A DNA stretch of 64,000 nt, taken from positions 649 through 64,648 of the forward strand of contig CAMDSH010000019.1 of NCBI GenBank assembly GCA_945907045.1, in the 5' to 3' direction. This document shows positions 1-64,000 of this stretch, in pieces. This DNA is from Rhizobium sp. Q54 (GTDB lineage: Bacteria > Pseudomonadota > Alphaproteobacteria > Rhizobiales > Xanthobacteraceae). Position numbers and translations under genes: made by a program. Numbering within the stretch: position 1 is the first letter of the stretch; each line of letters begins with the position of its first letter. The notes beneath the pieces are model-generated. The model was not told the DNA's origin and searched no databases. It was given only the letters and a program-made list of their open reading frames with translations.

Positions 1-320
1 TCTTGCGCGTTGAGCGCGAGGCGCTCGACCAGCACATATTGCGATACCAGCTGCTGGACGTGATTGCGGATTTCCTCTTCGGGGAGTTTTTCCAGCGCGG
101 AAAGATTGATTTCCTCGATCAACCGGCGGTGCAAACGCACCTTGGCGTCGAGCAACTTGTCGCTGAGCAGCGGATTGGAAGCCTGCTGCGCGGGCGCGGA
201 GGGCTCCGCCGGCGATTCCGGGAACACCGTCCACGACACGCCTTCGAGCGCCGAGGGCGACGGTTCCTCGATCACCGGATCGGGCGCAGCAATTCGTTTT
301 GCGGTGAAACGGCCGGCCAT
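1..320 (-). CDS. cpaF: Tad/Flp pilus ATPase CpaF/TadA, N-terminal fragment (gene continues beyond window start)
   Basis: Reverse-strand ATG at 318-320 opens MAGRFTAKRIAAPDPVIEE...LLDAKVRLHRRLIEEINLSALEKLPEEEIRNHVQQLVSQYVLVERLALNAQ, the helical N-terminus typical of CpaF. It lies 40 nt after the cpaE stop. It is absent from the ORF track because it has no in-window stop. Confidence 0.8.
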   Translation of the reverse strand, partial: MAGRFTAKRIAAPDPVIEEPSPSALEGVSWTVFPESPAEPSAPAQQASNPLLSDKLLDAKVRLHRRLIEEINLSALEKLPEEEIRNHVQQLVSQYVLVERLALNAQ

Positions 321-360
321 TTTTTTATCTCAAGTCCTTGTTGTCCGGCGTTTGCCCGCG

Positions 361-1581
361 TCAGCGCGCGAGCGAGAATTTGAGTTTTTTGAGGATCTGC
401 GTTGCCTGCGGAGCGGCCACTTTGGCGGCCACCTGCGGGAGTACCAGCTTCTTGAGCTGCTGCGTGATCTTGTTGCCGGGCTTGACCTCGTCGAGCGGAA
501 CGCCGCGGTCGATCGCCTCACGCACAAGATTGTAGTGGTTCGGAATATCGGCGGCGAAAGAATCGCCGAGCGTCTGCTGCAAATCGGCGCGGCGCAGACC
601 GGGCGAGAACATCTTCTGCTGGAAACGGTTGACGATGACCTGCGGCTTCGGTCCGTCAGGCATTCGTTCCTTGATCGCATTCACGAGCTGCTTGGCGTGG
701 CGCAGGCCGGGCACCGTCGTTTCGCTGACGATGAACAACTTGTTGGAGCCGAGCAGCACGCTGTCGGTCCAGGAGAACCAGGTGCGCGGCATGTCGAACA
801 CAACGTAGTCGAAATTGGTCGAAACCAGATCGAGCAGGCGCGTCACCATTTCCGGATCGAACGAGCGCATCTCAGCCGGACGATTCGGCGCGGCGATCAC
901 GGCAAGACCGGACGAATGGTGCGAGAGCATGACTTCGAGCAGCTGGCGGTCGAGCCGCTCCGGGCGGCCTTCGATTTCGCCGAGATCGAGACGCGGTTCG
1001 AGGTCGAGATAATCGGCGACCGCGCCGTGCTGGAAATCCAGATCCACAAGGCACGTCGACGCGCGCACGCGCTGGCCGCTGTTGAGCAGCAGCATCGCGG
1101 TCTGCACGGCGAGCGTGGTGACACCTGCGCCGCCGACGGCGGGCAAGAAGGTATAAATCTGCGCCTCGGTCGCTTCATTGCCGGCTTGGCCCTTGGCGAC
1201 GCGCGCGCAAGCGCGCACCAGCTCAAGCGGCGAGACCGGCTTTACCAGAAAGTCGGCAACGCGCATCTGCAACAGCATGCGCGCGACGTTTTCATCGAAC
1301 GCCTGCGTGACCACAACGACCGGCGGCCATCCGGCGCGAACCATCAGCCGCTGCAGCGCCTGCATCTCTGCATCGCCAGCGTCGAGATCGATCACGATGA
1401 CGGTCGCGCCCGCAACATCAAGCGTATCCGCTACGGAAACGAGCGTTCCGGAGACGACACGCAGATCGATCTGCGCGCCGGCGCCGAAGGTCGTGCGCGC
1501 CGATTGCTCAAAGGCAGAATCGGCGGTGAGCACCACCACGCGGGTCTTGTCGGCTGCGCTGTTGGGTCGGCTTATGCGCAT
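361..1581 (-). CDS. cpaE: Tad/Flp pilus assembly protein CpaE/TadZ (receiver-like N-domain + ParA/MinD-like domain)
   Basis: 406-aa ORF. N-terminal receiver-like fold (VVVLTAD...VIVIDLD...FLVKP) followed by a MinD-like domain with an atypical P-loop (AVGGAGVTTLAVQTA). Sits between the secretin/lipoprotein genes and cpaF. Confidence 0.88.
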   Translation of the reverse strand: MRISRPNSAADKTRVVVLTADSAFEQSARTTFGAGAQIDLRVVSGTLVSVADTLDVAGATVIVIDLDAGDAEMQALQRLMVRAGWPPVVVVTQAFDENVARMLLQMRVADFLVKPVSPLELVRACARVAKGQAGNEATEAQIYTFLPAVGGAGVTTLAVQTAMLLLNSGQRVRASTCLVDLDFQHGAVADYLDLEPRLDLGEIEGRPERLDRQLLEVMLSHHSSGLAVIAAPNRPAEMRSFDPEMVTRLLDLVSTNFDYVVFDMPRTWFSWTDSVLLGSNKLFIVSETTVPGLRHAKQLVNAIKERMPDGPKPQVIVNRFQQKMFSPGLRRADLQQTLGDSFAADIPNHYNLVREAIDRGVPLDEVKPGNKITQQLKKLVLPQVAAKVAAPQATQILKKLKFSLAR

Positions 1582-1593
1582 CGGTTCAACTCG

Positions 1594-1971
1594 TTACTTG
1601 ACCGCCGGCAGCGGCGGGCTGTTTGAAGTCGTGGGCGCCGAGTTCGAGGCCGCGTTGGCGCTCTGCTGCGCCTGCTGATAAGCGGTTGAACTGGTCGTTG
1701 CGTTGGTCGGCGGGATCACGCGATTGGTGCGATAGCGCTCCACCGCCGTCTGCATCTTGGCGCCGTTCGAGACGATGTCGCGGTTGGCGCTGTCCTTCGG
1801 CCACGGATCGACCATCTGCGTGACATCGTTTGATGCGCGTGCATCGCCGGTGGTCAGCCCAATCATGTCGCGGCGGTCGTAATAGATGTCCGAGCATCCG
1901 CCGAGCAGCACGCCGAGCGCGAGCGCCGGAGCGATCACGCGCAGCGCTAATGCATTACTGGACTTCGGCAT
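1594..1971 (-). CDS. small Tad-locus lipoprotein (CpaD position), function unknown
   Basis: 125-aa ORF with signal peptide plus lipobox (LLGGC|S) and a Ser/Thr/Ala/Asn-rich tail. Its start overlaps the cpaC stop by 17 nt. Much shorter than classical CpaD. Confidence 0.7.
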   Translation of the reverse strand: MPKSSNALALRVIAPALALGVLLGGCSDIYYDRRDMIGLTTGDARASNDVTQMVDPWPKDSANRDIVSNGAKMQTAVERYRTNRVIPPTNATTSSTAYQQAQQSANAASNSAPTTSNSPPLPAVK

Positions 1972-3565
1972 TGGCGCCTCCCGTCGGAAGATCGATCATG
2001 TGGCCGGTGAAAGGACGGCTGCTGCCGATGGCGACGCGCGCCATCGCCGGCGTCAGTTCGTGTTTGCCCATCAGGAAGAAGTCCGTGTCGTTGGGCGGCT
2101 GCGTGTTATCGAGCGGCGTCTTGATGGTGTCGCCGGGCCGCGCCGGGCGCACGAGGCGCGGCGTGACGATGATGGCCAAATCGGTCTCGTTCTTCTGGTA
2201 CTGCGCGCTGCGGAACAGCGCACCGAGCACCGGCACGTCGCCCAGCCACGGAAGCTGCTGCGCGGCGGTCTGACCCTGGCTCTGCAACAAGCCGCCGATG
2301 ACGAAGCTCTGTCCGTCGCGCAGCTCGACCGTGGTCGAGGCGCGGCGCACGATCAGCGGCGGAACCGAGATGCCGCCCACCGTCACCGGATGACTGGTGT
2401 CGAGCTGGCTCACCTCCGGCTCGATCTTGAGATTGATCAGGCCCTGGGCAAGCACGGTCGGCGTGAACGCGAGACCGACGCCGTAACGCTTGTAATCGAT
2501 GGTGACCTGTCCGAGCGCACCCGGCACCGGCACCGGAAACTCGCCGCCGGCGAGGAAGCTGGCGGTGTCGCCCGAAAGCGCCACGAGATTGGGTTCGGCC
2601 AGGCTGCGCGCGATGCCTTTTTGTTCGAGCGCGTTGATCAGCACGTCGGCCGACATGCCGCCGGCGATCAATTTACCGATCATGAAACCAAACGGCGCGG
2701 TGCCCGAAAGCACGCCCGCCGCGACCACCGGCGAGATCGTCGCCGCGGAAGCCGCGATGTTCGGGCCGCCGACGGTCGGCGTCGTCGCGTTCGGCTGATC
2801 GAACGTGCGGCCGTTGGTGATCGGCAGCTGGCTGGCGTTGGTGCGATCGCCGATATTGGCGAGCGCGCGGCCATTGTTGGAGAACATGTTCCACTGCACG
2901 CCGAGTTCACGGCCGGCGGTGCGCGAGACTTCGACGAAACGCACTTCCAGCATGACCTGCTGCGGCTGGTTGACTGAAACCGCATTGATGATGTCCGGGC
3001 CGAACTGGCGCGCGATGGTGACCGCCTTGTCGAGCGTCACCGCGTCGGCGACCGAGCCGGAGAGCATGATGCGGCCGTTGACCGAGGACGCCGAGATCTT
3101 CGATTCCGGGAACCGGCGCATCAGTTCATTCGACAGCCGCGTGATGTCGTAGGACACCTCGACATCGAAAATACCGACCAGCTTCTTGCCTTCGGCGTAA
3201 ACCGACACGCGCGTGGTGCCGACCTTCTTGCCGAGAATCGAGAGCGAATGATCGGTGAGCGGATTGACATCCGCGACTTCCGGATCGCCGACCATGACAT
3301 CGACGAAACTTTCGCCGGTGCGTACGTCCTGCGACTTGCCGATCGCGACCGTGACCATCGCGGTGCGGTTCTTGCCGCTGATCTGGATGGTCTTGTACTG
3401 CGCGTGCGCGTCGCCAATGACACACAACAGCGATGCCGCGAGAGCGATCGCCAGGGCCATCGCGAGATCGCGCAACCACGATCCGCGCTTTGAGTTCCCG
3501 TCCGGACGCCTCCAGGCAAAACCTTCGCAGGCTTCGCGCGCGGCGTAGTCATTATTGTTATTCAC
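1955..3565 (-). CDS. cpaC: Tad/Flp pilus secretin CpaC/RcpA
   Basis: 536 aa. Signal-like segment (ALAIALAASLLCVIGDAHA), BON-like N-region, and secretin C-domain motifs (VPVLGALFRS...ETDLAIIVTPRLV). GTG start at 3565 preceded by GGGGAGAG. Confidence 0.9.
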   Translation of the reverse strand: MNNNNDYAAREACEGFAWRRPDGNSKRGSWLRDLAMALAIALAASLLCVIGDAHAQYKTIQISGKNRTAMVTVAIGKSQDVRTGESFVDVMVGDPEVADVNPLTDHSLSILGKKVGTTRVSVYAEGKKLVGIFDVEVSYDITRLSNELMRRFPESKISASSVNGRIMLSGSVADAVTLDKAVTIARQFGPDIINAVSVNQPQQVMLEVRFVEVSRTAGRELGVQWNMFSNNGRALANIGDRTNASQLPITNGRTFDQPNATTPTVGGPNIAASAATISPVVAAGVLSGTAPFGFMIGKLIAGGMSADVLINALEQKGIARSLAEPNLVALSGDTASFLAGGEFPVPVPGALGQVTIDYKRYGVGLAFTPTVLAQGLINLKIEPEVSQLDTSHPVTVGGISVPPLIVRRASTTVELRDGQSFVIGGLLQSQGQTAAQQLPWLGDVPVLGALFRSAQYQKNETDLAIIVTPRLVRPARPGDTIKTPLDNTQPPNDTDFFLMGKHELTPAMARVAIGSSRPFTGHMIDLPTGGANAEVQ

Positions 3566-3602
3566 GACACTCTCCCCAACCCCAGTTATTCCCCAGGTCG
3601 AT

Positions 3603-4469
3603 TTACTGAGTTACTTGCCTCCGCCCCGTCGAAGCGACCACCCCACTTTGGCCCTCGATCGGTACGCTGTATTCCTGCTTCGCCGACGCCCGCGTCACCA
3701 CGATGGTGGCGCTGTCGCCTTTCTTCTCGTCGGACAGCACATCGCTGCCGAGATCCTTGAGCGAAATCTTGCGCGTCTTCTCCGCGTCGTTTTCGCCGGC
3801 CTTGCGCAGCAGCAGCGAAAGACTGCCGACGGACGACGCCAGCCAAACTTTTTGCGCATCGACGGTGCCGACTTCGAGCGTCACGGACTTTGCGACGGTC
3901 GCCTTGGCGGCGCGCTCGTCAGCGCTCTGGTCGATGGCGAGAACGCGGGTATTCTGCAAAACCACTTCCGTGGTGGCGGAACCTTTGTCGATCTGGCGCG
4001 TGAGCACCACATCGACGCGATCACCCGGCAGCACAAAGCCGCCGACGCCTTCAACGTCATTGACGCGAATGGTGACGGCCTTCATTCCCGGCGCGACGAG
4101 CGCCGACAACGTGGCGCGCTGACCGGCGCCGGTAATCTTGAGTGCGAGCACGGGCTCGTTGGCTTCGATCGCCGCGAGCACGACGCGGCGGCCGCCGTTG
4201 AGCATTTCCGCGACGGTGGCGAAGGCGCCTGCCGGCAGGGCTTCCGCCGGCCACGTCACTTCCTGCAACACCGCGGCGTTGAGTTCGGTGCCGAAGCGTA
4301 ACGGCTGCTTGGCAACCACGACGGTTTGCGTCGCGACCTGCTTCTTATTGGCCTCGAGATTCTTCGCCCGCATGTCGGCCTGGTTGTTGAGCCAGGCCTG
4401 CGAGATGAAGACCGCGAGCAAGCCGAAAACGACGGCAAACCCGATCATGACAATGGTGCTGGCACGCAC
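3603..4469 (-). CDS. cpaB: Flp pilus assembly protein CpaB/RcpC (SAF domain)
   Basis: 288 aa. N-terminal TM helix (IVMIGFAVVFGLLAVFISQAW), then a SAF/RcpC-like region (VVVAKQPLRFGTEL...). First gene of the visible operon. GTG start. Confidence 0.88.
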   Translation of the reverse strand: MRASTIVMIGFAVVFGLLAVFISQAWLNNQADMRAKNLEANKKQVATQTVVVAKQPLRFGTELNAAVLQEVTWPAEALPAGAFATVAEMLNGGRRVVLAAIEANEPVLALKITGAGQRATLSALVAPGMKAVTIRVNDVEGVGGFVLPGDRVDVVLTRQIDKGSATTEVVLQNTRVLAIDQSADERAAKATVAKSVTLEVGTVDAQKVWLASSVGSLSLLLRKAGENDAEKTRKISLKDLGSDVLSDEKKGDSATIVVTRASAKQEYSVPIEGQSGVVASTGRRQVTQ

Positions 4470-4931
4470 GGCTTACATCCTGTCCAACGCAACCGAAAAA
4501 TTTTCTCCGGTCTTGTGTACCGAGTATATGTTGGGAGGAAGTATTCAATTGATGAAACTGTACCGGGTTCTCGGTCTATGCTGAAAAGTGCCTGAATTCC
4601 TATTGTTTATGAAAGGTGTCTAGCCTTGGCTCAACTTTAGAGTAACCTTTAAGCTCGTTAAGAATACGCGGGCGCGTACGCCAATATTGTAATCATCTGT
4701 TTAGCCTAACGAGGTGCTACCGCTTCGCCACGTGGAACGCGGCGCGGAAACAGCGGACAAATCTTCGCCCATTCGAATGAGCCACAAGAATCCGCGTGCA
4801 ATCGTGCGCTTTCGCCGCGCCGGTGGCGTTGCCCGCACGGCGCGGTTGCGGCAACATGCCGGCGAATTTGCCGGGCCAGGCGTTGGGTGGCAGCCAGCTC
4901 GCAATCAATGCCATTTGGGAGAAAGCGGCCG

Positions 4932-5591
4932 ATGTCGAAACCTCGTATTAGCTATGTCGATCCGGCGAACGTGAAGGACGCCAAGATGCGCGCCGAATTC
5001 GAGCGTTGCGCGCGCGAAGGCACCCCGCGGCCGGAAAGCCAGGCCGTGCGCGCGCATGTGCCGGCGACCTTCTGGTCGTTCGCAAACACATGGCACGACG
5101 TGTTTCACACCGGCGTCGCCGATCACAACATCAAGGAGCTGTGCCGCATCTACGTCTCGCGTTCCGTGCTCTGCGAGTTCTGCGGCAACCAGCGTTCGAT
5201 GAAATCGGCCAAGGCCGGATTGATCGAGGAAGACTATCGCGACCTGATCAACTTCGAGTCTTCGACGCGCTACAACGAAAAGCAGAAAGCGGCGCTCTCT
5301 TACGCCGAAGCGATCACCTGGGACCTGCCGACCGACGATGCGTTCTGGGCGCGGCTGCACAAGAATTTCAACGAGCCGGAACTGGTTGAGATCGGCTATT
5401 TCATCGCCATCACAATGGGCCAGCAGCGCTGGCTGCGCACGCTTAACATCGAGCATCACCAGATTCTGGCGGGCAGCGACGGCTCGATGGCGCCCGGCTT
5501 CAAGACCGAAGAAGAACTCAAGCAATCCAAGCAGGCCGCCGACTACTGGGCGAAGGTCGCGCCGAAACCTTCCTCGCAGGCCGCGGAGTGA
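4932..5591 (+). CDS. carboxymuconolactone decarboxylase (CMD)/AhpD-like family protein
   Basis: ORF 4887-5591. The ATG at 4932 has a GGGAGAAAG Shine-Dalgarno. Has the CxxC motif (CEFCGNQ) and helical repeats typical of the AhpD/CMD fold. Confidence 0.75.
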   Translation: MSKPRISYVDPANVKDAKMRAEFERCAREGTPRPESQAVRAHVPATFWSFANTWHDVFHTGVADHNIKELCRIYVSRSVLCEFCGNQRSMKSAKAGLIEEDYRDLINFESSTRYNEKQKAALSYAEAITWDLPTDDAFWARLHKNFNEPELVEIGYFIAITMGQQRWLRTLNIEHHQILAGSDGSMAPGFKTEEELKQSKQAADYWAKVAPKPSSQAAE

Positions 5592-6436
5592 GCGGCGAAC
5601 GAACGGCAGTCATGACCAAGCACGAACGGCCAGCCGGCGGCGCGCCGGTGTCGAAAGACTCCGCGCGCATTCGCGTCAACGGCCTCGGCAAGCATTACGG
5701 GACGCTTGAGGTTTTCCGCAACGTCAGCTTCGACGTCGGCGAGCGCGAGATCGTCGCCATCGTCGGCCCGTCCGGCTGCGGCAAGACCACTTTGCTGCGT
5801 TGTATCGACGGATTGCTGCCGGTCGATGAGGGCGAAATCTGGTTCGACCAGCAGCGCGTCACCAGTCCGCTCCCCGGCGTCGCAATGGTGTTCCAGCACT
5901 TCGGCCTGTTTCCGTGGAAGACGGTGTACGACAACGTCGCTTATGGTTTGCGCATGGCGGGCGCGCCGCAGGCGGAGATCGACAAGCGCGTGCCGGAATT
6001 CGTCAAGCTCGTCGGACTCGCCGGTTTCGAGAAGGCTTACCCTTATCAAATTTCCGGCGGCATGCAGCAGCGCTGCGGACTGGCGCGTGCGCTCGCGGTC
6101 GAACCAAGCGTGCTGCTGATGGACGAGCCGTTCGCCGCGGTGGACGCGCAGACGCGCGAGATTTTGCAATTCGAGTTGCTGCGGATCTGGGAACAGCGCC
6201 CGACCGCGATGATTTTCGTCACGCATTCGATCGAGGAGGCGGTGCTGCTCGGCCACCGCGTCATCGTGCTGAAAGGACGGCCGAGCGGAATCTACGAGAC
6301 CATCAAGATCGAGTTGCCACACCCGCGCACCCGCGCGACGCTGCGCGAGCCGCGTTTCGCCGAATTGCGCGAAAGGGTGTGGGGCACGTTGATGGCCGAA
6401 GCACAAAAAGCTGAGTTTGAACTCGAGAAGCCGTGA
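5588..6436 (+). CDS. ABC transporter ATP-binding protein, NitT/TauT (nitrate/sulfonate/bicarbonate-type) family
   Basis: Walker A GPSGCGKTT, signature ISGGMQQR, Walker B LLLMDEPF. The GTG at 5588 overlaps the upstream stop. An alternative ATG lies at 5612. Confidence 0.9.
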   Translation: MSGERTAVMTKHERPAGGAPVSKDSARIRVNGLGKHYGTLEVFRNVSFDVGEREIVAIVGPSGCGKTTLLRCIDGLLPVDEGEIWFDQQRVTSPLPGVAMVFQHFGLFPWKTVYDNVAYGLRMAGAPQAEIDKRVPEFVKLVGLAGFEKAYPYQISGGMQQRCGLARALAVEPSVLLMDEPFAAVDAQTREILQFELLRIWEQRPTAMIFVTHSIEEAVLLGHRVIVLKGRPSGIYETIKIELPHPRTRATLREPRFAELRERVWGTLMAEAQKAEFELEKP

Positions 6437-6476
6437 TGGCGCCCCGCCAATCACGGCCGGACCTATGGAGGAGAAC

Positions 6477-7478
6477 ATGATGCGTAAATTCACGATTGCG
6501 GGCGCAGGCCTCGCAATGCTGTGCGCGGCGCTGGCAAGCCCCGCCATGGCGCAAGACAAGAAAGTCGTCATCGGAATGCCGGGCATTCCGCCGGTCTTCA
6601 CCACCGTGCAGCCTTACGTGGCGGAGAAGGAAGGCTTGTTCAAGAAATACGGCGCCAACGTCGAGTTGCGGCAATTCGACAACGGCACGGCGGCGGCGCG
6701 CGCGGTGATCGCCGGCGAAATCGACATGTCGATGTCGCCAACGCCCCCGGTCGTCAATCAGGTGTCCAACTCGGGCGCCGATATCGTGGCGATCTACGGC
6801 TGGCCCAACCCCGATTGGGTTCTCGCTTCAATCGAACCCGGCAAGACCTGCAAGGATATCGTCGGACAGGGCGTCGGCGTCGACTCAATCGGCGGCGCGC
6901 GTTCGGTCGCGCTGCGCTCGATGCTGGCGGGATGCCCCGGCGTTAAAATCGAAGACTTGCAACAGGTCGCGCTCGGCTCGCAGCCGGGCACCGCGATGCT
7001 TGCCGGCCGGCTCACTTACGGCGTGCTGCATCTCGACGATCTCGCGATGATCGAGATGCAGGGCAAGAAGCTGCATCTCATGCTGGAGATGAAGAAGACC
7101 AACCCGACCAGCCACTATCTGTCGCTGATGGTTCGCGGCGATAAATTGAAGGAAAACCGCGACGCCTATGTTCGCACTCTCGCCGCCATGATCGAAGCGG
7201 CGCGCTTCATCGCGGATGCCAAGAACGCCGACAAGGTTGCCGCGGCGGCAGCGCCGACCAGCCATTCGCCGGCCATCGCCAAGGCTGCGCTGAAGGAGTT
7301 CCTCGCCATCGACTTCTGGCCCGCGAATGAAGACGGCCTCGACCGCAAGAAAATCGAAGCCGTCATCGAACTGATGAAAAAGGTCGGCGGCATCCAGCCC
7401 GGCAAGGAAGCCGTCGCGTACGACAAGCTGGTCGATCCCAGCGTCTGGAAAGACGCCAACGCGATGGTCAAGAAGTAA
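6477..7478 (+). CDS. ABC transporter substrate-binding protein (NMT1/THI5-like), paralog 1
   Basis: ATG at 6477 preceded by GGAGGAG. Signal peptide MMRKFTIAGAGLAMLCAALASPAMA. About 60% identical by eye to the ORF at 9105-10121. Confidence 0.88.
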   Translation: MMRKFTIAGAGLAMLCAALASPAMAQDKKVVIGMPGIPPVFTTVQPYVAEKEGLFKKYGANVELRQFDNGTAAARAVIAGEIDMSMSPTPPVVNQVSNSGADIVAIYGWPNPDWVLASIEPGKTCKDIVGQGVGVDSIGGARSVALRSMLAGCPGVKIEDLQQVALGSQPGTAMLAGRLTYGVLHLDDLAMIEMQGKKLHLMLEMKKTNPTSHYLSLMVRGDKLKENRDAYVRTLAAMIEAARFIADAKNADKVAAAAAPTSHSPAIAKAALKEFLAIDFWPANEDGLDRKKIEAVIELMKKVGGIQPGKEAVAYDKLVDPSVWKDANAMVKK

Positions 7479-7505
7479 TGACGCCGTTCGTCGAGGAGTG
7501 CGCGC

Positions 7506-8258
7506 GTGCTGCGTAACACTCTCAGCCGGCGCTTGCCGTTCTTCGCGAGTCTGTTCGCTGGCATGGCGCTTTGGGAAATCGTCGGGCGGAACTCAAGTCC
7601 CGCCTTCATGGTGCCGTTGTCGGAGACGCTCGCCCGTTTCTGGCAGCTCGTCGACAACGGCCAGTTTCCCGCGCAGTTTCTCGACTCGGCGACGTTGTTT
7701 CTGACCGGCCTCGGCCTCGCGATCGTGGTCGGCATGCCGCTCGGCATGCTGCTCGCGCGCATCCCGGCCGTGCGCCTCGCGCTCGATCCCTACATCATGA
7801 CGCTCTACGCCACGCCGATGGTGGCGCTGATCCCGTTCATTCTCTCCATCATGGGCTTCGGCTTTGCGCCGAAAGTTCTGGTCGTCTTTTTGTTTGCGGT
7901 GTTTCCCGTTCTCTACAATACGGTGGAAGGCGCGCGCAGCATCAAGCCGGAATTGATCGAAGTCGCGCGCTCGTTCCGCTCCAGCGAATGGTCGCTGTGG
8001 CGCGAGGTGATGGTGCCTTACACGCTGCCGTTCTGCATGACCGGCGTGCGGCAGGCGATCGGGCGCGGTCTCGTCGGCATGGTGGCGGCGGAATTTTTCC
8101 TCAGCTCCACTGGGCTGGGACAGCTCATCATGTCGTCGTCGCAGAATTTCGACACCTCCGGGGTGTTCGCGATGATCCTGATGATCGGGCTGATCGGCGT
8201 CGGCCTGATGCGGATCGGGTCGATGATCGAAAACCATTTCGCGCGCTGGCGGGTGTAG
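7506..8258 (+). CDS. ABC transporter permease
   Basis: 250 aa, multi-TM, with the EAA-like loop of BPD-type permeases (VEGARSIKPELIEVARSF). GTG start after GAGGAG. Confidence 0.9.
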   Translation: MLRNTLSRRLPFFASLFAGMALWEIVGRNSSPAFMVPLSETLARFWQLVDNGQFPAQFLDSATLFLTGLGLAIVVGMPLGMLLARIPAVRLALDPYIMTLYATPMVALIPFILSIMGFGFAPKVLVVFLFAVFPVLYNTVEGARSIKPELIEVARSFRSSEWSLWREVMVPYTLPFCMTGVRQAIGRGLVGMVAAEFFLSSTGLGQLIMSSSQNFDTSGVFAMILMIGLIGVGLMRIGSMIENHFARWRV

Positions 8259-8261
8259 GAC

Positions 8262-9086
8262 ATGACCGAAGCCAACGCAGCGATAGGCATTCCCGCCACC
8301 AGCGCGTCCGCCGCAAAACCGAAGCGCGCCGGTAGCGCGCTTATTTCGCGGCTGATCGCGGGCGGCTGCATTCTTCTCGCCTGGGAAGTCATCGTTCGCA
8401 TGTTCGCGCCGGCTTACGTCGCCAAGCCGAGCAATATCGTCATGGTCATCCCGAAGGTGATGACCGATCCGCTTTTCTGGAATTCGACGGCGCAAACGCT
8501 CGGCGCGGTAGCACAAGGACTGATCCTTGCGCTTATCTTCGGCACCATCATCGGATTGCTGCTCGGGCGCAGCGTGACGATGGAGCGGATGCTGCGGCAT
8601 TACGTCAACGGCTTCTACGCCGTGCCGATGATCGTCATCCTGCCGCTGGTGACGCTGTGGTTCGGTTACACCGGAGCGGCGCGGCTCGCGACCATCGTTT
8701 TCGCCGCGGTGTTCTCCATCATCATCAACGTCTCCGACGGCGCACGCGCGGTGCCGCGCGAATATCTCGAAGTCGCCGCCTCGTTCCGCTCTAGCAAGCT
8801 GCGCATGTATATCGAGATCGTGCTCCCGGCAGCGACACCGTATTTCCTTGCCGGATTGCGGCTTGCAGCGGGACGCGCGCTGATCGGCGCCGTGGTGGCG
8901 GAATTCTTCGCCGCTATCGGCGGGCTCGGTCACTTCATCCTGTATAATTCGCGCACGTTCCACCACGCCGAGGCGTTCGTCGGCGTGCTTCTGCTCGCTG
9001 GCTTCGGCGTCGGCTTCGAAGTGCTGGTGAACTGGAGCACAAAGCGCTTCCTGCCGTGGTATCGTCGCGACGACAGAGGCACTTGA
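8262..9086 (+). CDS. ABC transporter permease (second subunit)
   Basis: 274 aa, multi-TM, homologous EAA loop (SDGARAVPREYLEVAASF). Starts 3 nt after the previous stop. Confidence 0.9.
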   Translation: MTEANAAIGIPATSASAAKPKRAGSALISRLIAGGCILLAWEVIVRMFAPAYVAKPSNIVMVIPKVMTDPLFWNSTAQTLGAVAQGLILALIFGTIIGLLLGRSVTMERMLRHYVNGFYAVPMIVILPLVTLWFGYTGAARLATIVFAAVFSIIINVSDGARAVPREYLEVAASFRSSKLRMYIEIVLPAATPYFLAGLRLAAGRALIGAVVAEFFAAIGGLGHFILYNSRTFHHAEAFVGVLLLAGFGVGFEVLVNWSTKRFLPWYRRDDRGT

Positions 9087-9104
9087 TCGCAGGGAGGATA
9101 AACA

Positions 9105-10121
9105 ATGTCGCACAAGAAAAAAATTCAGGCGGCCTTGCTGGCCGCGCTATTGCTCGCTCTCGCCGCTCCGTCCACGCAGGCGCAAGACGCAAAAAAAATC
9201 GTCGTCGCCGCGCCCGGCATTCCGCCGATCTACGCCTCGGTCATTCTCTACGTCGCCGAGAAGGAAGGCTTCTTCAAGAAATATGGCGCGAATGTCGAGA
9301 TCAGGCCGTTCGACACCGGCACCGCCGCCTCGCGCGCGGTGCTCACCGGCGACATCGAAGTCGCGCTCGCGCCGACATCGCTCGTCATCAATCAAATCTC
9401 CAACGCCAACGCCAACGTCGTAACTTTCTACGGCTTCCCGAGCCCGGACTGGGTGTTGGCCTCCACCGACCCGACGAAAACGAGTTGCAAGGACCTTGCC
9501 GGTCAGCCCGTCGGCGTCGATGCCATCGGCGCGGCGCGCTCGATTGCGCTCCGCATTATGCTCTCGGGCGGCTGCCCCGACGTGAAGATCGAGGACATGC
9601 AGCAGGTGCCGCTCTCTTCCAACACCGCTCCCGCCATGGTCGCAGGACGCCTGAGCCTCGGCGTGCTGCATCTCGACGATCTCGCCGTGCTGGCGGTGCA
9701 GGGCAAGAAGACGAATCTTGTGCTTGAGATGAAGAAAACCAATCCGACCAGCCATTATCTCATCGCGGTCGCCCGTCAGGACAAGCTCGCGGAAAGCCGC
9801 GATTCTTATGTTCGCTTCCTTGCAGGCATGATCGAAGCCGCGCGCTTCATGCAGGACCCGAAAAACGCCGACAGGGTCGCCGACGCTGCCGCGCCCACCG
9901 GCCACAGCAAAGAGATCAACAAGGCGGCGCTCAAGCAGTTCCTCGACATCGGCTTCTGGGCGGCGAATGACGACGGCCTCGAGAAAAAGAAGCTCGACGC
10001 CATGATCGCGGTGTCGGTGAAGACCGGCGGCATCCAGCCCGGCAAGGAGCCGGTGAAATACGAGCGGCTGGTCGATCAATCGGTCTGGAAAGACGCCGAC
10101 GCGCTGACCAAGAAGAAGTGA
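9105..10121 (+). CDS. ABC transporter substrate-binding protein (NMT1/THI5-like), paralog 2
   Basis: ATG after GGGAGGA. Signal peptide ...LLLALAAPSTQA. Collinear similarity with the 6477-7478 protein (e.g. GIPP..., YVAEKEGFFKKYGANVE, LEMKKTNPTSHYL, GGIQPGKE). Confidence 0.88.
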   Translation: MSHKKKIQAALLAALLLALAAPSTQAQDAKKIVVAAPGIPPIYASVILYVAEKEGFFKKYGANVEIRPFDTGTAASRAVLTGDIEVALAPTSLVINQISNANANVVTFYGFPSPDWVLASTDPTKTSCKDLAGQPVGVDAIGAARSIALRIMLSGGCPDVKIEDMQQVPLSSNTAPAMVAGRLSLGVLHLDDLAVLAVQGKKTNLVLEMKKTNPTSHYLIAVARQDKLAESRDSYVRFLAGMIEAARFMQDPKNADRVADAAAPTGHSKEINKAALKQFLDIGFWAANDDGLEKKKLDAMIAVSVKTGGIQPGKEPVKYERLVDQSVWKDADALTKKK

Positions 10122-10128
10122 CTCCGGA

Positions 10129-11202
10129 ATGTCGCAAGGGAAGGCGCAAGACGCCCAGCTTAAGACGGCGGCGACGCATTGGGCGCATCGCCTCGTCACC
10201 AATGGCGTCATCCTGGCGGACTACCAGGACATCACTTCGTCAATTGAATCATGGAGCGAGTGGTGCGCCGCCTGGTCGAGGCGCGCCGAACTGCATGAGG
10301 GCATGGGGCGCGAAGCGCTGGCGAAATCTCACCGCCAGAGCGCGGCGGAGCATCTCACCCGCGCCGGGCTCTATTATCACTTCGGAAAATTCCTCTTCGT
10401 CCACGATCTCGCGCAGATGAAGGCCGCGCACATGAAGGCGGTGGAATGCCGCCAGCTCGCGCTGCCGCATCTCGATCCGCCCGGCGAGCGCGTGGAAATT
10501 CCGTACGAAGGAAAACATCTCGCCGCCATTTTTCGCAAGCCGCCCGGCGTTGCGCGCCCGCCGGTCGTCGTGATGGCGATGGGCCTCGACTCCTGCAAGG
10601 AGGAAATGGACGGCCTTGAAGCCACTTTCCTGACGCGCGGGATGGCGACGTTGTGCTTCGACGGGCCCGGACAGGGCGAAGGCGAGTATGATTTCGCCAT
10701 TCGCGGCGATTACGAAGTCGCCGTCACCGCCGTGATCGACTGGCTGCAATCGCGCCGCGATGTCGATCTCAATCGCATCGGCCTGTGGGGCGTCAGCCTT
10801 GGCGGATACTACGCACCGCGCGCTGCCGCGTTCGAGAAGCGCATCAAGGCCTGCGTCTCGCTCTCCGGTCCCTACGACTGGTCGGATTGCTGGGACAGCA
10901 TGCCGGATTTGACGCGTCTCGCGTTCAAGGTGCGCAGCAAATCGGCGAGCGATGAAGAGGCCAAGAAAAAAGCGGCGACGCTCTCGCTCAAGGGCGTTGC
11001 GTCAAAAATCACATGCCCGATTTACATCGTCACCGGCAAGCTCGACCGCGTGATTCCGTGGGAGCACTCCGACCGCCTCGCGCGCGAGGTCAAAGGCCCG
11101 GTCGAATTGCTGCTCGTCGAGGACGGCACGCACGTCGTGAACAACCGTCCGCACCGCTACCGCCCGCAAACGGCGGATTGGCTGGCGGAGAAGCTGCGCT
11201 AG
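10129..11202 (+). CDS. alpha/beta-fold hydrolase (FrsA/DUF1100-like esterase or C-C hydrolase class)
   Basis: 357 aa. Nucleophile elbow GVSLGG, later ...GKLDRVIP... and ...DGTHVV... as candidate Asp and His. No signal peptide. Last gene of the same-strand run 4932-11202. Confidence 0.8.
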   Translation: MSQGKAQDAQLKTAATHWAHRLVTNGVILADYQDITSSIESWSEWCAAWSRRAELHEGMGREALAKSHRQSAAEHLTRAGLYYHFGKFLFVHDLAQMKAAHMKAVECRQLALPHLDPPGERVEIPYEGKHLAAIFRKPPGVARPPVVVMAMGLDSCKEEMDGLEATFLTRGMATLCFDGPGQGEGEYDFAIRGDYEVAVTAVIDWLQSRRDVDLNRIGLWGVSLGGYYAPRAAAFEKRIKACVSLSGPYDWSDCWDSMPDLTRLAFKVRSKSASDEEAKKKAATLSLKGVASKITCPIYIVTGKLDRVIPWEHSDRLAREVKGPVELLLVEDGTHVVNNRPHRYRPQTADWLAEKLR

Positions 11203-12371
11203 ACGCGCGCAAAGCCTCGCGGGAACGCGTGCAGCCGCTCGACCCCGGTTTTCGTAATCAGCACCAACTCGCCCGTTTGCACGCCGGCCTTGCCGTCACG
11301 CGTCACGACGTTGGGCTGGATCACCACCGTCTGCCCCGCCTTGAACGGCTCATCAGGCACCGGCCCGGCGGGACGGCTTTTGCTTCCCAAAATCGGCGGC
11401 AGATAGCCGCCGCCGTAACCGTGCAGCAGATCGTCGATGATGGTGAAGCCGCGTTCTTCGATCACGCCTGAGGCTTCGATGACTTGCGCAGGCGTAGCGC
11501 CATCTTTCAAAACAGCGGCAATCGCATCGAAGGCGGCGTCCGCGGCGTCGTGCAGATCACGATAGAGCTGCGTCGGTTCCTCGCCGACCGTGAAACTGCG
11601 CAGCACCTGCCCCGGATGCTCCCAGAACGCGGCAGTGATTTCCGCTGTCACCACATCACCTTTCGCGATCTTGCGCGTTGAGGGGAACTGCCGTGGCACG
11701 GCGACCTGCGGATCGCGCATCGGTGTCGCGCCGATATAATGGATCACGTTCGTTGCGCCGTGCGCGACATAGGCGCGTTCGACCAGATCGCCCAGTTCGC
11801 GTTCGTTGCGCCCCGGCTGCAAGCCATCGCGCAGCGCCGCCATGCCCAAATCTGAAAAATGCGCGCCGATGCGCAGCCAGTCGATTTCCTCCGCTGACTT
11901 CACCTGCCGCAGTTTTACATAATCGCGGCTCAAGTTTTTCAGCGCGCCGAACTTGGCGGCGAGCGCCGCGTGCTGATCGACGCTCAGCGGCCCGATGAAG
12001 GCAACGCCGCCGCTGCGCGCCTTGCGCTGCTCCAGCACGGCGATGGCCGCGCGGATCGAGGATTCGCCGCCCCATGCCACATCGGCATCGCTCGCAAGAA
12101 TCTTCGCCTGCGGCGCGTGATTGACGTATTGCACGAACAGCGCGTCGCGCGCTCCCGGCGAAAACACGCCAACGGCTTCCGCCGTCACCGGCCATTGCGT
12201 CAGCCATTGCACCGCCGAGCCAAAACGGTTGGCGCCGCAAAACACCAGATGCTCGCAGCCCGCTTGCGCCAGCACGGCCTCGATGGCCGCACGGCGCCGC
12301 GCCATCTCGGGATGAGAAAAGCGCGGGTACTCGGCTTCGACAATGCGGGCGAGATTCGGGGCAAGGACCAT
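11199..12371 (-). CDS. M24-family (creatinase/Xaa-Pro peptidase fold) protein with non-canonical metal-ligand positions
   Basis: ORF 11199-12458. The ATG at 12371 (MVLAPNLARIVEAEYPRF...) fits a creatinase-N plus pita-bread domain layout. See the finding on ligand substitutions. Confidence 0.8.
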   Translation of the reverse strand: MVLAPNLARIVEAEYPRFSHPEMARRRAAIEAVLAQAGCEHLVFCGANRFGSAVQWLTQWPVTAEAVGVFSPGARDALFVQYVNHAPQAKILASDADVAWGGESSIRAAIAVLEQRKARSGGVAFIGPLSVDQHAALAAKFGALKNLSRDYVKLRQVKSAEEIDWLRIGAHFSDLGMAALRDGLQPGRNERELGDLVERAYVAHGATNVIHYIGATPMRDPQVAVPRQFPSTRKIAKGDVVTAEITAAFWEHPGQVLRSFTVGEEPTQLYRDLHDAADAAFDAIAAVLKDGATPAQVIEASGVIEERGFTIIDDLLHGYGGGYLPPILGSKSRPAGPVPDEPFKAGQTVVIQPNVVTRDGKAGVQTGELVLITKTGVERLHAFPRGFARV

Positions 12372-12448
12372 TTCGTTTATTCTGTCATGGCCGGGCTTGT
12401 CGCTGATACGGAAAAAGCTAACGTGCACCCGGCCGACAGGAGACCCTA

Positions 12449-13798
12449 ATGCCCTCAACGATCCTCGATTCCGCCGTGTTCCGCGACATCTTCACCACGC
12501 CCGCCATGCGCGAAGTGTGGTCGGACGAAACGCGCGTGCAGAAATATCTCGATTTCGAGGGCGCGCTGGCGAAGGCGCAGGCCAAGCTCGGCATCATCCC
12601 CAGGGACGCGGCGGCGGAAATCCGGCGGCACTGCTTCGCCAAGCAATACGACATGGCAAAACTGAAATCGCAGACCGAGAAGATCGGCTATCCGGTGCTC
12701 CCGGTCGTGCAGCAGCTTGTGAAGCTGTGCAAAAAGGGTCTCGGCGAATGGAGCCACTGGGGCGCCACGACGCAGGACATCACCGACTCCGCGACCATCA
12801 TGCAGATCAGCGACTCGCTCGATCTGATCGAGAAAGACCTCGACGCGATCAGCAATTCGCTGGCGAAGCTCGCCAAACGCTACCGCGACACGCCGATGGC
12901 CGGGCGCAGCAATCTGCAGCAGGCCGTGCCGATTACTTTCGGCTACAAGATGGCGACGATGCTCTCGGCGTTCGAGCGCCACCGCCAGCGTCTCAAGCAA
13001 ATGCGCCCGCGTGTTCTGGTCGGCGAATTCGGCGGCGCCGCCGGCACGCTCTCCTCGCTCGGCAAGCAAGGCCTGAAGTGCCAGGCCGCGCTGATGAAGG
13101 AGCTCAAGCTCGGCCAGCCGGAAATTTCCTGGCACACGGTGCGCGACCGCATCGCGGAGGTCGGCTGCTTCCTCGGCCTCGTGACCGGAAGCTGCGCCAA
13201 GATCGCCTTCGACGTGAAGCTGATGATGCAGACGGAAGTCGAGGAAGTGTACGAGCCGTTCCACGAGGGACGCGGCTCATCGTCCACGATGCCGCAGAAG
13301 CGCAATCCGATTTCATCCGTCTACATCACCGCGCAGGCGGCGGTGGTGAAGCAGCACGTCGCGGCGCTCCTCGAAGCGCAGGTGGAAGACCACGAACGCT
13401 CCACCGGCCCGTGGGAAATCGAATGGATCGTGCTGCCGGACATCTTCATGCTGTCGGCAGGCGCGCTGGCGCAGACGCGTTTTCTCGTCGGCGGTCTTCA
13501 GGTCAATACGAAGAAGATGAAAGAGAACCTCGGCATCACCAAGGGTCTCATCATGTCGGAGGCGGTGATGATGGGGCTCGGGCCTTATCTCGGCCGCAAC
13601 CGCGCGCACGATCTGGTTTATGACATCTGCCGCAAGGTGATCGCGACCGGGCGTCCGCTCAACGAATTGCTGGCGAAAGACAAGGAAATTTCCAAGCACC
13701 TCACCCGCAAGCAGATCGACAAGCTTACCGATCCGGCGAATTACCTCGGCGTTGCCGGCGGCATGGTCGACCGCGCGTTGCGGATGCGGAAGCCCTAA
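12449..13798 (+). CDS. class II fumarase/aspartase-superfamily lyase (3-carboxy-cis,cis-muconate cycloisomerase / adenylosuccinate lyase-like)
   Basis: 449 aa. N-terminus (F...MREVWSDE..VQ.YLDFEGALAKAQA.LGIIP) and the flexible-loop signature GSSSTMPQKRNP are typical of PcaB/PurB relatives. Confidence 0.85.
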   Translation: MPSTILDSAVFRDIFTTPAMREVWSDETRVQKYLDFEGALAKAQAKLGIIPRDAAAEIRRHCFAKQYDMAKLKSQTEKIGYPVLPVVQQLVKLCKKGLGEWSHWGATTQDITDSATIMQISDSLDLIEKDLDAISNSLAKLAKRYRDTPMAGRSNLQQAVPITFGYKMATMLSAFERHRQRLKQMRPRVLVGEFGGAAGTLSSLGKQGLKCQAALMKELKLGQPEISWHTVRDRIAEVGCFLGLVTGSCAKIAFDVKLMMQTEVEEVYEPFHEGRGSSSTMPQKRNPISSVYITAQAAVVKQHVAALLEAQVEDHERSTGPWEIEWIVLPDIFMLSAGALAQTRFLVGGLQVNTKKMKENLGITKGLIMSEAVMMGLGPYLGRNRAHDLVYDICRKVIATGRPLNELLAKDKEISKHLTRKQIDKLTDPANYLGVAGGMVDRALRMRKP

Positions 13799-15051
13799 TT
13801 CCCGCGCGGCATCGTTTTCCAGATCGCCAGCGCCACGAACAGCGTACCCACGCCGATCGCCAGGAACAGCATCGGGATCGTAACGCCCTGCTTTTGCAGG
13901 ATCGCGACCAGCACCGTGGCGGATGTCATGGCGGCCGCGTTGAGCACATTGACAGCGGCCACCGTGCGCGCTCGAAAGTCGGAGCCGGCCCAGGCCTGCA
14001 CCGCCGCGAACACCGGCACGATGTAGAGCCCGCCGCCTATCGCCAATCCAATGAGATCGATGGCGGCGCGAATGCCGCGCGCGGATGTGAGTACGTCCAT
14101 CGGTCCGGACAGTTTCGCGGCCTCGGCAACACCATAGGTGCTAAAGCCGGCATCGAACGAAAAGACGCCGAGCAGCACAGCGCCGATCACGGCAGTCGAG
14201 AGCACGATGCGCCCGCGCGCGCGCAAGGCCGCAAGACCGGAGCCGACGCCGACCGCTATGGAGAATATCGCGAGGTAGGCAGTGATCGCTTCCTCGTCGC
14301 CGCTGAGCAGCGTCTTCACCGCGGGCGGCAGCAGCGAGAGAATGACGATGCCCACCGCCCAGAACCAGCTCGTCACCATCGCGCCCCACCACAGCCGCGA
14401 ATCGGCGCGCAGATGGCGGATGAGCGACGCGGTCGAGGCGGCGATGTTGCGCGAGACCTTCAGATGCGGCGCGCCCTCGCCGCTCGGCGGGATCAGCAGG
14501 CTGGCGCACCAGCACAGCACGGCGAAGCCCATCACCAGCACGGAGAAAGTCGCGCTGTCGCCTCCGCCTTTCGCCGCGATGCCGCCCGTGATGGTGCCGG
14601 TCAGGATCGCGATGAAGGTCGCGCCCTCGATCAGCGCGTTGGCCGTGGGAAGCTGCGACTTCTCCAGATGATCGGGCAAGATTCCGTATTTGATCGGGCC
14701 GAACAGCGAAGCGATCGTTCCGAAACAAAACAGCGCGACAAAGAGAATCTCGATGGATTGCAGCCAGAACCCGGTCACCGCGACAGACGCCGCGGCGATC
14801 TCCATGAATTTCAGCCGCTGCGCCACATGCGCCTTGTCGTAGCGGTCGGCGATTTCGCCGCCCAGCGCAGAGAGAAAAAAGTACGGCGCGATGAACACCG
14901 CGCCCGCGAGCGTGATCAGCGCCGCGCCGTCCGTCCCGCCGATGTGAAACAGAATCAGAAAGACCAGCGAGGTCTTGAGGAAATTGTCGTTGAACGCCGA
15001 AAAAAACTGGCACCAGAACAGCGGCGCAAAGCGCCTTGAGAGCATCAGCAT
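13795..15051 (-). CDS. MFS transporter (LplT/lysophospholipid-transporter-like)
   Basis: 418 aa, about 12 TM. N-terminus RRFAPLFWCQFFSAFNDNFLK is typical of the LplT-type MFS subgroup. Confidence 0.8.
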   Translation of the reverse strand: MLMLSRRFAPLFWCQFFSAFNDNFLKTSLVFLILFHIGGTDGAALITLAGAVFIAPYFFLSALGGEIADRYDKAHVAQRLKFMEIAAASVAVTGFWLQSIEILFVALFCFGTIASLFGPIKYGILPDHLEKSQLPTANALIEGATFIAILTGTITGGIAAKGGGDSATFSVLVMGFAVLCWCASLLIPPSGEGAPHLKVSRNIAASTASLIRHLRADSRLWWGAMVTSWFWAVGIVILSLLPPAVKTLLSGDEEAITAYLAIFSIAVGVGSGLAALRARGRIVLSTAVIGAVLLGVFSFDAGFSTYGVAEAAKLSGPMDVLTSARGIRAAIDLIGLAIGGGLYIVPVFAAVQAWAGSDFRARTVAAVNVLNAAAMTSATVLVAILQKQGVTIPMLFLAIGVGTLFVALAIWKTMPRGN

Positions 15052-15100
15052 GAAAAGGGAGCCCGGCGATCGAGGCCGTCACCTAAGCATCTTTTTTTGA

Positions 15101-15138
15101 AAACTGGAAAGCAAAAGGGGCGGCCCGAAGGCCGCCCC
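15101..15138 (-). terminator. Rho-independent terminator downstream of the 35-aa micro-ORF
   Basis: On the minus strand: GGGGCGGCC-TTCG-GGCCGCCCC (9-bp GC stem, tetraloop) followed by TTTTGCTTTCCAGTTTTC. Confidence 0.75.
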
Positions 15139-15178
15139 AGATACGACGCGTCAAACGCAACGCTACAAACGATGCCGC

Positions 15179-15286
15179 TTAGTAATAGCGGACCTGTTCG
15201 CCGGACTGGCCCGGCTGCATGACGATTGCCGCCACGCTCAGGACCACGGCAGCGGCCATGACGATGGTGAAAAGCGAGATCCACAT
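15179..15286 (-). CDS. 35-aa hydrophobic micro-protein (single predicted TM helix)
   Basis: ATG at 15284-15286, 6 nt after a GGAGGAGG Shine-Dalgarno. Encodes MWISLFTIVMAAAVVLSVAAIVMQPGQSGEQVRYY. 30 of 35 codons end in G/C. Has its own terminator 40 nt downstream. Below the ORF-track length cutoff. Confidence 0.6.
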   Translation of the reverse strand: MWISLFTIVMAAAVVLSVAAIVMQPGQSGEQVRYY

Positions 15287-15388
15287 GACGAACCTCCTCC
15301 TCTTAGTGTTTTTGGCCCCAGGCGGGGCTTCTGCGGGAATAAACGCGCAAGGGTGCGCGCGGGTTCCCGGCTTTCAGGCGACGCTAAG

Positions 15389-16186
15389 CTATTGATTATG
15401 CAATGAGGATTTCAGGTTCGTGAGCATGATACGCAGTTCCAGCTCGCGGAACTCGACGAATATGCGCCGCACCCAGCGCTGCATCTCCATGTGGATGTCG
15501 AGCGGCATGTCCATCATCGAGGTGGAGTTGGAATCGGAAAACGAGAACGGCCGCTTGTCGATGTATCGCTTCATTCCCGGCGCCAGCACCGAAAGATAAA
15601 TGGGCACCGAAGCGCCGCCGATGGGCGGAAACATGTCGCGATGCTGCACCTTGCCCGCCGCCTCGTTGTGCACAGGCACGATCGTTGTGCGATCGAAATG
15701 CCGCTGCAGTTTTGCGTAGGCATCCATCGCGGAACGGTCCGGCGAGGTTACAAACAAAATGGCCGGCGCGATCGAGCGCCGTTGCGCCTCGCCGACGAAA
15801 TCGATCTCACGCGCCACTTCAAAAAATGTCTCGAACGCATTGGGGCCGAGATCGATCACCTTCGATACGCCGTCACTGGCGATCAGCCGGTCGAACAGCG
15901 CCATCTTGCCTTTGATGTTGTCTATCTTCGCCGCCACGGCATAGCCGGGCAGGAATTGCGTCAGATCCGGATCGGGATTGAGGTCGAACGCCGCCACTTC
16001 GCGGCCGTTGGTGAGATAAAAATCTGTCAGCAGACGTGCCACCAGCGTCCTGCCGACGCGCGGACGCGGCGAGCAAACGACGGTCACGGAAGTGGCGGCG
16101 GTAGCGGGCCTCATGGCATGGCGGCTTTGGATCGGAACCGTTCGATCCGGCATCGGGTTGTCGGACGCGAGCCTAGCATTGCTCAA
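15389..16186 (-). CDS. ParA/MinD-like protein with degenerate Walker A (putative pseudo-ATPase paralog)
   Basis: 265-aa ORF (TTG at 16186; in-frame ATGs at 16153 and 16114 are alternative starts). Collinear with the upstream ParA-like protein, but its P-loop reads CSPRPRVGRT instead of GADKGGVGKT. The Walker-B-like VIDLG is kept. Confidence 0.7.
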   Translation of the reverse strand: MSNARLASDNPMPDRTVPIQSRHAMRPATAATSVTVVCSPRPRVGRTLVARLLTDFYLTNGREVAAFDLNPDPDLTQFLPGYAVAAKIDNIKGKMALFDRLIASDGVSKVIDLGPNAFETFFEVAREIDFVGEAQRRSIAPAILFVTSPDRSAMDAYAKLQRHFDRTTIVPVHNEAAGKVQHRDMFPPIGGASVPIYLSVLAPGMKRYIDKRPFSFSDSNSTSMMDMPLDIHMEMQRWVRRIFVEFRELELRIMLTNLKSSLHNQ

Positions 16187-16215
16187 GCCGCCGTTGCCTG
16201 GAGAATGGCCGCGCC

Positions 16216-16974
16216 CTAGCCGGCGACTTGACGGACGTTGCCTTCGGTCTTCGCGGCAACAAGCTCCGGCAGTTTCACCCGATCGAACTCGCCCCAGACA
16301 TTGCCGAGCCAGTGGCGGACGTAACCGCGCAGCACGAATGAATAGTTGGCGGCATCGCCCTTGCTGTTCTTGTTGGCGACGAAGGTAACGAACGGCACGG
16401 ACGCGACCTCAACCTGCTCGCACGCCATTTCGTCGAGCTTGGGGATGGTGATCTCGTGCGCGCCTTTGATCTTGTTGAAGTAGGCGTCGTAGGTCGCCGG
16501 GTCCCAATCGAAGAACGTGGTGTTGTTGATGAAGTTCTTCACCAGGAAATAATTCGCGTCGCCGACGAACTGCGCGGTCTCGGCGATTTCGTCGAGCGAA
16601 GCGATCGACGGCCCGAGAATGTGGAAGACCGAGAAGATGATCTGGCCTTTTTTCGCCGAATCCAGAAATCCGATGTCGCGCAACGCGGCAAGTGTCGGAG
16701 ACAACAGACCGGCGCGAATGTCGATCACCGTCACCTTCGCCTCGGCGCTGCCGAGCGTGTCGAAGATTTTCATCTGATCGGGAACGGTGGTGACGTCCAC
16801 GACCTCGGTGATGTCGGGATGGAACCGCTTGAGCGTTCCACGCGGAGATTCCGTGTCGAAGGCGCGGGTCGGAATGTTATGGGCGGTGAAATAGTCGAGC
16901 AGCGTGCGCGCGACCGTCGTCTTACCGACGCCGCCCTTGTCGGCGCCCACCAAAATCACTGCTGGCTTAGCCAT
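16216..16974 (-). CDS. ParA/MinD-family P-loop ATPase (orphan, small)
   Basis: 252 aa. Deviant Walker A ILVGADKGGVGKTTVARTL and a Walker B-like VTVIDIRAG. No ParB or Min partner nearby. Confidence 0.85.
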   Translation of the reverse strand: MAKPAVILVGADKGGVGKTTVARTLLDYFTAHNIPTRAFDTESPRGTLKRFHPDITEVVDVTTVPDQMKIFDTLGSAEAKVTVIDIRAGLLSPTLAALRDIGFLDSAKKGQIIFSVFHILGPSIASLDEIAETAQFVGDANYFLVKNFINNTTFFDWDPATYDAYFNKIKGAHEITIPKLDEMACEQVEVASVPFVTFVANKNSKGDAANYSFVLRGYVRHWLGNVWGEFDRVKLPELVAAKTEGNVRQVAG

Positions 16975-17323
16975 CGACTAACCCTTGAACGCAACACGGA
17001 ATACTTCTGCGGTACTGCGATACGTTATAAGCATGGCACAATAAGATGCAATGGACCTTCGTCCTATCGTAGCACGCTTTGCCCGCGCCTATCTTGTTGT
17101 TATGTCCCTATAAATAGCGCCCTACCGGCATTTCCAGCGGAAAAGTCCTCTCCTCGCCGGACCATCGGCGCAGCGCTTTTAAGGGCCAAAACCGGACGAA
17201 CCGGACGCCGATACCGGCCCGGCCGGAGCCCTCGCCAGGCTATCTACGGTGAAAAAATGGAGTAGAGCGCGAAGTCTGCGATGCGCTGCGCGCAATGCTG
17301 GAATTCGGTACTCAAGGGAGAAA

Positions 17324-17399
17324 TGGTGCCGCAAGAGGGATTCGAACCCCCGACCCCGTCATTACGAATGACGTGCTCTACCGACTGAGCTATTGCGGC
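17324..17399 (-). tRNA. tRNA-Thr (anticodon CGU)
   Basis: The reverse complement GCCGCAATAGCTCAGTCGGTAGAGCACGTCATTCGTAATGACGGGGTCGGGGGTTCGAATCCCTCTTGCGGCACCA folds as a cloverleaf. Anticodon loop TTCGTAA. Encoded CCA end. Confidence 0.95.
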
Positions 17400-17465
17400 G
17401 AATTCCGCGCTCCTGATATCGGCGCCGGGCCCCCTTTGCAAGCGAACGCCGGAGGGCCGCGGCCT

Positions 17466-19016
17466 TCATTGCCGGAAAAATTCGCGGATCCGCCGCCACG
17501 GATCCGCCGGCGGCGTGGTCGGCTCGGGGACAGGATCGGGCTCGAAACGGGAATCCGGTCCGGGATCGTCGGGAGCGTGCACCAGCGGAATCACCGCTTC
17601 CACCGGCCGCAGCTCTTTCGGCTTCGCGCTGCGGCGCGCAGGCCTGAGTGACGGCGCGGCGCCGGCGGATTCCGGCATGGCGCGCAAGCGCGGCTCGCCC
17701 GGCGCCAGCAGGTCGGCGTCGATCACCGGGCGCTCAACGCCGATTTCCGCCAGCGGCACCTTCCATTGAAATGCATCAAGCCGTCCGCTCACCGGCGAGA
17801 CCGGCATCCATTTATCGGAAACAAAGCCGTCGGCAGTCCAGGCCGGATCGCGCGGCGCATGCATCGCGCGCGACATCCATTGCCGCGCACGGCCTTCATC
17901 GCCGTGCTCGAGTTCCTCGATCTCGGCCATCAGCGTTGCCACGCGCTGCGCCGGCGCCGCGAGATGCGAGGCGAGCACCGCGCGCGCCACCGAAAATTCG
18001 CGCGCATCGAGCGCGGCGCGGGCGACCGCCAGTGCGCTCTCCACGCCGGACGGCCCCTTCTCGGCAAGCTTCTGTACGCGCACCAGCCGCTCAAGCGCCG
18101 AATCGCCGGAGCGCAAATGCGCGTAAGCGTCGGCGAGATCGGGATGCGGATTGGCTTTCCACGCAGCTTCGATGATTTTCGCCGCCTTGCGCAGCTCGTT
18201 GGCTTCCGCCAACCGGCGGCCGGCGAGCGCCGCCGCGGGTACCAGCGCCGGCGCGAGCTTGACCGCTTCCAACGCCAGAGCGCGGGCTGTGTCGCGTTCG
18301 CTGTCCTCGATGGCCAGCGCCCGCGCCGTCAGCAATACCGCGCGCTGGCGGCGGTAATCGGCTTTATCGAGCGCGCCCTTCATGTGGTCGAGCGCATCGA
18401 GCGCACCCGCCCAGTCGGCGGCGGCGGAGCGGAAATCGAGCACCGCCTGCCCCGCCCAGGTCAGATCCGGCGCCGTCTTTACGGCTTCCTCGGCGTAAAG
18501 CCGCGCGGCGGCGGCATCGTCGCGGCGGCGCGCTTCCATATAAAGACCGCGCAGGCCGATGAGCTTGGTGTCGTCGCGTCCCGCCATGGCGCGGAACGCG
18601 CGTTCGGCGGCGGTGCGCTCGCCGGACAATTGCGCCGATTGCGCCGACAGCAAAAGCGCCAGCGGTTCGTGCGGCGCCAGCCGCTCTGCCTCATTCGCGG
18701 ATTTGAGCGCGAGACGCACATCACCCGCGCCGACCGCGATCAGGCCGCGCGAGATCGCATGATACCCCTTGAGCGAGCGGCGATTGCGCAGGAACAGCGA
18801 GAACTGTTCGGGCGAGCGGATAATCCCGCGCACCAGCGACCACAGTAAAATGCAAATGATTACAAAAAAGATGAACGCGAAGCCCGCGACCATCACCGAG
18901 GTTTCGATCTGCCATCCGAGCCAGGTGATGACGACGTCGCCGGGGCGATCCGCGAACCACGCAATACCGAAGGCAACCAGTCCGACCGCGGCGAGGAAAA
19001 CGGCGACCCGGATCAT
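17466..19016 (-). CDS. hemY: HemY-like TPR membrane protein (heme-cluster associated)
   Basis: 516 aa. Two N-terminal TM helices (MIRVAVFLAAVGLVAFGIAWF..., VMVAGFAFIFFVIICILLW), then a TPR-like Ala/Leu-rich body. Lies at the end of the hemC-hemD cluster. Confidence 0.85.
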   Translation of the reverse strand: MIRVAVFLAAVGLVAFGIAWFADRPGDVVITWLGWQIETSVMVAGFAFIFFVIICILLWSLVRGIIRSPEQFSLFLRNRRSLKGYHAISRGLIAVGAGDVRLALKSANEAERLAPHEPLALLLSAQSAQLSGERTAAERAFRAMAGRDDTKLIGLRGLYMEARRRDDAAAARLYAEEAVKTAPDLTWAGQAVLDFRSAAADWAGALDALDHMKGALDKADYRRQRAVLLTARALAIEDSERDTARALALEAVKLAPALVPAAALAGRRLAEANELRKAAKIIEAAWKANPHPDLADAYAHLRSGDSALERLVRVQKLAEKGPSGVESALAVARAALDAREFSVARAVLASHLAAPAQRVATLMAEIEELEHGDEGRARQWMSRAMHAPRDPAWTADGFVSDKWMPVSPVSGRLDAFQWKVPLAEIGVERPVIDADLLAPGEPRLRAMPESAGAAPSLRPARRSAKPKELRPVEAVIPLVHAPDDPGPDSRFEPDPVPEPTTPPADPWRRIREFFRQ

Positions 19017-19029
19017 CGCGTGGCGGCTC

Positions 19030-20259
19030 TCATTTACCCAATGCGCCGAAAGTGTCGGTGACGATTTTGCGGCTGGCGTCGAGCGCCGCGTTGCGCGCCT
19101 CGATCTTGGCGATCCAGCCGTCCGCCAGTCCGCGCAAGGGAGCGGGCAGCTTGTTCAACTCGGTCAGCGCGCCGGAAATGTCGGTTTGCGCGGCTTTGAC
19201 TTCGATGCGCGCGACCACCGCCGCGGGTTCATTGCCGGGCGCCTCGCCGGCGGGGCGCACGCGCACCAGCCGGCCGGCGCTCGCCTGCAGGCGGTCGAGG
19301 AAACCGGATTCGCGCGGGGCGTTGACGCCGGACGCTTTGAGCAACACGGGAACCAGCGCCGACAATTCGCGCGCCAGCACCGCTTCACTCGGAACGCCGG
19401 AAGCCGCGAACCGCTCCAGCGGCGCCAGCAAATTGACCTCGCCGCCGAGCGATTTGATTGTGGCAAATTCAGTAGCGAATGGCTCGCCGCGAATGACCGC
19501 GCCACGCAGCGCAGCGGTGGCGAGCGCGAGACGCCCTGCCGTGTCCGGCGCGCCGGCGTTCTTGGTGGCGGTCTCCAGCGCGGCGATGCGATTTGCCAGC
19601 GTGTCGAGATCGGCTACCGCCTTGGAAGCTGCCGCGACGTTGGATTTTGTTTCGGCGGCATTCGCCGCCACTTCATCGCCGCGCCGGTTCAGCGCCGTGA
19701 GCGCAATGCCGAGCGATTGCATCGCGGTCTCCACTACGCCGAGACGTTCGGCGAGCGCCGGATCGTTCGCCGCCGAACGCGGAGCGGCGGCGGATTGCTC
19801 GAGCTTGGCGAGACGCTGCGAAAGTTCGTCGAGCTTTTTGGCGTCGATGGTGGCCGGGTGAACCTGAAGATCGCGCAGTTGCATCTCGAGCACTGCGACG
19901 CGCGCGCGCATCGCAGTGGTGCCGGCGTAGCGGATCGGCACCATGCCGGTGAGCCACAGCATGAACAGCACCGCCGAAACGAAAATGCCGCCGGCCAAAC
20001 CGGCCGCGACATAAGGCCAGGTGTGGGTGCCACGCAGCCAGAACCACGCCTTCTGGCCGAGGCCATTATCTTCCGGCTTTGGCGGAACCGGTCCCCGCGC
20101 GCTGGGCTGTTCGCGGGCGGCCTGCGGCGATTCCTGAGCGGGCTTTTGCGGCGCCGCGCCGATTTCGGTCGCGGTCACATCTATGGTCGTCGCGGGACGG
20201 CGGCGGCGCGCGCCCGCTGTCCCTGCCGTTTCCGATGATGTGCGTTTTCCGCTGGCCAT
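19030..20259 (-). CDS. MIC60/mitofilin-like inner-membrane protein (often mis-annotated HemX)
   Basis: 409 aa. Basic, disordered N-terminus, one TM helix (WPYVAAGLAGGIFVSAVLFMLWL), a long coiled-coil, and a C-terminal mitofilin-like block (VARIEVKAAQTDISGALTELNKLPAPLRGLADGWIAKIEARNAALDA). Sits between hemD and hemY. Confidence 0.8.
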   Translation of the reverse strand: MASGKRTSSETAGTAGARRRRPATTIDVTATEIGAAPQKPAQESPQAAREQPSARGPVPPKPEDNGLGQKAWFWLRGTHTWPYVAAGLAGGIFVSAVLFMLWLTGMVPIRYAGTTAMRARVAVLEMQLRDLQVHPATIDAKKLDELSQRLAKLEQSAAAPRSAANDPALAERLGVVETAMQSLGIALTALNRRGDEVAANAAETKSNVAAASKAVADLDTLANRIAALETATKNAGAPDTAGRLALATAALRGAVIRGEPFATEFATIKSLGGEVNLLAPLERFAASGVPSEAVLARELSALVPVLLKASGVNAPRESGFLDRLQASAGRLVRVRPAGEAPGNEPAAVVARIEVKAAQTDISGALTELNKLPAPLRGLADGWIAKIEARNAALDASRKIVTDTFGALGK

Positions 20260-20334
20260 GAGTATTTCCGGCGAATCTGCCGCCCTGCCTCAATTCACCC
20301 AAGTGGCATAACGCGGAGGAATGACGCGGGCAAC

Positions 20335-21054
20335 TTATCCTTGCGGCAAAGCTAAACACCCGATCAACGCGGCTTCATCGGGGCGCGGCGCGATGGATAT
20401 TTTGCCCGCCCCCGCTTGTCTGAGCGGTTCCGCGACCTGCTTTGACAGACAATGATGATGCAGCGCCAGCGCCGGGGCGGCAACTCCGGTTTCACCGGCG
20501 CCTTTAAGGTACAACTCGGCGCTGCGGCGGGAAAAATGCAGAACCGCGTCAAGCGCGCCGGATTTAAGCGCCTGCGATAGCGCCTGCGGAAAGGGAACCG
20601 CGGCGGCGCGATAAATCACGGCGGTGGTCACGGCAATTCCGCGCGCGTCCAGTTCGCCGGGCAAATCACCCGCGCGGTCTTGCGCTGCGAGATAGAGCAG
20701 TGGCGCGCTCGCGGCGCGCGCCGAGACGATGCGCGCAAGATCTTTTGCATCGCCATCGGCGGACGTGACATCGGAGAACCCGGCTTCGCTTGCCGCGTCC
20801 GCGCTGTGACGGCCAACCGCATAGACGGACAATTTTTTTAGTTCATCGCGCCGTGCGTGTCCGGCGATGGCGCGCGCCGCGTTGGCGCTGGTGATCAAAA
20901 TTGCCGCGAATGGACCTTTGCCGAAATCGGCGGCGATGGTTTCGATGCGCGTCAGCGGCGCCAGCAGCACGTCGTGTCCAAGCGCGCGCAACGTCTTGGC
21001 GGTGCGCGTCCCATCGGGCAGTGGGCGTGTGACGAGAATGCGCAAGCCATTCAC
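20335..21054 (-). CDS. hemD: uroporphyrinogen-III synthase
   Basis: 239 aa, HEM4-type sequence (LRILVTRPLPDG..T...L...GH.VLLAPL). The GTG start overlaps the hemC stop (GTGA). Confidence 0.85.
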   Translation of the reverse strand: MNGLRILVTRPLPDGTRTAKTLRALGHDVLLAPLTRIETIAADFGKGPFAAILITSANAARAIAGHARRDELKKLSVYAVGRHSADAASEAGFSDVTSADGDAKDLARIVSARAASAPLLYLAAQDRAGDLPGELDARGIAVTTAVIYRAAAVPFPQALSQALKSGALDAVLHFSRRSAELYLKGAGETGVAAPALALHHHCLSKQVAEPLRQAGAGKISIAPRPDEAALIGCLALPQG

Positions 21055-21968
21055 CTGAAAAAATCCGGACCCGCGCGCTTTTTCAGTTCGCGTCCCGCAT
21101 CGGTACCGAGCGCGATGGCATCCCTGACGTTCCCCTCACGGCTCGCGTCAAAGGCGGCGCTGCCGTCTGGCTTGGCGATAAGCCCACGGAATTTCAATTT
21201 ACCGCCGGCAATCGTCGCGTGACCGGCAATCGGCGTGCGGCATGAACCGTCAAGCACGCCGAGAAACGCGCGCTCGGCAGCCAGCGCCGTCGAAGTATCG
21301 GCGTGATCGATGGCATTGAGCAGCGCGCGGATTTTTTCGTTGTCTTCACGCACTTCAATCGCAATCGCGCCCTGCCCGGCGGCGGGAAGAAATTCTTCCA
21401 CGCTCATGATGGTGCTCGCGTGCGCAGCCAGACCCAATCGCTTGAGCCCCGCCAGCGCCAATATGGTGGCGTCCGCCGCGCCATCTGCAAGTTTACGCAG
21501 CCGCGTCTCGACATTGCCGCGCATGACGGCAATCTCGACATCCGGCCGCGCTCGTTTCACCAGCGCCTGACGGCGCGGCGACGACGTGCCGACCACCGCG
21601 CCTTTTCGCAAATCGCGAAGCGTTTTCACTGAAGCGCCGATGAACACATCTCGCGCATCCTCGCGTTCAAGACACGCCGCCAGCATCAGCCCGTTCGGGA
21701 GCAGCGTCGGCACGTCCTTGGCCGAATGCACCGCGAGGTCGATGTGACCCGCCAGCAGAGCCTCCTCGATCTCCTTGGTGAAAAGACCCTTGCCGCCTTC
21801 GTCCGCCAGCGAGCGGTCCTGCAGCGCATCGCCGGAAGTCTTGATGATTTTCAGCTCCGCCGCGACGCCATGCGCCGCGAGCAGCCGCGCGGCCACCTCC
21901 CGCGCCTGCACCAGCGCCAGCGGGCTGCCGCGCGTACCGATGCGCAGCGCGGTGGAGGATTGCGCCAT
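21051..21968 (-). CDS. hemC: hydroxymethylbilane synthase (porphobilinogen deaminase)
   Basis: Internal ATG at 21968 of the 616-aa ORF gives MAQSSTALRIGTRGSPLALVQA...KIIKTSGD...LAVHSAKDVP...GSCRTPIAGHA (305 aa). The upstream 311 codons are antisense to tsaD. Confidence 0.92.
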   Translation of the reverse strand: MAQSSTALRIGTRGSPLALVQAREVAARLLAAHGVAAELKIIKTSGDALQDRSLADEGGKGLFTKEIEEALLAGHIDLAVHSAKDVPTLLPNGLMLAACLEREDARDVFIGASVKTLRDLRKGAVVGTSSPRRQALVKRARPDVEIAVMRGNVETRLRKLADGAADATILALAGLKRLGLAAHASTIMSVEEFLPAAGQGAIAIEVREDNEKIRALLNAIDHADTSTALAAERAFLGVLDGSCRTPIAGHATIAGGKLKFRGLIAKPDGSAAFDASREGNVRDAIALGTDAGRELKKRAGPDFFR

Positions 21969-22034
21969 TGGACCTCGCAATGTTAGGCCAGTCGAAACCG
22001 GATCATAGGGACGCCGCCGGAGCGGGGAAAGCGA

Positions 22035-23123
22035 ATGGTTGTACTCGGGATCGAGACGACCTGCGACGAGACCGCGGCGGCGCTCGTCGAGCGTCAGGGC
22101 GACGGACGCGGCAAGATCTTGTCCAACGTCGTGCTCAGTCAGGTGAGCGAGCACGCGGCATTCGGCGGCGTGGTGCCGGAAATCGCCGCGCGCGCGCATG
22201 TGGAATCGCTCGACCGCATCATCACCAAGGCGATGACGCAGGCCGGGCGCAACTACAGTGACATCGACGGCGTCGCCGCCGCCGCCGGCCCGGGATTGAT
22301 CGGCGGCGTGATCGTCGGGCTGACCACCGCGAAAGCCATCGCGCTGGTGAATGAAAAACCGCTGATAGCGGTCAATCATCTCGAAGCGCACGCGCTCACC
22401 GCGCGGCTCACCGACGGAACTCCGTTTCCCTATTGCCTGTTCCTCGCGTCGGGCGGGCATACGCAAGTCGTCGCGGTGCGCGGCGTCGGCGATTACGTCC
22501 GGCTCGGCACGACACTCGACGACGCCATCGGCGAAGCCTTCGATAAAACCGCGAAGCTGCTCGGGCTCGGATATCCCGGCGGCCCGCAGGTGGAGAAGGA
22601 AGCCGAGAAGGGCGATCCCGCCCGCTTCACGCTGCCGCGTCCGATGTTCGGACGCAACGATGCGGATTTTTCGCTCTCGGGACTGAAAACCGCACTGCGG
22701 CTGGAGGCGGAAAAAATCGCGCCGCTGTCCGATCAGGACGTGGCTGACTTGTGCGCCTCGTTCCAGCAGGCCGTCGTCGACGTGGTGCTCGATCGCCTGC
22801 GCGCGGGTTTGCGCGCGTTCCGCACGCGATACGGCTCGCCCACGGCGCTGGTCGCCGCCGGCGGCGTCGCCGCCAATCAGGCAATTAGAAAAGTATTGCA
22901 TCGTCTCGCGTTCGAAGTCGGCACCGTATTGGTGGCGCCGCCGATTGAGCTGTGCACCGACAACGGCGCGATGATCGCGTGGGCGGGCGCCGAACGTCTC
23001 GCGCTGGGCCTCACCGACACGCTCGATGTCGCGCCGCGCGCGCGCTGGCCGCTCGATGAAGTCACCGGCGCGCGTGCGCCCGATCCCTATCGCAGCCTGA
23101 AGCCAAGCGCCTCGCCGTTATGA
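22035..23123 (+). CDS. tsaD: tRNA N6-adenosine threonylcarbamoyltransferase
   Basis: [18 protein letters not shown]..., HLEAH, and GGVAAN motifs of Kae1/TsaD. Divergent from hemC. Confidence 0.93.
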
Positions 23124-24106
23124 GCATCGAACGCATCGCCGTATTGGGTGGCGGCGCCTGGGGAACGGCGCTGGCGCAGGCCTGCGCGCATGCCGGACGT
23201 AGCGTGACGTTGTGGGAACACGAACCCGGCAACGCCGAATCGCTTTTGAAAAAACGCGAAAGCCGGTTTCTTCCCGGCGTGAAAATTGACGACCGCATCG
23301 CCGTCACGACTGACCTGACGAATGCCGCGAAAGCGCAGGCGATCCTGATGGTCGTCCCGGCGCAGGTGTTGCGCTCCGTCACCAAGGCGCTGGCGCCCAT
23401 GCTCGCCAAAGCTACGCCGGTGATCGTCTGCGCCAAGGGCATCGAACACGGCACGCAGAAATTCATGACCGAGATCGTCGCCGAGTGCGCGCCGGACGCT
23501 ATCCCTGCAATTCTGTCGGGGCCGAGTTTCGCCGCCGACGTGGCGCGCGGAATGCCAACGGCAGTGACGCTGGCGGCGAAAGACGCAAAGATCGCGGCCG
23601 AACTTTCGCTCGCCATCGGCTCCACCACCTTCCGCCCCTATCACGCCACCGACGTGCGCGGCGTCGAGATCGGCGGCGCGATGAAAAACGTGCTGGCGAT
23701 CGCCGCAGGCATCGCCGCCGGACAAGGACTTGGCGCGAGCGCTTCCGCCGCGCTGATCACGCGCGGCTTTGGCGAGATCGTGCGTTTCGGAAAAGCCTAC
23801 GGCGCGAAAACCGAAACGATGATGGGCCTCTCCGGTCTCGGCGATTTGATTCTCACCGCTTCAAGCCCGCAGTCGCGAAATTTTTCATTCGGGCAGGCGC
23901 TCGGCAAGGGCGTTCCCATCGCGCAGGCGAGCGGCGGAAAACTCGCCGAGGGCGCATTCACCGCGCCTGTGCTGCTGGAGATGGCCGCGGCGCGCAACAT
24001 CGACATGCCAATCCACTCGGCCATCGCAGCGGTGCTGTCGGGCAAGAGCAGCGTGGACGACGCGATCAAGTCGCTGCTCGCCCGCCCATTCGGCGTAGAG
24101 GAATGA
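23120..24106 (+). CDS. gpsA: NAD(P)H-dependent glycerol-3-phosphate dehydrogenase
   Basis: Rossmann motif [14 protein letters not shown], then ...KGIE..T...M... and [11 protein letters not shown]. The ATG overlaps the tsaD stop (ATGA). Confidence 0.93.
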
Positions 24107-24107
24107 C

Positions 24108-24524
24108 ATGGCTTACTGGCTGATGAAGAGCGAACCCGGCGCCTGGTCGTGGGATCAGCAGGTGAAAGCCGGATCCAAGGGCGCGGAGTGGACGGGCGTG
24201 CGCAATCACACCGCAAAATTGAATTTGATGAAGATGAAAAAAGGCGACCGCGCTTTTTTCTATCACTCCAACGTCGGCAAGGAGATTGTTGGCGTGCTGG
24301 AAATCATCCGCGAACATCACCCCGATCCGGGCGCGAAGGCCGGGGAGCCCTGGGTTGTCGTGGACGTGAAAGCCGCCGCGCCGATGCCCAGGCCCGTCAC
24401 GCTCGACGCGGTCAAAACCGAACCGAAGCTCAAGAACATGGCGCTGATAAAATTCTCGCGCCTCTCGGTGCAGCCGGTGACGGCGGAAGAATGGAAGCTC
24501 GTCTGCAAGATGGGCGGAATGTAA
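24108..24524 (+). CDS. EVE (PUA-like) domain protein
   Basis: 138 aa. MAYWLMKSEPGAWSWDQQ...WTGVRNH.A...MK.MKKGD.AFFYHSN is the canonical EVE/DUF55 N-terminus. Confidence 0.88.
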   Translation: MAYWLMKSEPGAWSWDQQVKAGSKGAEWTGVRNHTAKLNLMKMKKGDRAFFYHSNVGKEIVGVLEIIREHHPDPGAKAGEPWVVVDVKAAAPMPRPVTLDAVKTEPKLKNMALIKFSRLSVQPVTAEEWKLVCKMGGM

Positions 24525-24534
24525 GGAGACTGCG

Positions 24535-24963
24535 ATGCACTTCGCGAACGTGAATTTTCTCTCGATCCTCACCGCCGCCGTGGCGGCGTGGATTTTCGGC
24601 GGCGTCTACTACACCGCGCTGAGCAAGCCGTGGCTCGCCGCGCAAGGCAAGACGATGGATCAATGCAAGGCGGAACAGGCGGGCAAATCCCGCCTCGCGA
24701 TGACGATGCCGTTCGTCCTGGCGTTCGTGGGCGCGCTGATCATGGCGTGGGTGCTGTACGGCATCCTGCGCCACCTCGGCACGTTCACCTTGCGCGCGGG
24801 CATGATCTCCAGTGCCTTCTGCTGGTTCGGCTTCGTGCTCACCACCATGACGGTGAACAACGCCTTCGGCGGGAAAAAGCTCATGCTGACCGTCATCGAC
24901 GGCATTCACTGGCTTATCGGGCTGCTGATCATCGGCGGGATCGTCGGCGCCTGGGGCGGTTAG
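24535..24963 (+). CDS. DUF1761-like small membrane protein
   Basis: 142 aa, 4 predicted TM helices. Start N(V/I)NFLSILTAAVAAWIFGGVYY resembles DUF1761. AAGGAG Shine-Dalgarno. Confidence 0.7.
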   Translation: MHFANVNFLSILTAAVAAWIFGGVYYTALSKPWLAAQGKTMDQCKAEQAGKSRLAMTMPFVLAFVGALIMAWVLYGILRHLGTFTLRAGMISSAFCWFGFVLTTMTVNNAFGGKKLMLTVIDGIHWLIGLLIIGGIVGAWGG

Positions 24964-25119
24964 ACAAGTCAGGGCGGTCAAGGCTGCCCTAAGGCTCTGT
25001 TTCCACGACCAAAGTGGGACAATCCGCACCTTGTCCGGGCTGCGGTGAGCGGCGCATAATGGCTCCAACGGCTAAGAAAATATCGCCCGCGCGTCATGGC
25101 GGGTCGGGAGGGTTGTGCG

Positions 25120-27081
<1,962 letters not shown>

Positions 27082-27156
27082 ACGGGCCGCGCGGTGCGTT
27101 TACGTTAACTTCGGGCTTCCGGCGCGCGGGCCCGAGCCTGCGGCTATCTTCGCCGC

Positions 27157-27666
27157 ATGAATTTAGCCCGCCCGCTCGCATTGATTTTCGCGCTCGCGTT
27201 TAGCGCCGCCGCGCCGCAAACGGCCTTGGCGCGCGGCGAGGCGGTTGCGCTCAGCGGCTATGCACCCGGCACCATCGTCGTGATGACCAGCGAACGCCGG
27301 CTTTATTTCGTCACCGCGCAAGGCCGCGCGTTGCGTTATCCGGTCGGCGTCGGCCGCGCCGGCAAGGCCTGGGCAGGAAACGCCTTCGTCGCGGAAAAAT
27401 TTATTCGACCGGCCTGGATGCCGCCCGCCGACGTGCGGCGCGATAATCCCGGGTTGCCGAGTTTGATTCCCGGCGGCGCGCCGAACAATCCGATGGGCGC
27501 GGCGGTGCTCTCGCTCAACGTCAACGACTACGCCATCCACGGCACAAACAATCCCGGCTCCGTCGGCGGCTTCGTCTCCTACGGCTGCATCCGCATGTAC
27601 AACGAGGATGTGCTGGAGCTTTACCGGATGGTGCGGCCCGGCACGCCGGTCGTGGTGCTGCGCTAA
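27157..27666 (+). CDS. L,D-transpeptidase (YkuD domain), secreted
   Basis: Signal peptide ...FSAAAPQTALA. Catalytic motif YAIHGTNNPGSVGGFVSYGCIRM. Confidence 0.88.
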   Translation: MNLARPLALIFALAFSAAAPQTALARGEAVALSGYAPGTIVVMTSERRLYFVTAQGRALRYPVGVGRAGKAWAGNAFVAEKFIRPAWMPPADVRRDNPGLPSLIPGGAPNNPMGAAVLSLNVNDYAIHGTNNPGSVGGFVSYGCIRMYNEDVLELYRMVRPGTPVVVLR

Positions 27667-27868
27667 AAACACTACATCAGAAACACCAGCTCTCCCGCCG
27701 TCCTCCCGAATAGCTACGCGCCGCCCTGACGCGGCCGTGAAAACGAATTGAGCGATATAAATGTGCTTCGCACGTGCGATGTCCAGATTTGCAAAAGGAG
27801 TCGTTTAAGCGCGCCGGCAAACGAAACCGGCGAACGAAAAAATGAACGGTGTAACTTGCGAGAACGCT

Positions 27869-28138
27869 CTAGCGCTTGGCGTTACTGGGCGCCGCGGGCC
27901 GCACGGTCGCCCACGGGTCGGCCTTCTGCTCGGCGCCCGATGTCTTTTCGAGCGTCTCCTTGTAGGCGCGGTCAACCGCCATTTGCCTGTCGTGCCGCTC
28001 GCGTTCTTCCGCGGTCATCTTGTCGACCGCCTTGGCGCGATCGTTGGCGCCGCCTTTTGAGCCCATCTGCGAATAAGCCGGCCCCGCCGCGAATGCGGAC
28101 GCCGCAACGATCACTGCAGCAATCTTGAGTATTCTCAT
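27869..28138 (-). CDS. small secreted protein, function unknown
   Basis: ATG at 28138 gives MRILKIAAVIVAASAFAAGPAYSQ|MGSKGG..., an 89-aa charged, helical mature part. The longer 126-aa ORF start is unlikely. Confidence 0.55.
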   Translation of the reverse strand: MRILKIAAVIVAASAFAAGPAYSQMGSKGGANDRAKAVDKMTAEERERHDRQMAVDRAYKETLEKTSGAEQKADPWATVRPAAPSNAKR

Positions 28139-28414
28139 CTTTGCACCGGCCATTGCGCCCCCTCGCCGCGCGTATTTTGCCAGAAAATCATGGCCGAGGC
28201 ACGATGGAAAACGATAATGCGTCCCGCGCCGCGTTTGCCGGAAATGCAAGTAACGGCGCGATCTTGCGATTTGGGCGGGAAATCCGATTCGCGCAATCTC
28301 AATCTATGCGTGTATTTGACATACCCACAATCAATTTTCGATACCGGCGCGGCACTTTGGCCGGGGCTGATTGGCGGTTCGCTTCGCGCTCTCTTTCGTG
28401 CAAAAAGAATCACA

Positions 28415-29758
28415 ATGCGCCGCGCACGCACATTGCCGCAGCCCGAAGTTCCAGGCCTCGCCGCCCGCCGGATCGCCGCCGATATCATCGACGGAGTGCT
28501 GCGCCGCCGGGTCTCGCTCGACGAACAGCTCTCCGGCAAGAACGCGCACCCCGGCCTCGTCACGCTCGCCGACCGTGACCGCGCGCTGATGCGCCGGCTG
28601 GTCGCGACCGTGCTGCGGCGGCTGGGAACGCTGCGTCATCTGCTTGGCGGTTTTCTCGAACGCGGATTCCCGCGCGAAGCCCCGCGCATCGAATCGGTTT
28701 TGCTGATCGGCGCCGCGCAGATTTTATGGCTCGACGTGCCCGACCATGCGGCGGTCGATCTTAGCGTGCGCCTCGCGCAGGCCGACCGGCGCGGCGCGCA
28801 TTTTGTCGGGCTGGTCAACGCAGTGCTACGACGTGTCGCCGAGAACGGCGCCGCGAAGCTCGCCGACATCGACGCAGCGAAACTCGATACGCCCAACTGG
28901 CTGATGAAACGCTGGCGGCACAATTTCGGCAACGCGCAGGCGCGCGCCATCGCGCAGGCCAACGGGCTTGAACCCGCGCTCGACCTGAGCGTGAAACAGG
29001 ATGCGGAATCCTGGGCCGCGCGTTTGCGCGGGCGCGTGCTTCCCACAGGCACGGTGCGAACGCAGGCGCACGGCGCGATCACGATGTTGCCCGGTTTCAG
29101 CGAAGGCGCGTGGTGGGTGCAGGATGCGGCGGCGGCGCTTCCCGTTCATCTGTTCGGCGATGTGCGCGGCCTTCGCGTGGCGGATGTATGCGCGGCGCCC
29201 GGCGGCAAGACCGCGCAGCTCGCGCTCGCCGGCGCGCGCGTCACCGCCATCGACCGTTCGGCGCAGCGGCTCGTACGCCTGAAGGAAAATCTCGCGCGTC
29301 TCGCGCTCGAGGCCGAAACAGTCGCCGCCGACGTGACCGAATGGCAACCGCCGGAAAACTTCGACGCCGTGCTGCTCGATGCGCCTTGCTCGTCGACCGG
29401 AACCATCCGCCGCCATCCCGATGTGCCCTGGCTCAAGGCCGAAACGGAAATCGCGGTGCTCACCTCGTTGCAGCAGCGGCTGCTCGACCGCGCGGTCGAA
29501 CTCACAAAGCCGGGCGGCACAATCGTCTATTGCGTCTGCTCGCTCGAACCGGAAGAAGGCGAGAACCAGATCACGGCATTGCTGGCGCGCGATCCGCGTG
29601 TCGAACGCAAGCGGCTTAGCTCCGGTGACGTTTTTGACCGCGGCGAATTCATCACGCCTTCGGGCGACCTGCGCACGCTGCCCTCGCACCTGCCCGATGC
29701 GGATGCGCCCTGGGGCGGGCTCGACGGCTTTTACGCCGCCCGCCTGACGCGGAAATAG
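28415..29758 (+). CDS. rsmB: 16S rRNA (cytosine-C5)-methyltransferase RsmB/Sun family
   Basis: NusB-like N-domain, SAM motif DVCAAPGGKT, and catalytic Cys motifs DAPCSSTGTIRRHPD and VYCVCSLEPEE. ATG at 28415 chosen within ORF 28190-29758. Confidence 0.88.
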   Translation: MRRARTLPQPEVPGLAARRIAADIIDGVLRRRVSLDEQLSGKNAHPGLVTLADRDRALMRRLVATVLRRLGTLRHLLGGFLERGFPREAPRIESVLLIGAAQILWLDVPDHAAVDLSVRLAQADRRGAHFVGLVNAVLRRVAENGAAKLADIDAAKLDTPNWLMKRWRHNFGNAQARAIAQANGLEPALDLSVKQDAESWAARLRGRVLPTGTVRTQAHGAITMLPGFSEGAWWVQDAAAALPVHLFGDVRGLRVADVCAAPGGKTAQLALAGARVTAIDRSAQRLVRLKENLARLALEAETVAADVTEWQPPENFDAVLLDAPCSSTGTIRRHPDVPWLKAETEIAVLTSLQQRLLDRAVELTKPGGTIVYCVCSLEPEEGENQITALLARDPRVERKRLSSGDVFDRGEFITPSGDLRTLPSHLPDADAPWGGLDGFYAARLTRK

Positions 29759-29864
29759 CCGCTTTTAAAGACACTTTTCGCCGGTTGGCCCCTCACCGGC
29801 GCTTTCGCTATCTTGAATGCCGCGCGGGAGATTCGGGGCCTGTGGCCAGGAAACGAGCGCCTTC

Positions 29865-31625
29865 ATGATGCGGCTGTCGGTCGCGGAGCGGACCAGGCTC
29901 TCCGTGCTCATCGGAGGCCGCGCATATCGCAGCCTGACCGGCCGTCTCAACACACACCCGCTGCTGCGCTGGCGCTTCGCGCCCGGCATGACCGACCGTC
30001 TGGTGATCGCGCCGCAGGACTTGCGCACCGCGGACGCCACGAGAGCCACCGAAATTTACGCCGGACGGTTTGCTTTCGCCGGCAAGGTGGTGATCTGCGA
30101 CCGCCGTTCCCCGTTTGAAATGGTGCCGCCGTCCGACGAATGGGCGGTGAACCTGCTCGGCTTCGGCTGGCTGCGGCACTTACGCGCCGGCGATTCCGCC
30201 ATCACCCGCGCCAATGCGCGCGCATTGGTCGACGACTGGATCGCGCTGCTAGGCACCGGCGGCGGTTTGGCCTGGCGCGCGGATATTCTGTCGCGGCGGA
30301 TCATGTCGTGGCTCAGCCAGGCGCCGCTCGTCATCAAGGAGGCGGATGCGCGGTTCTATCGCCGATTTTTGCGCAGCCTGACTCGGCAAGTGCGTTACTT
30401 AAGACGCACCGCGAACGAGGCGCGCGATGGATTACCCGCTTTGCAGGCCGTGATCGCGCTCACTTATGCGTCGCTCTGCATGCAGGGACAGGCGCGGCAT
30501 TTGCGGACAACCGCGCGCCGCCTCAGCGCCGAGCTGGAGCGGCAAATCCTGCCCGACGGCGGACACATCAGCCGCAATCCCGGCGCGCTGATCGAACTGC
30601 TGCTCGACCTGCTGCCGCTGCGGCAGGCGTTCTCGGCGCGCAACGTCCCGCCGCCCGTGGCATTGCTCAACGCGCTCGATCGCATCATGCCGATGCTGCG
30701 CTTCTTCCGTCACGGCGACGGCAGCTTCGCGCTGTTCAACGGCATGGGCCCGACGCCGCCCGATCAGATCGCGACCGTGCTGGCATTCGACGACGCACAC
30801 GGCACGCCGCTCTCGAACGCGCCGCATTCCGGCTACCAGCGGCTCGATGCCGGCAAGGCCGTCGTGCTGGTGGATACCGGCCGCCCGCCGCCGATTGGCC
30901 TGAGCCAGGAAGCGCATGCCGGCTGCCTGTCGTTCGAGTTTTCGTGGCGGTTCAACCGCATCGTGGTCAATTGCGGATTGCCGGAAGCGAACCGCGAAAA
31001 CTGGCGGCAGGTCGCGCGCGCCACCGCCGCGCATTCCACCGTCACCTTCAACGACACATCCTCGTGCCGCTTTCTCGATTCCGGATCGCTCCGGCGGCTG
31101 CTGTCCGGCATTCCTATTGTCGGGGGCCCCAGCGAAGTCAAAATCACGCGCGGCCACCAGGATCAGGCCGAGGTCTTGGATGCATCGCATGACGGCTACG
31201 CGCACCCGTTCCGCGTACGGCACGAGCGCATCTTGAAACTCGCCGCCGACGGCCACCGGCTGGATGGCGAGGACAGGTTCTCGCCCTCTTACGGCGACGC
31301 CATTCCGAACCGTATCCCGGACAATTACGCCATCCGCTTCCATCTCAATCCGGCGATCAAGGCGAGCGGGCTGACCGACGGGCATGGCGCGGTGCTGCTG
31401 ATGCCTGACCGCGACGTGTGGACATTCAATGCCTTCGACGAAGCCGTTGAGATCGAGGAAAGCGTCTTTCTCGCCGGCCCCGACGGCCCGCGCCGCACGG
31501 TGCAGATCGTGATCTACGGCAACGCCCGCAACCGGCACCGGGTGCAATGGGCATTTGTGCACACCCCGCCCGCGCATTCGAGCGGACGGCGGGGCCGCAT
31601 CGACGAACCGGAGTTGCCGCTGTGA
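29865..31625 (+). CDS. heparinase II/III-family protein (no signal peptide)
   Basis: About 586 aa. N-terminus [12 protein letters not shown]...APQDLRTAD...A.EIYAGRF.FAG. and an HAH/DGG..SRNP-type middle region typical of heparinase II/III-like proteins. Conserved position between rsmB and purH. Confidence 0.78.
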
Positions 31626-31659
31626 TATACGGAGCGCCGGGCGAATCGAAGAGAACGCA

Positions 31660-33252
31660 ATGACCGCCTCCCCGCGCCGCATCACCCGCGCTTTGCTCTC
31701 GGTGTCCGACAAAACGGGACTGGTTGAATTTGCGCGCGCGCTCGAGGGCCACGGCATTGAACTCGTCTCCACCGGCGGCACGGCGAAGGCGCTGAAAGAC
31801 GCCGGGTTGAAAGCCATCGACGTCTCTGAGTTGACCGGCTTTCCGGAAATGATGGACGGCCGCGTGAAGACGCTGCATCCGAACGTGCATGGCGGCTTGC
31901 TGGCGGTGCGCGGCGACAAGGCGCACGCAGCGGCGATGGCGCAGCACAACATCAAGCCGATCGATCTGCTCGTCGTAAATCTTTATCCGTTCGAAGCGAC
32001 AGTCGCGAAGGGCGCGCCGTTCGACGACTGCATCGAGAACATCGACATCGGCGGGCCGGCGATGATCCGCGCCGCCGCCAAGAACCACGCCGACGTGACC
32101 GTTGTGGTGGATGCGTCCGACTACAAGGCAGTGCTGGACGAATTGTCGGCGCACAAGGGCGCGACGACTCTCGATCTGCGGAAAAAACTCGCGGCGAAAG
32201 CTTACGCGCGCACCGCGGCTTACGACGCCGCGATTTCCAACTGGTTCGCGCAAACGCTCAACGATCCGGCGCCGGATTATCGCGCTTTCGGCGGCAAGCT
32301 GGCCGAGGCGTTGCGCTACGGCGAGAACCCGCACCAGAGCGCGGCGTTCTATCGCGACGGGGCCACGCGCTTCGGTGTTGCCAGCGCGCGGCAGGTGCAG
32401 GGCAAACAGCTCTCCTACAACAACATCAATGACACCGACGCCGCTTACGAGTGCATCGCCGAGTTCGACCCCAAGCGCACCGCCGCCTGCGTCATCGTCA
32501 AGCACGCCAATCCGTGCGGCGTTGCGGAAGGCGAGAGCCTCGCCGCAGCTTACGCCAAAGCGCTGGCGTGCGATCCGACATCGGCCTTCGGCGGCATCGT
32601 CGCGCTCAACCGCGCGCTCGACGCCGAGGCGGCGAAAGCGATTACCGAAATCTTCACCGAGGTCATCATCGCGCCCAGCGCCAGCGAAGACGCCATTGCC
32701 ATCGTCGGCGCGAAGAAGAATTTACGGCTGCTGATCGCCGGCGGCGTTCCCGATCCGCGCGCGGCGGGATTGCTGGTGAAATCGGTTGCGGGCGGGCTGC
32801 TGGTGCAGTCGCGCGACAACGCGGTGGCCGATGACATGACGCTCAAAGTCGTGAGCAAGCGCACGCCGAGCGAGGCTGAGTTGCGCGATCTGCGCTTTGC
32901 GTTTCGCGTCGCCAAGCACGTCAAATCCAACACCATCGTCTATGCCAAGGGTCTGGCCACCGTCGGCATTGGCGCTGGGCAAATGAGCCGGGTCGATTCC
33001 GCGCGCATCGCCGCGCGCAAGGCGGAAGACGCCGCTAGGGAATCCGGTTCAAAGACTCCGGCGACCAAGGCTTCGGTGGTGGCGTCGGACGCATTCTTCC
33101 CGTTCGCCGACGGATTGCTGGTGGCGATCGAGGCGGGCGCAACGGCGGTAATCCAGCCCGGCGGCTCGGTGCGCGACGACGAGGTGATCAAGGCCGCCGA
33201 CGATCACAACGTGGCGATGGTGTTCACCGGGACAAGGCATTTCAAGCATTGA
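31660..33252 (+). CDS. purH: bifunctional AICAR formyltransferase / IMP cyclohydrolase
   Basis: [18 protein letters not shown]...[20 protein letters not shown], and C-terminal SDAFFPF.DG...A...[16 protein letters not shown]...AMVFTG.RHF.H. Confidence 0.95.
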
Positions 33253-33260
33253 GTTCATCC

Positions 33261-33322
33261 GCTCGTCCCCGCGAAAGCGGGGACCCAGAGCGGCAGATGC
33301 TGGATTCCCGCTTCCGCGGGAA
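33261..33322. repeat. two REP-like GC-rich hairpins between convergent purH and gdh
   Basis: GCTC-GTCCCCGC-GAAA-GCGGGGAC-CCA-GAGC at 33261-33291, and TTCCCGC-TTCC-GCGGGAA within GGATTCCCGC...GCGGGAAAT at 33302-33324. Confidence 0.7.
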
Positions 33323-33335
33323 ATGAGCGGAGAAA

Positions 33336-36300
33336 TTACTGCTTCGCCAAATCTCCCAGCAGGCTCGCCGCAACCGAGAGCTTCGACAGCGTGAGTCCTG
33401 AGCCCGCGATTTCGTGGATCGAGGCGCGGATGCGCTCGACCTCCTGCTGGCGCGGCTTCACCCATTCCTCCACCGAACCGGCGCCGGCCGTGCCGTTGCC
33501 GACCATCGCAGCAGTGAGCCGCCGCCCGGCATCGCCAATCGAATCGAGCGCGCGATCGAGCGCGAGCCGGTCGAAATAATCCGCGACTGCAATATCCTTC
33601 GCGGCATCGGCGATGCGATCGACGCGGAAGAAAGCCTGCGCCGCGAAATAAGTGGCCGCAACCTCGGCGACCGGTTTTTTGGTGCGGTCGGCAACCAGCA
33701 CGATGTCGGGCGCGGTTTTGATCAAAGGCAGATTGGCGAACAGCCGTGCCAGCCTGTCGGGCACGCCCGCCTTCTGTAATTCGGCTTCGCGCACGGCGCG
33801 CGCCACCGCCGCGTCCTTCGGCAGCACGCCGTCGAGGGCGGCCGAAACGGCGGCGATGCCGTCGCGATAATGCGCGACGATTTTCGCGAGACCCTGGCCG
33901 AGATCGACGTTACGCAGGAACCACACCAGCCGGTCGAGCAGAAGATTTTCCACCGCCACGTAGAGATCGATCTGCGCGGCACCGGACACTTTGTTGTCGA
34001 GCGTGTTGATCTCGTCGTTGAGCGCCGGCATGCCGTAGCTGTCGCGCACCGCCGCGAAGGCGAATGCAATCGCTTCCGCGCTCGCCCCGGTCTGGTCGGC
34101 GATGCGCACGACCAGCGACGGTCCGGCGCGGTTGATCATCGAGTTGGCGAGTTGCGTGGCGATGATTTCGCGGCGCAAGCGATGCTTCTCCAGCGCGTCG
34201 GGGAATTGCTCCGCCAGCGCGGCGGGGAAATAACGCCCGAGTTCGCGCGCGAGATAAGGATCGTCCGGCACGGTGGAGTCGAGCAAATCGGCATAGAGCG
34301 TGAGCTTGGCATACGCGAGCAGCACTGCGAGCTCCGGCCGCGTGAACGCCTGCCCGCGCTTGATGCGCTCGGCGATGACCATGTCGTCGGGCAATAATTC
34401 AACTGCGCGGTCGAGATGGCCGTGCGATTCCAGAATCTGCATCAGCCGCCGCAGGAAGCCGGCGTCCTCCAGCCCGCGCCGCTGGGCGAGCGAGAGCGCC
34501 AGCGTTTGCAGGTAATTATTCCGCAGCACCAGCCGGGCGACATCGCCGGTCATCCCGATCAGCAATTTGTTGCGCGCCTCGAACGTCAGACGCCCGTCGC
34601 GCACCGGCAACGAGAGCGCGATCTTGATATTGACCTCGACGTCCGACGTGTTGACGCCGGCGGAATTGTCGATGGCGTCGGTGTTGATGCGGACGGCGCG
34701 AATCGCCGCTTCAACCCGCCCCCGCTGGGTCATGCCGAGATTGGCGCCCTCGCCGATCACCTTGCAGTTCAGCTCGGCGGCGGTGATGCGGAGGGCGTCG
34801 TTGTTGCGGTCACCCGCAGCATCATCGCCTTCAGCGGAGGCGCGGACGTAAGTTCCGATGCCGCCGAAGAACAGCAGATCGACCGGCGCCTGCAGGATCG
34901 TTTTCATCAGCTGCTGCGGCGTCACTTTTTCCGGCAACCCGAAAAGCTTCCGCGCCTCATTGCTGAGAGAGATTTCCTTCGACGAGCGCGGGAAAACACC
35001 GCCCCCTTTGGAAATCAGCGCCTTGTTGTAGTCCTGCCAGCTCGAACGCGGCAGCGCGAACATGCGCTTGCGTTCCTCGAAACTCTTTTCCGGATCGGGA
35101 TCGGGGTCGATGAAAATGTCGCGATGGTCGAACGCCGCCAGCAGCCGCGTCGTATTCTCGCGCAGCATGCCGTTGCCGAACACATCGCCCGACATATCTC
35201 CAACGCCGACGACGGAAAACGGCGTGGTGCCGATATCGATATTCATCTCGCGGAAGTGGCGCTTTACGGCCTCCCACGCGCCGCGCGCGGTAATGCCCAT
35301 CACCTTGTGGTCGTAACCGTCCGAGCCGCCGGACGCGAAAGCATCACCCAGCCAGTAATTGTGCGCGATCGACAGCGCATTCGCGGTGTCGGAGAAAGTC
35401 GCCGTGCCCTTGTCGGCGGCAACCACGAGATAAGGATCGTCGCCCTCATGCCGCACGACATTCGGCGGCGGAATAATTTTATTGTCTGCGCCGATATTGT
35501 CGGTGATGTCGAGCAGCGTCGAGATGAAAAGCTTATACGCTGCGATGCCTTCCGCCTGGATTGCCTCGCGCGAACCGCCGACCGGCAAAAACTTCGGCAC
35601 AAAGCCGCCCTTGGCGCCTACCGGCACGATGACGGCGTTCTTCACCTGCTGCGCTTTGACGAGGCCAAGAATCTCCGTGCGAAAATCCTGCGGCCGGTCG
35701 GACCAGCGGATGCCGCCGCGCGCGACCTTGCCGAAGCGCATGTGCACGCCTTCGACGCGCGGCGAATAGACGAAAATTTCATACAGCGGGCGCGGCTTCG
35801 GCAGATCGTCGAGCTTGCCGCTTTCGAACTTGATGGCGATCAGCGGCTTCGGCTGGCCGCCTCCATCCACCTGATAAAAGTTGGTGCGGATCGCCGACGC
35901 CACCGCGTTGACGAAGTGGCGCAGGATGCGGTCCTCGTCGAGGCTCTCGACTTTTTTGAGTTCCTCCTCGATGCGAAGTACGATCTCGGCTTCGCTGCTC
36001 GCGCGATTCTCCGGCTTGATGTCGGGACGCGGATCGAAGCGCGCATGAAAATGCCGCACGATTTCCGCCGCGATGCCTGAGTGCTTGCGCAGCGTCGCCC
36101 ACATGTAATCTTGCGAATAAGGTACGCGGATCTGCCGCAGGAAACGCGAGATCGTGCGGATGAGCGCAACGTCGCGCCACATCAGTCCGGCGGCGAGCGT
36201 CAGCGCGTTGTAGCCGTCGCTCTCCGCCGCCCCGCGCATCACCATCAGAAAGGCGGTCTCAAGCCGCGATTTTGCTTCGCCGAGATCGATGGCGCCGCCG

Positions 36301-38183
36301 TCCGCGCGCGCGAGCAGCATGTCGTGAAACCACGTGCCCGGCTTGTCCGCGCCGTCGGGCGCGATGTGATAGGTGCGCTCGTCGACGACGCGGAAACCCA
36401 TGTTCTCCAGCACCGGCACACGCTCAGAGAGCGGCAGCGGCCGGTTGAAGCTCCACACTTTCAGTCCGGCGGCGCCGCCCTCATCGGCGCGGCGGTGAAA
36501 ATCGACGCCAAGCGGGCGCTCGGTGGAAAGCCCTTCGATCACCTTGATGTCGTCGACAGCCGTCGAGGGCGGATAGGCTTCGTGATAGCCGGCGGAAAAC
36601 GCGCCGCGATAACGCTCGAACAGGCTGCGTGCTTTCTCCGGCGCGTGCGCGGCGGCGAGCGCATCGGAAAGCGCATCGTCCCAGCTCCGCACGATATCGC
36701 CGATGGCTTTTTCCAGCTCGGTGCGCACGACATCGGGCGTCGCACCGCCGGAGCGGCCGATGATGAAATGCACGCGCACCAGCCGCCCTTCCGGGAAGAA
36801 CGGATAAAACGCCGAGACGCGGCCTTTGTACGCCTTGGCGAGATAGTCACCAATCAATGCGCGAATGTGGCTGTCGTAGCGCTCGCGCGGAACGAACACG
36901 AGCACGGAGACAAAACGATCGAAACGGTCGCGGCGCGAGAGCACACGCACGCGCGGACGCTCGTCGAGTTGCATGATCGCGGTGGCAAATGCGAATAAAG
37001 TATCGTCGTCGATCTGGAAAAGTTCGTCGCGCGGATAGCTTTCCAGCACATTCGCCAGCGATTTTCCGGAGTGGCTGTTGGAATCGAAGCCCGCTTTCGC
37101 TTCCACGGCGGCAAGCTTGCGGCGCAGATACGGAATCGTTCGCGTCGAACGCGTATAGGCGGTCGAAGTGAACAAACCGACGATACGGAATTCGCCGATC
37201 AGGTTTCCGCCCGCGTCGAAACGCTTGACGCCAATGTAGTCGAGATAGACGCGCCGGTGCACGTGCGAGCGCACATTTGCTTTCGCTACGATCAACAGCT
37301 TCGGCTCTTTCAGGAACGCCATGATCTCCGGCGTGAATTCGAGCAGCTCGCTTCCACGCTTGAGCACGCGCATCTCGCGCGAACGCATGACGCCTAAGCC
37401 GGTGTCAAACTGCGGATCGAGTTCGCTGCCGGTGAGCACGTAGTCGCGCAAGCCGAGAAAAGTGAAATTGTCGGCGACAAGCCATTCAAGAAATTGCACA
37501 GCTTCGGCGATTTCGGGAACGGGAAGCGGCGGCGGTTTGCTTTTCAACTCGGCGATGACATCGCCGACGCGAGTCACCATCGCACGCCAGTCCTTGACGG
37601 CGACGCGCACCTCGCCGAGCGATTCCGCAATCGCTTTTACGATTTGCGCGCGGCGCGCTTCGTCGTCGTCCGGATCGACGTGGATATGGATGAAGCTTTC
37701 GCTCGGCGTGCCGCTCGCCGCCGTGCCGCGAAATACCGTCAACTTTCCCGATGCGTCGCGCTCGACGCCGAACACCGGATGCACGACCAGACGAATGTCG
37801 AGCCCCTGTTCGGTCAGTTCGGACATCACCGAGTCGACCAGAAACGGCATATCGTCGTTGACGATCTCGATCACCGCGAATGCCTTGCCGCGTGCCTCAC
37901 CCGCCGGCCGCGGCATGTTGTCGAAACGGATTTTCGGTTCGCCCGGCTTGCGCGCGCTCAGGAACGTCCAGGCATTTTCCGTTAGCTGCGCCAGTTCCTC
38001 CGGCGAGTAACGCACGATGTCTTCCGGCGAAGCGCGGGCAAACAGCAGCGCGGTGAAATCTTTCGCGATGTCGCTGCGTTTGGCCGCAAGCGCAGCGGCG
38101 GCCTGCCCGATCAGCGCAACTGCGGCGCGCTCTTCCTCGGTGCCGGGAAGACATTCTGCGACGGGAAGACTTGCGGCGGTCAT
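33336..38183 (-). CDS. gdhB: large NAD-specific glutamate dehydrogenase (about 180 kDa Bac_GDH class)
   Basis: ATG at 38183 (GGGAG Shine-Dalgarno) gives 1615 aa. Conserved core ...HMRFGKVARGGIRWSDR..DFRTEILGLVKAQQVKNAVIVPVGAKGGF... and ...VVAADKGTATFSD.AN.... Confidence 0.92.
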   Translation of the reverse strand: MTAASLPVAECLPGTEEERAAVALIGQAAAALAAKRSDIAKDFTALLFARASPEDIVRYSPEELAQLTENAWTFLSARKPGEPKIRFDNMPRPAGEARGKAFAVIEIVNDDMPFLVDSVMSELTEQGLDIRLVVHPVFGVERDASGKLTVFRGTAASGTPSESFIHIHVDPDDDEARRAQIVKAIAESLGEVRVAVKDWRAMVTRVGDVIAELKSKPPPLPVPEIAEAVQFLEWLVADNFTFLGLRDYVLTGSELDPQFDTGLGVMRSREMRVLKRGSELLEFTPEIMAFLKEPKLLIVAKANVRSHVHRRVYLDYIGVKRFDAGGNLIGEFRIVGLFTSTAYTRSTRTIPYLRRKLAAVEAKAGFDSNSHSGKSLANVLESYPRDELFQIDDDTLFAFATAIMQLDERPRVRVLSRRDRFDRFVSVLVFVPRERYDSHIRALIGDYLAKAYKGRVSAFYPFFPEGRLVRVHFIIGRSGGATPDVVRTELEKAIGDIVRSWDDALSDALAAAHAPEKARSLFERYRGAFSAGYHEAYPPSTAVDDIKVIEGLSTERPLGVDFHRRADEGGAAGLKVWSFNRPLPLSERVPVLENMGFRVVDERTYHIAPDGADKPGTWFHDMLLARADGGAIDLGEAKSRLETAFLMVMRGAAESDGYNALTLAAGLMWRDVALIRTISRFLRQIRVPYSQDYMWATLRKHSGIAAEIVRHFHARFDPRPDIKPENRASSEAEIVLRIEEELKKVESLDEDRILRHFVNAVASAIRTNFYQVDGGGQPKPLIAIKFESGKLDDLPKPRPLYEIFVYSPRVEGVHMRFGKVARGGIRWSDRPQDFRTEILGLVKAQQVKNAVIVPVGAKGGFVPKFLPVGGSREAIQAEGIAAYKLFISTLLDITDNIGADNKIIPPPNVVRHEGDDPYLVVAADKGTATFSDTANALSIAHNYWLGDAFASGGSDGYDHKVMGITARGAWEAVKRHFREMNIDIGTTPFSVVGVGDMSGDVFGNGMLRENTTRLLAAFDHRDIFIDPDPDPEKSFEERKRMFALPRSSWQDYNKALISKGGGVFPRSSKEISLSNEARKLFGLPEKVTPQQLMKTILQAPVDLLFFGGIGTYVRASAEGDDAAGDRNNDALRITAAELNCKVIGEGANLGMTQRGRVEAAIRAVRINTDAIDNSAGVNTSDVEVNIKIALSLPVRDGRLTFEARNKLLIGMTGDVARLVLRNNYLQTLALSLAQRRGLEDAGFLRRLMQILESHGHLDRAVELLPDDMVIAERIKRGQAFTRPELAVLLAYAKLTLYADLLDSTVPDDPYLARELGRYFPAALAEQFPDALEKHRLRREIIATQLANSMINRAGPSLVVRIADQTGASAEAIAFAFAAVRDSYGMPALNDEINTLDNKVSGAAQIDLYVAVENLLLDRLVWFLRNVDLGQGLAKIVAHYRDGIAAVSAALDGVLPKDAAVARAVREAELQKAGVPDRLARLFANLPLIKTAPDIVLVADRTKKPVAEVAATYFAAQAFFRVDRIADAAKDIAVADYFDRLALDRALDSIGDAGRRLTAAMVGNGTAGAGSVEEWVKPRQQEVERIRASIHEIAGSGLTLSKLSVAASLLGDLAKQ

Positions 38184-38425
38184 CTTGTGTCTCCCGCCCC
38201 CGGCGGAATCAGTCCGCGCTGGAGGTGAGTTTTCCCGATCCACACCAAGCCGTCGAGCAAAACAAGCCGCGCGCTGGAGGCCTGATGACAACTCATCAGA
38301 CCGCAACGCCTCGTATCACCCTAAGTTCCTGATACTTAAGCCTTAAAGAGGCTTTTGCGGTCGTATCGCGAGGGTGCGGAACGATGTACGCTTAATCTCA
38401 TGTTGGGGAACGACAAGGGGCGGAA

Positions 38426-39109
38426 ATGAAGAAGAGCAGCAAAAAGAGCAAAAGCCGCCACAAGCCCGCGAAAACCATTCCGCTGCAGGCCGCGCTGCGC
38501 GCGCTCAAGAGCAGCAAAGCGGCAATAGCGCCGGCCGCGCTCAGCGACGACGCGCCTGTGATCGCGCTCAACCTGCCGCCCGCGAAACTTTCGCCCGCGA
38601 TGTCCGCCTATTTCAAGAAATGTCAGGAGAAGCTTGGCTTCGTGCCGAACGTGCTCAAGGCCAACGCCTTCGACATGGCAAAGCTGGAGCCCTTCGTCGC
38701 GATGTACAACGACCTGATGCTGGGGCCGTCCGGCGTTTCCAAACTGGAGCGCGAGATGATCGCGGTCGCGGTGTCGTCGCAGAACCGCTGTTACTATTGC
38801 CTTGTCTCGCATGGCGCCGCCGTGCGGCAGATGTCCGGCAATCCGCAGCTCGGCGAACACATGGTGATGAACTATCGCGGCGCGCGATTGGGCAAGCGTC
38901 AGCGCGCGATGCTCGATTTCGCCGTCAAACTCACCGGGCAGCCGTGGGGCGTGGAGGAAGGCGACCGCGAGCGGTTGCGCCGCGCCGGTTTTTCCGACCG
39001 CGATATCTGGGATATTTCGTCGGTCGCGGGGTTCTTCAACATGAGCAATCGCGTGGCGAGCGCCACCGACATGCGGCCTAACAAGCAATATCACGCGCAA
39101 GCACGATAA
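38426..39109 (+). CDS. peroxidase-related AhpD/CMD-family protein with basic N-terminal extension
   Basis: 227 aa. Core ...KLGFVPNVLKA..., CxxC-H motif NRCYYCLVSHG, and ...DIWDISSVAGFFNMSNR. The first 40 or so residues are Lys/Ser-rich (KKSSKKSKSRHKPAK). Confidence 0.8.
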   Translation: MKKSSKKSKSRHKPAKTIPLQAALRALKSSKAAIAPAALSDDAPVIALNLPPAKLSPAMSAYFKKCQEKLGFVPNVLKANAFDMAKLEPFVAMYNDLMLGPSGVSKLEREMIAVAVSSQNRCYYCLVSHGAAVRQMSGNPQLGEHMVMNYRGARLGKRQRAMLDFAVKLTGQPWGVEEGDRERLRRAGFSDRDIWDISSVAGFFNMSNRVASATDMRPNKQYHAQAR

Positions 39110-39126
39110 ACATAACGGGGGGTACG

Positions 39127-40161
39127 ATGAGGAGCACGATCATGGTTGCCGCCGTCACAGCAGCAATGGCGAGCGCCGCGCTGGCGCAGACGCCGCGTCT
39201 CGTCACGGAAGAAATGATGGTGCCGTCCGCCGATGCCGGCATCGAGATTTACGTGCGCAACAAGCGCCCGGCGGACATGACGAGCTTCCGAGCGGACAGG
39301 ACCATCCTTTACGTGCACGGCTCGACTTATCCCTCTCACACCGCGTTCGATCTGCAGCTCGGCGGGCAATCGTGGATGGAATACATTGCCGCGCGCGGTT
39401 ACGACGTTTATCTGCTCGACCTGCGCGGCTACGGAAAATCCACCAAGCCGAAGGAAATGAGCGAGAAGCCGGATGCGAATCCGCCAATCGTGCGCACCGA
39501 TACGGCGGTGAAGGATATTTCCTCTGTCGTCGAATTCATTCTCAAGCGGCGCAACCTCGCGAAGCTCAATCTGCTCGGCTGGTCATGGGGCACGACGCAG
39601 ATGGCCGCTTATACGGCGCAAAATCCGAACAAGGTCGAGCGGCTCGTTCTCTATGCTCCGCAATGGCTGCGCACCACGCCGACATTGATCGGCGGCTCCG
39701 GTCCGATCGCGGCTTACCGTATTGTGCGGAAAGATCAGGCTCGCGACCGCTGGCTCAACGGCGTTCCCGAAGACAAAAAAGCCGATCTCATTCCCGCCGG
39801 CTGGTTCGAGCAATGGGTCGACGCCACCTGGGCGACGGACGCGGAAGGCATGAAGAGCAATCCGCCGACATTGCGCGCGCCGAACGGCACGCTCGCCGAC
39901 ACGGCGGAATTCTGGTCGTCCGGGAAACCTTATTACGATCCGGCGAAGATCACGGTGCCGACGCTGGTCATCGGCGCGGAGTGGGATCGCGACAATCCGG
40001 CCTATATGCGCGCGGCGCTGTTTCCGTTGCTCGTCAACTCACCGGGCAAGCGCTACGTCGAACTCGCCGAAGGCACGCACACCATCATCATGGAAAAGAA
40101 CCGGATGAAGCTGTTCGAGGCGGTGCAGGCTTTCCTCGACGAGAACGGCAAGTCGTACTGA
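39127..40161 (+). CDS. secreted alpha/beta-fold hydrolase
   Basis: Signal peptide MRSTIMVAAVTAAMASAALAQ, oxyanion-region YVHGSTY, nucleophile elbow GWSWG, and C-terminal EGTHTIIMEKN. Confidence 0.8.
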   Translation: MRSTIMVAAVTAAMASAALAQTPRLVTEEMMVPSADAGIEIYVRNKRPADMTSFRADRTILYVHGSTYPSHTAFDLQLGGQSWMEYIAARGYDVYLLDLRGYGKSTKPKEMSEKPDANPPIVRTDTAVKDISSVVEFILKRRNLAKLNLLGWSWGTTQMAAYTAQNPNKVERLVLYAPQWLRTTPTLIGGSGPIAAYRIVRKDQARDRWLNGVPEDKKADLIPAGWFEQWVDATWATDAEGMKSNPPTLRAPNGTLADTAEFWSSGKPYYDPAKITVPTLVIGAEWDRDNPAYMRAALFPLLVNSPGKRYVELAEGTHTIIMEKNRMKLFEAVQAFLDENGKSY

Positions 40162-40171
40162 CCGGCGAGCC

Positions 40172-40777
40172 TTAAATCTCCACCAGCTTGTTCGGCAAAC
40201 CTTGTTTGAATGCGCCGGGCGGAAAGTGCTTCGCCAGCACGGCGCCGCATTGCTCGACGGCGGCGACGAAACCATCGCCCGCGCGGTCCTGCTTGATAGC
40301 CGACACCAGCGCTTTGATCGCATCCTCCCACACGGCGGGCGGCACTTTTTCATTGATGACGCCGTCCGCCACAATCTCGGCGTAACGCTCGGCAGCCGAG
40401 GCAAATATCAAAACACCGGTGCGGTGTTCGGTGTGATGCAGGCCCTGCGCCAGAAATTGCCGGATCGCTTCAATGTGCGCGCGATCGTGCTTTGCGCGTT
40501 TCGGGACGATGTGAAACCGGATCGCGGGCAGCGACAACAGAATGGCCAGCACAATAAACGCAATGAGCTGCGCGAGATAAATCGTGTCGGCGGGCCATGC
40601 CGTCAAAAAAATCAGCGGCAGCGGAACGAACAGCGCGATGGCCGCCGCCCATGCGATGGGAAACAGCCGGTAATCGCTGGCATGCGCCGCGATCACGCAA
40701 AATATTTCGCCCGAGGTTTTCGCTTCCGCCGCGCTGATCGCATCCGCCACGCGCTGCTTGTCCGTTTGCGAAATCAT
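40172..40777 (-). CDS. TPM-domain membrane protein (COG3762-like), last gene of LemA operon
   Basis: 201 aa. N-terminal ...I..AE.KTSGEIF.VIA, two central TM helices, and C-terminal [19 protein letters not shown]... typical of a split TPM/DUF477 fold. Confidence 0.75.
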
Positions 40778-40786
40778 GTTTGCTCC

Positions 40787-41581
40787 TTACCAGCTTCCCG
40801 ATGCACCGCCGCCGCCCGAAGATCCGCCGCCGCCGGACGATGAACTCGAAGACCCCGAAGATCCGGACGAGCCTCCCATCGTGATCGACGTGCCCAGGAA
40901 CACGATCACGTCGAAAATACGCCAAAACCCGGTTCGTTTGGGGCTCAGCAGCCTGGCCCACGTGGCCACCTGGATGATCAATGTCAGCGACCATAACACC
41001 ATCAGCGCGACCATAAATCGCAAGAACCATTTATCGGCGTCGTCACTTGATGCCGCCGGAATTGCCGGCTGTACCGCCTCGCCGCGATCCTCGGCGGCGG
41101 CGATTAAAATGGTAGCGATGGCGTCCGCGCCTTCGTTCACGCCGCCGGAAAAATCTCCCGTGCGAAAGCGCGGCAGAATGCGGTTTTCGATGATCAGCTT
41201 GCTGGTGGCGTCGGTGAGCGAGCCTTCGAGGCCATAGCCGACTTCGATGCGCACCTTGCGCTCGTTCGGCGCAACCAGCAGCAGCACGCCGTTGTTCTTG
41301 TCCTTCTGTCCCAATTGCCAATGACGAAAGAACTGATTGGCAAAATCTTCTATCGAGGTGTCCTGCAACGATTTGACCGTCGCGACTGCGAGCTGGCCGG
41401 TAGTGCGCGTCTCCAGACGTTCGATGTTTTTAGTCAGCGAACTCTTGGTGGCTTCATCGAGTATGCCGGCTTCGTCCACCACGCGTCCGGTAAGCGGCGG
41501 AAAATCCAGCGCGGCGGCCGGCAGCGACAAGGCCAACGCCGCGAAAACGGCAAATGCGGCATGGAGAAACAGCCGTCTCAT
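40787..41581 (-). CDS. TPM-domain (YgcG-like) protein, paralog 2, Gly/Ser-rich tail ending GSW
   Basis: ATG at 41581 gives a signal peptide (MRRLFLHAAFAVFAALALSLPAAA), a TPM core (LTGRVVDEAGIL...QLAVATVKSL...KNNGVLLLVAPNERKVRIEVGYGLEG), TM segments, and a tail GGSSGSSGSSSSSSGGGGSSGGGGASGSW. Confidence 0.82.
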   Translation of the reverse strand: MRRLFLHAAFAVFAALALSLPAAALDFPPLTGRVVDEAGILDEATKSSLTKNIERLETRTTGQLAVATVKSLQDTSIEDFANQFFRHWQLGQKDKNNGVLLLVAPNERKVRIEVGYGLEGSLTDATSKLIIENRILPRFRTGDFSGGVNEGADAIATILIAAAEDRGEAVQPAIPAASSDDADKWFLRFMVALMVLWSLTLIIQVATWARLLSPKRTGFWRIFDVIVFLGTSITMGGSSGSSGSSSSSSGGGGSSGGGGASGSW

Positions 41582-41588
41582 TGGCGGT

Positions 41589-42344
41589 TTACCAGCTTCC
41601 CGACGAACCGCCGCCGCCGGACGAACCGCCGCCGCCCGAGGAGCTACTGGACGACGACGAGCTGGATGAAGAACTTGAGCTTGACCAGGACGAAGATGAA
41701 TGATTTCCCGACGAATAATTGCTGCCTCCGCCGCCAAGCCCTCGCCTGTGCATCATATAGAAAATCCAACCCGCGATCAGGAACCAGATCGTCAGGAACA
41801 CTGCCATCACTGGGATTGCTTTCGACTCGCCGGCTGATTTCTGCGCGGCGATGTTTTGCGCGCTGTTTTCGCCAAGCAACAACCCGACGAGATTGTCAAC
41901 GCCGCGCGTGATGCCGCCGGGAAAATCGTTGGCCTTGAAACGGGGGATGATCGCGTTCTCGATGATCAGCTTGGTGATCGCGTCGGTGAGCGTGCCTTCA
42001 AGGCCATAGCCGACCTCGATGCGCACCTTGCGGTCACTCGGCGCCACCAGCAGCAGCACGCCGTTGTTCTTGTCGCGCTGGCCGATGCCCCATTGCCGGA
42101 ACATCCGGTTGGCATAGTCCTCGATCGCATATCCCTGCAGCGATTTCACCGTCACCACGAACAGCTGATCGGTGTTCCTGGCTTCCAGGCCGGCGAGCTT
42201 CTCGACCAGCGCCGCGCGCGTCGCGCTGTCGAGAATGCCCGCGTCGTCGGTGACGCGCCCGGTCTGTTGCGGGAACGTCGGCGTCTGCGCGTAAGCAGCC
42301 GATGCGCCGAACAGCAATGCGAGGACCAGCAATGCGCGGCGCAT
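41589..42344 (-). CDS. TPM-domain (YgcG-like) protein, paralog 1, poly-Ser/Gly tail ending GSW
   Basis: 251 aa. Signal peptide, TPM core (QTGRVTDDAGIL...QLFVVTVKSL...KNNGVLLLVAPSDRKVRIEVGYGLEG), one TM helix, and a tail with a 16-Ser run followed by GGGGSSGGGGSSGSW. Confidence 0.85.
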   Translation of the reverse strand: MRRALLVLALLFGASAAYAQTPTFPQQTGRVTDDAGILDSATRAALVEKLAGLEARNTDQLFVVTVKSLQGYAIEDYANRMFRQWGIGQRDKNNGVLLLVAPSDRKVRIEVGYGLEGTLTDAITKLIIENAIIPRFKANDFPGGITRGVDNLVGLLLGENSAQNIAAQKSAGESKAIPVMAVFLTIWFLIAGWIFYMMHRRGLGGGGSNYSSGNHSSSSWSSSSSSSSSSSSSSSSGGGGSSGGGGSSGSW

Positions 42345-42354
42345 GGGCGCTCCG

Positions 42355-42963
42355 TCAGAACCGCACTTGCGGCGGCCGCGACAAGTCCGTCGCCGTGGTG
42401 AAGGTCTCCATCGGCTTGTTGCTCTTGTAGAGCGTTGAAGCCCAGATCACGCCGGGAAACGTGCGCAGCTCGGTGTTGTAGACGCGCACGGCTTCGATGT
42501 AATCGCGCCGCGCCACCGCGATGCGATTTTCGGTGCCTTCGAGTTGCGATTGCAGAGTGAGGAAGTTCTGGTTGGATTTGAGTTCGGGATAGCGCTCCGA
42601 TACCGCGATCAATCGCCCGAGCGCGCCGGACAACTGCGCCTGTGCTTCCTGGAATTTCTTGAACGCTTCAGGATCGTTGATGATTTCCGGCGATATCTTG
42701 ATCGAAGTCGCGTTGGCGCGCGCCGCTGTCACCGCTTCAAGCACGGTGCGCTCCTGCGCGGCAAAACCTTTCACGGTCTCGATCAGGTTTGGAATGAGAT
42801 CGGCGCGGCGCTGATACTGGTTCTGCACGTCAGACCATTTCGCCTTGGCGCTTTCCTCATGACTCGGAATATTGTTGACGCCGCAGCCCGAGAGCAGAAG
42901 CCCCAGCATCGCGGCGAGGATTGGAATGCGGATGAAACGCGCAAACGTTGCAGAGAAAGCCAT
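42355..42963 (-). CDS. lemA: LemA-family lipoprotein/membrane protein
   Basis: ATG at 42963 (GGAGAG Shine-Dalgarno). Lipobox LLLSGC|G. LemA core W.DVQNQYQRRADLIPNL..TVKG.A..E..VL..V..ARA...YPELKSN.NF..LQ.QLEGTENRI.VAR.DY...V..YN. Confidence 0.9.
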   Translation of the reverse strand: MAFSATFARFIRIPILAAMLGLLLSGCGVNNIPSHEESAKAKWSDVQNQYQRRADLIPNLIETVKGFAAQERTVLEAVTAARANATSIKISPEIINDPEAFKKFQEAQAQLSGALGRLIAVSERYPELKSNQNFLTLQSQLEGTENRIAVARRDYIEAVRVYNTELRTFPGVIWASTLYKSNKPMETFTTATDLSRPPQVRF

Positions 42964-43099
42964 GACAACTCTCCGTAAGATTCCCCAGGCGGCGTAACGC
43001 CCGCCTCTATAGGACAAGCGTAGCGCATCCTCGCGGCGAAATCAGGCTGACATTTGTCGCTCCACACTGCACATTGGTTCAGTGTCGGGGAAGTTTTTC

Positions 43100-44851
43100 A
43101 TGACGCGGACGGTGCGGTTTATCGCAGTTGTAGCCGCCTGTGCGCTGGTGACAGCGGCGTTCGCGCAGCACAAAGTAGCGGCGCAATCCTCGCCCAATCT
43201 CGAATCCACTCTGCGAATTATCCCCCCGGTTCAGGCCGTCGCCGCCCGCAACGGCATGGTGGTGGCGCAGGAGGCGCGCGCCGCCCGAATCGGCGTCCAG
43301 ATACTCGAGCGCGGCGGCAACGCGGTGGACGCCGCGGTCGCCACCGGCTTCGCACTCGCGGTCACCTATCCGCGCGCCGGAAATATCGGCGGCGGCGGGT
43401 TCATGCTGATCCATCTCGCCAAGAGCAACCAGAATATCGCCATCGATTATCGCGAGACCGCTCCGGCAGCGGCAACGCGCGAGATGTTTCTCGATGCGCG
43501 CGGCGAACCCGATGCGCGCAAATCGCGCGACTCGGCATTGGCTGTCGGCATCCCCGGCACGGTTGCCGGTCTCGCGCTGGCGCATGAGAAATACGGGTCC
43601 GGCAAATTCACGCTCGCCGAATTGATTGCGCCGGCCATCGAGCTTGCGCGCAATGGCGTCGATATCGTCGATGACACCGCCGATTCGTTGCCACGCGCGC
43701 AGGCGCGGCTCGCACGCTGGCCGTCATCGGCACCGATTTTTCTCAATTCCGACGGCGGCACGCTCACGCAGGGTCAGAGCCTCGTGCAAGGCGACCTCGC
43801 CGCCACACTCAACATCATCGCGCGAAATGGACCGCGCGGTTTCTATGAAGGCCCGGTCGCGGACAAAATCGCCACCGCGGTGCGCGCCGCCGGCGGCATC
43901 GTCACGGCGGAAGACCTGAAAAATTATCGCGCCATCGTGCGGCAAGCCGTGCGCGGCAGCTTTCGCGGTTACGACATCGTATCCATGCCGCCGCCATCTT
44001 CCGGCGGCGTGCATCTGATCCAGATGCTCAACATTCTCGAAGGCTACCAGCTCGCCGGCATGGGTCGCGTCGATGCCTTGCACCTGATGATCGAATCCAT
44101 GAAACGCGCCTACGCCGACCGCGCGGTGTTTCTCGGCGATCCCGATACGGTGAAGGTGCCGGTTGCGGGGCTCACTTCGAAAAAATACGCGGCAAGCCTG
44201 CGCGCCCTGATCAACCCCGCGCGCGCGACGCCATCAAGCGATGTGCGCCCCGGCAATCCGCTCGCGCATGAGGGCGACAACACCACGCATTTTTCCGTGG
44301 TGGATCGCGACGGCAACGCGGTCGCCAATACCTATACGCTGAATTTTTCCTATGGCCTCGGCCTGGTCGCCGACGGCACTGGTGTGCTGCTGAACAATGA
44401 GCTCGACGATTTTTCCGCCCGGCCCGGCGCCGCCAACGCCTTCGGCCTCGTCGGTTATGAGGCCAATTTGCCCGGCCCCGGCAAGCACCCGCTCTCGTCG
44501 ATGTCGCCGACCATCGTGCTCAAAGACGGCAAGGTTTTTCTCGTCACCGGCACGCCCGGCGGCAGCCGCATCATCACGACGGTGCTGCAGGTGATCGTCA
44601 ACGCCATCGATTTCGGAATGAATATCGCGCAGGCGGTCACCGCGCCGCGTTTGCATCATCAATGGCAGCCGGACGAAGTTGTGACGGAATCCGGATTTGC
44701 GCCGGAGACGTTGCGTGCGCTGGAAGCGCGTGGGCATAAAATTTCACCGCGCCCGCCTGCATCGTCCGCAAACACCATTCAGGTGACGGCGGACGGTCTC
44801 ATCGGCGCGGCCGACACACGCACGCGCGGCGCGCTGGCGGCGGGATATTAG
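43100..44851 (+). CDS. ggt: gamma-glutamyltransferase
   Basis: Signal peptide MTRTVRFIAVVAACALVTAAFA, then GGNAVDAAVA, the autoprocessing/catalytic Thr motif GDNTTHFSVVD, and GTPGGSRII. Confidence 0.93.
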   Translation: MTRTVRFIAVVAACALVTAAFAQHKVAAQSSPNLESTLRIIPPVQAVAARNGMVVAQEARAARIGVQILERGGNAVDAAVATGFALAVTYPRAGNIGGGGFMLIHLAKSNQNIAIDYRETAPAAATREMFLDARGEPDARKSRDSALAVGIPGTVAGLALAHEKYGSGKFTLAELIAPAIELARNGVDIVDDTADSLPRAQARLARWPSSAPIFLNSDGGTLTQGQSLVQGDLAATLNIIARNGPRGFYEGPVADKIATAVRAAGGIVTAEDLKNYRAIVRQAVRGSFRGYDIVSMPPPSSGGVHLIQMLNILEGYQLAGMGRVDALHLMIESMKRAYADRAVFLGDPDTVKVPVAGLTSKKYAASLRALINPARATPSSDVRPGNPLAHEGDNTTHFSVVDRDGNAVANTYTLNFSYGLGLVADGTGVLLNNELDDFSARPGAANAFGLVGYEANLPGPGKHPLSSMSPTIVLKDGKVFLVTGTPGGSRIITTVLQVIVNAIDFGMNIAQAVTAPRLHHQWQPDEVVTESGFAPETLRALEARGHKISPRPPASSANTIQVTADGLIGAADTRTRGALAAGY

Positions 44852-45051
44852 AAGTCGCCGTATTTTCCGTCGTCGTTGAAGGAGAATAGGACGCCGAGCG
44901 TCGCCAGCCCGATAACGCACAACACCGACATCAATTGCGCGAGCGGGCCTGCGGTGCCTTGTCCGGCGCCGGGGCCTTGCGCGGCGAAAGCACTGGCGAT
45001 GAACGATACGAGGAGAACGGCTGGAAGAAGAAAGCGGATGGTGCGCGGCAT
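44848..45051 (-). CDS. 67-aa small membrane/secreted protein, function unknown
   Basis: ATG at 45051 after AGGAG. Encodes MPRTIRFLLPAVLLVSFIASAFA|AQGPGAGQGTAGPLAQLMSVLCVIGLATLGVLFSFNDDGKYGDF: a signal-like helix plus a second hydrophobic helix. Its stop overlaps the ggt stop. Confidence 0.5.
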   Translation of the reverse strand: MPRTIRFLLPAVLLVSFIASAFAAQGPGAGQGTAGPLAQLMSVLCVIGLATLGVLFSFNDDGKYGDF

Positions 45052-45378
45052 GGGTTCACTCCTGATAAGGAGATACGCGCGAACGGCGATTTGGTTTCGC
45101 CGGATTACCGATTGAGCGATTTTTAGCCGGCCTTTTGATTTAACCAGCTTATCAGCCGGCTTGACGGCGGCGGCCCGAAAACAGCACGCGGCGGGGGCTT
45201 TGCGCCTGTTGCTGCTGCTGCCCGCGCCGGACAATCCGGATCGCGGCCATCGCCGTGCCCGGCGGCAGGAAAGCGCCGGCAACCGGCGTCATTCCGCCGA
45301 AGGTCTGGCGGGGCAATTCGATGATCTTGGGCGCCAAAAACCGCCGCATCTTACGCAACCCTACAAACCGGAACCCTT

Positions 45379-45453
<75 letters not shown>

Positions 45454-45551
45454 ATCCTTGAGGCAATGACGGCTTCACGCCGCCAAGGGCGTTCCTATAC
45501 CCAATAGAGACGGGGCTTTGCAACCGCGCCCGGATTCGCCATTAAAACCGC

Positions 45552-46085
45552 ATGCCAATGACGCCCCCCCAGCTGTTCGCCGCGCTCGATGCCCTCGGCA
45601 TCGCTCACGGCACCGTTAACCACCCGCCGCTGTTCACCGTGGAACAATCGCGCGCCCTGCGCGGAAAAATCCCCGGCGGGCACACCAAGAACCTGTTCCT
45701 GCGCGACAAGAAAAACGCGCTTTATCTCGTGGTCGCGCTGGAAAATGCCGAGATCGAACTCAAGAGCCTGCACCGCAGGCTCGGCGCCAACGGGCGCTTT
45801 TCCTTCGGCTCGGCCGATTTGTTGCGCGAAGTCTTGGGCGTCGTGCCGGGCGCGGTGACGCCGTTCGCGGCCATCAACGACACGCAAGCCAGAGTCACGG
45901 TGGTGCTCGACTCCGGCATGATGGAGCACGAGACGCTCAACTATCATCCGCTCGACAACACCATGACGACATCGATTGCGCGCGGCGATCTGGTGAAATT
46001 TCTCGAATCAACCGGCCACATGCCCCGGATCGAGCGGATTACGGGCAAGGATGAGGCGGCTGGCGCGGCGGACGACAGCGAATAA
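45552..46085 (+). CDS. YbaK/ProX-type aminoacyl-tRNA editing domain protein
   Basis: 177 aa. ...HPP.FTVE....L.G.IPG.HTKNLFL.DKK....LVV... and ...GV.PG.VTPF...ND match the prolyl-tRNA-synthetase-associated (ProX) family. Confidence 0.8.
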   Translation: MPMTPPQLFAALDALGIAHGTVNHPPLFTVEQSRALRGKIPGGHTKNLFLRDKKNALYLVVALENAEIELKSLHRRLGANGRFSFGSADLLREVLGVVPGAVTPFAAINDTQARVTVVLDSGMMEHETLNYHPLDNTMTTSIARGDLVKFLESTGHMPRIERITGKDEAAGAADDSE

Positions 46086-46175
46086 AGCTATGATTGCATT
46101 CGACGGCGGTATGCCCATTTAATTGGGCGGAGCTTTGTAATTTGCGCGCCCGGACGGGCTTAAGAGCGAGGACAT

Positions 46176-47108
46176 ATGCTGCAAAACGGCGGGCCGAGCG
46201 CGGGTACAGGCGTGACGACTGGAATGCCGCCCGCGGGCGACGACCTCATAAAAGATACGACCACGCAGACGTTCATGAAGGACGTGATCGAGGAATCCAA
46301 GCGCCAGCCGGTGCTGGTGGATTTCTGGGCGCCGTGGTGCGGACCGTGCAAGCAGCTCACGCCGATCATCGAGAAGGTGGTCAAGTCCGCCAAGGGCAAG
46401 GTCAAGCTCGTCAAGATGAACATCGAGGAGCATCCGGCGGTGTCCCAGCAAATGGGCATCCAGTCGATCCCGGCGGTGATCGCTTTCGTCAACGGCCAGC
46501 CGGCCGATGGATTCATGGGCGCGCTGCCCGAGGCGCAGGTCATCGCGTTTCTGGAACGCCTCACGAAAGAAAAACTCGGCGGCGGCGATACGGATTTGCT
46601 GAAAGTCGCGGACGCGGCATTGGCCGCGGGCGACGCCACCAAGGCGGCGGAAATTTACACGCAACTGCTGGCGCAGGACGGCGGCAACGTCGCCGCGCTC
46701 GCCGGCCTCGCGCGTTGTCATGTCGCAGCCGGCGCGTTCGAACCGGCCAAGCAGACGCTCGCGCTGGTGCCGGAAGCCAAGCGCAACGATCCCGCGGTGG
46801 CGGCGGCGCGCGCCGCGATCGAACTCGCCGAGCAGGCCAAATCGGTCGGGCCGGCCGACGAACTTGAACAGAAGGTCGCCGCCAATCCGCTCGACCATCA
46901 GGCGCGTTTCGATCTTGCCACCGCGCTCAACGCCAAGGGCCAGCGCGCGGAGGCGGTCAATCATCTGATCGAGATCATCAAGCGCGACCGCAAATGGAAC
47001 GAGGACGGCGCGCGCAAGCAGCTGGTGCAGTTCTTCGACGCCTGGGGTCCGACCGACGAAGCCACCGTCGATGGCCGCAAGCGGCTGTCGTCGATTTTGT
47101 TTTCGTGA
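46176..47108 (+). CDS. thioredoxin-domain protein with TPR-like C-terminal domain (YbbN/CnoX-like)
   Basis: Active-site FWAPWCGPCKQL followed by an Ala-rich helical-repeat C-domain ending ...RKQL..FF...G. Confidence 0.88.
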   Translation: MLQNGGPSAGTGVTTGMPPAGDDLIKDTTTQTFMKDVIEESKRQPVLVDFWAPWCGPCKQLTPIIEKVVKSAKGKVKLVKMNIEEHPAVSQQMGIQSIPAVIAFVNGQPADGFMGALPEAQVIAFLERLTKEKLGGGDTDLLKVADAALAAGDATKAAEIYTQLLAQDGGNVAALAGLARCHVAAGAFEPAKQTLALVPEAKRNDPAVAAARAAIELAEQAKSVGPADELEQKVAANPLDHQARFDLATALNAKGQRAEAVNHLIEIIKRDRKWNEDGARKQLVQFFDAWGPTDEATVDGRKRLSSILFS

Positions 47109-47151
47109 TGATTCTCTCATCCGGTCACGGCACCGGAAGCGGAGAAAGCCA

Positions 47152-47826
47152 ATGCCGATGAACGCCGTCTATCGCGGGCCCGTCGATCTGCCGGAAGTAA
47201 TCCCGGTGTTTCCGTTGCCGGGCGCGCTGTTGCTGCCGCGCGGGCAGATGCCGCTCAATATTTTCGAGCCGCGCTATCTCGCCATGGTCGACGACGCGCT
47301 GCGCGACGGCCACCGGCTGATCGGCATGATCCAGCCCGACACCGCGCACCCGAAGCCGGACGATAAGCCGCAGCTGTACAAGATCGGCTGCGCCGGCCGC
47401 ATCACCCAGCTCGCCGAGAGCGGCGACGGGCGCTATCTGCTCGAGCTGACTGGCGTCGCGCGGTTTCGCGTTGAACAGGAACTCAAGGTCTCCACCGACT
47501 ATCGCCAATGCCGCGTCACCTTCGCGCCGTTCGCCGACGATTTCGTCGCGCGCAAGGGCGAGGACGCGGTCGACCGCGACGCGCTGCTGCGCGCGTTGCG
47601 CGGATTTCTCAAGGTCAACAACCTGAAAGCCGACTGGGACGGCATCGAGAACGCGCCCAACGAAGCGCTGGTTAACGCGCTGGCAATGATGTCGCCGTAT
47701 GGCCCACCCGAGAAACAGGCCATGCTGGAAGCGATGGACCTCAAGTCCCGCGCGGAAATACTGGTGGCGCTGACCGAGATCGAACTGGCCAAGAACTCGA
47801 ATTCCGGCGAGACGCCGCTGCAATAA
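47152..47826 (+). CDS. LON substrate-binding (LON N-terminal) domain protein
   Basis: ATG at 47152 after [37 protein letters not shown] is the canonical Lon-N/PUA-like start. Confidence 0.85.
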
Positions 47827-47870
47827 TCCTGCGCGGCATGCTAATAAGGGCAAAATCGCTGGGAGGCTTC

Positions 47871-48068
47871 ATGAGTACCACCCCGTCCATCGAACGCGCC
47901 GGCGTCGATCCGAAGCTGCTGGAAATTCTCGTCTGCCCGCTCACCAAGGGCCCGCTCGAATACGACGCGGCGCGCAAGGAGCTGATCTCGCGCAAGGCCA
48001 AGCTCGCTTATCCGATCCGCGACGACATTCCGATCATGCTGCCCGAGGAAGCCCGCAAACTGGACTGA
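47871..48068 (+). CDS. Trm112/UPF0434-family small protein
   Basis: 65 aa. [16 protein letters not shown]......LIS..A.LAYPIRD.IPIML..EAR. Confidence 0.85.
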
Positions 48069-48122
48069 GCCTCGCGATTTCGAGTTCATTCAAAACATAG
48101 AAACGAAAACAGGAAACGACCC

Positions 48123-48749
48123 ATGCTGAAAATCTGGGGGCGAAACACCTCGTCGAACGTGCAGAAGGCCATGTGGGCGGTCGGCGAACTCGGAATCAAG
48201 CACGAGCGCATCGACGTCGGCGGCAAGTTCGGCAAGAACAAGGAAGCTCCTTATCTCGCGATGAACCCGAACGGCCTGGTGCCGACGCTGGAAGAAGATG
48301 ATGGCTTCACGCTGTGGGAATCGAATTCGATCATCCGTTATCTCGCGGGCAAGCATGGCGCCGGCACGCTGGAGCCGAAAGATCCGCAAATGCGCGCGCG
48401 CGCCAGCCAATGGATGGACTGGCAATTGTCCGTCGTCGGCCCCGCGATCTTCCACGCGTTCTGGGGACTGATCCGCACCGAGCCGGAAAAGCGCGATCTC
48501 GCCGCGATCAAAACATCGCAGGATAAAACCACCGATGCGATGAAGATTCTCGACGCGCAACTGGCGAAGACCGCATTCGTGGCCGGCGATTCATTTTCCT
48601 ACGGCGACATTCCGGTCGGCGTCATGTGTTTCCGCTACCGGCACCTGGTGCCGAACCGCCCGGCGACGCCGAACCTCGATCGCTGGTACGACGCCATCGC
48701 CAAACGCAAGGCGTTCCACGATCACGTCGGCGGCATTCCGCTGACTTGA
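48123..48749 (+). CDS. glutathione S-transferase
   Basis: 208 aa. N-terminal thioredoxin-like GST fold (MLKIWGRNTSSNVQKAMWA..ELG) and ...PNGLVPTLE.DG..LWESN.I.RYL. Confidence 0.88.
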   Translation: MLKIWGRNTSSNVQKAMWAVGELGIKHERIDVGGKFGKNKEAPYLAMNPNGLVPTLEEDDGFTLWESNSIIRYLAGKHGAGTLEPKDPQMRARASQWMDWQLSVVGPAIFHAFWGLIRTEPEKRDLAAIKTSQDKTTDAMKILDAQLAKTAFVAGDSFSYGDIPVGVMCFRYRHLVPNRPATPNLDRWYDAIAKRKAFHDHVGGIPLT

Positions 48750-48752
48750 AAA

Positions 48753-49991
48753 TTAAATCGCCTCGCCGCGCAGCAGCTTCGGCACGTCGCCGGTGAAGCC
48801 TGCCGCTTCGCGGATGAACACGCGCTTGAGCGCGGGCAGCCGCTCGACCAGTCCCAGCCCAACGTCGCGCACCAGCCGTAATACGTCCGAGCGATTGGAG
48901 AACAATCGATTCAACCCGTCGGTCGCAACGCCCATCGTCATGGTGTCGAAGCGCCGCCAGCGCTGATAGCGCTCCAGCACATCCGCGCCACCAACATCCA
49001 AACCAAGCCGCGCGGCGTCGGCAACGACTTCAGCCAGCGCGGCGACGTCGCGTAGGCCCATGTTCAAACCCTGCCCCGCGATGGGGTGAATGACATGCGC
49101 GGCATCGCCGACCAGCGCCAGCCGTTCGGCGATGAACGAGCGCGCGATGAAAAGACCGAGCGGAAACGCGCGGCGCGGCCCCGCCACTTCGATATCGCCA
49201 AGATGCAGGCCGAAGCGGCGCTCCAGTTCGGCGTGAAATTCTTTGTCGGGCAGCGCGATCAGGCGTTCGGCCTCGCGCGTTTCCTCCGTCCAGACGATGG
49301 ACGAGCGTTTTCCGGTCAGCGGCAAAATTGCGAACGGCCCTGCGGGGAGAAAATGTTCGTCGGCACGGCCATTATGGTCGCGCTCATGCGCCACCGTCGT
49401 GACGATGCCGGACTGTCCGTAATTCCAGCCGTGCGTGGCGATACCGGCGCGCTCGCGAATGCGCGACCGCGCACCGTCCGCGCCGGCGAGGAGCCGCGTG
49501 GAAACATTTTCCCCGCCGGCAAATTTCACGTCGATGTGCTGCGGGGATGTATCGAACGACTCGACCGCCGCCGCGCGCAGCTCGACGCCTTCCTCGCGCG
49601 CCTTTTTCACCAACGCATCGACGAGATGACGATTCTCGATCATGTGCGCGAACGGCTCGCCGTTCTCCACCTCGCCGCCGAACGTGAGGAACGTCGGCCG
49701 CATCGCGTCTTCCAGCTTGGAGTCGGTCACCACCATATCGAGGATCGGCTGCGCGTCGCCCGCCACCGCGTCCCACACACCGATGGTCTCGAACAGGCGG
49801 CGCGCGGCGGCGGCAATCGCGGACGCACGCATGTCGTTCGACTTCACGGCGTTCAAGCCCGGATCGGCAACCGCGACGTTGAAGCCGCCGCCCAGCCCCT
49901 GACGCAGTGCGATGCCGAGCGCCAGCCCGGCAAAACCGGCGCCGCCGATCACCACGTCAAATGGCTTTTGTACCTGCGGTTTCGCCGCCAT
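48753..49991 (-). CDS. UbiH/UbiF/Coq6-family FAD-dependent ubiquinone-biosynthesis hydroxylase
   Basis: FAD motifs DVVIGGAGFAGLALG, GADG..S..R and GDAAH.IHP.AGQG.N.G..D. Start ambiguous (49991, 49997 or 50021). Confidence 0.88.
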   Translation of the reverse strand: MAAKPQVQKPFDVVIGGAGFAGLALGIALRQGLGGGFNVAVADPGLNAVKSNDMRASAIAAAARRLFETIGVWDAVAGDAQPILDMVVTDSKLEDAMRPTFLTFGGEVENGEPFAHMIENRHLVDALVKKAREEGVELRAAAVESFDTSPQHIDVKFAGGENVSTRLLAGADGARSRIRERAGIATHGWNYGQSGIVTTVAHERDHNGRADEHFLPAGPFAILPLTGKRSSIVWTEETREAERLIALPDKEFHAELERRFGLHLGDIEVAGPRRAFPLGLFIARSFIAERLALVGDAAHVIHPIAGQGLNMGLRDVAALAEVVADAARLGLDVGGADVLERYQRWRRFDTMTMGVATDGLNRLFSNRSDVLRLVRDVGLGLVERLPALKRVFIREAAGFTGDVPKLLRGEAI

Positions 49992-50062
49992 ACGCATTCC
50001 TTGTAAACTGCGCGCCATCATAGCAGGGTGGCCGCCGTATAGCCGCCCGCCAGGATTTTTTC

Positions 50063-50923
50063 ATGGCCTCCGCCGTCGAAGACCTGCTCAGTATTCTCGA
50101 TCTCGAAGCGCTGGAAGTGAACCTGTTTCGCGGGCGCAGCCCTCAAGTCGGCTGGCAGCGCGTGTTCGGCGGGCAGGTCATCGGGCAGGCGCTGGTCGCC
50201 GCCGTGCGCACCGTCGAGGGCACGGTGCCGCATTCGATGCATGCTTATTTCCTGCTGCCGGGCGATCCCAAGGTTCCGATCATCTACGAAGTGGACCGCA
50301 TCCGCGACGGCCGCAGCTTCACCACCCGGCGCGTCATCGCCATCCAGCACGGCCAGCGCATTTTCGCGATGTCGGTCTCGTTCCACAATGACGAGCCGAG
50401 CCTCGACAATCAGGCGCAGATGCCGGACGTTCCACCGCCGGAAGAATTGCCGACCGAGGCGGAGGTGCGCGAGCGCATCCTGCCGCTGATGCCGGACCCT
50501 GTGCGCCGCTATTACGAGCGCGACCGGCCAATCGAGCTGCGGCCCGTTGAGTTCGACCGCTATCGCGGCAAGAAACTTCCCGACGGTCGATTCCATGTCT
50601 GGATCAAGACCACCGAAAAGCTGCCTGACGATCCGGCGATCCATCAATGCGTGCTGGCTTACGCCTCCGACATGACGCTGCTCGACACGGCATTGGTGCC
50701 GTTCGGGCGCACGCTGTTCGAAAAAGAATTCATGGGCGCCAGCCTCGATCATTCGCTCTGGCTGCACCGGCCGTTCCGCGCCGATGACTGGCTGCTGTAC
50801 GCGCAGGACAGCCCGAATCTGCATGGCTCGCGCGGCTTTTCGCGCGGTCTCATATTCAAGCGCGACGGCACGCTGGTCGCTTCCGTCGCGCAAGAGGGAC
50901 TGGTGCGCGAGCGGCGGAAATAA
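50063..50923 (+). CDS. tesB: acyl-CoA thioesterase II
   Basis: 286 aa. LL..L.LE.LE.NLFRG.S......RVFGGQV.GQAL.AA... and the double hot-dog TesB pattern SLDHS.W.HR. Confidence 0.9.
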   Translation: MASAVEDLLSILDLEALEVNLFRGRSPQVGWQRVFGGQVIGQALVAAVRTVEGTVPHSMHAYFLLPGDPKVPIIYEVDRIRDGRSFTTRRVIAIQHGQRIFAMSVSFHNDEPSLDNQAQMPDVPPPEELPTEAEVRERILPLMPDPVRRYYERDRPIELRPVEFDRYRGKKLPDGRFHVWIKTTEKLPDDPAIHQCVLAYASDMTLLDTALVPFGRTLFEKEFMGASLDHSLWLHRPFRADDWLLYAQDSPNLHGSRGFSRGLIFKRDGTLVASVAQEGLVRERRK

Positions 50924-51699
50924 TGCCGCGCGCCGCGTTCCTTCTCGCCTTTGCATTTTCAATAATTTTTGCCACGCAATCCTTCGCGGCATCGGAGAAG
51001 CGCTCCGCGCCGGCAGGCTCCTATGACGGCGCCCCCGCCGAGTTCACGAAATTCTCGGCAGCGGAATTGTCGCGCGGATTTCTGGCGCTTGCCTTCGGAT
51101 CGGACTTGCGCGTCGGCACAAAACCGAAAGGCATCCGCCGCTTCGACAATGCGGTGCGCATTCACGTCGCCACCGGGGGCAGCGTCACTCGCAGCGAAGC
51201 GTACCGGCTGATCCTGCACGAGTTCACCGAAAAGATTCCCAATCTGAATGCGAGCATCGTCGCGGACGCAGCGAACGCCAACATCGTCGTGCGGCTGATC
51301 GACGAGAAGGATTTTGTTTCCGCGATGGAAGCGGCGTTCGGGCGCGAGACCGCGCGCGAATTCGTCAAGCGCACCGATCCACAATGCATGACCAGCCTTA
51401 AATCGCAGGCCGAAGGCAAGGTTCTGCGCGCCGATGTCTTCATCATCGTCGACAGGGGCGACGGCGTATTTCTCGATTGCGCCTATCACGAAACGCTGCA
51501 CGCCTTCGGACTGTCCAACCACGACGACCGCAATCCGTGGACCACGCTCAATCAACGCCGGATGGTCGGCTACCTTTCTGTCTATGACCGCACGATGCTT
51601 ACGCTGCTCTACGACCCGCGCATCAAGCCCGGCATGACCAAGGACGAGGTAAGCCGGCTTTTGCCGCGTTTAATCCGCGACCTGAACCTCGCCAAATGA
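50923..51699 (+). CDS. secreted DUF2927-like protein with HExxH motif
   Basis: Signal peptide MPRAAFLLAFAFSIIFATQSFA. Motif AYHETLHAFGL (HExxH). The ATG overlaps the tesB stop (TAATG). Confidence 0.7.
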   Translation: MPRAAFLLAFAFSIIFATQSFAASEKRSAPAGSYDGAPAEFTKFSAAELSRGFLALAFGSDLRVGTKPKGIRRFDNAVRIHVATGGSVTRSEAYRLILHEFTEKIPNLNASIVADAANANIVVRLIDEKDFVSAMEAAFGRETAREFVKRTDPQCMTSLKSQAEGKVLRADVFIIVDRGDGVFLDCAYHETLHAFGLSNHDDRNPWTTLNQRRMVGYLSVYDRTMLTLLYDPRIKPGMTKDEVSRLLPRLIRDLNLAK

Positions 51700-51795
51700 G
51701 TCAGGATTCCTGACCTAATCCGCCCAGCGTCCCGGCATTTGCCTGTTGGTGCGGCAACTTTCCCGCTTAATTTTTGGGCTGCATGTCGATACCGT

Positions 51796-51812
51796 GGGCA
51801 ACGAGCCCGCAA
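51796..51812 (+). promoter_or_regulatory. candidate sigma54 (-24/-12) promoter upstream of glnK-amtB pair 1
   Basis: GGGCAA-CGAGC-CCGCAA. GG and GC have the canonical 12-nt register. About 85 nt upstream of the glnK ATG. Imperfect match to TGGCAC-N5-TTGCW. Confidence 0.25.
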
Positions 51813-51847
51813 CCGCGCGGAGCGGAACGGGTTTCGTTGCCGACTGA

Positions 51848-52234
<387 letters not shown>

Positions 52235-52264
52235 CGATTTTCAGCATTCAAGGGGGGACTAAGA

Positions 52265-53596
52265 ATGACAAAGGCGTCACTACGCCCGCTCGCGCTTATT
52301 GCCGCGGCGGCGCTCGCACTCATCACGGCATCGCCCGCCTTCGCGCAAGCCGTCACGGCGGCAAAGATCGACGCGGCCGACACCGCATGGATGATCGCCG
52401 CCACCGGACTTGTGTTGATGATGACGATTCCGGGTCTCGCGCTGTTCTACGCCGGCATGGTCCGCAAGAAGAATGTGCTCGCCACCATGGCGCAGAGCCT
52501 CGCCGCGACCATGCTGGTCTCGGTGCTGTGGGCGCTCGCCGGCTACACGCTGACCTTCACCGGCGAAGGACCTTTCATCGGCACGCTCGAGCGGCTGTTT
52601 CTCAACGGCATGAATCTCGACGCCATCAGTCCGCTGGCGAAAACGATTCCGGAAAGCCTGTTCATGATCTACCAGATGACGTTTGCGATCATCACCGTCG
52701 CGCTCGTCGCCGGATCTGTTGCCGACCGTTTGCGCTTCTCGGCGTTTCTGTTGTTCTGCGTCGGCTGGCTGTTCATCGTCTATGTGCCGATCGCGCACTG
52801 GGTGTGGGGCGGCGGATTTCTCGGTGCAGCCGGCGTGCTCGACTTCGCGGGCGGCACGGTGGTGCATCTCAATGCCGGTGTCGCGGGATTGGTCGCGGCT
52901 TACGTGCTCGGCGCGCGTCGCGGATACGGTTCGGAAAATCTCGCACCGTTCGATCTTTCGCTCGCTGTCATTGGCACCGGACTGTTGTGGGTCGGCTGGT
53001 TCGGCTTCAACGGCGGCTCGGCGCTTGGCGCAAACTCGCGCGCGTCGATGGCGATCGTCTCGACGCATCTTGCCGCCAGCGCCGGCGCGCTCACCTGGAT
53101 GGCGCTGGAGTGGTGGACGCGCGGCAAACCTTCCGTGCTCGGCATGATTTCCGGCGCAGTCGCCGGTCTCGGCACAATTACGCCCGCTTCCGGGTTCGTG
53201 ATGCCGATGCATGGCATCATCATCGGCATCATCGCAGGCGCCTTCTGCTTCTGGGCCTGCACGTGGCTGAAAGCGAAGCTCGGCTATGACGACTCGCTCG
53301 ACGTCTTCGGCGTGCACGGCGTCGGCGGCTTCACCGGCACATTGCTTACCGGCGTATTCGCGGTCGCGGCGCTCTCCGCCAGTCCGGAAACGCCGGGCGG
53401 CGTGGCCGGATTACTGGAAGGAAATCCCCATCAGGTGCTGCTCCAGCTCTACGGAATCGGCGTGACGCTGGCGTGGTCCGGCATCATGACCTTCCTGCTG
53501 CTGAAACTGATCGGCGCGATGGTGCCGTTGCGCGTGAGTCTGGAAGACGAACGTCAGGGACTCGACGTTTCCCAGCACGGCGAGGCGCTGCAATAA
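52265..53596 (+). CDS. amtB: ammonium transporter AmtB, copy 1
   Basis: 443 aa. Signal peptide, Amt signature DFAGGTVVHLNAG, WFGFNGGS, and DDSLDVFGVHGVGG. Confidence 0.95.
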   Translation: MTKASLRPLALIAAAALALITASPAFAQAVTAAKIDAADTAWMIAATGLVLMMTIPGLALFYAGMVRKKNVLATMAQSLAATMLVSVLWALAGYTLTFTGEGPFIGTLERLFLNGMNLDAISPLAKTIPESLFMIYQMTFAIITVALVAGSVADRLRFSAFLLFCVGWLFIVYVPIAHWVWGGGFLGAAGVLDFAGGTVVHLNAGVAGLVAAYVLGARRGYGSENLAPFDLSLAVIGTGLLWVGWFGFNGGSALGANSRASMAIVSTHLAASAGALTWMALEWWTRGKPSVLGMISGAVAGLGTITPASGFVMPMHGIIIGIIAGAFCFWACTWLKAKLGYDDSLDVFGVHGVGGFTGTLLTGVFAVAALSASPETPGGVAGLLEGNPHQVLLQLYGIGVTLAWSGIMTFLLLKLIGAMVPLRVSLEDERQGLDVSQHGEALQ

Positions 53597-53609
53597 CGCG
53601 ACCCGGCAA

Positions 53610-53656
53610 CCGCCGCATCCGGCCTAAATCGGGTGCGGCGGCTGCCTTTATTTTCT
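53610..53656 (+). terminator. probable intrinsic terminator after amtB copy 1
   Basis: CCGCCGCATCC...GGGTGCGGCGG: an 11-bp stem (one G.U) with a 10-nt loop, followed by the T-rich CTGCCTTTATTTTCT. Confidence 0.6.
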
Positions 53657-53777
53657 GACTAATTATTATGCAAACCTGACGACTCTTTGGGCGTACAGGC
53701 CGGGCGGCATTTTCGCCGATTCGGAACTTTCAAAAATTCCTCCACCGATTCAGCCGCATAGCCCTCTGCCCGGTATT

Positions 53778-53793
53778 TGGCACGGCGTTTGAT
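53778..53793 (+). promoter_or_regulatory. candidate sigma54 (-24/-12) promoter upstream of glnK-amtB pair 2
   Basis: TGGCAC-GGCGT-TTGAT. Perfect -24 element and spacing, but -12 reads GA instead of GC. 107 nt upstream of the glnK2 ATG. Confidence 0.35.
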
Positions 53794-53899
53794 TCTATCT
53801 CCCTGGCTATGCCCGCGAAGTACGCTTCGTAAGGCGGAGCTCAGTGAGAACCGCCCGCACTGTGTGAGGCATAAACGGGCTCAAGCGGGGATCGAATCC

Positions 53900-54238
53900 A
53901 TGAAAATCGTCATGGCCATTATCAAACCATTCAAGCTCGACGAGGTCCGCGATGCTTTGACCTCGACCGGGGTGCAAGGACTTACCGTTACCGAGGTCAA
54001 GGGATACGGACGTCAAAAGGGTCACACGGAAATCTACCGTGGGGCTGAATATGCCGTGAGCTTCCTTCCGAAACTCAAGGTCGAGGTGGCGGTGCCGGCC
54101 AATCAGGTCAGCAAAGTCATTGCTGCCATCACCGGAGCGGCCAAGACCGGCCAAATCGGCGACGGCAAAATCTTCGTCATCGACCTCGATCACGCCGTGC
54201 GCATCCGCACCGGCGAGAGCGACGCCGCGGCGCTCTGA
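53900..54238 (+). CDS. glnK: nitrogen regulatory protein P-II (GlnK), copy 2
   Basis: 112 aa. [20 protein letters not shown]...[19 protein letters not shown]...GDGKIFV. The longer ORF start at 53777 is unlikely. Confidence 0.95.
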   Translation: MKIVMAIIKPFKLDEVRDALTSTGVQGLTVTEVKGYGRQKGHTEIYRGAEYAVSFLPKLKVEVAVPANQVSKVIAAITGAAKTGQIGDGKIFVIDLDHAVRIRTGESDAAAL

Positions 54239-54275
54239 ACCCGCACCTCAATCGTACACGGACAGGAGTTAGACC

Positions 54276-55763
54276 ATGACGTTCAAAATAACATACCGTG
54301 CGGGACTGGGGCTTGCTGCTCTCGCCGCCGGTCTACTGATTTCGGATTGGGCGTTTGCTCAAGCCGCCGCGCCTGCGGCTGCTCCGGCAGCGCCTGCGCC
54401 GATTACGTTCAACAAAGGCGACAATGCCTGGATGCTCTCGGCCACCGTGCTGGTGCTGTTGATGACCATTCCCGGCCTTGCGTTGTTCTACGGCGGACTC
54501 GTCCGTTCGAAGAACATGCTCTCGGTGCTCGCGCACGTTTTCTACACCGTGTGCATCGTCACCATCATCTGGGTGGTCTACGGCTACAGCCTCGCCTTCA
54601 CCGGCGGCTCGCCTTACATCGGCGGGTTCTCGAAAGCCTTCCTGATGGGCGTAACGGCGGATTCTCAGGCCGCGACGTTCTCAGTCGGCTCGACCATCCA
54701 CGAATACATCTACATCTGCTTCCAGATGACCTTCGCCGCGATCACGCCCGCGCTGATCGTCGGAGCCTTCGCCGAACGCATCAAGTTCTCGGCGGTGGTT
54801 CTGTTCATTCCGCTCTGGGTGACGTTCGTCTACTTCCCGATCGCGCACATGGTCTGGTACTGGGCCGGTCCTGACGCCATCGACGCAGCTGCGAAAGCTC
54901 TCGCTGCCGCGACAACTCCTGCCGCCAAGAAAGTGGCGCAGGATGCTCTCGACGCCGTCAACGCCGATGCGGGCCAGGTCTTCATCTGGGGCGCCATCGA
55001 CTTCGCCGGCGGCACCGTCGTGCACATCAACGCCGGCATCGCCGGTCTCGTTGGTGCGATCATGATCGGCAAGCGCACCGGCTACGGCAAAGAGCTGATG
55101 GCCCCGCACTCGCTGACCATGACCATGATCGGCGCTGCGCTCTTGTGGGTTGGCTGGTTCGGCTTCAACGCCGGTTCCAACCTTGAAGCAAACGGCGGCG
55201 CTGCGCTCGCCATGATCAACTCGTTCGTCGCTACGGCCGGCGCTGCCCTGTCGTGGATGTTCGTCGAATGGGCGGTCAAGGGTAAGCCCTCGTTGCTCGG
55301 CATGCTGTCCGGCTGCGTCGCCGGCTTGGTTGCCGTCACTCCGGCGTCCGGCTTCTCCGGACCGATGGGCGCCATCGTGCTCGGCCTCGTCACCGGCGTG
55401 GTGTGCTTCGTCTCCTGCACCACCATCAAGAACGCGCTCGGATACGACGACTCGCTCGACGTGTTCGGCGTGCACTGCATCGGCGGGATCATCGGCGCCC
55501 TCGGCACCGGCATCCTGGTGAATCCGGCGCTCGGTGGCGCTGGCATCATGGACTACACCATCGGCAAGATCGCCGATTACGACATGACCACGCAGATGAT
55601 CGCGCAGGGCAAAGCCGTCCTGACGACTCTCGTGTGGTCCGGTGTTGGCTCCGCCATCCTCTACAAGGTGGTCGATCTGATCGTCGGCTTGCGCGTTCCG
55701 TCCGATAAAGAGCGCGAAGGCCTCGATCTCACCGAACAGGGCGAGCGCGCTTACAACATGTAA
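54276..55763 (+). CDS. amtB: ammonium transporter AmtB, copy 2 (longer, with Ala-rich loop insertion)
   Basis: 495 aa. DFAGGTVVHINAG, WFGFNAGS, DDSLDVFGVHCIGG. AGGAG Shine-Dalgarno. Has an insert of about 35 aa (PDAIDAAAKALAAATTPAAKKVAQDALDAVNADAGQ) relative to copy 1. Confidence 0.95.
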   Translation: MTFKITYRAGLGLAALAAGLLISDWAFAQAAAPAAAPAAPAPITFNKGDNAWMLSATVLVLLMTIPGLALFYGGLVRSKNMLSVLAHVFYTVCIVTIIWVVYGYSLAFTGGSPYIGGFSKAFLMGVTADSQAATFSVGSTIHEYIYICFQMTFAAITPALIVGAFAERIKFSAVVLFIPLWVTFVYFPIAHMVWYWAGPDAIDAAAKALAAATTPAAKKVAQDALDAVNADAGQVFIWGAIDFAGGTVVHINAGIAGLVGAIMIGKRTGYGKELMAPHSLTMTMIGAALLWVGWFGFNAGSNLEANGGAALAMINSFVATAGAALSWMFVEWAVKGKPSLLGMLSGCVAGLVAVTPASGFSGPMGAIVLGLVTGVVCFVSCTTIKNALGYDDSLDVFGVHCIGGIIGALGTGILVNPALGGAGIMDYTIGKIADYDMTTQMIAQGKAVLTTLVWSGVGSAILYKVVDLIVGLRVPSDKEREGLDLTEQGERAYNM

Positions 55764-55821
55764 GAGCCGCGTCCTGACAGCCTAACGGCAGGGGCGGAAA
55801 CCCGGCACTGTCCCTTCCGTC

Positions 55822-55860
55822 GAGCCCTCGGTCCACCCGGACCGGGGGCTCTCTCTTTTT
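55822..55860 (+). terminator. Rho-independent terminator after amtB copy 2
   Basis: GAGCCCTCGGTCC-ACCC-GGACCGGGGGCTC: a 13-bp stem (one G.U) followed by TCTCTTTTT. Confidence 0.8.
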
Positions 55861-55997
55861 GAGGCCTTTGCCGCCGGGAAATGCCCGCCAACCGATGGTT
55901 AATCGGGTCTTAACCTCGCTCCTCCTATGCTGCCAAACCTGACCCTCGCGGCTTCGCGGGGGCGCCCGCTGTCGCGTGTCCGTTGCGGTCTGTGATC

Positions 55998-57209
55998 ATG
56001 ACAAGTGCCGAGCGCCAAACAGTTGCCAGCGCCGCGCCCGCGGTGGACATGCGCTCGCCGTTCGTGCGGCTGACCGAACTGTTGGGCGATGCCAAGCCGG
56101 GCAAGCCCGCGATCAATCTCTCTGTCGGCGAACCGCAACACGCTGTACCGCCGTTCGTCGGGCCGGTGCTCGCCGCGCATCTCGCCGACTTCGGCCGCTA
56201 TCCGCCCAACAAGGGCACCGAATCTTTTCGCCGCGCCGCCGCCGCGTGGCTTGACCAGCGCTACAAGCTCAAGCGCCCGGTCGATCCCGAACATGAAGTG
56301 CTCGTGCTCAACGGTACGCGCGAGGGATTATTTCTCGCCGCCATCGCCGCCAAGCGCTGGGTGCAAAAGCGTGCGGGGCCGCCCGCGATTCTCATTCCGA
56401 ATCCGTTTTACGCCGCCTATGCCGCCGGTGCTTCCGGCGCGGAATGCGAGCCGGTGTACATGCCGGCGCGCAAGGGAAATGGTTTCCTGCCCGATCTCGA
56501 TGCGCTGGGCGACGAACTGCTCGCGCGCACGGTCGTGTTTTATCTCGCGTCGCCCGCGAACCCGCAGGGCGCGGTCGCCAGCGAGGCTTATCTCGCGCGG
56601 CTCGCGGGGCTGGCGCGGCGCTTCGGGTTTCTGGTGTTCAACGACGAATGCTATTGCGAGATTTACAGCGAGCACGCGCCGCCTGGAATGCTGGAGGCCG
56701 CCGGGCCGGATTTCGCCAACGCCGTCGTGTTCCACTCGCTCTCCAAGCGTTCGAGCCTGCCGGGCCTGCGCGTCGGTTTCGCCGCCGGTGACCGCCGCTT
56801 CCTCGCGCACTTTCTCGAGTTGCGTAACGTTGCCGCGCCGCAGGTGCCGGTGCCGGCGCAGGAGGTCGCGGTCGCGGCTTATGGCGACGAGAGTCATGTC
56901 GAGGAAAACCGGCGCCTGTACAACGCCAAGTTCGATCTCGCCGACCAGATCATCGGCGACCGCTACGGCTACAAGCGCCCCGCCGGCGGATTTTTTCTCT
57001 GGCTCGACGTCGCCGCGCAAGGCGGCAGCGAAGCCGTCACCAAAAAACTATGGCGCGAGGCCGGCGTTCGCGTCGTGCCGGGTCGCTATCTCGCGCGCGA
57101 ACAGAACGACGGCAGCAATCCCGGCGCGGACTACATCCGCGTCGCCATGGTGCAAGACAATACTGCCACGGCGGAGGCGCTGCATCGCCTCGTCGCGGTG
57201 TTGGGTTAA
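55998..57209 (+). CDS. class I/II PLP-dependent aminotransferase (DapC/AspC-like)
   Basis: About 403 aa. ...INLSVGEP....P......Y....G...FR.A...W..., PLP-lysine motif SLSKRSSLPGLRVGF, and NPF(Y)AAY. ATG at 55998 preferred to TTG at 55983. Confidence 0.85.
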   Translation: MTSAERQTVASAAPAVDMRSPFVRLTELLGDAKPGKPAINLSVGEPQHAVPPFVGPVLAAHLADFGRYPPNKGTESFRRAAAAWLDQRYKLKRPVDPEHEVLVLNGTREGLFLAAIAAKRWVQKRAGPPAILIPNPFYAAYAAGASGAECEPVYMPARKGNGFLPDLDALGDELLARTVVFYLASPANPQGAVASEAYLARLAGLARRFGFLVFNDECYCEIYSEHAPPGMLEAAGPDFANAVVFHSLSKRSSLPGLRVGFAAGDRRFLAHFLELRNVAAPQVPVPAQEVAVAAYGDESHVEENRRLYNAKFDLADQIIGDRYGYKRPAGGFFLWLDVAAQGGSEAVTKKLWREAGVRVVPGRYLAREQNDGSNPGADYIRVAMVQDNTATAEALHRLVAVLG

Positions 57210-57278
57210 GCCCATGATCCCGAAAAGTGGAAACCGGTTTTCGGAAAAGACCATGCGCCAATTGAGAAGGCCAAAGTA

Positions 57279-59699
57279 ATGCCTGCGATCGACCGCAGCC
57301 TCGATGCCGTCGCGTTCCTCTCGGAACATTTCCGCGACATTCTGCGCCGCCGTTTGCGCGAATGCGCGGGGCTTGTCCTGATCACGCTTGCGCTGCTCGG
57401 ATCGATCGCGCTCGCCACCTGGTCGGTGCAGGACCCATCGCTCAGTCACGCGGTGAGCACGCCAGTGCGCAATCTGCTCGGCACCACCGGCGCCATCGCC
57501 GCCGATCTGCTGATGCAATTGTTCGGGCTGGCCGCCATCGTGTTTCTGCTGCCCGCCGCCGTCTGGGGCATCCGGTTGATCGCGCATCGCCCGCTCGGGA
57601 CCAAAAGCCGCGCGGCGTTGTGGATTCTCGCGCTGCCGCTCGCCGCAGGTTTTGTCTCATGCCTGCCGCGCAGCGCATCATGGCCGCTCCCCACAGGGCT
57701 CGGCGGCGTCACCGGCGATGCAATGCTGCGTCTGCCCGCGATGATCTTGGGTGCGCCCACCGGCTTTAATCTGCTCCTCATCGCGATCGTATTCGGCATT
57801 GCCGCTGTGGCCGCGCTTGGCCTAGCGACTGGAATCGGCTGGGCGCCGCCCGCCGATGAAAGCTCCGCTCCCGCTTCGCGCGCCGGAGAAATTGACGAGC
57901 CATATCTGCAGGAAGAAGAGCGCGCCTCGGTGCTGTTGGGATGGATCGTGCATGCGCGGCTCAGCCTCAAATCCCGCATCGGCCGCCTGTTCGGCGGATC
58001 GCAGCGTCCGCAACGCCGCGCAGCCATACCGCATGCCGCGGGCGGGCGCGTCGAGCCGCGCTTTGACGATTTCGCCCGCGCGCCGCTCGCGCCTGAGGCG
58101 GAATACGACGACACCGGCGAGCAAGAAGAAGCGCCGCAACGAACGCGCCGCCGCGCCGCGCCACGTTCGCGCCGCTCAGGCAACGGCTACACGCTGCCCG
58201 CGCTCTCGCTCCTCACCGCGCAACGCGCCATCGAGCGCACGACGCTGCCGAAGGAAGTCATCCAGGAAAACGCCACCATGCTGGAAAGCGTGCTGGCCGA
58301 TTTCGGCGTGCGCGGCGAAATCATCAATGCGCGCCCCGGTCCGGTCGTCACGCTGTACGAACTCGAACCCGCGCCCGGCATCAAATCCAGCCGCGTCATC
58401 GGCCTTGCCGACGACATCGCCCGTTCGATGAGCGCGGTGTCGGCGCGCGTCGCGGTCGTGTCGGGCCGCAACGCCATCGGCATCGAATTGCCGAACCCGA
58501 CGCGCGAAAAAGTTTACCTGCGCGAATTGCTGTCGAACGACGACTACAACGAGACCACCGCCAAGCTTCCCCTTTGTCTCGGCAAGACCATCGGTGGCGA
58601 ATCCGTGATCGTCGATCTCGCGCGCATGCCGCATCTGCTCATCGCCGGCACCACCGGCTCGGGCAAATCGGTTGCCATCAACACCATGATCCTTTCGCTG
58701 GTCTACCGGCTCACGCCCGACCAATGCCGCCTGATCATGGTCGATCCGAAAATGCTTGAGCTTTCCGTCTACGACGGCATTCCGCATCTGCTCACGCCGG
58801 TCGTGACCGATCCGAAGAAAGCCGTCGTCGCGCTCAAGTGGGCCGTGCGCGAGATGGAAGAGCGCTACAAGAAAATGTCGAAGCTCGGCGTGCGCAACAT
58901 CGACGGTTACAACGCGCGCCTCCTTGAAGCCAAGGCCAAGGGCGAGTCGCTCTCGCGCACCGTGCACACCGGCTACGACAAGGAAAGCGGTCAGGCTATC
59001 TACGAGAAGGAAGAGCTTGAACTCGAAGCGCTGCCCTATCTCGTCGTCATCGTCGACGAAATGGCCGACCTGATGATGGTCGCCGGCAAGGACATTGAAG
59101 GCGCGATCCAGCGTCTCGCGCAGATGGCGCGCGCGGCCGGCATCCACGTCATCCTCGCCACGCAGCGCCCGTCGGTCGACGTCATCACCGGCACCATCAA
59201 GGCTAACTTCCCGACGCGCGTATCGTTTCAGGTCACGTCGAAGATCGACAGCCGCACGATCTTGGGCGAGCAGGGCGCCGAGCAGCTGCTGGGCCAAGGC
59301 GACATGCTTTATATGGCAGGCGGCGGGCGCATCAGCCGCGTGCACGGGCCGTTCGTCTCAGACGACGAGGTCGAAAAGGTTGTGCGCCATCTCAAGTCGC
59401 AGGGCGCGCCGGAATACCTCGAAGAAGTCACCGCCATGGACGAGGAAGACAGCGATACGCCGTTGTTCGATCAGACCGGCATGGGCGGCGGCGAGGGCGA
59501 TCTCTACAGCCAGGCGGTGGCCATCGTCACGCGCGATCGCAAGGCCTCCACCAGCTACATCCAGCGCCGCCTGCAGATCGGCTACAACCGGGCGGCGACC
59601 ATCATGGAGCGGATGGAGCAGGAGGGCATTATCGGCCAGCCCAATCATGCCGGAAAACGTGAAATTCTGGTCGGCGAAGACCCGCAGCAACGCTTCTGA
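57279..59699 (+). CDS. ftsK: DNA translocase FtsK
   Basis: 806 aa. N-terminal TM helices, a Pro/Arg-rich linker, motor domain with Walker [11 protein letters not shown] and Walker [12 protein letters not shown], and a gamma domain ...[19 protein letters not shown]. Confidence 0.95.
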
Positions 59700-59829
59700 A
59701 AACTCCCCTATTGAGAATCGCCGCAACCGCGGTTAACTCGGACTGGGCCGTGAAATCGCCACAGCCCGCGGTTAGATGAATCGTCAAGGGCGCGAGCAGA
59801 GACCAAGCAGACATAAGGACTTGAGGCCG

Positions 59830-60618
59830 ATGAGCCGTAAGGCCGTTTTAGGCGCATTGTTCCTGAGTTTGGCGGCTACGCCCGTCTGGGCGCAGGCCGT
59901 CCCGCTGCCGACCCCGGCGCCAAAGACCACCGGGACCGTGACGCCCGCGAAACCCGCCAGGCCGGCGCAGGCGCCGACCGCCGTGCAGGCCGCCCCGCAG
60001 CGCGAAGCGCCGCCCGCCATTACCAATCCCTTTGCTGCGTTGTTCGGCGACGGCAAGCCAAGCGGCCCCGCCAACGTCACGCCCGAGCAGCGCAAGGTCA
60101 TCGACCGGGTGAGCAATTATCTTTCCAGCGTGCAGGTCCTCACCGGCGACTTCGTGCAAGTCGGTCCCGATGGCAAGCGCACGCAGGGACAGTTTTATAT
60201 CCAGAAGCCCGGCAAGGTGCGCTTCGAGTATGAACCGCCGAGCCCGATCGAGCTGATCGCCGACGGCGAATCCGTCGTGGTGCGCGACCGCAAGCTCGCG
60301 ACGCAGGATCTTTTCCCGCTCTCGCAAACGCCGCTGCGTTTTCTTCTCTCCAGCCGCGTCGATTTGCTGAAAGACACGAACCTTGTCGCAGTCTATGCCG
60401 ACGACGTGTTCATCACCACGGTGATCGAGGAAAAGAACGGCGTCATCGGCACCAGCCGGCTGATGATCATGTTCAGCGCGCAGGACATGCAGCTCAAGCA
60501 GTGGACGGTGACCGACCCGCAGGGTTTCGACACCACCATCGCGGTATACAATCTCAACACCACCAAGCGGCCCGACCCCGCGATGTTCAAGATCGATTAC
60601 ACGCGGAATATTCAGTAG
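59830..60618 (+). CDS. lolA: LolA-like outer-membrane lipoprotein carrier protein with Pro/Ala-rich N-terminal spacer
   Basis: ATG at 59830. Signal peptide MSRKAVLGALFLSLAATPVWA, a Pro/Ala/Thr-rich region of about 60 aa, then a LolA fold (L.GDF.Q....G....G.FY..KPGK.RFEY..P....I..DG). ftsK-lolA synteny. Confidence 0.82.
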   Translation: MSRKAVLGALFLSLAATPVWAQAVPLPTPAPKTTGTVTPAKPARPAQAPTAVQAAPQREAPPAITNPFAALFGDGKPSGPANVTPEQRKVIDRVSNYLSSVQVLTGDFVQVGPDGKRTQGQFYIQKPGKVRFEYEPPSPIELIADGESVVVRDRKLATQDLFPLSQTPLRFLLSSRVDLLKDTNLVAVYADDVFITTVIEEKNGVIGTSRLMIMFSAQDMQLKQWTVTDPQGFDTTIAVYNLNTTKRPDPAMFKIDYTRNIQ

Positions 60619-60626
60619 CTCTTTTC

Positions 60627-60730
60627 ATTCCGGGGCGCTGCAACGCAGCGAACCCGGAATCCAGAAACACAACGGTTTTACAAAAGCTCTGGATTCCAGC
60701 TCTCGCGCGCTTTGCGCGCTCGGCCGGAAT
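60627..60730. repeat. two REP-like palindromes with GGATTCC / GGAAT termini
   Basis: ATTCCGGG-G-CGCTGC-AAC-GCAGCG-AA-CCCGGAAT at 60627-60660, and ATTCCAGC...CGCGCGC-TTT-GCGCGC...GCCGGAAT at 60693-60730. Confidence 0.7.
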
Positions 60731-60747
60731 GACTAAGTAGATGGGCC

Positions 60748-61566
60748 ATGCAATTCAAAATCACCACCTGGAACATCAATTCGGTGCGCCTTCGCATCGA
60801 TCTGGTGGCGAAGTTCATTAAATCGGCGCGGCCCGATGTTCTCTGCCTGCAGGAAACCAAATGCCCGGACGATAAATTCCCGTTCAAGCGTTTCCAGCGG
60901 CTCGGCTACCAGCACATCGCACTCAACGGACAGAAGGGCTATCACGGCGTGGTCGTGCTCTCGCGCCACCCATTCGAGCGTTTCGACATTCAGACATTTT
61001 GCGGCAAGACCGATTGCCGCCACATCTCGGCGGTGATCGGCGATCGCGCGGGCCTGCGCGATCCGATCACGCTGCATAATTTCTACGTGCCGGCAGGCGG
61101 CGACATTCCCGATCCCAAGCTCAATCCGAAATTCGAGCACAAGCTCGCCTTCCTCGACGAGATGCGCGAGCACAAGGGATTGCGTCCGGGCAAATCCGAG
61201 CGCGCCATTCTGGTCGGCGATCTCAACGTCGCGCCGCTCGAACACGACGTGTGGTCGCACAAGCAGATGATCCGCGTCGTCTCGCATACGCCGGTCGAAT
61301 GCGAAAAGCTCAACCTTGCGCGCAATACCGGCGGCTGGGTCGACACCATGCGCGTGCTCACGCCCGAGCCGGAAAAGCTCTACACATGGTGGAGCTACCG
61401 CGCGATGGACAACTGGCGCGAGGCCGACCGTGGACGCCGGCTCGATCACATCTGGACATCGCCCGCGCTTGCGGACCGCGTTTCGAAAATAAAAATCGCC
61501 AAGGATTATCGCGGCGCCACGCAGCCATCCGACCATGTGCCGGTGACGGCGACGATAGAAATCTAG
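60748..61566 (+). CDS. xthA: exodeoxyribonuclease III
   Basis: 272 aa. ITTWNINS.R.R......F......PDVLCLQETK, GDLNVAP, and SDH.PV at the C-terminus. Confidence 0.93.
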   Translation: MQFKITTWNINSVRLRIDLVAKFIKSARPDVLCLQETKCPDDKFPFKRFQRLGYQHIALNGQKGYHGVVVLSRHPFERFDIQTFCGKTDCRHISAVIGDRAGLRDPITLHNFYVPAGGDIPDPKLNPKFEHKLAFLDEMREHKGLRPGKSERAILVGDLNVAPLEHDVWSHKQMIRVVSHTPVECEKLNLARNTGGWVDTMRVLTPEPEKLYTWWSYRAMDNWREADRGRRLDHIWTSPALADRVSKIKIAKDYRGATQPSDHVPVTATIEI

Positions 61567-62057
61567 TTATCGCCGCGTCCGGGCCGGAAACTCGGCGCGT
61601 CGCGCGTGTCCAGTACGCGCCGCACATTGGCGATCTCGCGCGTCCACTGATCGACGCGCGCCGACATGGTGTCGCGTAATTTTTTCGCCGCCGCCGGATA
61701 GCCTTCCAGTGTTTTAAGAAAAAGACTGCGCGATACGCGCACGACAATGGTGGGCTCAAGCGCGGAAGCCGTCGCCGGGCGCACGGTGTCGGTGAGCAGC
61801 GCAAGTTCGCCGAGCAGCGTGCCGGGGCCGGCGATAAGTTCGACGATGCCTTCCGTCGGCGTGCCGGGTTCGAGCGTCAGCGAACCTTCCTGAATGATAT
61901 ATCCGCCGTCGGCGGGATCGCCCGCGTTGAACAGCACAGCACCGCTTTGCAGGTATTGGCTCTCGGCGCCGATGGCGAGAATGCGCAACGCGGGACGCCC
62001 GAGCAGCGAGAACATCGGCACCCGCTCGAAAAATCCGATGTCTTCTTCGATGCCCAT
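61563..62057 (-). CDS. stand-alone cyclic-nucleotide-binding domain protein
   Basis: 164 aa. F..VP.F..L...AL..LA......Y...G..LF..GD.ADG.YII..G...L and ...GELALL... match a CAP/PKA-regulatory-type cNMP-binding fold. No HTH. Confidence 0.8.
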   Translation of the reverse strand: MGIEEDIGFFERVPMFSLLGRPALRILAIGAESQYLQSGAVLFNAGDPADGGYIIQEGSLTLEPGTPTEGIVELIAGPGTLLGELALLTDTVRPATASALEPTIVVRVSRSLFLKTLEGYPAAAKKLRDTMSARVDQWTREIANVRRVLDTRDAPSFRPGRGDN

Positions 62058-62066
62058 GATTTTAAG

Positions 62067-62753
62067 TTACGGCACCAGCTTGTAGCCGCCAGCCTCGGTG
62101 ACCAGGATCGCGGGCGCTGCCGCGTCGCGCTCGACCTTCTGGCGCAGCCGGTAGATGTGCGTTTCCAGCGTGTGCGTGGTGACCCCGGAATTGTAACCCC
62201 ACACTTCCTGCAGCAGCGTCTCGCGCGACACCGGCTTTTGTCCGGCGCGATAGAGATAACGCAGGATCGCGGTTTCCTTTTCCGTCAGCCGCACTTTACT
62301 CCCTTTGGGACTGAGCAGAAGTTTCGATGAGGGACGGAACGTGTAGGGACCGATGTTGAACACCGCGTCCTCGCTCGCTTCGTGCTGGCGCAGTTGCGCG
62401 CGGATACGCGCGAGCAGCACGGCGAAACGGAACGGCTTGGTGACGTAATCGTTGGCGCCGGATTCAAGCCCGAGAATGGTGTCGGAGTCGGTGTCGTGGC
62501 CGGTGAGCATGATGATCGGCGCCTTGAATCCGTTCTTGCGCAAAATGCGCACGGCTTCACGCCCGTCCACATCGGGCAGTCCGACATCCATCAGCACGAG
62601 ATCGATCTGACCGGCCTTCGCCGCCTGCACGCCCTTGGTGCCGCTATCCACCGCCACGGCGTCGAATTCCTCGTGCAACGCAATCTGCTCGACCAGCGCT
62701 TCGCGCAATTCGTCGTCGTCATCCACGATCAGGATCGTGCGCGTATTGGGCAT
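62067..62753 (-). CDS. OmpR-family response regulator (orphan; CenR/OtpR-like by context)
   Basis: 228 aa. Receiver domain (ILIVDDDDELREAL...DLVLMDVGLPDVDG...IIMLTG...KPF) plus a winged-helix domain (LTEKE.AILRYL......VSRE.LL.EVWGY......T...HIYRLRQK). No histidine kinase adjacent. 9 nt upstream of the cNMP-binding gene. Confidence 0.88.
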   Translation of the reverse strand: MPNTRTILIVDDDDELREALVEQIALHEEFDAVAVDSGTKGVQAAKAGQIDLVLMDVGLPDVDGREAVRILRKNGFKAPIIMLTGHDTDSDTILGLESGANDYVTKPFRFAVLLARIRAQLRQHEASEDAVFNIGPYTFRPSSKLLLSPKGSKVRLTEKETAILRYLYRAGQKPVSRETLLQEVWGYNSGVTTHTLETHIYRLRQKVERDAAAPAILVTEAGGYKLVP

Positions 62754-62901
62754 TCGCTTGCAGCCCCCTTAAGGGACCCCCAAAAACCCACGGGGACCCA
62801 TCTCACCGGCAGTCGCGGAGTAGAACATTCAGGGCTAAAAGAGCAAGCGGGGGTTGCTAGTTAGGGGTAGCCCGCTCCGTCAGGGATTTAAGACACAGGC
62901 G

Positions 62902-63432
62902 ATGCGCAAATATTCCCTCCCAGTGCTGTATGTCCGGGGCAAGCCGGGAAACGCGGCCCAGGGCTGGCTCACCGCCGGTCCGTTCGCGGTGCCGGTCGCG
63001 CTAGGGCGCGGCGGCATCAAGACCAACAAACGCGAAGGCGACGGCGCGACCCCGCGCGGGATATTCCGGCCGGTGCGGCTGTGGTGGCGCGCGGACCGCC
63101 ATCCGCGTCCGCGGACCATGCTGCCGGTACGCCGCATCGGACCTCGCGACGGCTGGTGCGAGGATCCCGCCCACCGTCTTTACAACCAGCCGGTGCATGT
63201 GCCAGACGGGAGCAAGGCCGACCGCCTCATGCGGAAAGACAGTCTCTACGATTTCATCGTCGAGCTCGATCACAACACCCTCCCACGCATTGCCGGGCGC
63301 GGCAGCGCGGTGTTCGTGCATATCGCACGCGATGGTTTTGCGCCGACCGCCGGATGTGTGGCGCTCAAAGAAAAAGCATTGCAGCGTCTGCTCGCACGTT
63401 TGAGCCTGCGCACGAAGATCGTTGTTGGATAA
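62902..63432 (+). CDS. L,D-transpeptidase-like (YkuD-fold) protein without obvious signal peptide
   Basis: ATG at 62902. GDGATPRG and the catalytic-type motif GSAVFVHIARDGFAPTAGCVAL (H...C). 176 aa. Confidence 0.72.
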   Translation: MRKYSLPVLYVRGKPGNAAQGWLTAGPFAVPVALGRGGIKTNKREGDGATPRGIFRPVRLWWRADRHPRPRTMLPVRRIGPRDGWCEDPAHRLYNQPVHVPDGSKADRLMRKDSLYDFIVELDHNTLPRIAGRGSAVFVHIARDGFAPTAGCVALKEKALQRLLARLSLRTKIVVG

Positions 63433-63595
63433 AATTTCGTTACCCGCAGGTTGCGATTGATTAAGCATACCAAATTTACGCCGGAACCCCGCTTCCGGAA
63501 TTAACAAAACACAAATCCCGCTCGTTTATTTTCCCGTTATCCGGCAGCTCCGTCATTTTGCGGCGGCGTGCCGATTATTTTTTTGGGGACGACGA

Positions 63596-64000
63596 TGGAT
63601 ACCGGGATTACCCGTCAGACGATTGCCACATCAGCTTCGGCAGCCGCGCCTATGCGCGCAGCTGCACCTGCCGCAGCGGCGGCGCGCGAGTCGCTTGGAC
63701 GCGTCATCGCCGTTGGCGGCGCGCAAGCCACCGTCGGATTGAGCGCGGCCTCGTGCAACCTCGCCGAAAAGGCGCAAGCCAAGGTCGGGAAATTTCTTGG
63801 CATCGTCAGCGGCAAATCCATCATCATCGGCGTCATCACTGAACTGGCCGAACAGCCGCCGTCGCAGGCGGCGCATGTGAGCACCGCGCGCCTCGACATG
63901 GTCGGCGAAATCAAATCCGACGAACGCGGCGCGGCGCGCTTTCAGCGCGGCATCACCGAATATCCCTCGATCAGCGATCCCTGCATGATGCTGACCGACC
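63596..64000 (+). CDS. HerA-like (DUF87/COG0433) ATPase, N-terminal fragment (runs off window end)
   Basis: The ATG at 63596 stays open to the window end: MDTGITRQTIA...GRVIAVGGAQATVGL...VGKFLGIVSGKSIIIGVITEL...ARLDMVGEIKSDERGAARFQRGITEYPSISDP, resembling the HAS-barrel N-domain of HerA-type ATPases. High GC3. Confidence 0.55.

Follow-up and report, generated by a model that had tools for sequence, protein, structure and literature searches.

Two adjacent genes on the minus strand, which we call A and B, are listed here together with the features that surround them. Positions are those of the window, by which we mean the whole stretch of 64,000 nucleotides of Rhizobium sp. Q54 that was analyzed.

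16216..16974, minus strand: gene A, 252 aa with an ATG start, a predicted ATPase of the ParA/MinD superfamily (TraL/StbB-like) with a canonical deviant Walker A (from the open reading frame)
16918..16947, minus strand: P-loop of A, GADKGGVGKT, residues 10-19, with the signature Lys13 and the Walker Lys18 (from reading the sequence)
16115..16215, minus strand: spacer between A and B, 101 nt (from the open reading frames and the annotated start of B)
15389..16114, minus strand: gene B, a 241-aa paralog of A with a variant P-loop (from the open reading frame, in its annotated 241-aa form)
16046..16072, minus strand: variant P-loop of B, SPRPRVGRT, residues 15-23, with family consensus SPRPxVGKT (from reading the sequence)
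15344..15361, minus strand: terminator-like hairpin followed by a T-run, 28 nt past the stop codon of B (from a consensus scan, a pattern match only)
17030..17051, minus strand: partial promoter-like element, TTGCAT-N8-GCCATGCT, a partial copy of TTGAAT-N14-GCCATGTT
17324-17399, minus strand: tRNA-Thr(CGT), with its 3' end 349 nt from the start codon of A

The open reading frame of B runs over 15389-16186 from a TTG codon, and the conserved start is Met25 (16114). We have set the start of B at this methionine based on the public annotation and on the conserved N-terminus of the orthologs. A terminator scan reports no terminator-like site between A and B (16115..16215), and because the spacer lacks such a site the two genes are probably co-transcribed, with the hairpin past B as the probable end of their transcription unit. 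Of 84 loci, 40 have the full promoter-like element TTGAAT-N14-GCCATGTT in the 200 nt that precede A, versus 2 background matches in 1.86 Mb. The copy in the window has the downstream half only, and its spacer is shorter than in the relatives.

Neighboring genes code for an ABC permease, an NMT1-like protein, a hydrolase, an M24 peptidase, a lyase, and an MFS transporter; further neighbors are HemY, an unknown protein of 409 aa, HemD, and HemC. As the first-pass annotation had stated, the usual partners of the ParA family are missing nearby: genes for ParB, Min proteins, flagella, chemotaxis, conjugation, or phage functions are absent within about 8 kb of the pair. Integrases and other mobile-element genes are likewise missing near it, no further member of the A/B family was found in the window, and an Rfam scan of 13-19 kb reports nothing above threshold except the tRNA.

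The same annotation had placed the pair in a patch of lower G+C, about 350 nt from the 3' end of tRNA-Thr. The distance agrees with our measurement. The dip in G+C is real, but it is smaller than claimed, with 0.595 for A, 0.593 for B, and 0.553 for the spacer between the tRNA and A, versus 0.631 for the window mean and 0.62-0.68 for the flanking genes. What does not survive is the reading of this patch, next to a tRNA, as the sign of a recent island. The GC3 values of A (0.81) and B (0.76) are within the range of the neighbors (0.68-0.85), synteny is conserved, there is no integrase, and the adjacency to tRNA-Thr is limited to a Pseudolabrys-like clade. On those grounds we have rejected an origin of the pair in an integrative island.

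A canonical and a variant paralog

A BLASTP comparison of A and B finds similarity over the N-terminal ~130 aa only (25% identity, E-value 1e-11). It is the profile-profile comparison of the two families using hhalign (99.5%, E-value 1.1e-22, 230 columns, 18% identity) that establishes the paralogy along the full length, in agreement with what had been proposed by eye for these two adjacent minus-strand reading frames. A and B are both members of one unnamed family.

The deviant Walker A motif xKGGxGK[ST] with its signature lysine is present in A only, where it had already been recognized, and B lacks it. For 48 diverse members of the A family, residues G10, A11, K13, G14, G15, V16, K18, and T19 of the P-loop are at least 90% conserved, and G17 is invariant; D12 is not among the positions conserved at that level. 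As for the Walker aspartates, D85 is invariant and D40 is at least 90% conserved. Homologs of A form 6258 clusters, every one of them unnamed. The identity of A between six genera (73-85%) is higher than that of neighboring core genes such as hemY (56-69%) or the MFS transporter (54-71%). A retains all its catalytic motifs and evolves slowly.

Homologs of B form 1404 clusters. The first-pass annotation was correct in that the B of the window is missing both P-loop lysines; it retains the Walker A' aspartate (in FD) and the Walker B aspartate (in KVIDLG). In an alignment of 53 sequences, the P-loop residues S15, P16, R17, G21, and T23 are invariant, and they belong to a set of 33 invariant residues of B that also includes D44, D88, and N150. 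The systematic changes in the P-loop of the B family are two only, the signature Lys to Arg, and Gly-Gly to Pro-x. Xanthobacteraceae-type orthologs all have the same residue at the signature position, whereas the Walker position varies between K, R, and T. We observe K (thus GKT) in 75 of 79 loci, R in 4 of 79, confined to the small clade of the window, and T in a distant ortholog (that of locus L113). The P-loop of B is fixed in a variant form, and its Walker lysine, which is mostly Lys but Arg in one clade and Thr in a distant lineage, is expendable. Describing B as "catalytically dead," as had been done, is too strong for the family, since in addition to GKT most B orthologs retain the Mg-ligand Thr (Thr23), both aspartates (Asp44 and Asp88), and the invariant Asn150.

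Of 80 related genome loci, 78 have B directly downstream of A and on the same strand. The remaining two are incomplete, and the A-then-B adjacency is seen in 78 of 78 informative loci, with a median gap of 59 nt (101 nt in the window). Intact B reading frames in those 78 loci plus the one in the window make 79 B genes, from Pseudolabrys, Rhodoplanes, Afipia, Nitrobacter, Bradyrhizobium, and Rhodopseudomonas. The pair occurs in two contexts. One has hemCD-hemY-tRNA-Thr, then A-B, and then the MFS transporter; the other, in the Bradyrhizobium clade, has LemA-M48 peptidase, then A-B, and then phosphoribosyltransferase-TrpEG. That these two housekeeping contexts are unrelated indicates that A and B move as a unit. 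A search for conserved functional neighbors around the A-B loci found only clade-specific housekeeping genes. The A-then-B order is also present in a lineage where A is 65% identical, and in another lineage there are two adjoining canonical A-type paralogs in convergent orientation.

A has a median dN/dS of 0.18 and B one of 0.48, both approximate due to dS near saturation. B is under purifying selection, even if its nonsynonymous change is about three times faster than that of A. The first-pass annotation had asked whether B could be unconserved and under relaxed selection. What we find is B following A in 78 of 80 loci, a dN/dS of 0.48, and many invariant residues, and we have rejected the reading of B as a decaying duplicate, which the conservation of B contradicts. 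The suggestion of a conserved orphan module is borne out by mapping its phyletic distribution and neighborhood (78 of 80 loci, six genera, two contexts): A-B is a self-contained two-gene chromosomal module, vertically maintained in six lineages.

Named systems and phage relatives

ParA/MinD-type ATPases organize chromosomes, plasmids, division sites, flagella, chemoreceptor arrays, and carboxysomes. Orphan members of this group, once characterized, have tended to yield a new cargo or a new use of the ATP switch. Every source labels A and B as hypothetical, and no named system covers either one. Pfam, NCBIfam, PHROGs, and PADLOC report nothing above threshold for the two proteins, and the sub-threshold matches to curated libraries cover the P-loop only for A and are absent for B. 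As an example, A reaches 20.6 bits on Pfam CbiA (PF01656, cutoff 25.4) over residues 8-43 only, and B has no Pfam match at E-values ≤1. Neither reaches the gathering threshold of CbiA (PF01656), ParA (PF10609), or AAA_31, thus the superfamily assignment relies on fold and motifs and not on curated models. The PADLOC-DB models have no match to A or B at E-values ≤1.

The tests for particular ParA-like families go in the same direction. The partition model NF041546 ParA_partition gives A 15.4 bits against a cutoff of 180, and a ParB-like gene is absent from the flanks in the window and from the Bradyrhizobium-clade context. Pfam MipZ (PF09140) has no match to A at E-values ≤1 and weak matches to 6 of the 48 A-family members. 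The minD_bact model (TIGR01968) matches neither A nor B, and an hhalign comparison of A to an approximate E. coli MinD sequence covers a 39-column P-loop only. The profile similarity of A to MipZ, MinD, and Soj is confined to the first 40-60 residues (residues 1-61 for the MipZ chains, E-value 2e-4). In the PDB, searches by single sequence and by profile match A in the P-loop only and do not match B at all.

The AF2 models are both confident, with a pLDDT of 93.6 for A and 87.8 for B, and using Foldseek they match MipZ, Soj, MinD, FlhG, ParF, and Mrp-type HypB with probability 1.0 and TM 0.45-0.63. For A the best match is MipZ (PDB 2xj4 and 2xj9; TM 0.58-0.63, E-value 3e-6, 13-14% identity), and for B the matches are to ParA/Mrp/HypB-type folds with TM ~0.53. 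A Foldseek search against the BFVD viral models returned no meaningful match. On the basis of these models, both A and B are predicted to have the ParA/MinD-type (SIMIBI) NTPase fold, remote from the solved structures. MipZ, the division-site regulator of Caulobacter, is also an alphaproteobacterial ParA-like ATPase, and it acts as an ATP-dependent dimer. On the other hand, A has no Pfam match to it, A-B has no ParB or FtsZ link, and MipZ has no variant paralog as a partner.

Asymmetric SIMIBI dimers, such as the Nbp35-Cfd1 heterodimer, the ArsA pseudo-dimer, or SRP54-FtsY, are composite switches made of a pair of homologous NTPase domains whose nucleotide sites are not equivalent. The likeness to A-B is one of concept, although Cfd1 (6g2g) and Mrp-type HypB (5auq) are among the best structural matches of B. 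The resemblance is at the level of the fold only (TM ~0.5, 12-15% identity) and the A-B dimer is a proposed one; moreover, A and B do not have Fe-S cysteine motifs or metal/arsenite sites.

The closest named relatives are found elsewhere. The A family matches IncP TraL in hhalign at 95-96% over 173-176 columns (96.1% and E-value 2.9e-9 over 173 columns), using a TraL query that is 100% identical to the annotated TraL in several IncP records. The B family matches TraL at 92.5% over 167 columns, and the A family matches a MobD-like protein from a cyanobacterial plasmid at 99.2% over 218 columns. By contrast, the NCBIfam TraL model NF010461 (cutoff 360 bits) has no match to A or B at E-values ≤1, nor to two phage A-type homologs (L085 and L100) at E-values ≤0.1; the cyanobacterial MobD-like protein itself reaches only 19.9 bits on it. 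A tblastn search with A finds no copies on proteobacterial plasmids, only cyanobacterial plasmid ones at ~25% identity.

A shares with StbB, TraL (IncP RP4), and MobD (pTF-FC2) a length of ~240-250 aa, the KGGxGK[T/S] motif, and the lack of a ParB; the homology of A and B to TraL extends far past the P-loop. Within the StbB-like family, one functional subgroup lacks the signature lysine (SGxxGK[T/S]) and is active in plasmid positioning for conjugation (Guynet et al. 2011, PMC3098194), which parallels B. The genes for StbB, TraL, and MobD are in three-gene operons of the stbABC/traKLM/mobCDE type beside oriT, with a StbA/TraK/MobC DNA-binding partner, on conjugative or mobilizable plasmids (PMC3098194). 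A-B, in contrast, is chromosomal, it has no traK/stbA/mobC-type gene, relaxase, T4SS, or oriT context, and A is paired with a paralog and not with a DNA-binding adaptor. The StbB/TraL/MobD conjugation-accessory ATPases are the closest named relatives of A and B, distant ones, and by curated threshold and gene context A and B are not members. The earlier statement that the pair cannot be assigned to a named system stands in that no curated model claims A or B, but it has to be amended for this distant kinship.

Another ParA/MinD-like protein, VirC1 of Agrobacterium, positions the T-DNA relaxosome and recruits the DNA-processing complex to the DNA-export machine (cited in PMC3098194). VirC1 is also an orphan ParA-like ATPase, and the affinity of A to TraL together with the TerL/portal context of its phage relatives suggests a functional analogy; the difference is that VirC1 works with VirC2 and overdrive on the Ti plasmid, and nothing similar is linked to A-B.

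The relatives of A at 37-55% identity are phage-borne. They are in late regions, mostly adjoining head or packaging genes. We have 26 viral loci, each with a single canonical A-type gene and none with a B-type gene. In 8 of them the gene order is TerS-TerL-A-portal; in others the A-type gene is directly upstream of TerL, directly after the major head protein, beside a head protease or a Mu-F-type protein, and also by tail-fiber or lysis genes. Homologs in Bradyrhizobium phages have 42-47% identity to A. In a rough NJ tree the chromosomal A clade nests within the phage grade, and the basal placement of B in the same tree may be a long-branch artifact. The variety of late-region positions means that the phage genes fit a mobile accessory ("moron") gene as well as an assembly factor, and that pattern weakens the analogy to a DNA machine. 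The literature on orphan ParA proteins in Bradyrhizobium or Rhodopseudomonas, or on ParA-like genes in phage head modules, yielded nothing specific.

Possible roles of the pair

The reading that we favor, with a probability of about 0.45, is that A is a domesticated phage-derived ATPase that works with its variant paralog B as an asymmetric dimer, where both the dimer and the cargo are what we infer. A phage A-type gene would have been domesticated, and then duplicated. In line with the heterodimer that the first-pass annotation had suggested, A and B would form an asymmetric ATP-sandwich dimer in which A would be the source of the competent active site, and B would be a regulatory, hydrolysis-poor partner, with its invariant Arg17 and its bulky P-loop facing the nucleotide of A over the interface. 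Through ATP binding and hydrolysis A-B would alternate between states and in this way recruit or position a cargo. Going by StbB/TraL/VirC1 as analogs and by the phage gene context, that cargo would most likely be DNA or a DNA-handling complex; a gene for a DNA-binding adaptor (StbA/TraK/ParB-like) or for a cargo is not linked to A-B in either context. The favored reading also has to deal with the residues that most B orthologs keep (GKT, Thr23, Asp44, Asp88, and Asn150), by which B could be a competent nucleotide-binding homodimer on its own.

There is a stronger version, which we see as somewhat unlikely. A TraL-like ATPase from a phage late region would have been captured by an ancestor of Bradyrhizobium, Nitrobacter, and Pseudolabrys, and duplicated; the pair would now be a core, obligate asymmetric dimer in which A has the only catalytic site and the pseudo-ATPase B contributes an arginine to it in trans. 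If this were the case, A-B would represent a ParA-type system, for positioning or regulation, that has not been described before and has a cargo of its own, and the phage singletons would be a new class of ParA-like accessory proteins for virion assembly or packaging.

Neither Pfam nor NCBIfam has a model for this family, which counts thousands of sequences and yet lacks a functional name, and it is very strongly conserved in abundant soil bacteria of agricultural or environmental importance (Bradyrhizobium, Rhodopseudomonas, Nitrobacter, Afipia, and Pseudolabrys). A canonical ATPase in a fixed pair with a variant-P-loop paralog is a natural system to study asymmetric ParA-type dimers. The phage relatives of A point to the domestication of a phage gene, and head or packaging kin together with the distant TraL/StbB link suggest a shared, unexplored role for these ATPases beside DNA-export machines. 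Genetically tractable hosts, among them R. palustris and B. diazoefficiens, allow these readings of A-B to be tested directly.

The phage kinship could also mean that A-B are domesticated phage genes that act against phages, by blocking head assembly, DNA packaging, or some other late step (as a decoy or by superinfection exclusion). Late-region sites typical of assembly factors and morons alike hold the nearest relatives of A, and the chromosomal A clade is inside the phage grade, with those 42-47% identical homologs in Bradyrhizobium phages. Yet there are zero PADLOC matches, and the pair is syntenic and vertically inherited between genera in housekeeping contexts, with an A (dN/dS 0.18) that is better conserved than hemY and the MFS transporter. 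This distribution, with no adjacent mobile-element genes, is unlike the patchy, island-borne pattern of fast turnover that is usual in defense genes, and we regard an anti-phage role as unlikely. To much the same degree we doubt that each of the two is a homodimeric NTPase working independently in a role of its own, with the genes adjacent since the duplication and with B as an active enzyme whose P-loop is unusual. The catalytic residues retained by most B orthologs would fit, the R388-type StbB functions without the signature lysine (PMC3098194), and one lineage has two A-type paralogs in a convergent arrangement, for which co-regulation is not needed. Against it is the same-strand A-then-B arrangement with a median gap of 59 nt in all 78 informative loci, despite relocation of the pair from one context to another. 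In some lineages B has Arg or Thr in place of the Walker lysine, with the remainder of the protein conserved, which is hard to square with an essential catalysis by B, and in phages A alone suffices.

A classical positioning system of the ParA, MipZ-like, or MinD-like kind, with its partner (ParB, FtsZ, or MinC/E) encoded elsewhere, would account for the deviant Walker A and the ParA fold of A, for MipZ as its top structural match (TM 0.58-0.63), and for the weak Pfam matches to MipZ in 6 of 48 family members. We find it very unlikely given that the curated models are missed by wide margins (A has no MipZ or MinD match at all), that the similarity to MipZ, MinD, and Soj stops within the first 40-60 residues while that to TraL covers ~175 columns, with 13-14% identity to MipZ, and that no partner gene is linked in any context. 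A negligible chance is left for B as a decaying duplicate, or for the pair as a functionless remnant of an element integrated at tRNA-Thr. The B of the window, with both P-loop lysines gone, the roughly threefold faster evolution of B relative to A, the slightly lower G+C, and the 349 nt to the tRNA could be seen in that light. They are outweighed by a native GC3 with no integrase or mobile-element gene nearby, by a tRNA adjacency seen in the Pseudolabrys-like clade only, and by a B that is intact in 78 of 80 loci and in the window, over six genera, with 33 invariant residues and a dN/dS below 1.

The pair and its family

We call A the gene for the ParA/MinD-type ATPase, and B its paralog directly downstream. 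In the window, these genes and the nearby tRNA are as follows.

16216-16974, minus strand: A, ORF of 252 aa
16186-15389, minus strand: B, ORF from a TTG at 16186; a start at Met25 (16114) gives 241 aa and agrees with the deposited annotation and the conserved ortholog N-terminus
17324-17399: tRNA-Thr(CGT), 349 nt from the A start codon

When B begins at Met25 (16114), the spacer between the two genes is 101 nt. The first-pass annotation had placed this module about 350 nt from the tRNA, as the measured distance bears out, and had described it as an orphan. The 8 kb on either side encode an ABC permease, an NMT1-like protein, a hydrolase, an M24 peptidase, a lyase, an MFS transporter, HemY, a 409-aa unassigned protein, HemD, and HemC, with no ParA partner gene among them, so the orphan status stands; and we found no further family members elsewhere in the window. 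The P-loop of A is GADKGGVGKT, where the first Lys of KGGVGKT is the signature Lys of the deviant Walker A and the Lys of GKT is the Walker Lys. The equivalent position in B reads SPRPRVGRT, and both lysines are indeed absent from this copy, as had been noticed. The low-G+C patch is another matter. A dip exists, and relatives share it (A is below the G+C of its own locus in 76 of 78 loci), but it is modest: 0.595 for A and 0.593 for B against a window mean of 0.631. Because the GC3 values of A (0.81) and B (0.76) fall inside the range of their neighbours (0.68-0.85), the dip reflects amino-acid composition, not foreign codon usage.

By BLASTP, the paralogy of A and B is visible in the N-terminal ~130 residues only (25% identity, E 1e-11). 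Profiles of 48 A-family and 53 B-family sequences are homologous across 230 columns (99.5%, E 1.1e-22, 18% identity), and the alignment extends to the C-terminal helix (WL..VW.EFDR in A, W.R.IyxEFRE in B), which confirms the proposal of whole-length paralogy.

For A, the Pfam CbiA model reaches 20.6 bits (cutoff, 25.4) and covers residues 8-43 only, NCBIfam ParA_partition reaches 15.4 bits (cutoff, 180), and the PHROG 'ParA-like' model matches just the N-terminus. PADLOC gives zero matches for A and B, and B matches nothing in Pfam, NCBIfam, or PHROG either. Against PDB sequences, the A profile aligns over its first 40-60 residues only (ArsA, MipZ, MinD), and the B profile matches nothing. The AlphaFold2 models are confident (A, pLDDT 93.6 and pTM 0.90; B, pLDDT 87.8 and pTM 0.89), and Foldseek places both predicted structures, remotely, in the ParA/MinD/Mrp-type fold. 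The top structural match for A is MipZ (TM 0.58-0.63, identity 13-14%); for B, the top matches are the Mrp-type HypB, Cfd1, and ParF (TM about 0.53).

Profile-profile comparisons supply the nearest named relatives. The alignment to IncP TraL (a query 100% identical to the annotated TraL of several plasmid records) spans 173-176 columns for the A family (95-96%) and 167 columns for the B family (92.5%). E. coli MinD, used as a baseline only, gives an alignment confined to the 39-column P-loop. The A family also aligns, over 218 columns (99.2%, E 8e-20), with a cyanobacterial plasmid protein ('similar to mobilization protein MobD'), which matches the NCBIfam TraL model weakly along its length. 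Guynet et al. grouped TraL_RP4 and MobD_pTF-FC2 with R388 StbB as 'StbB-like' ParA/MinD ATPases, which work with the StbA/TraK/MobC DNA-binding proteins near oriT (PMC3098194). Conjugation requires StbB, and one StbB-like subgroup, in which SGxxGK[T/S] replaces KGGxxK[T/S], is functional without the signature Lys (PMC3098194). Judged by these alignments, A and B are distant relatives of the StbB/TraL/MobD branch and not members of it, because they fall short of the curated model score and lack the defining operon context. As proteins these are of a known kind, ParA/MinD-superfamily NTPases belonging to the TraL/StbB-like branch.

Conservation and selection

Homologs in a large protein collection form 6258 clusters for A and 1404 for B, all with names that are 'hypothetical' or merely generic. 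A genome scan using one genome per species produced 80 loci, from Pseudolabrys, Rhodoplanes, Afipia, Nitrobacter, Bradyrhizobium, and Rhodopseudomonas. In 78 loci, B follows A directly and on the same strand; the remaining 2 end at contig edges. Across the six genera, identity is 38-57% for B and 73-85% for A, which is better conserved than its neighbours hemY (56-69%) and the MFS gene (54-71%). A has a median dN/dS of 0.18 and B one of 0.48 (Nei-Gojobori, 2667 pairs), both approximate since dS is near saturation.

The alignment of 53 B sequences has 33 invariant residues, including S15, P16, R17, G21, T23, D44, D88, and N150, and a P-loop consensus of SPRPxVGKT. Of 79 loci, 75 keep the Walker Lys of B; Arg is confined to the small clade of the window. 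The A-then-B order recurs, with a gap of 15 nt, in a forest-soil metagenomic fragment (L113) whose A is 65% identical to that of the window.

213-1037, plus strand: A-type gene of L113
1053-1763, plus strand: B-type gene of L113

The P-loop of this B, SPHKRTGTT, has Thr as its Walker residue. As read from the alignments, two changes are fixed in B (signature Lys to Arg, Gly-Gly to Pro-x), and its Walker Lys is free to vary; hence the B P-loop is a derived, selected state and not decay. The first-pass annotation had named lack of conservation with relaxed selection as the sign of a decaying copy. B is no such copy, given the pairing in 78/80 loci, the dN/dS of 0.48, and the 33 invariant residues.

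Phage relatives and a model for the pair

Using tblastn against phage genomes, full-length A-type homologs appear in the Bradyrhizobium phages BDU-MI-1 (47%) and ppBeUSDA76-1 (42%), and IMG/VR adds 24 more viral contigs with 37-55% identity to A. A canonical KGGVGKT gene is present in each of the 26 viral loci, and B-type genes are absent from all of them. The A-type gene is in the late region throughout. Eight viral loci have the order TerS-TerL-[A]-portal-protease/major capsid, and in BDU-MI-1 the gene is immediately 5′ of TerL. Among the other viral contigs, it is directly 3′ of the major head protein (L092 and L114; clustering assigns the upstream ORFs of L090 and L091 to the L092 type), before a head-maturation protease (L110), after a head-morphogenesis protein (L107), or between portal and a Mu-F-type protein (L115). 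In ppBeUSDA76-1 and L095 it sits amid tail-fibre and lysis genes. This shifting position is compatible with an accessory head/packaging factor and, equally, with a mobile late-operon 'moron'.

A rough NJ tree with TraL as its root places the slowly evolving chromosomal A clade (including the lineages of L113 and of L112, a metagenomic chromosome fragment) inside a paraphyletic phage grade and shows B as a long basal branch. The tree, which is too weak to fix the order of events, suggests capture from a phage and then duplication. The convergent A-type paralogs of L112 (5001-5846, plus strand; 5857-6582, minus strand), both with KGGVGKT, adjoin kdsB/kdsA-type genes with no B-type gene, and are an independent duplication within the family. 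The BDU-MI-1 homolog (L086, KY940711; 4650-5681) has 343 aa with a ~120-aa N-terminal extension. Several IMG/VR homologs show similar extensions, and ORF starts may be overextended. The BDU-MI-1 homolog is annotated 'Bll2492 protein', which would mean that B. diazoefficiens USDA110 has, besides the core A-B pair, a prophage-type paralog (bll2492).

ParA/MinD/NifH-type proteins form ATP-sandwich dimers with facing P-loops, in which the signature Lys contacts the partner's nucleotide. Because such dimers are established for these proteins, we infer that A would dimerise with B asymmetrically. Behind this model are the conserved, co-oriented, closely spaced pair, the full-length paralogy, the shared NTPase fold, the complete catalytic motifs in A, the fixed variant P-loop of B with its expendable Walker Lys, and the phage singletons, which are A only. 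A would supply the working site, and the invariant Arg17 of B, at the signature position, would act in trans on the ATP of A. Pro18 and residue 19 of B, bulky in place of Gly-Gly, would disfavour a B-B sandwich and could pack against the Gly-Gly of A. The model predicts that the 'trans' residue of B is invariant and its 'cis' lysine variable, and this contrast is what B shows. As its output, the pair would serve as a nucleotide-dependent switch recruiting or positioning a cargo, most likely DNA or a DNA-handling complex, by analogy with TraL/StbB/VirC1 and from the phage TerL/portal context. This cargo step is the weakest of the model, since no adaptor or cargo gene is linked to A-B. We put the whole model (asymmetric A-B dimer, trans-acting B, cargo-recruiting switch) at a probability of about 0.45. 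Its descriptive core, a conserved orphan TraL-like ATPase with a selected variant paralog, is secure.

An anti-phage decoy or exclusion module would agree with the phage ancestry, but the pair behaves like core genes, A is under strong constraint, and island features are absent, all of which make this unlikely. We give just as little credit to two independent homodimeric enzymes: most B orthologs do retain GKT, Thr, both Asps, and Asn, but the adjacency of A and B is strict, and the Walker Lys of B is replaced by Arg or Thr in places. A classical ParA, MipZ, or MinD whose partner gene is not nearby is less probable still, as every curated test fails and similarity is limited to the P-loop. That A-B is a decaying remnant is contradicted by its conservation and is barely credible.

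As far as databases and the searchable literature show, the A/B family itself, with no curated model and no name, is undescribed; so are its fixed pairing with a variant-P-loop paralog in the core genome of a major soil Alphaproteobacteria group and the single-gene relatives within phage head/packaging clusters. The pair, known here from sequence and predicted structure, is a well-defined, experimentally tractable lead beyond an ordinary annotation gap.

Neighbourhoods and putative regulatory elements

In the Pseudolabrys-like clade, window included, the order is hemC-hemD-(~410-430 aa)-hemY-tRNA-Thr-(sometimes cupin)-A-B-MFS-lyase. In the Bradyrhizobium/Nitrobacter/Afipia/Rhodopseudomonas/Rhodoplanes clade, the order is Rsm22-type methyltransferase-LemA-M48 peptidase-A-B-phosphoribosyltransferase-TrpE(G), and no tRNA adjoins the pair. 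As these are two unrelated housekeeping neighbourhoods, A and B move between them as a unit; neither context has flanking mobile-element, conjugation, or phage genes.

Of 84 loci, 40 have a promoter-like element, TTGAAT-N14-GCCATGTT, 46-163 nt 5′ of A (background, 2 hits in 1.86 Mb), and we take its halves to resemble a sigma-32 (RpoH)-type -35/-10 pair. Around the pair, the window contains the following putative elements.

17030-17051, minus strand: partial copy of the TTGAAT-N14-GCCATGTT element
15344-15361: terminator-like hairpin 3′ of B

In the Bradyrhizobium clade, the genes upstream of A-B are LemA and the M48 (HtpX-like) peptidase.

Between the hairpin at 15344-15361 and another at 15117-15138 is a small hydrophobic ORF of 35 aa (MWISLFTIVMAAAVVLSVAAIVMQPGQSGEQVRYY; 15179-15286, minus strand), preceded by a strong AGGAGGAGG ribosome-binding site. 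Many Pseudolabrys-clade loci give weak tblastn matches to it in the same place, on the same strand between B and the MFS gene, and it may be a gene for a small membrane peptide. The 409-aa protein (19030-20259, minus strand), conserved between hemD and the HemY-like gene, has no Pfam match at E <= 0.001, and Pseudolabrys contigs have a 428-aa counterpart at the same position. This place presumably corresponds to the one reported for a Mic60 (mitofilin)-like gene of Alphaproteobacteria. The HemC-containing ORF (21051-22901, minus strand) is listed with 616 aa, and its Pfam porphobilinogen deaminase domains begin at residue 319. Because HemC in Pseudolabrys has 311 aa, the true start is probably far downstream; otherwise the ORF may include an N-terminal region that lacks annotation, or overlap another gene.
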